A stretch of DNA of 36,180 nt from positions 1 to 36,180 of the forward strand of contig LRSL01000093.1 of the NCBI GenBank assembly GCA_001563335.1. Reading direction: 5' to 3'. Position numbers and translations under genes: made by a program. Under the pieces are notes generated by a model. It was not told the origin of the DNA. It searched no databases and saw nothing but the letters and a program-made list of their open reading frames with translations. The stretch comes from Candidatus Thorarchaeota archaeon SMTZ1-45. Its GTDB lineage: Archaea; Asgardarchaeota; Thorarchaeia; Thorarchaeales; Thorarchaeaceae. Positions 1-36,180 of the stretch are shown piece by piece (the stretch's first letter is position 1; every line of letters begins with the position of its first letter).

Positions 1-224
1 TCAAAAACACTCATCCATGATGGTGCTAGATACGAAGGAGCAATTGGTTTTAGTGGGTTTGGATCCAATGTTCCCAGATATGGTGCAAATGTGGCCATAC
101 CAAAGAAGAAAAGCATGATAATCAGTCCAACGATTCCAATTTTGTGCTTTCGATATTCGCGCAAGAAACCGGTTAAATTGATGTACCAGTTGCTGTCTTT
201 CCAACCTTTTTGTGACCTCGACAA
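1..224 (-). CDS. dppC: Peptide ABC transporter permease DppC/OppC, N-terminal part (runs off the window edge)
   Basis: Not in the ORF track; translated by hand from TTG at 224 with GGAGG upstream: MSRSQKGWKDSNWYINLTGFLREYRKHKIGIVGLIIMLFFFGMATFAPYLGTLDPNP...APSYLAPSW, a typical OppC_N segment; dppD/dppF are nearby. Confidence 0.8.
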   Translation of the reverse strand, partial: MSRSQKGWKDSNWYINLTGFLREYRKHKIGIVGLIIMLFFFGMATFAPYLGTLDPNPLKPIAPSYLAPSWMSVF

Positions 225-348
225 GTTAAATCCTCCAATGGATACGTAATACATTCAATTCTGAGATAATGCAATCTTCAGAATTTGAAGTGAATATGCA
301 AATGCATTGTCTAATAAACCAGAAACCTTGAAGTTGCCCTAAAAAAGG

Positions 349-380
349 AATTGGTTCGGGTAGCACAATTAGTTCGGGTA
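349..380. repeat. Imperfect 14-bp direct repeat AATT(G/A)GTTCGGGTA, two copies, 18-bp period
   Basis: Copies at 349-362 and 367-380 with one mismatch, intergenic upstream of dppC. Confidence 0.6.
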
Positions 381-394
381 TGTCAAAATTCCAA

Positions 395-739
395 CTAATC
401 GCCATCTATCGTTTCTTCAAAAGGGTCCTCGATCAAATCATCATCATCTTCTGTGGGAAGTCCCTTCAACTCTCGGTCTTTAATCATCTGTTTGGTCCTT
501 CTATGAGCAACCCAAAGATCCGCAAAGACCATTCCAACCAGAAAGACTGTCAAGACACCTGTCAAAGCAAGAATGGCACCAATGAACCTTAGAGGTAATA
601 AGCCAAAAACCCACCATTCAACTAACATCAGATATCCAAGTACAATTAGAATGATTGGAATTAGTAGAATCCTTTTTCGGGGTTCAGTTCTTGTCTTTGG
701 AAAGGATCTTAACTCACGCATTGAAATCAACAAAACCAA
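395..739 (-). CDS. Small 2-TM membrane protein with acidic C-terminal tail
   Basis: Two hydrophobic helices, tail EDDDDLIEDPFEETIDGD; start may be the ATG at 721. Confidence 0.7.
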   Translation of the reverse strand: MVLLISMRELRSFPKTRTEPRKRILLIPIILIVLGYLMLVEWWVFGLLPLRFIGAILALTGVLTVFLVGMVFADLWVAHRRTKQMIKDRELKGLPTEDDDDLIEDPFEETIDGD

Positions 740-858
740 TTTGAAATCTAATGCCTTTTACTTTTTCCAATCTGGCGAGGGGGGGTTACTTTGAACAATT
801 CACTATCGTGATTGAAAATCATTGTTTCATCGTCTGCTTAATGTCTTTGAAAGCAACA

Positions 859-866
859 TATTTAAG
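859..866 (+). promoter_or_regulatory. Candidate archaeal TATA box (TATTTAAG) for dppDF
   Basis: TATA-like element with a purine-rich upstream stretch, about 80 bp before the dppD start. Confidence 0.35.
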
Positions 867-948
867 CCAACCATTGGGCAACGATACCCCAATAGGGTGA
901 GGTGATTCCACACCCAGAGCCAGAAATGGCTCGATGGAGTGTACAAAT

Positions 949-1941
949 ATGACCCTGCTTGATATTAGGAATCTGAGAATGTACTATAAGACTCAGAAAG
1001 GCTTAGTGAAAGCGGTCGATGATGTGTCTCTTACACTTGAACCAGGAGAATCAATAGGTCTTGCAGGTGAGTCTGGTTGTGGGAAAAGCAGTCTTGCCTA
1101 CTCGATTATGCAGCTTCTTCCACCTGCAGCAAATATCCTTGGCGGCAATGTATTCTTCAAGGGTGATGACCTGATTCGTAAGACTGCCAAGGAGATGCGA
1201 GATATCCGTTGGAAGAACGTAGCAATAGTCTTCCAAGGTGCTATGAACGCTTTGAATCCTGTATTTGAGATAGGAGAACAGATTGCTGAGGCAATCCTAA
1301 TGCACGAAAACGTGACTGAGGAAGAGGCCATAGATCGTTGTGCCAAGCTTTTTGAAATGGTCGGACTTGACCCCAGTCGTATTCATAACTATCCACACGA
1401 ATTCTCAGGTGGAATGCGTCAGAGAGCCATGATTGCAATGGCACTCGCCTGCAATCCAGACCTAGTAATTGCAGACGAGCCAACCACAGCATTGGATGTC
1501 ACAATTCAGGCTCAAATTCTCAAACTTATGCAAAGATTACAGAAAGACCTTGGTCTTTCACTCATCCTGATCACACATGACTTGAGTGTAATAGCTGAAA
1601 CTTGTGACAAGACAGCTATAATGTACGCGGGCAAAATAGCAGAGCTCGCAGATGTGGTGTCAGTCTTTAAAGATCCAGTCCATCCTTATGCTACAGGTTT
1701 GGTAGGAGCAATTCCAAGCATGGTAAAAGCTGAGCAGAAAAAACTTACATCAATTCCGGGTTCACCACCTGATCTTATTGATCCTCCTTCAGGCTGTCGT
1801 TTCCATCCAAGGTGTCCATACGCACAGGACATATGTTCGAAGGAAGACCCACCTTTCGATGAGATCGAACCTGATAGGTTTGTAGCTTGTCATTTTGCAG
1901 AACAACTCAAGGGAGAGCTAGAGATAGATTTAGGTGATTAA
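949..1941 (+). CDS. dppD: Oligopeptide/dipeptide ABC transporter ATP-binding protein DppD
   Basis: Walker A GESGCGKS, signature FSGGMRQR, Walker B VIADEPTTALD, C-terminal HPY and GCRFHPRC; ATG 949 follows GGAG (track start 934). Confidence 0.95.
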   Translation: MTLLDIRNLRMYYKTQKGLVKAVDDVSLTLEPGESIGLAGESGCGKSSLAYSIMQLLPPAANILGGNVFFKGDDLIRKTAKEMRDIRWKNVAIVFQGAMNALNPVFEIGEQIAEAILMHENVTEEEAIDRCAKLFEMVGLDPSRIHNYPHEFSGGMRQRAMIAMALACNPDLVIADEPTTALDVTIQAQILKLMQRLQKDLGLSLILITHDLSVIAETCDKTAIMYAGKIAELADVVSVFKDPVHPYATGLVGAIPSMVKAEQKKLTSIPGSPPDLIDPPSGCRFHPRCPYAQDICSKEDPPFDEIEPDRFVACHFAEQLKGELEIDLGD

Positions 1942-1943
1942 TA

Positions 1944-3002
1944 ATGACAGTTGACAAATCGAGAGTATTAACTGGTTCCATAGAAGTGAAAGATGGTGAA
2001 ACTCTTATTGCTGTGAGGAACATGCGTAAATGGTTCCCAGTTAATACAGGATTTCTTTCTTCTATGCTTTATAAACAGGAGTTGTTTGTGAAAGCTGTTG
2101 ATGGTCTTACATTCGATATTATCAAGGGAGAAGTACTTGTACTTGCAGGAGAGAGCGGATGCGGCAAAACAACAACAGGGCGGTGTATCCTCTATCTAGA
2201 AGTACCAACAGATGGTGATGTTGTTTATGCGGGTCAAAACTTAGCCACATTGGACCGCAATGAAATCAAAGAACTACGAAAGAGGATGCAAATCACATTC
2301 CAAGATCCATATGAATCCCTCAATCCCAAGCAGAGTATCTTCAGCATAGTAGAAGAACCCCTATTGGTTCATAAGATTCCACTTACACCCAGCCAGAGAC
2401 GTTTGAGGGTCCTAGAAGCACTAGAAAGTGTAGCACTTACTCCAGCCGAAGATTATATAGACAGATATCCACACGAACTTTCTGGTGGACAGAGACAGAG
2501 AATTTCAGTTGCAAGAGCTCTTATTCTACACCCTGAATTCATGGTGGCTGATGAACCAGTATCAATGTTGGATGTGTCAATCCGTGCCGAGATTCTGAAC
2601 TTGCTACTCACTTTGAGAGAAGAACTTGGTCTTACCTACTTGTTCATTACACATGACTTAGCAGTTGCAACATATATTGCAGACAGGATTGGAATTATGT
2701 ACCTGGGAAAAATCATGGAAATTGGTCCTGCTCATGATGTTGCATTCAGTCCAATGCACCCATACACTCGAGCGCTCATTTCAGCTGTTCCATCCGGAGA
2801 CCCAACTGTAAAAAGAAGAGTTGAGTCATTGAAGGGAGAACCTCCAAGCCCAATCAATGTTCCATCAGGTTGCCGCTTCCATCCACGATGTCCCTACGCA
2901 CAGGAAATATGTGTGCGAGAGGTCCCTGAAGACCGAGATATGGGCAATGGACATTTTGTGGCATGCCACTTTGCTGGCGAGTTGCCTGAAGTTCAGCTGT
3001 GA
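1944..3002 (+). CDS. dppF: Oligopeptide/dipeptide ABC transporter ATP-binding protein DppF
   Basis: GESGCGKT, FQDPYESLNP, LSGGQRQR, ADEPVSMLDVS, HPYT, GCRFHPRC. Confidence 0.95.
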   Translation: MTVDKSRVLTGSIEVKDGETLIAVRNMRKWFPVNTGFLSSMLYKQELFVKAVDGLTFDIIKGEVLVLAGESGCGKTTTGRCILYLEVPTDGDVVYAGQNLATLDRNEIKELRKRMQITFQDPYESLNPKQSIFSIVEEPLLVHKIPLTPSQRRLRVLEALESVALTPAEDYIDRYPHELSGGQRQRISVARALILHPEFMVADEPVSMLDVSIRAEILNLLLTLREELGLTYLFITHDLAVATYIADRIGIMYLGKIMEIGPAHDVAFSPMHPYTRALISAVPSGDPTVKRRVESLKGEPPSPINVPSGCRFHPRCPYAQEICVREVPEDRDMGNGHFVACHFAGELPEVQL

Positions 3003-3081
3003 TCTTTATGATGATGATTCATGGGTGTTTATTAGCTCACCTGTATTCATTTCTCATATTTGTACACCTTGAGGTGAAACC

Positions 3082-3519
3082 TTGACTGAGAATGAAGACA
3101 GACCAAGAATTCTTCGAGCAATCAGGAAATGCTTGGGTGAAGCTGATAAGTGCTTCAATGATGCTCAGGATAGTCTCGATGAGGTGTTTAAGGGGTCAAT
3201 GGGGGTTGGTATGACTCCGCTTATTGGAGGTTATGCAATTAAGGACCCGAAGAATCAGTTCAGACAAGCATTGATCAAAGTTGATTCTGCCGATAAGGCA
3301 TTACTACCTCTTTTAAAAAGGGTCAAGGATGGTAGAGTGAATGAGTCACACTTCAAATCACAACGGGCTATGATTCTCTTGGGTGATCTTATGGGTATGG
3401 ATTACAATATTCTCATTCAAAAACTGAACGAACAAAGAGGGCGTGAATCAACATGGTATCGTTTGAAGGAGTTACGAGAGAAAATTGCTGAGTTGTTGGA
3501 GCTCATAGCTGATGAGTAG
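3082..3519 (+). CDS. Hypothetical alpha-helical protein
   Basis: TTG start after GAGGTG, 145 aa, amphipathic helices, co-oriented with neighbours. Confidence 0.75.
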   Translation: MTENEDRPRILRAIRKCLGEADKCFNDAQDSLDEVFKGSMGVGMTPLIGGYAIKDPKNQFRQALIKVDSADKALLPLLKRVKDGRVNESHFKSQRAMILLGDLMGMDYNILIQKLNEQRGRESTWYRLKELREKIAELLELIADE

Positions 3520-3601
3520 TATTCCGTAGAACTAGCAAAGATAATAACGATTCAATCGCATTTCTTTGTACTGGGCAAACACCATAGAGTGGTTCCGGCA
3601 T

Positions 3602-4270
3602 ATGAGTAACTCAGAGAATCAAAGTAATTTCCTCAAAGATCTTGAGCATACAGAGATTGTTTTACAGGATTTACTTGCGACTCTCTCGAGTCTGAATTCA
3701 GCACTGAAACCTATTGAAAGCAGAATGAAGCTAAGTGATTTTGCCTCGAGTGGAGAATATGTTCAAGGATCTTCAAAAGGTATTGTCTGTGTGCTTTCAG
3801 GTTTAATAAGAGGTGATCCACTAGAAAAAATACTAACAGAGAAAGGAAGAGGAAAAGATATTCCTACACTCATCAAAGCAGGAGATCGTAGTGAATCACA
3901 AGCGACTGTTGAAAGTATAGTGAACATATTACATGCTGAGGACAAAAAAAGAAGTTTGGAGTATATTATCAATCTAAGATGGGCAGAGTTTCCCTCATTA
4001 TTAGAGGACGGGATGGTTGTCATAAGAGGAACGAGGTATGTGGGAGGTAGCCCTCTGAGATTAACAAAACTGGAGGCGAATTTGGGAAAACTAGGTCTTA
4101 GGGTACTCAAAGATAGTGGTGAGTTTGGTGGAGGTCCATTATCCTATAGAATTGCAAAATCATTCATTAATAGACACAACCTGCTAATTGCAGAACTAAC
4201 GCTCTCTCGTCAGGTTATTGAGAGTGATAATGTAGTAATCAAGATACTGAACATGCTTGCCGCTTTCTAG
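3602..4270 (+). CDS. Hypothetical protein; C-terminus weakly resembles N-formylglutamate amidohydrolase (Zn-carboxypeptidase-like) fold
   Basis: LGLRVLKDSGEFGGGPLSYRIA...LIAELTLSRQV echoes the FGase pattern GYxV..N.PFAGG.IT...A.QIEI.R; metal ligands not evident; abuts the ligase gene. Track start 3566. Confidence 0.6.
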   Translation: MSNSENQSNFLKDLEHTEIVLQDLLATLSSLNSALKPIESRMKLSDFASSGEYVQGSSKGIVCVLSGLIRGDPLEKILTEKGRGKDIPTLIKAGDRSESQATVESIVNILHAEDKKRSLEYIINLRWAEFPSLLEDGMVVIRGTRYVGGSPLRLTKLEANLGKLGLRVLKDSGEFGGGPLSYRIAKSFINRHNLLIAELTLSRQVIESDNVVIKILNMLAAF

Positions 4271-4280
4271 GTGCATGAAC

Positions 4281-7200
4281 ATGGGTTCAACAGCTGAAAA
4301 CTCGGAGATGCAACTTCCATTCCCTCATGGAATAGAAGTTGAACTCCAAGTAATTCGGAGGGACGGCACCTGGATTCGTGGAGAAGAAATTCTTCAAGTT
4401 TTTGACGAGATTGTTTCTAGCGCTAAGGGTCTGTTGGAAAAGAAGATTCGCTCATCAGTTCTAGAATCTGTTAAGAGAAAGTACAAACAATCAGCTCAGA
4501 CTGAAGAAGGAGAGAGAGGTTCGAGGATTGTAGCATTATACGAAGACCCAAATGGAGAAATTAAGGAGTATACTCTTTTGGGGCATGATCCTAATGTGAC
4601 TAGTCTGACATGGATTCTTGAAGTTGCCACTCCACCATGTACAACACTTGAGGAGCTTGCATGGTGGATTCAAACTCTCATTGCTATATCGCAGGATGCA
4701 CTTCCTGTAGATTCCAATGCTATCTTAATTTCAACAGGATTGAACCCAACTCAGGAGTACCTGAGAAATTTATCTTTTGGAGAGCATCATCATATACTTA
4801 GTTCAAGTACAGATGAGAAGACAAAGATTGCAGTCTATAATATGATACGGAATTTCCTCCCTCATCTTATTGCCCTTTCAGTCAACTCACCATTTGAAAG
4901 TAAAAAACCGAGTGATGAAGTTTTAATTTCAGAAGATGGGAGATTGAAGGCACCTCGGTGTAAGAAATCGATTAGATTGTTCAGAAATACGACACAAATG
5001 GGTCCAACAAATGAGTTTGAATTTATTCCCTATCTTCGTGGTTCTGATAAAGAATCATTCGCTCGTCATGTAAATCGAAGCTATGCACGAATGGTCGATA
5101 TGTATCCCTTCACTGATTATGGGACTATTGAAATTCGAGTGTTTGACACCCAATTGTCAATCCCGCGAAGAATGGGGCTAGCTTTGATACTTCAAGCATT
5201 AGCATTCAAAGCAAAGAAGATGGTTGAGAGGGGAGAACCAATCCCAGATGTAGGAGCTAAAGCCCTAGCAGCTAACAGAGATTCAGCGCTATCAGCGGGA
5301 TTATGGGGACCTTTCCGAGCGGGAGGAGAAGGCAAAGAAACAAACTATCTCAAGATGTACAATTATCAAATCACTGATGTTGGTACTGTGAGTGGAACTA
5401 AGAAAAACAGATTCCTTGGTGATGCAGTTATTTCAATGTTGTACTTAGTCAAGGATGAACTGGAAGAGCTGAATATAATCGAGAATCCTTTCATTCAAGC
5501 CTTATTCGTTTCAGTCTTTGGAAGTGAGTATGTTGAACCTCGTACAACAAGTGCTGATTTCCAGCTTGAGGTTTATGCCAAATCAGACAACAATATGGTT
5601 GTTTTGATGAAACGGCTTTTGGAAGTCACTAGAGAATGCAGTACCAATTGGTTGTATGATCCAATTGAAGGCATACCTCATCTTCCAGCTTGGTTATGTT
5701 GGTGGAAAGGTCTTGAGCCAGAAATCATCATAGATGCTGAGAGAGTCTTTGCAGGGCAGGATGTTCATTTCAGTTTCCTATTAAAAAATACTACTGGTCG
5801 ACAGTTAGATGATATTTCAATTTCATACGCAATAGAAGACTCTGAGCGTAACTCTATTGATAACAATATTCTGACAATATCTGGTATCGAGGATGGAGAA
5901 ATACATGTTTCAGATGTATCATTCAAGACAAAGAAGAACATTACTGCTTACAACATAATTGCAGAAGTGGGTTTTGTTGGAAGGGTTATCACGCTCACTA
6001 ATACAATCAACATGTATTGGATGAAAGCCTCAATAAAACCAGGTACAACAACACAATTTGCAGATGGTAAAGCGCCAGTCCTCTTTGAAGGACAGATAGA
6101 AACTAACTATCCAACACAAACCGAAGTGAAATGTCAGGTCAGCATTATTGCGCCAACTATTGAAAGAACCCTGTTCACTTCTGAAGAAGTATTACAGGTA
6201 GAGAGCGGTCATGCTATCAAATTTGATAATACCAAATTCCAGCCAATTCTTATTCCTTCAGATGCTGCTGATGGAGTAGAACGGTGCATATTACAGGTCC
6301 GTCTTTTCAATCAAGCTGGAACTGAAATTGCTGAAGCGATGTCCAAACCATTCTACGTGGGATTTGTAAAAAGAGGACCTCAAGTTGTATTAACAACAGA
6401 ACTGAAAGACGAATATAATATCGGAGAGATGATTTCTGGCGATATCCTTGTTAGCAATCTTGGAAAGAAAATCGGAACTGACACAAGACTTTTACTAGAA
6501 TTCATCAGCGATTCCGGTAGAACTTATTTAATTGAAGAATTTCTGAAGGAAGAGTTGGAAGCTGGTCCTGTTAGCTTTCTGTGGAAGATACCAATGATGT
6601 CTGTTGAGAGTTCAACAGATAGAGTTGGAATAATTAAAGCATCTCTCAAAGAAAAGGGGAAGTTAGTTGCATCAGCTGAATCAGATAGACTTAGAATTGA
6701 GCAGGTCACCACAAGAGTCAATATCGACTCTCTAAGAGTTCCTCAACGATCTCATATCGGGGGCAAGGTTTCTGGCTGGTTGAGAATCCGGAGGAATACA
6801 GAGGTTGGTGAACCTGCCATCCTAAACATATCATTTGTATACCCTGATGGTGATGAACATCGAGTTCTGACTCAACCAGTTAAACAGAGTAAGAACTTGT
6901 CAGTTGCTTTTGGGCCAGTTGTTGTTCCGGCACCTCGTGCGAGTGTTAATCATCGAAATGTTATCTTGATAGCCTCACTGAGTTATGCGGGTATTGAAGT
7001 CGATAAGAGATCTACTGAAATTGATCTTGTTGGAGGACCAAAGATGGATATCGCACAGATTGAATTTGTGGGACTTCCAGATTTCACTTCCCCTGATGAA
7101 CTGATTCAGCCTACTGTAAAACTAGAAAGTAATGTTGAGAAATCCATAAGCTGCCTTCTCACTGTTGAGCTTGAGTCAATAGGGGGTAATAGAGACCTTC

Positions 7201-7718
7201 TAAATCAGGAACTAGATCTTGAACCCGGAAAACAAAGATTATTTCCGATTCCTGTTAGAATTCCATTAAGTGCAGAAATGAGTACTGCTCACATACGAGC
7301 AACACTCAGGTGCGGAGGAAGGTCGTATGAGAAAAAGCAGAGGTTCAAGATCAAAGCAATAGAGAGTCCATTATTCAAGATAGGATTTTCAATTCGAAAT
7401 GAAGCAGGAGATGAAATACCAGGTCTAGTTGCTAGACTATCTACCATCGAAATTATAGCTACAGTTGAAAGCGTTCGTGAGAAGATTGAGGATTTAGTAT
7501 TGAACATTCGAATCATGTCAAGAAGAAACATCATCAGAGAATTCGAAGTACCACTCCCAGACCCTGGTTTGAAAACAAACATGGTCAATGTGAAATGGAT
7601 CACCCCACCCATTGATGTTGTCACCGGATACTATGTCGATGCAGTGATTCTGCAATCTGGTCGTCAACTTCCATCAAGAGCTATTGAGCTGGTCAAAAGG
7701 CAATTTACTGTTTATTGA
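4281..7718 (+). CDS. GCS2/YbdK-family carboxylate-amine (gamma-glutamyl) ligase fused to multiple Ig-like beta-sandwich domains
   Basis: GIEVELQV, LEVATPPC, FGEHHHI, LPHLIALSVNSPF, YGTIEIRVFDTQ; the C-terminal ~670 aa has repeated CARDB/Ig-like starts (FAGQDVHFSFLLKN, YNIGEMISGDILVSN, HIGGKVSGWLRI). ATG 4281 follows AGGTG. Confidence 0.85.
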   Translation: MGSTAENSEMQLPFPHGIEVELQVIRRDGTWIRGEEILQVFDEIVSSAKGLLEKKIRSSVLESVKRKYKQSAQTEEGERGSRIVALYEDPNGEIKEYTLLGHDPNVTSLTWILEVATPPCTTLEELAWWIQTLIAISQDALPVDSNAILISTGLNPTQEYLRNLSFGEHHHILSSSTDEKTKIAVYNMIRNFLPHLIALSVNSPFESKKPSDEVLISEDGRLKAPRCKKSIRLFRNTTQMGPTNEFEFIPYLRGSDKESFARHVNRSYARMVDMYPFTDYGTIEIRVFDTQLSIPRRMGLALILQALAFKAKKMVERGEPIPDVGAKALAANRDSALSAGLWGPFRAGGEGKETNYLKMYNYQITDVGTVSGTKKNRFLGDAVISMLYLVKDELEELNIIENPFIQALFVSVFGSEYVEPRTTSADFQLEVYAKSDNNMVVLMKRLLEVTRECSTNWLYDPIEGIPHLPAWLCWWKGLEPEIIIDAERVFAGQDVHFSFLLKNTTGRQLDDISISYAIEDSERNSIDNNILTISGIEDGEIHVSDVSFKTKKNITAYNIIAEVGFVGRVITLTNTINMYWMKASIKPGTTTQFADGKAPVLFEGQIETNYPTQTEVKCQVSIIAPTIERTLFTSEEVLQVESGHAIKFDNTKFQPILIPSDAADGVERCILQVRLFNQAGTEIAEAMSKPFYVGFVKRGPQVVLTTELKDEYNIGEMISGDILVSNLGKKIGTDTRLLLEFISDSGRTYLIEEFLKEELEAGPVSFLWKIPMMSVESSTDRVGIIKASLKEKGKLVASAESDRLRIEQVTTRVNIDSLRVPQRSHIGGKVSGWLRIRRNTEVGEPAILNISFVYPDGDEHRVLTQPVKQSKNLSVAFGPVVVPAPRASVNHRNVILIASLSYAGIEVDKRSTEIDLVGGPKMDIAQIEFVGLPDFTSPDELIQPTVKLESNVEKSISCLLTVELESIGGNRDLLNQELDLEPGKQRLFPIPVRIPLSAEMSTAHIRATLRCGGRSYEKKQRFKIKAIESPLFKIGFSIRNEAGDEIPGLVARLSTIEIIATVESVREKIEDLVLNIRIMSRRNIIREFEVPLPDPGLKTNMVNVKWITPPIDVVTGYYVDAVILQSGRQLPSRAIELVKRQFTVY

Positions 7719-7820
7719 ATGACATGGGTTCTATGGTCATAAAATACTCATAGTTCCTTGATTGAGGAAAAAGGACCTATTAAAACCCCATCTTGACAAC
7801 AAATGGATTACGACCTTTGC

Positions 7821-7834
7821 CGAATAATTATTCG
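7821..7834. promoter_or_regulatory. Perfect 14-bp palindrome CGAATAATTATTCG, candidate operator
   Basis: Self-complementary, in the 346-bp intergenic region upstream of the DUF92 gene. Confidence 0.45.
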
Positions 7835-8064
7835 TGTAAATATGATTCGACTATTGCCGACATTCATAGGAAAATCGTTATATTGACTAAAAAAAGATGG
7901 AGAATTCATATTCCTAAGGCAAAGCTATAAATGCTAACTTTGTGCCGCAGATTGGTAATTAGACCCAATAACTAGGATATGATATATACTCATAGAACAT
8001 TCAACAACGACTTCGACTATATGACTAATATTTGAAATCTCCAACAACCATGGATGTGAAATGA

Positions 8065-8991
8065 ATGCTTGATATGCTGATGCATCCGGCTGTTTCCGGA
8101 TTATTGGTTATGACATTGTTTGGAGCATTAGCATACAAGCTTCATTTTGTTGACATATCTGGTTTGATAAGTGCCTTCGTTGTTGGATTCACAATCTGGT
8201 ACACTGGAGGGGTCGTGTCGTTTGTCATCATCCTATTCTTCTTCTTGAGTGCAGGCATTGCAACTAAGATGAAATACAAAGAAAAGGCCAAACATAATCT
8301 TGCTCAGGAAGGTAAAGGAAAACGTTCTTGGAAAAATGTCTTTGGAAGCGGAATAATCCCAATGATGTTCTCGGTAGGGATACATCTTACAGGTCAGTTT
8401 CCAGATCTTGCAGCTGCAGGATGGCCATTCCTTATGTTTGGCGGCTATATAGGAGCTGTTGCTACAACAAGTGCTGACACACTAGCAAGTGAAATTGGTG
8501 TGTTTAGCAAGAGTAAACCACGACTGATAACTAATCTCAGAAGAAAAGTACCTCGTGGTACAATCGGTGCAGTATCACTACTTGGAGAAGGAGTTGCGTT
8601 ATTTGCAGGACTTTTCATAGGAGTTATCGCTCTCCTCTTTTCATTTGTATCCCCCAACCTAGTTCCAGCTATAACAACCACTGAACAACTTATTGTACTC
8701 GTCCCACTCTCAGTCTTAACTGCATTTATTGGATGTAATCTTGACAGTCTCTTTGGAGCTGTTCTTCAGAATAGGTTCGTCTGTGAGATCTGTGGAGCAG
8801 TGACTGACAAAGAATTTCATTGCAACTATGAAACGAAGTATATCGGTGGTTTTAAGACTTTTACAAATATGCATGTCAATTTGGGTTCTTCAGGCATGGG
8901 AGCAACTCTTGGCATTATCTTAGGAGCTGGACTCTTTGTTTGGATCCTAGGCGGGCTCTTCTTCTGGATTGTAGCATCATCTAGTAGCTAA
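8065..8991 (+). CDS. DUF92/TMEM19-family membrane protein with Zn-ribbon insert
   Basis: FFLSAGIATK, GKRSWKNVFGSG, SADTLASEIG, VPRGTIGAVSLLG, LDSLFGAVLQ, then CEICG...HC. Confidence 0.9.
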   Translation: MLDMLMHPAVSGLLVMTLFGALAYKLHFVDISGLISAFVVGFTIWYTGGVVSFVIILFFFLSAGIATKMKYKEKAKHNLAQEGKGKRSWKNVFGSGIIPMMFSVGIHLTGQFPDLAAAGWPFLMFGGYIGAVATTSADTLASEIGVFSKSKPRLITNLRRKVPRGTIGAVSLLGEGVALFAGLFIGVIALLFSFVSPNLVPAITTTEQLIVLVPLSVLTAFIGCNLDSLFGAVLQNRFVCEICGAVTDKEFHCNYETKYIGGFKTFTNMHVNLGSSGMGATLGIILGAGLFVWILGGLFFWIVASSSS

Positions 8992-10322
8992 TCTTTTTTC
9001 GCTTTCACAGCATACTGTATCGCTTTGACTATACCTGCACCTTCGGAAACCTTCTGCATCAATCCAGCTACAAACCATTCCGTAATATCTATGTCCTCAC
9101 CTTCTGAATCTATAAAATGCACTTGTTCTTGGTCAATGATTCGGTATTTTTCTTTAGTTTCTCTAATGAGGATTATTGCGTCAGTTAGTTGCTTTATCTT
9201 TTTGATAGGATCAGGTTTGATTGATTTCTTAAGATACCTCCATGACTGATTGGAAATCAATAGAATATCAACTTGCGAAAGAATAGGTTTCAGTCGACTA
9301 AGACCCATCTCCCAAAAGGGGACGGAACATCTATAGAAGACAGGGATTTCTTGCGCTCTGGCATTTGCTGCAATTGATGCAGCAACCTCAATGAATACTT
9401 CTCCGATGTAAACAGATTTGGCACTTTCAATTATTTTCCAAGGTACTTGTTCGGGTGATGTTATGGATAGTGAAGTTAAAGGACCAATACCAACAAGCTC
9501 ACGAGAGCCTTTTGAGTCATTAATGATTATGGTTTGATTAGTTTGTTTTTCATTATCAACTATGATATGATGGACATCCACATTTCCCTGGATTAGATGC
9601 GTGATAATGTTCCAACCATCGATATCATTTCCGACTGTGGAAACTATGGCTGTTTCAAATCCGTTGCTTGCCAGTGAGAGGGCCAATTCAACTGTGGGAC
9701 CTCCTGAACGTCTGACAGGAGAAGTGCAACTTGACATCCCCCAAACAAGAGGCATTGATTCACAATTAATCTGAGTGTAGTATGCAGATGCTCCAAAAAC
9801 AACAAAATCAGGGGAAGCATAATTTTTGGATCCATCAAGAATTGCCTTTGCTCGGGTACGTGCAAAGATTTCGAAGAGTGTAGATTCGGGTATATCTTCA
9901 TCGCGATAGAGAGTTGCTAAACGGACAAGGTAGTCCTCAAGCAAGTAAGCTGTCAACTCTTCAATATCTGATGGGAGTCCCTTGAAATAGAATCGTGCCA
10001 AGCCCCACCCATTCTTTGTCAACTCATGGTAGACCACTCTTTTTCCTTGATGAATTGTGGTTCCTGTCTTTATCAAGCCATATTGCCCGAGTGTCTTCAG
10101 ATACGCGAGAATGCTTTTGTTTGAGTGGGATAGATTCTCAATTAGATCACGCTGCAAGACTTGACCGTTTTCATCAAAACTTGAGAGTACGCTTCTTGCC
10201 AATCGAGATGCAAGTACGGATCGAATGAACTCATCTCGACTTTCAATTTCTACGGGTAGGAAGAGGAGATATGGCCAAAGAGGTCCAGATTCGGTAGTGT
10301 CAATCATTCCCAACACCTTCAA
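8988..10322 (-). CDS. wHTH fused to a PfkB/ribokinase-like domain (probably catalytically inactive)
   Basis: N-terminal wHTH (QRDLIENLSHSNKSILAYLKTLGQYGLI...YHELTKNG); PfkB N-motif SGGPTVELALSLASNG...VGNDIDG; C-motif DTTGAGD replaced by DITEWFVAG. Confidence 0.8.
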   Translation of the reverse strand: MKVLGMIDTTESGPLWPYLLFLPVEIESRDEFIRSVLASRLARSVLSSFDENGQVLQRDLIENLSHSNKSILAYLKTLGQYGLIKTGTTIHQGKRVVYHELTKNGWGLARFYFKGLPSDIEELTAYLLEDYLVRLATLYRDEDIPESTLFEIFARTRAKAILDGSKNYASPDFVVFGASAYYTQINCESMPLVWGMSSCTSPVRRSGGPTVELALSLASNGFETAIVSTVGNDIDGWNIITHLIQGNVDVHHIIVDNEKQTNQTIIINDSKGSRELVGIGPLTSLSITSPEQVPWKIIESAKSVYIGEVFIEVAASIAANARAQEIPVFYRCSVPFWEMGLSRLKPILSQVDILLISNQSWRYLKKSIKPDPIKKIKQLTDAIILIRETKEKYRIIDQEQVHFIDSEGEDIDITEWFVAGLMQKVSEGAGIVKAIQYAVKAKKD

Positions 10323-10346
10323 ATAGCGGTTTATTATGCAGAATTA

Positions 10347-11207
10347 GTGTACAATCCTACCTATGTAGTTTACGAAAGTACACTGAATCAGGAGAGAAAA
10401 CGGTTGTCAGGCTTTACTAAATCGATAGCATATCCCTGGGCTCTCGCGGGCATCTTTGGTGCATTCCATTTAGTTCTCACCTTCATCCCATATTCAGTTC
10501 TTGGAATGGGTGGTGGCTTTCTCACATGGGGAATGGTATCAGCACCGATTGTTGGATTCTTACTAGGACCATTCTACGGAACCATAGCTGTTCTAGTAGG
10601 TTCACTAATTGGTACGGGCATATTCAATCTTGGGGGAATACTTGGACCAATCGTACCAATCTTAGCTCCTACAGCAGGAGCATTTGCTGCTGGAGCACTC
10701 AGAACAGGTCGTGTTCGAGAGTTATTTGTTGTATTTCTTATTGCAATCTTAGGTTATATTATAGGACCTATTGGAATTCCAGCTTTTCTATTCATCTGGC
10801 TTCATTTGATCACATTCTTCATTGTAATCATACTTCTACTACCTAAGGTATATGATAAACTGAAGGAATCTGTGACCTTTGAGAAAGGGCGCGATCTGAG
10901 ATTAATGCCATTGGCAATATTCTTGTTTAGTTTTATTGCCCTGTTAACTGATCACATTGTGGGAAATACTGCAACTGTCTACTACTTCTATTATTTTGCC
11001 GGAATGGATGCCTCAACATTAGTCGGTTTCTGGCTTCCGATCACATTTGTTTATCCTATTGAACGATTAGTTGCTGCAATCATTCTAGCTATAGTTGTGA
11101 TTGCGGCAAGTGAAGCCATCGTACAAACTGGTTTCGAACTTCCAGTATCACCATGGGAAAGTAGTAAACCACTCGAACTTTCTCTTGATGAGGTCGAGAA
11201 TGGATGA
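10347..11207 (+). CDS. ECF transporter S-component-like membrane protein
   Basis: Multi-TM; APIVGFLLGPFYGTIAVLVGSLIG, DHIVG and YPIERL motifs; true start possibly the TTG near 10404. Confidence 0.7.
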   Translation: MYNPTYVVYESTLNQERKRLSGFTKSIAYPWALAGIFGAFHLVLTFIPYSVLGMGGGFLTWGMVSAPIVGFLLGPFYGTIAVLVGSLIGTGIFNLGGILGPIVPILAPTAGAFAAGALRTGRVRELFVVFLIAILGYIIGPIGIPAFLFIWLHLITFFIVIILLLPKVYDKLKESVTFEKGRDLRLMPLAIFLFSFIALLTDHIVGNTATVYYFYYFAGMDASTLVGFWLPITFVYPIERLVAAIILAIVVIAASEAIVQTGFELPVSPWESSKPLELSLDEVENG

Positions 11208-11268
11208 TTATGGCAGAGGTAAAAATCTAGCTCGCACGATTGGATTGGAGGAGTTTAGAGCTCAATCA

Positions 11269-11310
11269 GTCGGAGGAAAAACGGGAATTCCTCCGACACC
11301 TTTTCTTTTC
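11269..11310 (+). terminator. Stem-loop plus T-tract, intrinsic-type terminator
   Basis: GTCGGAGGAA (11269-11278) pairs perfectly with TTCCTCCGAC (11288-11297), followed by TTTTCTTTTC. Confidence 0.7.
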
Positions 11311-11431
11311 AATACACCGAGACGAAGCTTCTTAAGAGTTCACACAAAATGTCTAATAGGAACAGGGTCTTCGGACTCTTTTCGACCATTCGTCTACACT
11401 TGTGTAGGTGGAAGGAAGGAGCAAAAAAGAA

Positions 11432-12265
11432 TTGCAGTTCATATTAGATTCATATTTGGTAATGATGCTAGTCATTGTGCTCGCATTTTTCATCCTAATG
11501 TTCGTTGCGAGCGGAATCAAGGTTCTCAAGGAGTGGGAACGTGTTGCCATACTCAGATTGGGTAAGTTCAAACACATTAGAGGCCCAGGTGTAATTTGGG
11601 TCACACCCATTCTTGATAAAGTTGCCATGAAGGTGTCCCTCAGGCTCCTTACTTACGCTTTCAAAACAGAACGATCTCTGACCAAGGATAATGTGCCAGT
11701 GGTTGTTGATGCTGTAATGTATTTCCGTGTCATTGATGTTGAGAAAGCAATACTCAGTGTTGAGAGATATACAGTTGCTGTCGAGCTGGCAGCCCAGACA
11801 ACTCTGAGAGAAACAACAGGTAAGGTAACTCTTGACCAACTACTCTCTGAAAGAGATGAGATTGCTGGACATCTACAGGAACTAATTGATGAGAAGACTG
11901 AGCATTGGGGTGTAAAAGTGACCAGTGTTGAGATTCGTGATGTCGTGATTCCATCAGCACTCCAAGACGCCATGAGTCGAGAAGCTCAAGCGGAGAGGGA
12001 GCGTCGAGCCAGAATTACTTTAGCTACAGCTGAGCTTGAGGCTTCTGAGAATATGCTGAAGGCAGCTCGTATCTATGAGGAATCGTCTGTTGGATTCATG
12101 CTTCGGCAATGGAACATCATGCAAGAAATTTCAAAGAATGCCAACCTGATCATTATGATTCCTACTAACCTCCCAGAGGTGGGTATGGCTGCTGGAACAG
12201 CTGTAGCACTATCAGCTGGAACTGGAGGATTAAGAGTACCGAAAGACAAAGGGACTGATGAATAG
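11432..12265 (+). CDS. SPFH/stomatin (slipin) family protein
   Basis: EWERVAILRLG, GPGVIWVTPILD, LTKDNVPVVVDAVMYFRV, AQTTLR, WGVKVTSVEIRDV, AQAERERRA; TTG 11432 after AGGAG (track start 11408). Confidence 0.95.
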   Translation: MQFILDSYLVMMLVIVLAFFILMFVASGIKVLKEWERVAILRLGKFKHIRGPGVIWVTPILDKVAMKVSLRLLTYAFKTERSLTKDNVPVVVDAVMYFRVIDVEKAILSVERYTVAVELAAQTTLRETTGKVTLDQLLSERDEIAGHLQELIDEKTEHWGVKVTSVEIRDVVIPSALQDAMSREAQAERERRARITLATAELEASENMLKAARIYEESSVGFMLRQWNIMQEISKNANLIIMIPTNLPEVGMAAGTAVALSAGTGGLRVPKDKGTDE

Positions 12266-12296
12266 TTTCTTTGACCTGTGAGTAGGAGGAAACAAG

Positions 12297-12989
12297 ATGG
12301 ATGCATGGATAAAGATTCTTGTGGTCATGATCATGTTTTCAGCTATTGGCATGGTCATGCCTTTCTTAGCAGTCAATCCATTTGTTGGTCTGATACTTCT
12401 AGGTGTAATCCTTACTTTGCTTGTGCTCACTCTTGAGCCTGCGACAGGAAAAGCGATGGCACAGGTTACTGTACCACTTGTGATAATTCTGTTTGTCTTT
12501 CAGGTGTGGATTTCGGATTTCGCCTTTCAGGATTGGATGCTTCTGGTTGTGTTTGCTGTGATGTATCTAATGTTCACCATGTTCACTGGAGGCAGCAGTT
12601 TTGTAGAAGGCGGGTTCATTGATGCCAAGGTTTCACTGAAGCTTTTCCCACTCTATGGTGTAGCAATATTCCTTTCAGTGCTAATTGATGAAACAAGACA
12701 GCTCACTGTCTACATCATGGCAGGTACAGTCTTCTGCTTGATGACTCTATATTTCGCATTCCTTAGGGACTACGATAAATGGCCTACCTATTCTCAATTC
12801 AAATATGCTGACATACATGCAGTTACTGATCTTAATCCGAAGGGGAAGGTAAAAACAGGAGCAGAGATCTGGTGGGCAAGAACATCTGGTCCACCAATCA
12901 AAGCGGGCGAAAAAGTTGTCATAGATCATATCACTGGCATAACAATGCACGTAAAAAGACCTGATGACATCTCAAGTTTAGACCAATAG
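12297..12989 (+). CDS. NfeD-family membrane protein (stomatin operon partner)
   Basis: N-terminal TM helices, C-terminal OB-fold TDLNPKGKVKTGAEIWWART...IKAGEKVVIDHITGITMHV; directly downstream of stomatin. Confidence 0.85.
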   Translation: MDAWIKILVVMIMFSAIGMVMPFLAVNPFVGLILLGVILTLLVLTLEPATGKAMAQVTVPLVIILFVFQVWISDFAFQDWMLLVVFAVMYLMFTMFTGGSSFVEGGFIDAKVSLKLFPLYGVAIFLSVLIDETRQLTVYIMAGTVFCLMTLYFAFLRDYDKWPTYSQFKYADIHAVTDLNPKGKVKTGAEIWWARTSGPPIKAGEKVVIDHITGITMHVKRPDDISSLDQ

Positions 12990-12999
12990 AATTTAGGCT

Positions 13000-13035
13000 A
13001 TAGGAAGGGGATGCAGCCATTCATTCCTTTCCTAT
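13000..13035. terminator. Hairpin between convergent genes
   Basis: ATAGGAAGGGGATG pairs with CATTCCTTTCCTAT (two G-U pairs) between the nfeD and CPBP stop codons. Confidence 0.5.
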
Positions 13036-13844
13036 TCTCTATTTTCCTCAGTAGCTAGAAAGCTCCAAAGAATGAAAAGACCAAATAGAAATCCAATGAT
13101 AGTTGTAACACCCCATTCGATTTGGTAGATTTCAGGTTGTACCACTGCTTCCCGTGGGAACGTAGGAAACATAATGTAAGCAAGCATATTCCACATGAAA
13201 TGAAAGGCGATTGGAACCCATAGCCTTCGACCTGACCAATAGTAGCTGAATGATAGTATTACTCCACCTAGGAATATATTGAATGTAAATAAGACAGCTA
13301 GATGTATTGGAATTCCTGGACGAGCCCACCAGCTAAAGTGGAGTAATGAAAAGAAGATTGAGCTAAGAAAGATTGCTACTCGCTGTCCAACAAGATTCTC
13401 CATTCTTGTTAAAATGTAACCACGGTGTGTTAACTCCTCAAAGAACGCTGTTGGTGCCGTAATGATGATTTCATTTACAATTAAGTCAAATGTGATTTGG
13501 TCGATTGGTCGTAGTTGGCCACCCAAAAAGAATGCAATGGCAACAACTAAAATCGCGCCAAGAGTTCCTGCAATTGCTCCAATGATAATGTGACGACCAA
13601 ACTTATTATCCACATCAAGACCAAGCTCAGAAACTGAATCGCCGCCATCCCACCGAACAAATACCCATGTGACTGCATACATGAAGATGAAAGTCAAGAA
13701 GAATACCAGTGTTGCGGCTAAAGCAAATAGATTTTCATTATCTGCAAAAAGGACAGCAACTACGGGGGACATAAGGACAATCAAAAACATTGCTAACATG
13801 AATAGAAGTAATCGAAGCCATGGTGTTTGTTCGTAATTGGTCAT
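13032..13844 (-). CDS. CPBP/Abi (CAAX type II) intramembrane glutamic endopeptidase
   Basis: EELTHRG, SSIFFSLLH, LWVPIAFHFMWN motifs. Confidence 0.93.
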   Translation of the reverse strand: MTNYEQTPWLRLLLFMLAMFLIVLMSPVVAVLFADNENLFALAATLVFFLTFIFMYAVTWVFVRWDGGDSVSELGLDVDNKFGRHIIIGAIAGTLGAILVVAIAFFLGGQLRPIDQITFDLIVNEIIITAPTAFFEELTHRGYILTRMENLVGQRVAIFLSSIFFSLLHFSWWARPGIPIHLAVLFTFNIFLGGVILSFSYYWSGRRLWVPIAFHFMWNMLAYIMFPTFPREAVVQPEIYQIEWGVTTIIGFLFGLFILWSFLATEENRE

Positions 13845-14039
13845 CTTTGATGCCTATCTCTAATAATGTGTTCATACCTAAATCTACTCCGGTGGTTAGT
13901 CCATCAGAGAATAGTGTATATGTAGTGCTAACTGATATAAGTAGGCAGCAGTATTCGCGCACCTAAGGCTATTAAGATAGTGAGCTACAAACCAATACAG
14001 AAAAAATGACAAAGCTGAGTGCATCACGGAGGATTACTC

Positions 14040-15188
14040 TTGGCAAAGACAAGGAGTCTTTTGTTGGAATTCGAAACAGATGAAGTTGGGCGACTTGCTA
14101 GAGAGAATAAAGTAGAGCGGAGCGCCTTGATCAAAGCATTTACAGACCCCTCAGATATTGTTAGAGAGAGAGCATTAATAGCCGCAGTTGATATGGCTGA
14201 TCCAACTGTTGTTATAGATGTGGCAAAAGCTTTGGCAGACGAAGTTTCTGATGTACGTATTGCTGCAGCTCAAGCATTAGCGTTCTATCATCAACCAAGA
14301 ACCATCCCTGATTTAATTAAAGGTCTCAAAGATGATAATACATGGGTTCGATCACATTGTGCAGCAGGACTCTCAAAGTTACTAAATGGACCAATTTGGG
14401 CACGTGTTTCTGAAAATGATGTTGAAAAACTCGTTGAAGATTTCCCCGATATGGAAGAAGAGGAGATAAACAGGTTCCTTACAAGCCTCAAAATGAAACC
14501 ATTTGCAGTCGATCGTTATATGAACTGGCGCAGTCAAGGATTTGATATTGAGATTGATATATCATCTCTAACAGAGGAGTTAGAAGGGGCACCAATTCTA
14601 TTATCAGAGGAGGCAGCTGCAACCATTGATGCCCCTAGAATAGGTGGAGTTTCAGAGGAAGTTGAAGAGATACTTAGTGAGTTGCCTGATGAAATACAAG
14701 AGTCCCTACCTCCTGAAGACCTAAAACGTTTGACTCCAACATCTGCTAGAGAGCTAGTACAGAAACTCAAGGTTTCAATGCCGTCTGAAAAACCAAAGAA
14801 GAAGAAAGCTGTCAAAGTACGAAAGGTCAAGAAGGTTCGAAAGAAGAAGAAACTTACTGCTCAAGAAGAGCTTATTGAGCGACTTCCTATAGAAGTGCGG
14901 AAAGAGGTTGGTGATGAAACACTTGCAGCTCTTAGCGTCGATGAACTCGAAGCTCTTCTTTCATCCACTTCAGAGATCGAGATTGAAGAGGAACAGGTCG
15001 AAACAGAACTAATCGAAGAAGTAGATCCAAGAATGGACACATTTATCGAAAAGTATGGAAAAGAAAAGGCTCAACTCTTAATCAGCATTCCTGATGTTAT
15101 GCTTGAGGGTATACCTGAAGAGCAAATTGCAGAGATGGACCTTGAAACGCTCAAGGGACTGACTCAAGCACTGGAACCTCGAGAATAG
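14040..15188 (+). CDS. HEAT-repeat protein with three C-terminal helical repeats and a Lys-rich patch
   Basis: PBS-HEAT repeats (FTDPSDIVRERA, LADEVSDVRIAAAQAL, LKDDNTWVRSHCAAGL); repeats ELPDEIQESL / RLPIEVRKEV / SIPDVMLEGI; TTG 14040 after GGAGG. Confidence 0.85.
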   Translation: MAKTRSLLLEFETDEVGRLARENKVERSALIKAFTDPSDIVRERALIAAVDMADPTVVIDVAKALADEVSDVRIAAAQALAFYHQPRTIPDLIKGLKDDNTWVRSHCAAGLSKLLNGPIWARVSENDVEKLVEDFPDMEEEEINRFLTSLKMKPFAVDRYMNWRSQGFDIEIDISSLTEELEGAPILLSEEAAATIDAPRIGGVSEEVEEILSELPDEIQESLPPEDLKRLTPTSARELVQKLKVSMPSEKPKKKKAVKVRKVKKVRKKKKLTAQEELIERLPIEVRKEVGDETLAALSVDELEALLSSTSEIEIEEEQVETELIEEVDPRMDTFIEKYGKEKAQLLISIPDVMLEGIPEEQIAEMDLETLKGLTQALEPRE

Positions 15189-15193
15189 TGTAT

Positions 15194-16465
15194 TCACTCA
15201 GATCCTCGTATTACAACAGCAAATTCTCCTGCTAATTTACCATACCACTCAAGTAGGTCTCGCATATTATCAACGTGGCGATAGCTTCCATTGCCATACT
15301 GAGCAATTGCTAGCATCAATTCTTCATCTATTTCACTACGTTCTCCGAGACCAATTGAATAGATCACAAGTTTGCTACGGTCAGTAAAGCGTTCCTTTAA
15401 AACTTTGAGCGGAGGAGGACCAGAAGTTGTCATCCCATCAGTCAGCATAATGAGCATGGTTGGTTTATCAGGATCGCCAAATTCCTCCATAATCTCATGA
15501 GCTTTTGCCAAAGCAGTGCCCATGTCCGTAAGTGTACCTCCCTCCTCCACCTTATCCACAACATGTGTGCTGATTATCTGGAGACCGAGTGCTTTTTCTC
15601 TGCCAGTACATTCTACAAAAGGTTGTACCTCTCCAGTGTCCGAGTTAAGAAATGTCATCTCAACGACTTCTTTTTCAAATGTAATCACACCCACCTTCTC
15701 ACCGTAACCACGACCAACTTTTTCAGCTAGATAGAGGAGAACAGCCATTGCAGCAGCTTCAGCGCGGCTCACATTCTTACCTTCCTCAAATCTGTTGAGA
15801 AAAGCTTGTACTTCAGGACTATCCCCTGCAAGGTCCTTCAATCCTTCACGTGCATGGGCAATATCTTGAACAGGAACATCAGTGGTTTTCATCGATCCAC
15901 TTGTATCAATGCAAAGTACTGCATTGAAGGGAGTCGCAATTCCAACAGTCTTAAACTGGTATCCAGTCCGTTCACGAAGCGCTTCGAAAGCTAGTTTGGC
16001 AAAGTTCTTTCCAGCAAGTTCAGGTTTAGTGTTGATGATTTCAACTTTCACATCAAGCTCAGGCCAAATGAAGGACATACCAGGATAGACAAGTCGCCCT
16101 CCGATGATATTTTCTAAAGCTTTTACTCGCTCTGCAGCTCTGGTGACAAGATCCTCAGTGTTCGCGTCTTCAGTTAGAGGTTTGAGACCGAATTCAACAT
16201 ATTCTAATGCGAGCATATCATCATCATATAGAGTGACTTCAACTTGATCACCCTCCATCAATAGCGAGGCTTCCAAAACAAGTGTGTCAATAATTATGCA
16301 ATCCTCTGTTGCATCAGAACTAAGTCTAATCTCAGCCGCACCCCAGAAACTACTTTGAGGATCTTCAAATATCAGAATAGAACCGATATCAGCATCCAGT
16401 TTCTTTGCTATTTTAGGATGGACATTGGCAAAACCCCTTAGGTCTCCACCGTCAATTATCTCCAA
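15194..16465 (-). CDS. Cdc48-N-like domain plus vWA domain with intact MIDAS
   Basis: N-terminus DLRGFANVHPKIAKKLDADIGSILIFE...IIIDTLVLEASLLMEGDQVEV...GGRLVYPG...VEIINTKP parallels the Cdc48 N domain; vWA CIDTSGSM, TDMGTAL, LTDG, SIGLG; no AAA ATPase domain. Confidence 0.85.
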   Translation of the reverse strand: MEIIDGGDLRGFANVHPKIAKKLDADIGSILIFEDPQSSFWGAAEIRLSSDATEDCIIIDTLVLEASLLMEGDQVEVTLYDDDMLALEYVEFGLKPLTEDANTEDLVTRAAERVKALENIIGGRLVYPGMSFIWPELDVKVEIINTKPELAGKNFAKLAFEALRERTGYQFKTVGIATPFNAVLCIDTSGSMKTTDVPVQDIAHAREGLKDLAGDSPEVQAFLNRFEEGKNVSRAEAAAMAVLLYLAEKVGRGYGEKVGVITFEKEVVEMTFLNSDTGEVQPFVECTGREKALGLQIISTHVVDKVEEGGTLTDMGTALAKAHEIMEEFGDPDKPTMLIMLTDGMTTSGPPPLKVLKERFTDRSKLVIYSIGLGERSEIDEELMLAIAQYGNGSYRHVDNMRDLLEWYGKLAGEFAVVIRGSE

Positions 16466-16553
16466 GGCAAGTTTCTTGGTGATGGCTTTAGCCTCCTCTT
16501 GTCCTTTAAGAAATCAATCCAATTTAGATGTTATAAAGAATTGTGAGTCAGCG

Positions 16554-18062
16554 TTATTTGAGATACTCGAAGATCTCAGACTGAATTTCCTTCGATGATT
16601 GAAGCATCCGAGAATGATCTGAAATAGAACTCATTAAGACTTGACTCAGTTTCTGAGATGAGTTTTCTAAGGTGTCCAAGCGCAACATGCCTTGTGTACC
16701 TAGCATAGTGCAACTAAGGTTGTCATCGAAACGCCGTCGAATCCATATATGAATCTCCTTGCCCATTTTCTTTGATTTCAGTGCAAGTACATAAGAGTCC
16801 ATTTCAATGCCATTGAATGCTCCTTCTTTGAGGCATTTGAGTTCTGGCCAGGTGCCAATTGGAGGTATCATGAAATCAAGAGAGCTTAAGTCCCATTCTC
16901 CCTTGGCGATGAGCTTGACGAGTGAGTCTTCAACCTCACGTTGAAGAGTAAAAGACTTATCTTTGCAGACAAACTCAGCAGGAGATCCTGAGTACCCGTT
17001 TGAGGTTCTAAAGGGATTGCGAACAATTGAAAGTGCATTACCTCCAAGAATTCTCTGAACATCAGATAATGTTCCGGGGAAGTTTCTAGAAAGTAGATAG
17101 AGGATGATATCTATAGCTTGAACGGAGAGAAAACTAAAATCAGTACCAAAGAGGATTTTCCCAGACCATTCCTGATTTGAAACACTAAGTCGCTCGCTTG
17201 CAGACTCAAAAAGTACAGGAACATCCCGATCATGAAGAGTTGAAGTTTCAGCAAATATGGCAGGATCTTTCAAAGCTTCATAAAGTCGAGAATCCCCAGG
17301 AGCCATTCCACAGTGGGCAAGGATAATTCGTAATCCATTCATTGCAGCTCCACAATTGGGATCATTACGCATCGAATCTACAAGCCGTTTTATCCTAACT
17401 ACTGTCTTCATATTTCGAGTGTCAAATATCATGGGTATTCCAAGCTCTCCGGCACGCTTTACAACCATACGTGGTTCATTTTTTTCAATTGAATCTACAA
17501 ACAGTTGAGCTAATGGATGTAACTTAAGACCTCGAAGTCCTAAAGACAACACAGCACGTTCGAGTTCTCCTACTGCGATTGGATTGCCATTATGTGTACC
17601 ATCTAATGGATTAACACGAGCGAAACCAATCAATCGAGATGAATGAGGAGCTCTACTCGTCCAAGAAGCAATCTTTTCGTTGGATACCTTGAATGATGGT
17701 TCACCTTTCGAAGATGGAGATGAATAGTCATCAGTATAAGGGAAAACAATTGTGCGATCCACAAGCCAACCATGGTTTAGTCGTGCCCAACTGGTTTTGC
17801 TTTGGAAGAACTTGTTTGCCAATTCAGGTCCTTCAACACCAATTGGTTCAAACAATAGATTTTCTTCATCCATTAGAACTTGGGTCTTCTTTTGAATCTC
17901 AAGCCAGAGCTGTGCATAGAAATCATATGCACCTGCCGGTGTATTTTGGTGTCCTTTCTCACGCCCCATATGATGATGAGCATCTACGATATAAATACGG
18001 AATTCTTCATCTTTCTTAATTCCGCGAGATGGTTGGTCTTCAACAGCTCGAACAACGAGCAT
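16554..18062 (-). CDS. Amidohydrolase_2-family TIM-barrel metallohydrolase with C-terminal extension
   Basis: VDAHHHMG, RLIGFARVNP, GLRGLKLHP, IILAHCG, KILFGTDF, ILGGNA. Confidence 0.9.
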   Translation of the reverse strand: MLVVRAVEDQPSRGIKKDEEFRIYIVDAHHHMGREKGHQNTPAGAYDFYAQLWLEIQKKTQVLMDEENLLFEPIGVEGPELANKFFQSKTSWARLNHGWLVDRTIVFPYTDDYSSPSSKGEPSFKVSNEKIASWTSRAPHSSRLIGFARVNPLDGTHNGNPIAVGELERAVLSLGLRGLKLHPLAQLFVDSIEKNEPRMVVKRAGELGIPMIFDTRNMKTVVRIKRLVDSMRNDPNCGAAMNGLRIILAHCGMAPGDSRLYEALKDPAIFAETSTLHDRDVPVLFESASERLSVSNQEWSGKILFGTDFSFLSVQAIDIILYLLSRNFPGTLSDVQRILGGNALSIVRNPFRTSNGYSGSPAEFVCKDKSFTLQREVEDSLVKLIAKGEWDLSSLDFMIPPIGTWPELKCLKEGAFNGIEMDSYVLALKSKKMGKEIHIWIRRRFDDNLSCTMLGTQGMLRLDTLENSSQKLSQVLMSSISDHSRMLQSSKEIQSEIFEYLK

Positions 18063-18208
18063 GGCTATTCAGGTCCTCCAACTGTCGATACCCCCGCACA
18101 AGTGATAAATTCTTGCTTCAGTCTTATTGATTAGTTCAATAGAAGTCGACATTATGCATATATCGACTTCCGTGGAGATTTTGATAGGTAAAACTGGAGA
18201 CGCATGGA

Positions 18209-20866
18209 ATGATAGTTGTTGAAGACACTGAAGCAAATGAAATTCATCGCTTTGTTGTCGTTGACAGCTCCATCCACCTTGGAATTGTGAGGGCAGGTAA
18301 GAATATCCGTACTTTTGATCCTGAACGAGCTTTTTCATATTATACCATGGTTGAAAGTCAGTTGCATGATTTCTCATCACAATATCCTGGTGCATTCAAG
18401 TATTTACCTAGGAGAGTTTATGACTATTTAAGGAAACCAAAGTTACTCAGCGAGTTCTATCATGGCTCTACAACGACTGCGCAAACAAGTTGGATTGCTG
18501 ATTACCTAGTTGTAAAACCACTAATCAGTTTGGGAAACACTATGCTCCCAGCGCTTCAACAAAAGGCGAATGCTGAATCAATCTATCGATGGGCGACTGT
18601 TCCACCCCATAGCCCAAGATTGCTGCACCTTCAGGATATGCGGTTAGACCAGAGAACAGAGAAAGGATGGGGTTGTGTATTAAGAGCCGAGAGTCTTCAA
18701 CAAATACTCAAAGGGTCCAACCGAAGAGATCTCTTAGAGAACATCAAAAATAACAGACCTCTCTTTATTGAACTCGGACCTCCTTCTGAATTGGATCCTC
18801 TTCTTGAATGGCTTGTGCTTCTCAAACAAGCAGGTCTTAGAAATCCAAGCTTGATTCTGAGCGTGAAAAACCACAAGGAGTGGGGAAAAGAAATTACTCG
18901 GCTCCTTGATGTTCCAGGGAGCAGGGTTTTGACTTCAGGAGCTACAATATCATCATTATCAACTTTAATTCGACACATGCGGAAAAACCATAGTGATATC
19001 AATTGGTCAAAACGACTCATGTTTGCATCAGCATACCCAGCAACACAGTTTGGTGATAGTATTTCTGAGGTGTTTAGCTATCTCTTGAGTAGGAATTTAG
19101 CTGCAGAGCCAAATGAGATACAAAGAGTTTTGGGTGGTAATATGCTTTCCATTCTTCCACCTAGGCCTATGTTCCTAAATTACGAAGAGAATAATGCTTC
19201 AGTAGTAGCGGAGGAGAGTCTTGGAAAAGCAGCGATGAATGAGCTTGCAAGAATTCTTCAACTCTTGGAGGCTCGAAAAATGCTGGGAATTGTTTCAATT
19301 GATTATATGATTGACGATGATGGAGGCCAAGTTCATCTTGATAGTGCTGTTCTAACATTAAAGAGTCCAACAGCACAAAAAGCAACAAGCTTGGCAGTGT
19401 TGTTGGAGAAGAATGGCTCTATTATGGTTTCAGGATGGAAAGAAGCATTTTCTGAAAGTCTTGTAACACGAGATGGTGTCTTATTAGATACATTAGTCCG
19501 TGCAAATGCGAAATTGGAAGGACCAATCTATGGTTCTCCGGCTCATCTTACCCGTTTTGATCAAGCTCTACTAACATGTTTTCAGTTAGATAATCCTAAG
19601 GAGGTTCTTTCAGCACTTCACTTTGGAATTGAAATTGCAAAATCCGAATCCGGAGTTTTCTTTATGTGTCGTGAAGACATGTCTGCTCTTGATGTTGCAT
19701 CTGGAGACTATGTCCTTGCGCTAGACTCAAAAACTGGAAAATGGGCGGCAGGTGAATCAAGAGAGCATCCAAGATGCGGAGAGCGTACTATAGTTGTTTC
19801 CGAATCAGATGCAGCACTTTTTGGATTTCGGAATTCATCAGTGGTGAATCTTGTAAAATATGAAGATGAGATTGTAAATATCTCAAAAGCTATTCTTTCG
19901 TATGACGCATCTCAAAGTCTTGATAATGCAGAGCTTTCATCTTTTATCCATCTGCATGAAAAAGAGATTCGAGAATCACTCAGTGGTATTCTCATTGGAC
20001 GAGACACAAGAGTGAGTGTTGGGAGTGAGGATAAAGCAGTAAATCTCTGTTTGAAGAATTCTGAACCCCAACTACTTTCCGGAAAAGTAGGTAGACTATC
20101 TGGAGAAAAGGTGTACTTTAGACCTAAACAAGCCTTCAGTGATATCAATGTGATTCTATGTATTTCTAAAGCATCAAAAATGAGAACAAAAGATGTGTTA
20201 CTAAAAACTCTACACGCTGCGAGAGCCCAGCTTGCCACATTAAGTGAAAAAGTTCCCGAGCTAGCAACATTCCTAAATGGACTTCGGAAGAATGTGTCCC
20301 GATCCCAAATTGCTGCTTTGATTGCGCTTACTGTTGTAAACACGTTTGTCTATAATCGAACGGAAGGCAGATTGGCACTTGTAACGTTTGGAGAAAATCC
20401 TGAAAAGTTCTCTATTCAACGAGGAAAAGAGGTCCAGCCCTATATTGAGTTCTTTGAAGACTTGCAGTCTGAAGAAGTCCTCGTTTCGCTGATATATTCA
20501 CTAATGGATATTGTAGACGAGGTTGATGGGCATGAGAATATGGCTGGTGCGTACAGATCAATTGCTGAGTATTTAGAGGACTTTGGAACTGAGAGACCAA
20601 CATTGGCTCTTGTTCTTGGTAATGGTGTAGGAACTTACGATGAAGAACATCTTTCATTTCTTAGAGCGATTTCAGACCATGATAGATATCGACTCGACAT
20701 ACTATGTCTTGGTAAGGATGTAGATGTGAAAAGTAGCCTTAGATTGCTTAAGGGATTGAAATCTAGAGTCCTTCCATTAGAGTCGTATTCATCCCAATTA
20801 TTTGCAAGATATCTGCTGGACTTTATTGAGAGCGTAACCCAGGGAACTACAAACCATCAGTCCTAA
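18209..20866 (+). CDS. Fusion of degenerate amidohydrolase, Cdc48-N-like domain and degenerate vWA
   Basis: N-half aligns by eye with 16554-18062 (VDSSIHLG, PPHSPRL, WSKRLMFASAY, YLLSRN..IQRVLGGN); C-half aligns with 15194-16465 (KWAAGE, ILCISKASKMRTKDV, NVSRSQIAA, ALVTF). Confidence 0.8.
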   Translation: MIVVEDTEANEIHRFVVVDSSIHLGIVRAGKNIRTFDPERAFSYYTMVESQLHDFSSQYPGAFKYLPRRVYDYLRKPKLLSEFYHGSTTTAQTSWIADYLVVKPLISLGNTMLPALQQKANAESIYRWATVPPHSPRLLHLQDMRLDQRTEKGWGCVLRAESLQQILKGSNRRDLLENIKNNRPLFIELGPPSELDPLLEWLVLLKQAGLRNPSLILSVKNHKEWGKEITRLLDVPGSRVLTSGATISSLSTLIRHMRKNHSDINWSKRLMFASAYPATQFGDSISEVFSYLLSRNLAAEPNEIQRVLGGNMLSILPPRPMFLNYEENNASVVAEESLGKAAMNELARILQLLEARKMLGIVSIDYMIDDDGGQVHLDSAVLTLKSPTAQKATSLAVLLEKNGSIMVSGWKEAFSESLVTRDGVLLDTLVRANAKLEGPIYGSPAHLTRFDQALLTCFQLDNPKEVLSALHFGIEIAKSESGVFFMCREDMSALDVASGDYVLALDSKTGKWAAGESREHPRCGERTIVVSESDAALFGFRNSSVVNLVKYEDEIVNISKAILSYDASQSLDNAELSSFIHLHEKEIRESLSGILIGRDTRVSVGSEDKAVNLCLKNSEPQLLSGKVGRLSGEKVYFRPKQAFSDINVILCISKASKMRTKDVLLKTLHAARAQLATLSEKVPELATFLNGLRKNVSRSQIAALIALTVVNTFVYNRTEGRLALVTFGENPEKFSIQRGKEVQPYIEFFEDLQSEEVLVSLIYSLMDIVDEVDGHENMAGAYRSIAEYLEDFGTERPTLALVLGNGVGTYDEEHLSFLRAISDHDRYRLDILCLGKDVDVKSSLRLLKGLKSRVLPLESYSSQLFARYLLDFIESVTQGTTNHQS

Positions 20867-21095
20867 GTCTGAAGCTCATGTGTTCAATTGCAGATATTCG
20901 CATCTCCAAATTATCAATCTCAATCTCAATTTGATCAACAAGATTTTGTATGTTGTTGATTCTTTTCAAAATCTGTGAGGCTGTATCATGCATGCCAGAG
21001 TCTTTGATTTGGTGTTCATCAAATATCTCCTCAAGGCACTCTATTTTCTTTTTTAAAGTGAGAAGTTCGGTTGTAAAATCCTCATCTTTATTCAA
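20847..21095 (-). CDS. Small coiled-coil protein
   Basis: Heptad pattern, AGGTGG upstream of TTG, last gene of the minus-strand run. Confidence 0.7.
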   Translation of the reverse strand: MNKDEDFTTELLTLKKKIECLEEIFDEHQIKDSGMHDTASQILKRINNIQNLVDQIEIEIDNLEMRISAIEHMSFRLRTDGL

Positions 21096-21113
21096 GAGTA
21101 TATTCCACCTGAT

Positions 21114-22259
21114 TCAAGTTTGTATCCTCTTTAACCTCTTTTCAATTTCAAAGAGTCTTTTTGAGAGGGATTCTATGCGCTCAATATTATCTAATAATCT
21201 GGAATGCAAAACATCCATAGTCCCACGATTTTTCTCAACCATTTCAGAAGCTGGTATAGATGATCTAAGATGTGATTCAAGTGAATCCAAACGTTTGGTA
21301 AGGTCTGTGATTATTGAATCTAAGTCACTCTTCGATAGTGCAATTGATCGTTCGTATTTTTCGGTTGTCGATTGTTTTGTTGTACTCACTGATACCTTTC
21401 GTGGTTCAACTGTCACCTCTCTTGTAGGTTGAATTGTTGCGTTACTCTCTCCTGCAGCGATCCAAAGCGGAGTCAGATATTTTGTCGTCAGTAAATCTAG
21501 ATTATTATGATTGAAAATTATAAACGCAGAGATCCTCTGAGGTTGATCCCAGAAACATGCATCTATTATGTTCGGACCCCAAAAAACCAAACTTGCAATT
21601 CCATTAGATGTGTTCTTGAAGAGCTCTAAACCGGTGAGCCACCGAGTGACCAATGCGGCGAATTTGGGTATCTTGTTAGATTTGCCATGTTGCGCCTCAA
21701 TACTATCCGAAGATGGACTAAGCAATACTTCTTTCATCCATTCAGATATTTTCATTTGCTTCTTTGGAAGAGAGAGCACCGTCATTTCAGCCAACTCACC
21801 TTCAGATGCATCCAGTCTAAGCTGCTCGACATAATCCAAGTTGGGTTCCTCAAAGAACCCTGAAAGCTTCTCTCCAAGAGCATTTTGAATAAGAAAGTCC
21901 ATAATTTCATACGGAGATATTTTTTGAGTTTGAAAAGCTACAAGACACTGAGAATCTTGGGGACCAAAAACCATAGCTACGAACTTTTTTGCTGTAAGAC
22001 CCTTTGGACCAATAATTAAGATAGCCAGATTATCCCATTCAGCACGGTCTCTTGATAATCTGGAAAACCTGTCAGCGGGAATAATGAGAGATTCTTGATT
22101 GTTTTTGTCACGCAGATTCCCCTTCATACCTTTCGATATAAGGCCCTGCTCAATCCATCCAGTCTTTAACATTCCCACAGGCAATCTTGCAAGTATATAT
22201 TCAGAGATCTGTCCACTATTATAGAGAGCTTGAAGATGTGTGGTTATCTCATTATTCAT
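21114..22259 (-). CDS. Hypothetical protein: two possible roadblock/profilin-like domains plus C-terminal coiled coil
   Basis: ATG after GAGGTG; internal echo GQISEYILARLP / GELAEMTVLSLP; S/T-rich linker, then heptads. The fold call is tentative. Confidence 0.65.
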   Translation of the reverse strand: MNNEITTHLQALYNSGQISEYILARLPVGMLKTGWIEQGLISKGMKGNLRDKNNQESLIIPADRFSRLSRDRAEWDNLAILIIGPKGLTAKKFVAMVFGPQDSQCLVAFQTQKISPYEIMDFLIQNALGEKLSGFFEEPNLDYVEQLRLDASEGELAEMTVLSLPKKQMKISEWMKEVLLSPSSDSIEAQHGKSNKIPKFAALVTRWLTGLELFKNTSNGIASLVFWGPNIIDACFWDQPQRISAFIIFNHNNLDLLTTKYLTPLWIAAGESNATIQPTREVTVEPRKVSVSTTKQSTTEKYERSIALSKSDLDSIITDLTKRLDSLESHLRSSIPASEMVEKNRGTMDVLHSRLLDNIERIESLSKRLFEIEKRLKRIQT

Positions 22260-22269
22260 GAGTTCACCT

Positions 22270-23415
22270 CTATCTGTTGGCTATTTTGTTGATAGCATCT
22301 ACAATCAAGTTCAATTTCTTTTCACTGTCCACATGGATTGATATACCATTTCCTTCTTTAGCTATTGCTTCCATGATATCTGTTGCAGATTCTTTACCTA
22401 CTGAGACACTTAGTATTTTGACAGATTTACCTTCAAGATTTGTTCTAGTGATTTTAACAGGATTTTGACCTGTAGAATATACTCCACTTGAAAAAAAGAT
22501 AACTATAGTTGGTAGATCATTGATCTCATGCAATGTTTGAGCTCTATCTAGTCCAAACTTCAGAGCAGCTCCGGGATTAGAAGGTCTGGTTGATAGTGAA
22601 GAGCTTGAAGTATCAACCCATTTTCTGAATGCTTCAATGAGTGATGCGGAGCATAGTGGAGTAATTTCTTGTTCTTCGCCAGTTTGAGAGTTGAAAGTGG
22701 GAAAGGGAAGTACTTCATCAGAATAAACAATTCCAGCGAATTGAGAATTACTACTATATCCACGAAAATTAGATTGAAAAATATCAAGAAGTTGGAGGAT
22801 GGCTTTATGTCGTGAAATGTAATTCTCTCTAACAGCTGTATCATCAATCGAAACATCAACAATATGTGTGGCAGCAGCTACTTCTATGATGATGAATATA
22901 TTACTCTGTTGCAACTCTTCAGCTCCAAGGTGAATCTTGAGAAGACTATTCCACTTGATTCTAGCAGCTTTAATTTTAGACTCAGTTGGACTAAGATGCC
23001 TGACTACAAAGCTTACTCCCAAATTAGTGAGAGTAAATTCTTGTCCGATAGTAACTACGAGTCCTTCAAAATATTCCTTGAAGTCATCAATTCTCTTTGA
23101 AATCGCTTGAGCCATTATATGATTCTGAAGGGCTCTATTTGAAATAACATCGAAATGAATTTCAGTACAGATAGGGAGGTTGTCATGAAGAGGATTGAGG
23201 CGGATTTCCTCCTCACCATCACAATCAAGCATATCATAGATACGAGCGTCAAGTATAATGATCCCTTCAGGAACCTTTTCTGAGCATTTGACGTCTGCAT
23301 AGATCGAAGAAAATCTAGAAATTATCTCACATGTTTGAAAGGATGAAGATAATGCGTTGGTTGATACAAAACAAAGACCCTGTTGATCTCGGCCTCGTTT
23401 TGCTAGTAATTTCAA
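22270..23415 (-). CDS. Cdc48-N-like domain plus vWA domain with degenerate MIDAS
   Basis: VPEGIIILDARIYDMLDCD, FEGLVVTIGQEF, SFVVRHLSP; vWA IIIEVAAAT, ISRHKAI, SNPGAAL, FFSSG, SVSVG; TTG 23415 after GGAGG (track start 23490). Confidence 0.8.
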   Translation of the reverse strand: MKLLAKRGRDQQGLCFVSTNALSSSFQTCEIISRFSSIYADVKCSEKVPEGIIILDARIYDMLDCDGEEEIRLNPLHDNLPICTEIHFDVISNRALQNHIMAQAISKRIDDFKEYFEGLVVTIGQEFTLTNLGVSFVVRHLSPTESKIKAARIKWNSLLKIHLGAEELQQSNIFIIIEVAAATHIVDVSIDDTAVRENYISRHKAILQLLDIFQSNFRGYSSNSQFAGIVYSDEVLPFPTFNSQTGEEQEITPLCSASLIEAFRKWVDTSSSSLSTRPSNPGAALKFGLDRAQTLHEINDLPTIVIFFSSGVYSTGQNPVKITRTNLEGKSVKILSVSVGKESATDIMEAIAKEGNGISIHVDSEKKLNLIVDAINKIANR

Positions 23416-23428
23416 TAAAGCTCCTCCA

Positions 23429-24571
23429 TTAGTAAATGCGGGTGTTATAGATCTCTGTGGCAACCGAGCGAGACCCATAGAAAACTTCAACTCGAAGACT
23501 CGCTTTTCCTTTTGTTTCAGTCATCGGAACAAATTTCAGTTCAAGCTTCTTGTCAGATCTTGGACTAATATCGTGATGCTCATTGGTCACCTCAGATACA
23601 CCATCTGCAGTTACTAGAGATGCAATCACTCGAATTCCGATAACTGTAGGACTTGGATTCGTCACTCTCAAACTATAGTTGAATGCTTTACCAGCAACAA
23701 TATTGTTAGGAACTTCTCCCAATACGACCTTCAAACCCATTTGCGAGGCAGACAAGGGTCTTCCCTTTGGCCAACGATTTATTCGTCCCAACTCAAGAAG
23801 ACGTGACAAGGAGGTTTTTAGTTCTCTCAACTCAAGATTCAATGTTGATGCTGCCTCACCCATATCGAATGTTCCATCATTTGCTTCGTAGTATGTTAGG
23901 ACTTTTCTATCCGCTTCGATTAAATCACTAACACCCTCAAGAATCTGCAAGATTGCTCCTGGTAGTTCATGAGCCTCGAGAAGAGAGTAGTATTTTCCAC
24001 CATCGACAGAAGCTGCTATTTTTCTAAATGATTCTTCAACTAGTGGATTGCAACCACAAACAAAGATGAAGACTGTGCTACCAAAATCAGCCCTTAGTTT
24101 TTTGACTTCGTCAATTGGATCAAGACCTCTGGGGCAACCATCTGGAAAATAATCATCCCCGATACTGTTGTATAATTTGCCATGTGGTGGTGCATCACCA
24201 ACAAGAAGTAATACTTTGTATGCATTGCGTTCCCACGTAAGTTTTGTTCGAGCATCAAATAGACCATCAGCTACAGCTTCAGGAGTATCACCACCTTCAG
24301 ATGGTCTTAACTCAGAGATCAGTTTGTGTACTCGCCTAATTTTTTCCGTAAAATCAAACACACGTGTAATATATGTTCTATCTTGTGGTGGATGATCACG
24401 ATATGATACAATACCAAACCGTATCTCCAACCCTTCAGTCCGAGCAGTAATATGGTTTACAATCTCAAATAAGCTGTCTTTGACAGCAGTGATATCATCC
24501 TTCATTGAACCAGTTGTGTCAACTACAAATGCGACGTCGAGTTTGGTGGAGGCCAGCCCAATCCACTCCAA
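23429..24571 (-). CDS. vWA (VwkA/alpha-kinase-associated type) plus wHTH plus Ig-like domain
   Basis: DVAFVVDTTGSM, YRDHPPQD, GGDTPEAV, GDAPPHG; wHTH MGEAASTLNLELRELKTSLSRLLELGRI; Ig-like VPNNIVAGKAFNYSLRVTN. Confidence 0.88.
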   Translation of the reverse strand: MEWIGLASTKLDVAFVVDTTGSMKDDITAVKDSLFEIVNHITARTEGLEIRFGIVSYRDHPPQDRTYITRVFDFTEKIRRVHKLISELRPSEGGDTPEAVADGLFDARTKLTWERNAYKVLLLVGDAPPHGKLYNSIGDDYFPDGCPRGLDPIDEVKKLRADFGSTVFIFVCGCNPLVEESFRKIAASVDGGKYYSLLEAHELPGAILQILEGVSDLIEADRKVLTYYEANDGTFDMGEAASTLNLELRELKTSLSRLLELGRINRWPKGRPLSASQMGLKVVLGEVPNNIVAGKAFNYSLRVTNPSPTVIGIRVIASLVTADGVSEVTNEHHDISPRSDKKLELKFVPMTETKGKASLRVEVFYGSRSVATEIYNTRIY

Positions 24572-24654
24572 GTCCTGGTTGGTCCTTTTCCAATTAAGCC
24601 TTTGCTGCTAAGCATAACATAGGAAATTTTAGGACCTAATTCCGATGTAGTGTT

Positions 24655-25044
24655 ATGACCGATCTGAACGATACCGATATTCAGTTAGAATTCGTTTTCG
24701 AAGGAAACCTCATTCTGAAAGGCATCATAAATAGAATATACGCTCCATTGATCGTAGAAGAGATAAAGTCCAGGCTCCCCTTTGAAGGCAGAACTGCTCT
24801 CATGCGAGGAGAAATGAAAATCACATTGGGCATTTCAAAAGGTAATGCAAAACCAACAAATGAGGTTAAGAAAGCAGATATAGCATACCAACCTCTTGGC
24901 GACTCTTTGGACATCTATCTGAGTGATAAACAAACCTTCAGTCAAGTCAACGTAATTGGGAGAATAATATCGGATGAATCAGATCTTGATGCATTGACTC
25001 AAGTACGTCGAGGAAGTTTGGTCACTATACGATTAGCTAAATGA
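24655..25044 (+). CDS. Cyclophilin-like fold protein (TM1367/DUF369-like)
   Basis: APLIVEEIKSRLPFEG, VKKADIAYQPLGDSLDIYL, VNVIGRI. Confidence 0.8.
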   Translation: MTDLNDTDIQLEFVFEGNLILKGIINRIYAPLIVEEIKSRLPFEGRTALMRGEMKITLGISKGNAKPTNEVKKADIAYQPLGDSLDIYLSDKQTFSQVNVIGRIISDESDLDALTQVRRGSLVTIRLAK

Positions 25045-25050
25045 GATTTT

Positions 25051-25602
25051 TCAAAGGCGTTGAAGTTTTGTTATGAGAGCCTTTTTCTCATCAACCTCAA
25101 CTTCTGAAGGATCAACTACCATACCAGCTTCATGAGTTTCAATCCTTACTTCGACACCGGAGTGTTTTACACTTTTAATTCCATTACTAGAGAGTGCTCT
25201 AACACGAAGCTGTGTTGTATTGAATTCTGTCTTGTCTGATGTTTCAACTGCAACGGTTTCTCTGCGAAGTTTAATCTTTGAGATTCGAACTTGTTCTTTG
25301 AGCTCAGCTACTTGAACCTGAAGTTCCTTTCTTTGGCTGCTTTCTTGCTCTAGCTGTGTCTTCAATTCTAAATGAGCTTCACGAGGAACATAATCCTTAG
25401 TCTTGTCAATCCATTTGACAATAGTTCCATCAAATTTGCGAGTTGTGCTAACTTGATTTAGAGCTTTCAAAACAGCAATGATATCGTACACACGACGCTT
25501 TGGGGTATTCAAACGTTCAGCCAGAATATCGCTTCTGATTCCTGATTCCCCACATTCTTTCAGTACTCTGACTGATTCTTTGGCTAGGTCAACTAGTTTC
25601 AA
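25051..25602 (-). CDS. E2F/DP-like winged-helix transcription factor with coiled coil
   Basis: LAERLNTPKRRVYDIIAVLKAL...VKWID matches the E2F/DP signature RRxYD..NVL...I.W; followed by a heptad coiled coil and a beta-rich segment. Confidence 0.85.
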   Translation of the reverse strand: MKLVDLAKESVRVLKECGESGIRSDILAERLNTPKRRVYDIIAVLKALNQVSTTRKFDGTIVKWIDKTKDYVPREAHLELKTQLEQESSQRKELQVQVAELKEQVRISKIKLRRETVAVETSDKTEFNTTQLRVRALSSNGIKSVKHSGVEVRIETHEAGMVVDPSEVEVDEKKALITKLQRL

Positions 25603-25631
25603 CTATGCACCCCACTTGAATTCCGGCGGCC

Positions 25632-25645
25632 TGCTCAATTGAGCA
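25632..25645. promoter_or_regulatory. Perfect 14-bp palindrome TGCTCAATTGAGCA
   Basis: About 30 bp upstream of the E2F/DP-like start; self-complementary. Confidence 0.5.
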
Positions 25646-25946
25646 CACTTCCATCATACATGTAAAGCCCCGTATATATGGGTTTGTAATTTTCCCATTA
25701 TACGAATCTGTTGCGATTTATCGAACGTATTACTCACATACTACATTAAAAAGAATCTAGTAAAACCCATCTTAGTATTGTTTCGAAAAATGTGAGACTA
25801 CATTATTCGAAATAGTCTCCAAAATTTCGTAGGAGATTTTCCAAACTTGAGTGTCTATAACACATTTGGCTAGACCAGACATTTTTTAACTTGGCAAAAA
25901 GGTTCGAAGAAGCATTGACCACCCAAGACTCGGAGTGGAGCATAAG

Positions 25947-27278
25947 ATGAGTAAGAAGAAAGTAATTATCATGGGAGCAGCGGGTCGCGATTTTCATAAT
26001 TTCAATGTCTTCTTCAGAGATAATGAAGACTACGAGGTTGTTGCGTTCACTGCTGAGCAGATTCCAGGAATTGGTGACAGAATATACCCTCCAGAGCTCT
26101 CGGGACCACTCTATCCTAATGGAATCAAGATCTATCCAGAGGAGCACCTTCCTGAACTCATCAAGGAGTATGATGTTGAACAATGTATATTGGCTTACTC
26201 AGACCTACCACATGAGGTTGTAGGCCACAAAATTGCATGGGTGAATAGCCTTGGTCCTGATATGCGATTGATGGGACCAAGTACTACTATGATAAAAAGC
26301 AAGAAGCCTGTAATTGCAATATGTGCTGTCCGGACGGGATGTGGGAAGAGTCAGACTTCGAGACGCGTGAACCAGATTCTGGTGGACATGGGGCTTAAAC
26401 CTGTCAATATTCGACATCCGATGCCATATGACCCGGACCTTACGACACAGATTGCACAACGCTATGCAAATCTTGAGGATATGGATAAGTATCGTTGCAC
26501 AATTGAAGAACGTGAAGAATATGAACCTATGATAAAGATTGGAGTCATTCTTTATGCTGGTGTAGACTATGGTAAAATACTTGAACAAGCTGAAGCTGAA
26601 GCTGATGTGATCACATGGGATGGAGGTAACAACGACTTCCCATTCTATAAACCAGACCTTCTAATTGTTCTAACTGATCCTCATAGACCCAGCCATGAGA
26701 TCACCTACTACCCAGGTGAAACAAACCTCCGAATGGCTGACGTAGTCGTAATAAACAAGATCGATACTGCAGATTACGAGGATATCGAGGAGGTCAGAGA
26801 AAATATAATGATTGTCAACCCCAATGCAATGATTGTTGATGCAGCCTCTCCACTCACAATTGATGATATTGAAAAGATCCGAGGAAAACGGGTTATTGTG
26901 GTAGAGGATGGTCCAACTGTCACTCATGGTGATATGCCCTATGGTGCTGGATATATTGCGGCTAGGAAGGCAGGTGCAGTCATTGTAGATCCTAGACCAT
27001 TTGCCATTGGAAGCATTGAGGATACTTTTGAGAAATATTCACATCTAGAGGATGTTTTACCCGCGATGGGTTATGGTAAGAAGCAGATGGAGGAGCTCCA
27101 ACATACCATCAATAAGTCAGATGCTGAAGCAATCGTTATTGGTACTCCAATAGACCTCAATCGTGTTATTAAGATTGACAAACCAAATGTCAGAGTACGA
27201 TATGATCTTCAAGAGATCGGCAGGCCAAATCTTGAGGATGTCCTATCCGAGTTCGTTAAGAAACATGGACTAAAGTAG
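25947..27278 (+). CDS. COG2403 predicted GTPase / cyclic 2,3-diphosphoglycerate synthetase-like protein
   Basis: MGAAGRDFHNFN, P-loop AVRTGCGKSQT, RHPMPY, TIEEREEYEP, WDGGNND, NKID, VEDGPT. Confidence 0.92.
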   Translation: MSKKKVIIMGAAGRDFHNFNVFFRDNEDYEVVAFTAEQIPGIGDRIYPPELSGPLYPNGIKIYPEEHLPELIKEYDVEQCILAYSDLPHEVVGHKIAWVNSLGPDMRLMGPSTTMIKSKKPVIAICAVRTGCGKSQTSRRVNQILVDMGLKPVNIRHPMPYDPDLTTQIAQRYANLEDMDKYRCTIEEREEYEPMIKIGVILYAGVDYGKILEQAEAEADVITWDGGNNDFPFYKPDLLIVLTDPHRPSHEITYYPGETNLRMADVVVINKIDTADYEDIEEVRENIMIVNPNAMIVDAASPLTIDDIEKIRGKRVIVVEDGPTVTHGDMPYGAGYIAARKAGAVIVDPRPFAIGSIEDTFEKYSHLEDVLPAMGYGKKQMEELQHTINKSDAEAIVIGTPIDLNRVIKIDKPNVRVRYDLQEIGRPNLEDVLSEFVKKHGLK

Positions 27279-27285
27279 AATAACT

Positions 27286-27303
27286 GGGGGAGCAAACTCC
27301 CCC
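27286..27303. terminator. GC-rich hairpin between convergent genes
   Basis: GGGGGAG-CAAA-CTCCCCC, perfect 7-bp stem. Confidence 0.65.
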
Positions 27304-27322
27304 TTGGATTTCTACTTCTAAT

Positions 27323-28270
27323 TCACAGAACATATTCTGGAAAATCGCTTATTCCCTTCCGAGAATCCAAATCTCGGTATAGTACTGTTGCGAAGATATA
27401 ATTCAATGAACCAAAAAGCAGAGCTGAAATTAGAGACTGAATAAGGGCAGTATATGATTCTGGTAGGAAAGTGAAAGCTAGCACAACGCTAACAATTAAC
27501 CCCAAGACAAAGGTGGCAAGAATGAGAAGTATCAAACCTCCGAAAACATGGAAGAAATTACCACTTGTTAGCTCCCAAGACCTCTTCAAAGAGTCAAATG
27601 CTGATAGATCTGAATCAATCACAATTGCTAGTGTTGGAGTAAACCGGACTTGGAGGTAGATAAGGAAAATTCCCCCTATTATTAGGATACCTAAAGCTGA
27701 CATCAACAGCTCTATAGATTGTGGTGGAATGATAGGATTTAATGGGTCTGAGAGATCAATCATTTCCAAAGCTCTGAAAGCCAGTATTGTAAATGGTGTG
27801 AGTACAATTGCAATAAAAGCAGAAAGAATTAGCTGTACAACTATGACATTCAATACTCGTCCAATAGAATGTGAGAAACTAGTACCAATATCTCCTCTTT
27901 TTTCACCATATTCATCAAGAGTAAACTTGATTGCAGCACCAGCGATGATTGCATTAAGGACAAATGCGAATATAGCAAATCCCATTGAAACGGTTACCAG
28001 TGTGAAATCTGATATTGGGTCAAGAAAGAGGCTTATCATATAGCTGATGGGGTCTGTACTTAGGGTTCCAAATAGATCAAACATTACTGAGAGAAGTAAA
28101 AAAGACCCGCCTACCAATGTCGCTCCTATAATACCAACAATGATGATGTATTGGATTAAATTTCGATACCATAATGAAATTGTTCTAGTAACAAGTTCAG
28201 AGGCACTACCTGCATAGTCATGGGCTATTGACTGAGAGGGGGCTATTCCAAGATCATCTTCAAAGGCCAT
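27323..28270 (-). CDS. Multi-pass membrane protein (GPDPase membrane-anchor / DUF975-like)
   Basis: About 6 TM; DLSAFDSLKRSWELTSGNFFHVFG and terminal TVLYRDL motifs. Confidence 0.8.
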   Translation of the reverse strand: MAFEDDLGIAPSQSIAHDYAGSASELVTRTISLWYRNLIQYIIIVGIIGATLVGGSFLLLSVMFDLFGTLSTDPISYMISLFLDPISDFTLVTVSMGFAIFAFVLNAIIAGAAIKFTLDEYGEKRGDIGTSFSHSIGRVLNVIVVQLILSAFIAIVLTPFTILAFRALEMIDLSDPLNPIIPPQSIELLMSALGILIIGGIFLIYLQVRFTPTLAIVIDSDLSAFDSLKRSWELTSGNFFHVFGGLILLILATFVLGLIVSVVLAFTFLPESYTALIQSLISALLFGSLNYIFATVLYRDLDSRKGISDFPEYVL

Positions 28271-28353
28271 TTGAAATCCTCATTATATTTTGTTGCTACC
28301 AATTTGTTATAACAACTACGCATCCGAGGAGAACCTTGTAATGTGATATCGAC

Positions 28354-29949
28354 CTATGCAGGTTTAGGTCTATTATCAATGATCTCCATGAATTTCATAC
28401 CACCAGCTCGTTCAACTAGTTCTTCGAAGTCAATGATGGTCACACTTGGAGTCACCTCTGCGTTTGTCTTAGTTACCTGCTGAATATCTAAGATTAAGGA
28501 TTTGTAATCATTTGAGATAGGGCCTCTGGGGGCGACATAGAGATTCAAGACATCCATACTATATGGATCTGACATATCTTCCTTGGCAACCTCAATTTGA
28601 ACTTCTTCAATCTGACTGTTTGAGAGGAGCATCTCTCTGAGTGCAGTAAGATTGACAGTTGCGCCTTTGATCTTCTTCTCACTTATACCCATGATTTCCA
28701 TCTGAGCTTGTGCATCATTCGTCCTACCAATATCCCAAAAGAAGGGACCATCAAACTCACAGTGAGGACATTTACCTTTCTCCTGATGTGAGGCCACATC
28801 ACCAAGCAGGAATCCTTCAAACACAGTACCAGTCCCATCAAGGTGGAATAGGCACATATGTCCAGATTCATCTTCACCAACGAAATCATAGGTTCCATCA
28901 TCATTGAACTTAATGAGCTCGAAAGCAAGCATCAAGGGAGACACATTATGATATGGTCCATGACGATTGCACTGGACAGCGAATGATATCTTGCTCTCAG
29001 AGGATGCATATCCACCAACAACACGAACCTCCTTGGCACCCTTCTCTGTTAGGGTTTCAACCATTTCATCAACCACAGGTTCATAGATTTTTTCACCAGC
29101 TAAAAGCAGAACACACCTCTCAGGAGCTTCATAGTTAGTCGCATCCTTCATTGTTCTGAAGAATCTGTTTCGAAGATAGCTTGGCATTCCTGCAAATCCA
29201 TTCACCTTGAATAGACCTGCTAGATCGACAAGTCTCTCACTGGGAATTGCACCACCAGCACTAGTAGCAACATAGAACTTTGACATCTGCTTAAGACCTA
29301 AGTTGACAGCATGCCAACCAAGATGAGGGGCATAAGGAAAGAGGTTCATGCTAATCAGCTCCCACCCACTGTCGACAAAAGGATCAATTGACATCTGCCC
29401 AACTTTGACACAGTTTTTATACAAGAGATCATTGTCATATCGAGTTAAGAAGACTGGAGAAGGTAATCCAGAAGCTCTCCCTGAACTAAGCCAGAATTGC
29501 AGTGGTGAGAACTGATACGTTGCTCTTTCTTTCAACCGAGCTGTCGCAGCTTCTTTGCCAATTCGCAGCTTGACCTTTGCACCATTGTTACGTATGAATT
29601 TGGCTAGTTCCCTATGACCTGCTTCATTTGCATACTTCATAAGATTACCAATTGCCTCAGCAGATTCTCGGGGTTTGCCATCAACTTCTGTTGGATTCAG
29701 CACGAATTTCTGGATGTGTTCCCTGTAGTCGATTTTTTTGACAAGGGGAATGTTGTATTTAGCCCAGTCCTCGATGCAGGTAATGTTGAATGGGTCAATA
29801 TTGTTGTCTTTGAACAATTTTCGGTAGTATTGATGATTCGGCCATACTTGATACCGAATAAACGCTCTGAATTTCTTGTCTTGGATATCTTTTATCTCAT
29901 GATGATTTGTCTTCTTCAACTCTTGAAATGTGAATGTATCCTTAGTCAA
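28354..29949 (-). CDS. Phenylacetate-CoA ligase (PaaK)-like adenylate-forming enzyme
   Basis: YYRKLF, IPLVKK, SSGRASG loop, GMPSYL, AGE, YASSE, GD, GR, KIKGATV; TTG 29949 after GGAGG (track start 30039). Confidence 0.85.
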   Translation of the reverse strand: MTKDTFTFQELKKTNHHEIKDIQDKKFRAFIRYQVWPNHQYYRKLFKDNNIDPFNITCIEDWAKYNIPLVKKIDYREHIQKFVLNPTEVDGKPRESAEAIGNLMKYANEAGHRELAKFIRNNGAKVKLRIGKEAATARLKERATYQFSPLQFWLSSGRASGLPSPVFLTRYDNDLLYKNCVKVGQMSIDPFVDSGWELISMNLFPYAPHLGWHAVNLGLKQMSKFYVATSAGGAIPSERLVDLAGLFKVNGFAGMPSYLRNRFFRTMKDATNYEAPERCVLLLAGEKIYEPVVDEMVETLTEKGAKEVRVVGGYASSESKISFAVQCNRHGPYHNVSPLMLAFELIKFNDDGTYDFVGEDESGHMCLFHLDGTGTVFEGFLLGDVASHQEKGKCPHCEFDGPFFWDIGRTNDAQAQMEIMGISEKKIKGATVNLTALREMLLSNSQIEEVQIEVAKEDMSDPYSMDVLNLYVAPRGPISNDYKSLILDIQQVTKTNAEVTPSVTIIDFEELVERAGGMKFMEIIDNRPKPA

Positions 29950-30115
29950 TTGATAACCTCCATGGAGTGATGCATCCGCAGTATCGCGAGCAAAGCCAGC
30001 ATAATAAATTTGTGAGCAATGATAATTTACGAAATACACGCCTTTAAGGGTCTAAAGTAGAAACCCATAATAGACTAGTTCACAGTGAACAATCGTCTAA
30101 GACTATTAGTAAGGA

Positions 30116-30556
30116 GTGATATCATTGTCAGAAGCTGACGAAAAACTGCAGAAGGGTATCATTGAACTCGACAAAGGGAATGACAAGAAGGCATTCAGTC
30201 TTTTTAAAGAGGTCTTTGAAGAGAGACAGGAAAGACTCCTCAAGAAGGTGCAGGATAATCCGAAGTCTCCAACATTAATGTTAGATGCACTCTATATGAT
30301 TCACGGACTTGTATGGCTGAGAGTGGCAGAAGCAGGAAAAGAGAAGAAACATAGTGTCGAACTTCTAGGAAAAGCAGTGGGCACAGTTGAGGCAGCAAGA
30401 ACAGCTTTGGGACCACTGGTGACAGGTCTTGCTCAATGGGCTAAAGAGAAGAACATCAAAGTAGTCCACAACAAAGCATTAGGACTTCTTGCTGCAACAA
30501 AGGACCTTGAAGATATGGCAAAGAAGGCTTTAGAAGCGAGTCGAAGAATGGGGTAA
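30116..30556 (+). CDS. Hypothetical all-helical (TPR-like) protein
   Basis: Helix-pair pattern with small residues; RBS-like AGGAG. Confidence 0.7.
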   Translation: MISLSEADEKLQKGIIELDKGNDKKAFSLFKEVFEERQERLLKKVQDNPKSPTLMLDALYMIHGLVWLRVAEAGKEKKHSVELLGKAVGTVEAARTALGPLVTGLAQWAKEKNIKVVHNKALGLLAATKDLEDMAKKALEASRRMG

Positions 30557-30603
30557 TATATCACCAGCTCATCTGATTATTGAATCACACCTATTTTGAA
30601 GTC

Positions 30604-30939
30604 TTACTTTTTCATATGTTCAGACCATTCTTCAGCAGAGAATCGTTCTTCCATTATTTCAAGCTCAGAGAGAATCGCAGATTCAAGGTCTACTCCAAAT
30701 GTGTTAGCAATTTGTGTAAAGAGATTGAAAGCTTGTGCGAACTCACGATTCAGATCTTCTTTCTTTGGAGCTTCATGCCCCATACCTATGACCTTGTAAC
30801 CTTCTTTTATTGTGATATATCTGGAAATCTCTCCCAGCTCCTCTATCAGATGGGAAAAAACTAGTGAAGCAGGAAATCTATCCCATCCGCGCGCCTTATC
30901 GAACTTGTCAAGTTTTTCTTGGATTTCTCGGAGATGCAT
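30604..30939 (-). CDS. MazG-like all-alpha NTP pyrophosphohydrolase
   Basis: HLIEELGEISR, LNREFA, IANTFGVDLESA. Confidence 0.85.
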   Translation of the reverse strand: MHLREIQEKLDKFDKARGWDRFPASLVFSHLIEELGEISRYITIKEGYKVIGMGHEAPKKEDLNREFAQAFNLFTQIANTFGVDLESAILSELEIMEERFSAEEWSEHMKK

Positions 30940-31704
30940 CTATATCATCCTCTTTGTGATTTCTATTACTTTGTAACGAGCTTGGTCTATTGCTGATGGA
31001 GGGGGATTCTTCATTGGTCCGAGTACTGTATCTTCTGGAAGTGGGGTGCCTCCAAGAAACATAGCCTCACTTATACTACCCATCATCTCAACAGGGGGTA
31101 GAACAGCACATGCTAGTTTTAAACCTGGTTTAATATCGCGGATATTAGTGACAATCTTCCAGATTCTAGTACCATCAGTGCATCTACATTCGGTAAGATT
31201 TTTTGAGTCTTGTACATTTTGAACTTTACTTACCTCTACTGCGAGAATATCGACTGCAAATGCAGGGTCATCAGGAAAATCTTGAAGTTTCACTTTCAAT
31301 CTCTCAACAATTCGAAAAGAATAGTACACATTTGCGAGGTTGAGGGTTTCATTGATGGTTGAAGGTCTGTAGCCATATGACTTAATGGCTTCTTCAAGAA
31401 CACTTCTAAATTCTGATATACTATCAACAAGCTTCTCTGTAACCTCCAGCTCCGCGACATTTGGTGCAGGAATATATGAGTATTTGATTTCATAAATCAG
31501 ACTTCCAGCTTTCTGGAGAGCAGCTGCAAGTCGTGAATAGTCAACATGTAGCTTGAGTTTTCTATTGCCCACAGTTTCATGCAGACGCCTAAGTGCATCT
31601 TCAAGCACTAGTAATCTAGCATCCTTCGCAGTATCCATCAGATTCATCAAATCTACTGAATCAAAGACCTCAGATAAACCTCTCTCACGAGGTAAGGAGG
31701 CCAC
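30940..31704 (-). CDS. Archaeal tRNA-binding protein with C-terminal EMAP/OB domain (COG2517-like)
   Basis: MDTAKDARL, EIKYSYI, AVDILAVEV, IVTN, LPPVEMMGSISEAMFLG; real start probably at MDTAKD. Confidence 0.85.
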   Translation of the reverse strand: MASLPRERGLSEVFDSVDLMNLMDTAKDARLLVLEDALRRLHETVGNRKLKLHVDYSRLAAALQKAGSLIYEIKYSYIPAPNVAELEVTEKLVDSISEFRSVLEEAIKSYGYRPSTINETLNLANVYYSFRIVERLKVKLQDFPDDPAFAVDILAVEVSKVQNVQDSKNLTECRCTDGTRIWKIVTNIRDIKPGLKLACAVLPPVEMMGSISEAMFLGGTPLPEDTVLGPMKNPPPSAIDQARYKVIEITKRMI

Positions 31705-31767
31705 ACGAAGTGATATAAAGACACGCGCGATATTCCAGCAAGATTTCAGCAGTGGGAGCTATGCACC

Positions 31768-32379
31768 TTGATACAAGCCGTGTACATCCTAATTGCAGAT
31801 AGTGGTCTTTGTGTCCTCGATAGGAAATATGGTGAGGCAGACATGGATCCCAATCTCATTAGTGGATTTCTTACAGCTCTAATACAGTTCGGCCGTGAAC
31901 TCAGTGATGGAAATCGAGTTCATGTGATTGATTTTGGTGCTTTCGACATTTGCCTCTCACTCAAGGACAATATAATTGTAGCAGCTATAGTAGACAAAGT
32001 TGATGATGGGAATGCTGCTATGGCAGTTCTTGGTGAAGTCAACAATGCTTTCTCAAAGAATTATGGCAACATGCTTCAAGAATGGGATGGTAACCTTGAG
32101 CCTTTCGAGTCATTCTATAGACCATTGGATGAGATTACAAAAGATGGTCATGCATCAGAAACTAAGATTGTAGTGCCAGTTCTGAGGGGAAAGATCAATC
32201 CTATGCTTGTTCGTTTGGGTCAGATGAGTCAGATGACCTTTGATGTAGCAAAGATGTGTAATGGAAAGCTCACAACAAGGGATATTGCAGACCAACTTGG
32301 TATGCACATGAAAGAGGTTCAGAAGTCACTCAATGTACTTGAGGATATGAAAATCCTTGAGTGGAAAGAGATTGGGTAA
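31768..32379 (+). CDS. Longin-like domain plus C-terminal wHTH
   Basis: MIQAVYILIADSGLCVLDRKY..DPNLISGFLTALIQFGREL...WDGNLEPFESF is the typical Asgard longin pattern; wHTH CNGKLTTRDIADQLG..EVQKSLNVLE. Confidence 0.85.
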   Translation: MIQAVYILIADSGLCVLDRKYGEADMDPNLISGFLTALIQFGRELSDGNRVHVIDFGAFDICLSLKDNIIVAAIVDKVDDGNAAMAVLGEVNNAFSKNYGNMLQEWDGNLEPFESFYRPLDEITKDGHASETKIVVPVLRGKINPMLVRLGQMSQMTFDVAKMCNGKLTTRDIADQLGMHMKEVQKSLNVLEDMKILEWKEIG

Positions 32380-32444
32380 AACCATATGAATCCTATTTCA
32401 TTCTGACTCTATCTAATTGTTTCATATCTATGATGATATTCAAG

Positions 32445-33155
32445 CTATGAAGCCTGGCCCCATTCATTTCCAGCAGCAATAAGGATGAGTCCGATAACAA
32501 TTAAACCTGGAGCCATAACTCCGGGTATTGTTACTGAGCCAAATACCATATCTGCGAGGAAATAACGTGCTGCATGAATCACTCTTCCTGCGAAAAGAAC
32601 AAAGAATCCAAGTCCCAGGAATAGATTAGATCTTCGTAACATACCTCCTGATTGCCATGCAAGATACCAAAAGAGTAATGGAATAAAGAGAGCGTAGATA
32701 GCACCAGCTGTTCCTGAGAGGAGCACTCTAGTAGTAGCATCTAATGGAATGAATCCAAGAACAAACCCAAGTCCCACAGCTGGAACAGCAAATGCGATTT
32801 CTGCCCAACGCTTTCCAAAAATCATGAATCCTGCGGTTGCAGATAATAGAGCTAAAGCCATCCATTGGAAGAAAGCACCAGCCATTAACCAGAAGGGAGA
32901 TTCACCAAGGTAGGGAGTATAGATAACTAGAGTTCCAGTTAGACTGGCGGGGTCAGCATAGAAATCCCCAACGAAATAGAAACACCGACCAATGGCCAAT
33001 AGCAAAAAGAACATTGCCATAGCGAACTGGAATGGATTCCCAGTTTTTCTCCAGCGGAAGAACAATAGGAAAATGAACAAGAAGAAATAGTATCCCACAA
33101 CTAAGAACCATAAACCGGCATGAACTTCTCGAATGACCATATCTACTGTTTGCAT
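32445..33155 (-). CDS. Approximately 7-TM membrane protein
   Basis: Seven hydrophobic segments, no soluble domain. Confidence 0.8.
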   Translation of the reverse strand: MQTVDMVIREVHAGLWFLVVGYYFFLFIFLLFFRWRKTGNPFQFAMAMFFLLLAIGRCFYFVGDFYADPASLTGTLVIYTPYLGESPFWLMAGAFFQWMALALLSATAGFMIFGKRWAEIAFAVPAVGLGFVLGFIPLDATTRVLLSGTAGAIYALFIPLLFWYLAWQSGGMLRRSNLFLGLGFFVLFAGRVIHAARYFLADMVFGSVTIPGVMAPGLIVIGLILIAAGNEWGQAS

Positions 33156-33292
33156 TCTATTGGCTCCATCCTAATCCTTCTAAATCTTGAGCTGCCTGCT
33201 AACAAATAAAGATATTCCGAGTAGGTAAAAACCGCATGATACGCCGTGACAACTTCTATATTCGACGAAAATCTCTGTTCTATCTGTGTGAG

Positions 33293-33697
33293 ATGAACTC
33301 AGAACCTAGATGGAAACTACAAACAGATGATTCAGATATAGAGGAGTTCATCGATATTCGACGAAAGGTAGGGAATCAGATTATTCGTGAATACCTGCTT
33401 GATGGCGTAGAAAATAGCGAGAGAATCGATCGAGTTTCAGGCAAGCTTAGAGGACCAAAGAATGAGTTCAAGGATTTTGCAAACTTCCTCATACTCAAGT
33501 TATCAGTAGATGGTTTAATGGTTAAATTTCTTGCAGAAGCAGGAGTATATGACAATCTCAGAATTGTTGCTGTTGATTCAAAGAACCTAGCTGAAAGAAG
33601 TTCTGACGATATAATCCGAATCTTCACTGAAGCTCTTGAAAATCCAGATAGCTACAACACGAAAGTAGTTCTAAGTGATGACTCAACAGTCCGATAA
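33293..33697 (+). CDS. Hypothetical protein
   Basis: Open frame with globular composition, coupled to the next gene; start 33293 or 33236. Confidence 0.65.
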   Translation: MNSEPRWKLQTDDSDIEEFIDIRRKVGNQIIREYLLDGVENSERIDRVSGKLRGPKNEFKDFANFLILKLSVDGLMVKFLAEAGVYDNLRIVAVDSKNLAERSSDDIIRIFTEALENPDSYNTKVVLSDDSTVR

Positions 33698-33710
33698 GGT
33701 GGAAACATAA

Positions 33711-33902
33711 ATGTTAGAGAGATATGCAAAATGTCCTATTTGTGAAAAAAGAACTGTCTTAAGAGTTCCCCCAGATGTCGTTAAGAAGGCAGATAGATTT
33801 CCATTCACAATAAAGGTCAAACATGAGAAGCACTATTTTTACATTAATATCGATAGTCAAGCATGGATTACTGATATTCTACATCCAGAGTTAGTTGAGT
33901 AA
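33711..33902 (+). CDS. Small Zn-binding protein (CxxC...HxxH)
   Basis: CPICEK...FPFTIKVKHEKH; AGGTGG RBS. Confidence 0.75.
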   Translation: MLERYAKCPICEKRTVLRVPPDVVKKADRFPFTIKVKHEKHYFYINIDSQAWITDILHPELVE

Positions 33903-33903
33903 T

Positions 33904-34719
33904 TCATCCAATATATCTGTCAGATGGACTACTATCATCAATTGGTGGAGGACCTTTCTGAGCAATCTCATCCATTGCCCATTGAATGAATTCGACAACT
34001 CTCTCAACCTCCGTGTCTATCACATCAAAATGAGCTTTAATTCCTACTAAATCACTTAATTTCTCTAAGAGAATCCTTGCAGCTCTATAGTCTGCTTTTA
34101 TCACTCCTATCGTTTCGCCAAGTAAACATGCACCCTCCATATCATAAATTGAAGCAGCCCAATTAGGGATAATTCCATTTGCACCTACTACTACCCCCTC
34201 TTCTGTTGCAATCATTCCATCAGATTGCGATATCTTATCCAAGAGATTCTGAGAACTTGCTGATACATACACTCTTGGGGGTGATGGAAATGAGCCAAAG
34301 TATTCTTGGTATTCTTGTTCATATGCTGCTAAGGAGTACATCTCTTTCACTCCAAGATTGGAGAATTCATTGGCTACATAGTCTGCGTACTCGTAGACAC
34401 CTGTTCCCGAAGCTGGCTGGAAATCAGCAGTAAGTATTAGAAGATCGTGCGGCTCATCCGGAGCAGCTCGATAGAGGTGGATTGAAGACTTTGGACAACT
34501 AGATATTCCTTTTCGAACTATAACTCGCGGAGGAAAATCATTACTGAAGAAATCCATAACATGCATAGCATCTAAAACTCTCGTAAGAGTTTGCATTGCA
34601 ATTCTTCCAACATTTGCGATTCCAGGTAGACCAACTATGCCAATTGGAGATTTCAAAGATGCTGCATCTACTTCAATAAATCGACGCGTATACATAACTA
34701 GTAATTGTAGTAAATACAT
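33904..34719 (-). CDS. PAC2-family proteasome assembly chaperone-like protein
   Basis: VGLPGIANVGRIA, DFPPRV, ILTADFQP, GVVVGANG, GACLLGET, DYRAA; C-terminus RYIG. Confidence 0.9.
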   Translation of the reverse strand: MYLLQLLVMYTRRFIEVDAASLKSPIGIVGLPGIANVGRIAMQTLTRVLDAMHVMDFFSNDFPPRVIVRKGISSCPKSSIHLYRAAPDEPHDLLILTADFQPASGTGVYEYADYVANEFSNLGVKEMYSLAAYEQEYQEYFGSFPSPPRVYVSASSQNLLDKISQSDGMIATEEGVVVGANGIIPNWAASIYDMEGACLLGETIGVIKADYRAARILLEKLSDLVGIKAHFDVIDTEVERVVEFIQWAMDEIAQKGPPPIDDSSPSDRYIG

Positions 34720-34742
34720 TTGGTACTTTGGGTCAGGGAGTT

Positions 34743-35501
34743 TTATAATCTATAGAATTGGATTGCATTCGATGTAGTTGAACGAGCAACCTCCTCATCA
34801 GGTAAATCCAGTATTTCACAAAGACTTTCAACACCATATATGATGTTAGCTGGCTCATTTCGATCTGGTGTTGGTGAAAGATAGGGTCCATCAGTTTCCA
34901 ATAGAATTTGCTCAAGTGGAATAATCTCAGCTGCATCTCTTCTGTTTCGATATTTGCTAAAATTCGCTGGAAGTGTGATATACCATCCATTGTCTGCAAC
35001 TCGCTTTGCAGCTTCTAGAGGACCATCAAAGCAGTGCATTAGAACATCTCCAGAGAAACACTTCTCAAGAATATCTATAGCTTCAGTTTCTGCTTTACGA
35101 GAATGGATAACAATGGGAAGTGACAACTCAGTTGCCAATTCAATAAACATCTGAAATAGTGGTTCTTGGTTCTTGCGACCTCTGGAATCCTTTACCCAAT
35201 AATAGTCTAATCCAACTTCTCCAACTGCTACTATTTCCTTGGAATACTTGCGAATAAGTGCCGCTATTTTCTCTGCTTCATCAGAAGTAAGTTGTGATAC
35301 ACTACAACCAGGAGAATGATGAATGAAACCCTCATGCTTTTTCACAATTCCTAAAGTCCTACGAAATGATGCGGTTCCAATAGAACTTGTCACCATTCCA
35401 ACCAGACCTGCATCTTTCGCCCTCTGAATGACTTTTTCTATATCATTCTTGAAATGCTTCATATCAATGTGGGTATGTGCATCAAATAGCTCCAATGTCA
35501 A
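34743..35501 (-). CDS. tatD: TatD-family hydrolase/DNase
   Basis: DAHTH, AVGEVGLDY, PIVIHSR, MHCF, LLETDGPY, RNEP. Confidence 0.95.
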   Translation of the reverse strand: MTLELFDAHTHIDMKHFKNDIEKVIQRAKDAGLVGMVTSSIGTASFRRTLGIVKKHEGFIHHSPGCSVSQLTSDEAEKIAALIRKYSKEIVAVGEVGLDYYWVKDSRGRKNQEPLFQMFIELATELSLPIVIHSRKAETEAIDILEKCFSGDVLMHCFDGPLEAAKRVADNGWYITLPANFSKYRNRRDAAEIIPLEQILLETDGPYLSPTPDRNEPANIIYGVESLCEILDLPDEEVARSTTSNAIQFYRL

Positions 35502-35573
35502 TTGCTCCGTATTTCGATTTAGACGAGACGTCTTTAATTATCGATTGATATGGACCTAAGAATGGGGACCAAT

Positions 35574-36180
35574 TTGTCAGATGATCTCAATGAACGACTC
35601 CGAGATAAAACAATACAGATTGTTTCGTTAAATCAGAAACTTGAAACTTTGCAAGCACAACTTGGAGGATCACAGAAAAGAGCAAATCAACTAGGTGATC
35701 AAGTTGCTCTACTCGAAGCGACCTTAGCTCAGAAGGACTCAGAGATCCAAATTCTCACATCAGAGCTATCAAGAACAAAGGGAGCACTCGGTGTGGTTGG
35801 AAAAGAGGTACAGGGAATGAAAGCTGAGCAAACACAGCAACTTTTGAAAAAAGCACCTAGTTCTAATGGATTTCTAATGAGAGAGGAATTGGCACTTTCA
35901 AAGCAAAGAATCGGTAGTTTAGAGGAAGATTTGAAACGTTTCTCTCGAGTTGCCACATTGGTCTTGAATGAGGAAAAAGGTGCTTTAGAAAAACTTCGAG
36001 AGGTCGTTCTTGAAGTTGGAGATCCAAAATATCGTATTTTGAATATGGTGTTAAATAGGAAATCTATGAGAATTGATGAAATCGCAGCTACTCTTGTATT
36101 AGATATTTCAAAAACGGTAGAGGTAGTTGATTCACTCCAGAATGCTGGAGAGGTTGAGGTTAAAGATGGGAGCATCGTTT
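35574..36180 (+). CDS. Coiled-coil plus wHTH protein (runs off the window edge)
   Basis: Not in the ORF track; translated by hand: MSDDLNERLRDKTIQIVSLNQKLETLQAQL...GDPKYRILNMVLNRKSMRIDEIAATLVLDISKTVEVVDSLQNAGEV, open to the end; alternative in-frame ATGs at 35550 and 35562. Confidence 0.8.
   Translation, partial: MSDDLNERLRDKTIQIVSLNQKLETLQAQLGGSQKRANQLGDQVALLEATLAQKDSEIQILTSELSRTKGALGVVGKEVQGMKAEQTQQLLKKAPSSNGFLMREELALSKQRIGSLEEDLKRFSRVATLVLNEEKGALEKLREVVLEVGDPKYRILNMVLNRKSMRIDEIAATLVLDISKTVEVVDSLQNAGEVEVKDGSIV

Follow-up and report, generated by a model that had tools for sequence, protein, structure and literature searches.

A thorarchaeal protein with an E2F/DP-type winged helix, a long helix and a predicted dimerising tail

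The genome of Candidatus Thorarchaeota archaeon SMTZ1-45 encodes a protein of 183 residues which opens with a winged helix of the E2F/DP type. Sequence comparison identifies its first 64 residues as a winged helix of the E2F_TDP family, in which both the RRxYD recognition motif and the Trp of the wing are present. The rest of the chain consists of an amphipathic helix and a tail with a predicted part in dimerisation, both placed by structure prediction, and the whole is likely to be a small DNA-binding transcription regulator, which would act as a homodimer on DNA. E2F/DP proteins drive the G1/S programme in eukaryotes. The DNA analyzed, hereafter the window, is a stretch of 36,180 nucleotides (contig LRSL01000093.1, forward strand).

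Results

The gene

The E2F/DP-like protein (P0001) is encoded by the minus strand at 25051..25602, in an ORF of 183 codons plus stop which starts with TTG. A sequence-only reading had quoted, with no indication of strand, five peptide strings as marks of an E2F/DP homologue. All reside in this single ORF, KLVDLAKESVRVLKE at residues 2-16, LAERLNTPKRRVYDIIAVL at residues 27-45, VKWID at residues 62-66 and, in the C-terminal part, LRVRA at residues 131-135 and VEVRIETH at residues 151-158. Homologues at E <= 0.001 include 184 database proteins (276 candidates); 54 of the 120 homologues listed have the same length, 183 aa. Full-length relatives feature the same layout at 26-60% identity, and AlphaFold2 models of the protein have mean pLDDT values of 85.8 and 85.5. 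Compared with the corresponding ORF of locus L004, third codon positions account for 90 of 116 nucleotide differences, and changed codons are synonymous in 87 cases vs 15 non-synonymous. The ORF is a real gene, more than a product of chance, because homologues exist, synonymous and third-position changes are in excess relative to L004, and an SD-like hexamer is conserved upstream. Purifying selection acts on the gene. Relatives are labelled 'CTP-dependent riboflavin kinase' by some sources.

The winged helix

The winged helix-turn-helix corresponds to residues 1-64 (25411..25602, minus strand). In the AlphaFold2 model (pLDDT 86-93 in this region) helices span residues 3-20, 24-31 and 35-47, and the wing strands residues 51-56 and 59-64. 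The scan with Pfam PF02319 (E2F_TDP), proposed as a check in the sequence-only reading, gave 34.1 bits (E = 2.3e-8) for residues 10-64, above the curated gathering cut-off of 25.7. The same model, used in a six-frame search of the genome, scored 35.6 bits at 25411-25581, and all 54 aligned relatives are matched by it (best E 2e-10).

The recognition helix carries the RRVYD motif at residues 36-40 (25483..25497, minus strand). In the alignment of 54 sequences R36, R37 and D40 are invariant, and at least 90% of the members retain Y39 and W64, the Trp of the wing. When the family profile is compared with the PDB, the motif falls on RRIYD of E2F8 and E2F4 and on RRVYD of DP-2; W64 aligns with the W of the E2F 'IxW' in hhalign, and with E2F8. 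The RRxYD residues of E2F/DP are reported to make base contacts in DNA (1CF7 structure). The substitution of Ala for the Asn of NVL, already noticed from the letters, is evident from RRVYDIIAVL here vs RRIYDITNVL in E2F.

Best matches of the family profile in the PDB were E2F8 (3.6e-12), E2F4 (4.2e-7) and DP-2 (0.0094). The remaining 21 of the 24 matches at E <= 10 were of the coiled-coil type, all with E >= 0.11, and no TrmB or MarR chain was found within the same limit. E2F8 (PDB 4YO2) was also the best match when solved structures were searched with the single protein (E = 3.1e-4). The hhalign comparison with 32 eukaryotic E2Fs (probability 98.4, E = 7.6e-15) extends over residues 2-112, wing and helix being aligned in one register, with 19% identity over 108 aligned columns. 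A eukaryotic E2F fragment (P0157) was retrieved at E = 5.3e-4 among 1.84 billion representatives, with the single protein as query. Assignment of the winged helix to the E2F/DP type is thus upheld by the Pfam score above cut-off, by the profile matches to E2F8, E2F4 and DP-2, and by hhalign.

A better match to TrmB had been named as the outcome which would speak against this assignment. For the 183-aa protein no such match was found, and Pfam, PDB profile and hhalign all favour E2F; Pfam PF01978 (TrmB) and MarR models did not match it at E <= 10, and the sole other winged-helix DNA-binding family found at that limit was KIN17 WH-like, weakly (E = 0.079). Matches weaker than those to E2F_TDP were found among the 54 relatives for TrmB (17, best 5.2e-6) and HTH_11 (15), and those to TrmB always accompany E2F_TDP; Rrf2 (6) and MarR_2 (2) were matched as well. 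The search of the PDB with the whole model by Foldseek returned generic winged helices (Z-alpha, ArsR, MarR, others), none at E <= 0.001, and no E2F or DP DNA-binding chain among the matches listed. The predicted structure by itself does not separate E2F/DP from other winged helices.

The long helix and the dimer model

A helix of 42 residues (residues 74-115; 25258..25383, minus strand), modelled by AlphaFold2 with pLDDT up to 97, directly follows the wing, and is predicted to form a parallel, in-register coiled coil by the dimer model and hhalign. The heptad coiled coil recognized from the sequence corresponds to this helix; its length, given as ~35 aa, fell short of the 42 residues modelled. 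Its position in the E2F order also held, as the helix sits directly behind the wing in the AlphaFold2 model and in hhalign, where it is collinear and in register with the E2F coiled coil. The a/d positions are occupied by L80, L84, L94, V98, L101, V105 and L112.

Modelled as two copies, the protein scored an ipSAE of 0.49 in each of 3 runs (best of 3 controls, 0.00), above a pass mark reached by 20/30 proteins solved as pairs and 1/23 single chains, with the provisos that up to 19/100 single chains may pass and that the alignment used here is outside the calibration of the test. At least 93% of the contacts are common to the runs, and the partner pLDDT is at least 72. Zipper contacts pair identical residues of the two copies (77:77, 80:80, 84:84, 91:91, 94:94, 98:98, 101:101). 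The interface includes residues 69-115 and 123-166, and residue 133 touches residue 153 of the other copy. The homodimer proposed in the sequence-only reading has passed the model test, which gauges the confidence of a prediction, and fits the presence of a single copy in the genome of the window and in most positive genomes. Relatives of ~130 aa are known which lack the helix and keep the tail, and members of the family can therefore do without the coiled coil.

On this model, two copies probably pair via the parallel coiled coil, together with a beta interface in which the two chains intertwine. The amphipathic helix of ~42 residues directly after the wing, and the conserved tail of ~60 residues (four strands and a helix), would supply the two parts of the contact. 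Pairing would bring the two identical winged helices next to each other, an arrangement also found in the E2F-DP heterodimer, and the site read by the homodimer would therefore be two-fold symmetric or nearly so, and probably GC-containing. Binding at such sites would serve to regulate transcription.

The C-terminal tail

Residues 123-183 (25054..25236, minus strand) make up a C-terminal domain, predicted by AlphaFold2 and the dimer model to be a second dimer interface. Strands are modelled at residues 133-136, 142-147, 152-156 and 161-164, and a helix at residues 172-182. Across 38 sequences, residues F126, V144, G159 and P164 do not vary. The beta-rich segment seen by the sequence-only reading is thus found again as four modelled strands; its identification as a marked box is not backed by sequence comparisons.

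Pfam PF16421 (E2F_CC-MB) and PF08781 (DP) gave no match to the 183-aa protein at E <= 10, and neither is among the 25 of 49 Pfam families listed for the 54 relatives. In the genome from which the window derives, PF16421 had 0 matches at E <= 0.1, and PF08781 a single match of 16.7 bits, on another contig and with an internal stop. Comparison of the tail profile (residues 113-183) with the marked boxes of E2Fs by hhalign yielded a probability of 0.2 and E = 0.26 over 10 columns. The score, 7.2, was equalled by 100/150 column shuffles, and the reversed profile scored 9.3. When a global profile alignment is forced, tail and marked box are collinear, hairpin on hairpin, in an alignment that carries no statistics. 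No ligand-binding domain family was detected by Pfam in the 183-aa protein, and a search of the ESM Atlas with residues 66-183 gave no usable match.

Helix plus tail, compared by Foldseek with 350,542 PDB chains, had 2aze_B as the first match, 5tuv_A as the second and 2aze_A as the sixth. These are the coiled-coil/marked-box chains of E2F1, E2F5 and DP1, and none is significant (E = 1.4, 2.7 and 5.3, respectively). The match to 2aze_B has a probability of 0.28 and TM of 0.37/0.39; marked-box chains overall reach TM <=0.39 with rmsd of 7.7-15 A, values obtained by matching a monomer model to chains taken from heterodimers. The search produced 0 matches at E <= 0.001 and 23 at E <= 10, BusR and TrmB not being among the latter. 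In the E2F1-DP1 coiled-coil/marked-box structure (PDB 2AZE) the marked box reportedly forms an intermolecular beta interface, or sandwich. The Foldseek ranking is suggestive of a resemblance between the modelled tail and marked-box structures. In the models, the module behind the wing agrees with the eukaryotic coiled-coil/marked-box in its order and in its predicted role in dimerisation. The full eukaryote-like layout advanced by the sequence-only reading is suggestive and unproven.

Upstream region and convergent neighbour

The region of the promoter and of a putative leader of ~45 nt (25603..25680, minus strand) is conserved across Thorarchaeota loci. Elements marked by upstream conservation, all on the minus strand, are the TATA-like CATATATAC (25672-25680), a small inverted repeat, TGCTC-N4-GAGCA (25632-25645), and the GC block GGCCGCCGG (25623-25631). 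Among the upstream blocks, the SD-like GGGGTG (25608-25613, minus strand), 6-11 nt ahead of the TTG, shows the highest conservation in 34 aligned loci. RNAalifold found no consensus structure in 34 leaders. Single-sequence folds placed a small hairpin at the same position in 6/10 leaders, with z-scores of -0.72 to +1.31, not distinguished from shuffles.

The conserved GC block upstream of the gene was considered as a candidate binding site of the protein, which would have pointed to a regulon. Genome counts were 10 for GCCGCCGG vs 27.7 expected from composition, and 5 for GCCGCCGGA vs 8.0 expected; the block was dropped because no enrichment was found.

A cyclophilin-like gene (PF04126, Pfam match 2.5e-11; 24655..25044, plus strand) converges on the E2F-like ORF, and ends 6 nt from the end of the latter. 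Relatives of this neighbour are found within the locus in 72/80 related loci, including loci labelled Helarchaeota, Baldrarchaeota, Odinarchaeota and Hodarchaeota. Of 400 genomes of the phylum, 276 have a cyclophilin-like gene of this kind vs 139 with E2F_TDP. The neighbour occurs also in families which lack the E2F-like gene, as in one with 105/135 genomes vs 3/135. Neither gene depends on the other.

Distribution

The E2F_TDP family was found in 139/400 genomes of the phylum. Loci which contain it bear the labels Thor-, Hermod-, Hel-, Baldr-, Odin- and Hodarchaeota. The distribution is patchy, as several large families have none (0/31, 0/22, 0/14), and another has 3/135, with weak scores. 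Most positive genomes (130/139) have one match, and the genome of the window one copy. Two paralogues were found in 9/139 genomes, and also at loci L076 and L080 of one Baldrarchaeota assembly. No longer (fused) forms were found with the archaeal query among proteins of 451-2000 aa, which speaks weakly against fusions. An RB_A search of the genome of the window (87.7% complete) gave no match, in a run where controls also gave none.

Discussion

Comparison with known systems

The Asgard protein shares with typical E2Fs (E2F1-6) and DP (1CF7, 2AZE, 5TUV) the RRxYD winged helix and the wing Trp. In these proteins the coiled coil begins a few residues past the wing, in the same register as in the Asgard protein, and a beta-rich domain comes next, which in the latter is predicted to join in dimerisation. 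The Asgard protein measures 183 aa vs ~220-570 aa in the E2Fs compared, and lacks the transactivation or pocket-protein-binding tail of typical E2Fs. It has Ala in place of the NVL Asn, and a tail with no detectable sequence similarity to the E2F marked box. E2F-DP is a heterodimer, whereas the Asgard protein, the product of one gene, is predicted to be a homodimer.

Atypical E2F7/E2F8 act without DP, and E2F8 is not known to have a coiled-coil/marked-box module. E2F8 (PDB 4YO2) is the best solved-structure sequence match to the Asgard protein, but features two tandem winged helices in one chain, seen as two matched stretches, whereas the Asgard protein has one. Unlike tandem E2F8, the latter would gain a two-fold DNA contact by dimerising, if the model holds. 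The general plan, in which a winged helix is followed by a long helix for dimerisation and then by a C-terminal domain, is found also in the TrmB family and in BusR (PDB 7WJG, 7B5T). BusR aligns with the whole Asgard model over ~215 columns, with TM of only 0.25-0.27 and rmsd of 15-17 A.

Origin of the layout

Two readings concern the module behind the wing, and both accept the winged helix as E2F/DP-type. Helix and tail may be a lineage-specific module for dimerisation or sensing, similar to the eukaryotic one in position alone, and the layout convergent, a reading we hold to be possible and somewhat short of even. Many prokaryotic winged-helix regulators, TrmB and BusR among them, likewise have a coiled coil together with a C-terminal domain, and BusR was found by Foldseek with the whole model (E = 6.5e-3, TM 0.27). 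Convergence is also favoured by the hhalign comparison of tail and marked box, in which shuffled columns score alike, by the lack of PF16421 and PF08781 matches to the 183-aa protein and of supporting ones in the genome, and by the weakness of the 2aze and 5tuv matches. Against it, marked-box chains take three of the first six ranks among all PDB chains searched, and BusR and TrmB are missing from the 23 matches; an intermolecular beta interface is predicted for the dimer, as is reported for E2F-DP; and the forced global alignment is collinear, albeit with no statistics attached. A more far-reaching reading, which we consider rather doubtful, is that the E2F/DP core in its entirety, from winged helix through coiled coil to marked box, survives as one homodimeric prokaryotic protein. 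The marked box is a docking surface for the C-termini of Rb-family proteins; it would have begun as a homodimerisation domain predating Rb, cyclins and CDKs. Duplication on the way from Asgard archaea to eukaryotes would have given E2F and DP, and Asgard genomes with two paralogues would be an independent replay.

Two other readings question the E2F/DP link itself, or its bearing on origins. The protein might be an ordinary archaeal TrmB/MarR-like regulator, matched by E2F_TDP by chance or through a convergent RRxYD, as could be argued from the TrmB, HTH_11, Rrf2 and MarR_2 matches of part of the 54 relatives, the generic winged helices retrieved with the whole model, and the riboflavin kinase label on some relatives. 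The 183-aa protein itself has no TrmB or MarR match and exceeds the E2F_TDP cut-off; E2F_TDP is found in every one of the 54 relatives; E2F8, E2F4 and DP-2 are the only PDB profile matches not of the coiled-coil type; and both hhalign and the retrieval of fragment P0157 lead to eukaryotic E2Fs. The TrmB/MarR-only reading is largely refuted, and the least probable of those weighed. Scarcely more credible is horizontal transfer from a eukaryote to Asgard archaea, which would leave the gene silent on the origin of E2F/DP. The patchy distribution would agree with a transfer, but the gene is spread over six Asgard lineage labels with divergence to 26-60% identity, the convergent neighbour is common to most related loci, and the protein is simpler than any E2F or DP and only 19% identical to E2Fs.

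Earlier reports and meaning

The sequence-only reading had warned that such homologues might already be listed, and rightly so, as Asgard E2F homologues are in print. The 2024 review 'The Archaeal Cell Cycle' (PMC7617429) mentions homologues of E2F in some Asgard genomes, with reference to Spang 2015, Zaremba-Niedzwiedzka 2017, Liu 2021 and Eme 2023, and takes them to hint that the transcription of the cell cycle is deeply conserved. According to the legend of its Figure 1c, half-filled circles denote homologues in specific subbranches, a category which would fit the 139/400 genomes found here. Domain layout, oligomeric state, structure and distribution of the homologues are not given in the passages which mention them; the E2F lists behind it are probably in the supplements of the surveys cited. 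Asgard E2F homologues are therefore already known. No published description of their coiled coil and tail was found in the literature searched, though survey supplements may list the family.

The Asgard protein may bear on the origin of E2F/DP. As a protein of 183 aa, mostly single-copy, widespread in several Asgard lineages and with a predicted two-part dimer interface, it is a tractable object. Should it prove to be a homodimer with a defined site and a marked-box fold, the heterodimeric E2F-DP core could be traced back to an archaeal regulator which was a homodimer. Otherwise, the protein would simply join the other winged-helix regulators of archaea, with a DNA-reading head that was passed on to eukaryotes.

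The E2F-like gene

The ORF encoding the E2F-like protein spans positions 25051..25602 of the window on the minus strand, and measures 183 codons plus the stop, with a TTG start. All the strings quoted in the sequence-only reading, which gave no strand, are found in the translation of this single frame. The ORF is a real gene. Among 276 candidate database proteins, 184 match the product at E <= 0.001. The 120 matches listed are 62–91% identical to it, 54 of them measure exactly 183 aa, and the named ones are labelled Thorarchaeota, Promethearchaeota, Lokiarchaeota or 'Asgard group'. The nearest loci (92–84% protein identity) reside in metagenome-assembled genomes labelled Candidatus Thorarchaeota; the assembly holding the window consists of 119 contigs totalling 3.54 Mb, with a completeness of 87.7%. 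Third codon positions hold 90 of the 116 nucleotide differences from the related locus L004, and changed codons are synonymous in 87 cases and non-synonymous in 15. The same trend was observed in eight other loci.

The 80 nt upstream of the gene (window 25603-25680, minus strand) are conserved within Thorarchaeota. The region includes a TATA-like sequence, CATATATAC, about 70–78 nt before the start, the inverted repeat TGCTC-N4-GAGCA, the arms of which differ in some loci (L025, L039) without losing complementarity, a GC block, GGCCGCCGG, and the SD-like motif GGGGTG, which lies at -11..-6 of the TTG start and is conserved better than any other upstream block when 34 loci are aligned. Start codons are TTG or GTG in nearly all Thorarchaeota loci. 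No consensus RNA structure was found in the upstream region, which folds no better than shuffles. The GC block was discarded as a regulon motif, as genome-wide enrichment was not observed.

Winged helix

The N-terminal domain is an E2F/DP-type winged helix. Residues 10–64 match Pfam E2F_TDP (PF02319) with 34.1 bits, the curated cut-off being 25.7, and no other winged-helix DNA-binding Pfam family was found at E <= 10, except for a weak match to KIN17 WH-like (E = 0.079). E2F_TDP is matched by all 54 members of A2, the alignment of relatives; TrmB and HTH_11 are matched more weakly, by 17 and 15 members, respectively. The best solved relative in a single-protein search is E2F8 (4YO2, E = 3.1e-4). 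The A2 profile retrieves from the PDB E2F8 (3.6e-12), E2F4 (1CF7_A, 4.2e-7) and DP-2 (1CF7_B, 0.0094), followed by coiled-coil-type matches only (E >= 0.11). Alignment of A2, which contains no eukaryotic sequences, to 32 diverse eukaryotic E2Fs by hhalign gives a probability of 98.4 and E = 7.6e-15, the E2F set having been gathered via a eukaryotic E2F fragment that the E2F-like protein itself had retrieved. In the RRVYD motif R36, R37 and D40 are invariant in A2; Y39, P34 and the wing residue W64 are conserved in at least 90% of the members. The Asn of 'NVL' is replaced by Ala, a difference already pointed out in the sequence-only reading.

Assignment to TrmB, or to another archaeal winged helix, is the alternative. 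Foldseek with the full model retrieved generic winged helices only among the rows listed, and structure alone does not discriminate. The E2F_TDP, PDB-profile and hhalign results therefore leave, at the sequence level, no better match to TrmB or other archaeal winged helices, and the E2F/DP identity proposed for this domain holds.

Long helix and tail

An amphipathic helix directly follows the winged helix. It is modelled by AlphaFold2 (54 sequences, mean pLDDT 85.8) as one helix spanning residues 74–115, with pLDDT up to 97, and agrees with the coiled coil predicted at this place. The hhalign alignment to E2Fs stays in register up to residue 112, continuing from the winged helix into the coiled coil of E2F; because coiled-coil columns carry little information, this denotes equal spacing, not helix homology. 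Short relatives of ~120–135 aa lack the long helix. In P0135, P0139, P0147, P0152, and in open frames of 119–144 aa in genome families f9 and f10, the winged helix is joined straight to the beta-rich tail. Within the family the winged helix is therefore accompanied more constantly by the tail than by the long helix.

A conserved beta-rich tail ends the protein. Residues 123–183 are conserved, F126, V144, G159 and P164 being invariant in 38 sequences, and are modelled as four strands and one helix. The tail had been read as a marked box, the dimerisation domain found after the E2F/DP coiled coil. Sequence comparisons do not sustain this reading. Pfam E2F_CC-MB (PF16421) and DP (PF08781) have no match in the protein; hhalign of residues 113–183 to the E2F marked-box columns gives a probability of 0.2, and the tail score of 7.2 is equalled or exceeded by 100 of 150 column shuffles. 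A forced global alignment, without statistical weight, is collinear, placing LRVRA..G on E2F 'IAIKAPxGT' and EVRIE..G..VV on 'YQIxLxS..IxVY'. Residues 72–183 were also modelled separately (38 sequences, pLDDT 85.5) and compared by Foldseek with 350,542 PDB chains, yielding 23 matches at E <= 10 and none at E <= 0.001. The first-ranked match is 2aze_B, E2F1 in the Rb-C/E2F1-DP1 complex (E = 1.4); 5tuv_A (E2F5-DP1-p107, E = 2.7) ranks second and 2aze_A (DP1, E = 5.3) sixth. Their top probability is 0.28 and TM at most 0.39, in a comparison handicapped by setting a monomer model against single chains extracted from an intertwined heterodimer. The E2F/DP coiled-coil/marked-box chain is thus the nearest solved architecture to the modelled helix and tail, a suggestive likeness below any significance line, and the marked-box identity of the tail is unproven.

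Predicted homodimer

The sequence-only reading proposed a possible E2F/DP homologue from before their duplication, probably homodimeric. Three runs of a two-copy model of residues 66–183 each gave ipSAE 0.49, against a highest value of 0.00 among three controls; at least 93% of contacts are common to the runs, with partner pLDDT of at least 72. Among proteins solved as pairs of one chain, 20 of 30 attain this ipSAE mark, compared with 1 of 23 solved as single chains; these counts hold only roughly for a user-supplied alignment as employed here. The modelled interface features a parallel in-register zipper (77:77, 80:80, 84:84, 91:91, 94:94, 98:98, 101:101) and, in the tail, residues 123–166, with a contact between 133 of one copy and 153 of its partner. 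The model fits the copy number: one E2F_TDP match was found in the genome of the window, and 130 of 139 positive genomes have one, the remaining 9 two. A homodimer is plausible, by model confidence rather than measurement, and homodimerisation through helix and tail is predicted with moderate confidence. Two copies would pair via helix 74–115 and the beta-rich tail; by analogy, the two RRxYD helices might read a two-fold symmetric site, and the dimer may regulate transcription.

Two E2F_TDP genes were identified in one Baldrarchaeota assembly (loci L076 and L080), and in genomes G006, G047, G050-G052, G298-G300 and G309. Products of two-copy Asgard genomes could form heterodimers, like E2F and DP.

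Distribution

Only 36 proteins reached E <= 0.001 in a phmmer search over 1.84 billion representatives. Some 16 of them are full-length (160–185 aa, 26–60% identity) and have the same layout; a few forms of ~130 aa lack the helix and keep the tail. Relatives are encoded by 94 stretches of species genomes, 80 of which were retained as loci. Most (49/80) are labelled Thorarchaeota, the others Promethearchaeota, Hermod-, Hel-, Baldr- (two loci, one assembly), Odin- and Hodarchaeota, or '(uncultured) archaeon'; one (L074) is from a bin labelled Candidatus Deferrimicrobium, a bacterium. The relative at L074, 37% identical and close to Helarchaeota-type loci, resides on a 15-kb contig that is probably mis-binned. 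E2F_TDP was found in 139 of 400 genomes of the phylum (136 above cut-off), and in 75 of 85 genomes of the window's own family. Several large families score 0/31, 0/22 and 0/14, or 3/135 with weak scores. All 14 control genomes lack E2F_TDP.

Neighbouring genes

No functional hint for the E2F-like gene was found in neighbouring genes. A cyclophilin-like gene (PF04126; 24655-25044, plus strand) is convergent, tail-to-tail, 6 nt apart. Of the 80 related loci, 72 contain a relative of it (for example L071:4550-4864, L076:4638-5009, L078:3500-3871, L081:4967-5278), and these include loci with Hel-, Baldr-, Odin- and Hodarchaeota labels. It is unusual for a convergent pair to be kept across lineages so distant. 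The cyclophilin-like gene occurs in 276 of 400 genomes and the E2F-like gene in 139, many of the former lacking the latter; the cyclophilin-like gene is thus not dependent on the E2F-like gene.

The divergent gene at 25935-27278 (plus strand) encodes a 447-aa P-loop/CobW-like protein, with a weak CobW/HypB-type P-loop match only. This very conserved protein without family name is ~80% identical where the E2F-like protein is 48–60% identical (L036, L042, L068, L069). Next to the cyclophilin-like gene, two vWA-domain proteins (406 and 380 aa) are encoded side by side at 22270-24571 on the minus strand; their ORFs overlap by about 60 nt, and the 380-aa protein is found again in 60 of the 80 related loci. 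Further neighbours are one membrane protein and one CoA-ligase-like protein.

Relation to previous work

A passage of the review PMC7617429 mentions Asgard E2F homologues, citing Spang 2015, Zaremba-Niedzwiedzka 2017, Liu 2021 and Eme 2023, and PF02319 is already assigned in database records of relatives. The existence of an Asgard E2F-like family is therefore already in print and in annotation. The literature searched yielded no account of how the family is distributed, of its coiled coil and tail, or of the predicted homodimer; supplements of the cited papers may hold such lists. The observation made from the sequence is confirmed, its interpretation partly supported. The core fact is already published, and the evidence on the layout makes the question of the origin of E2F/DP testable by simple experiments.
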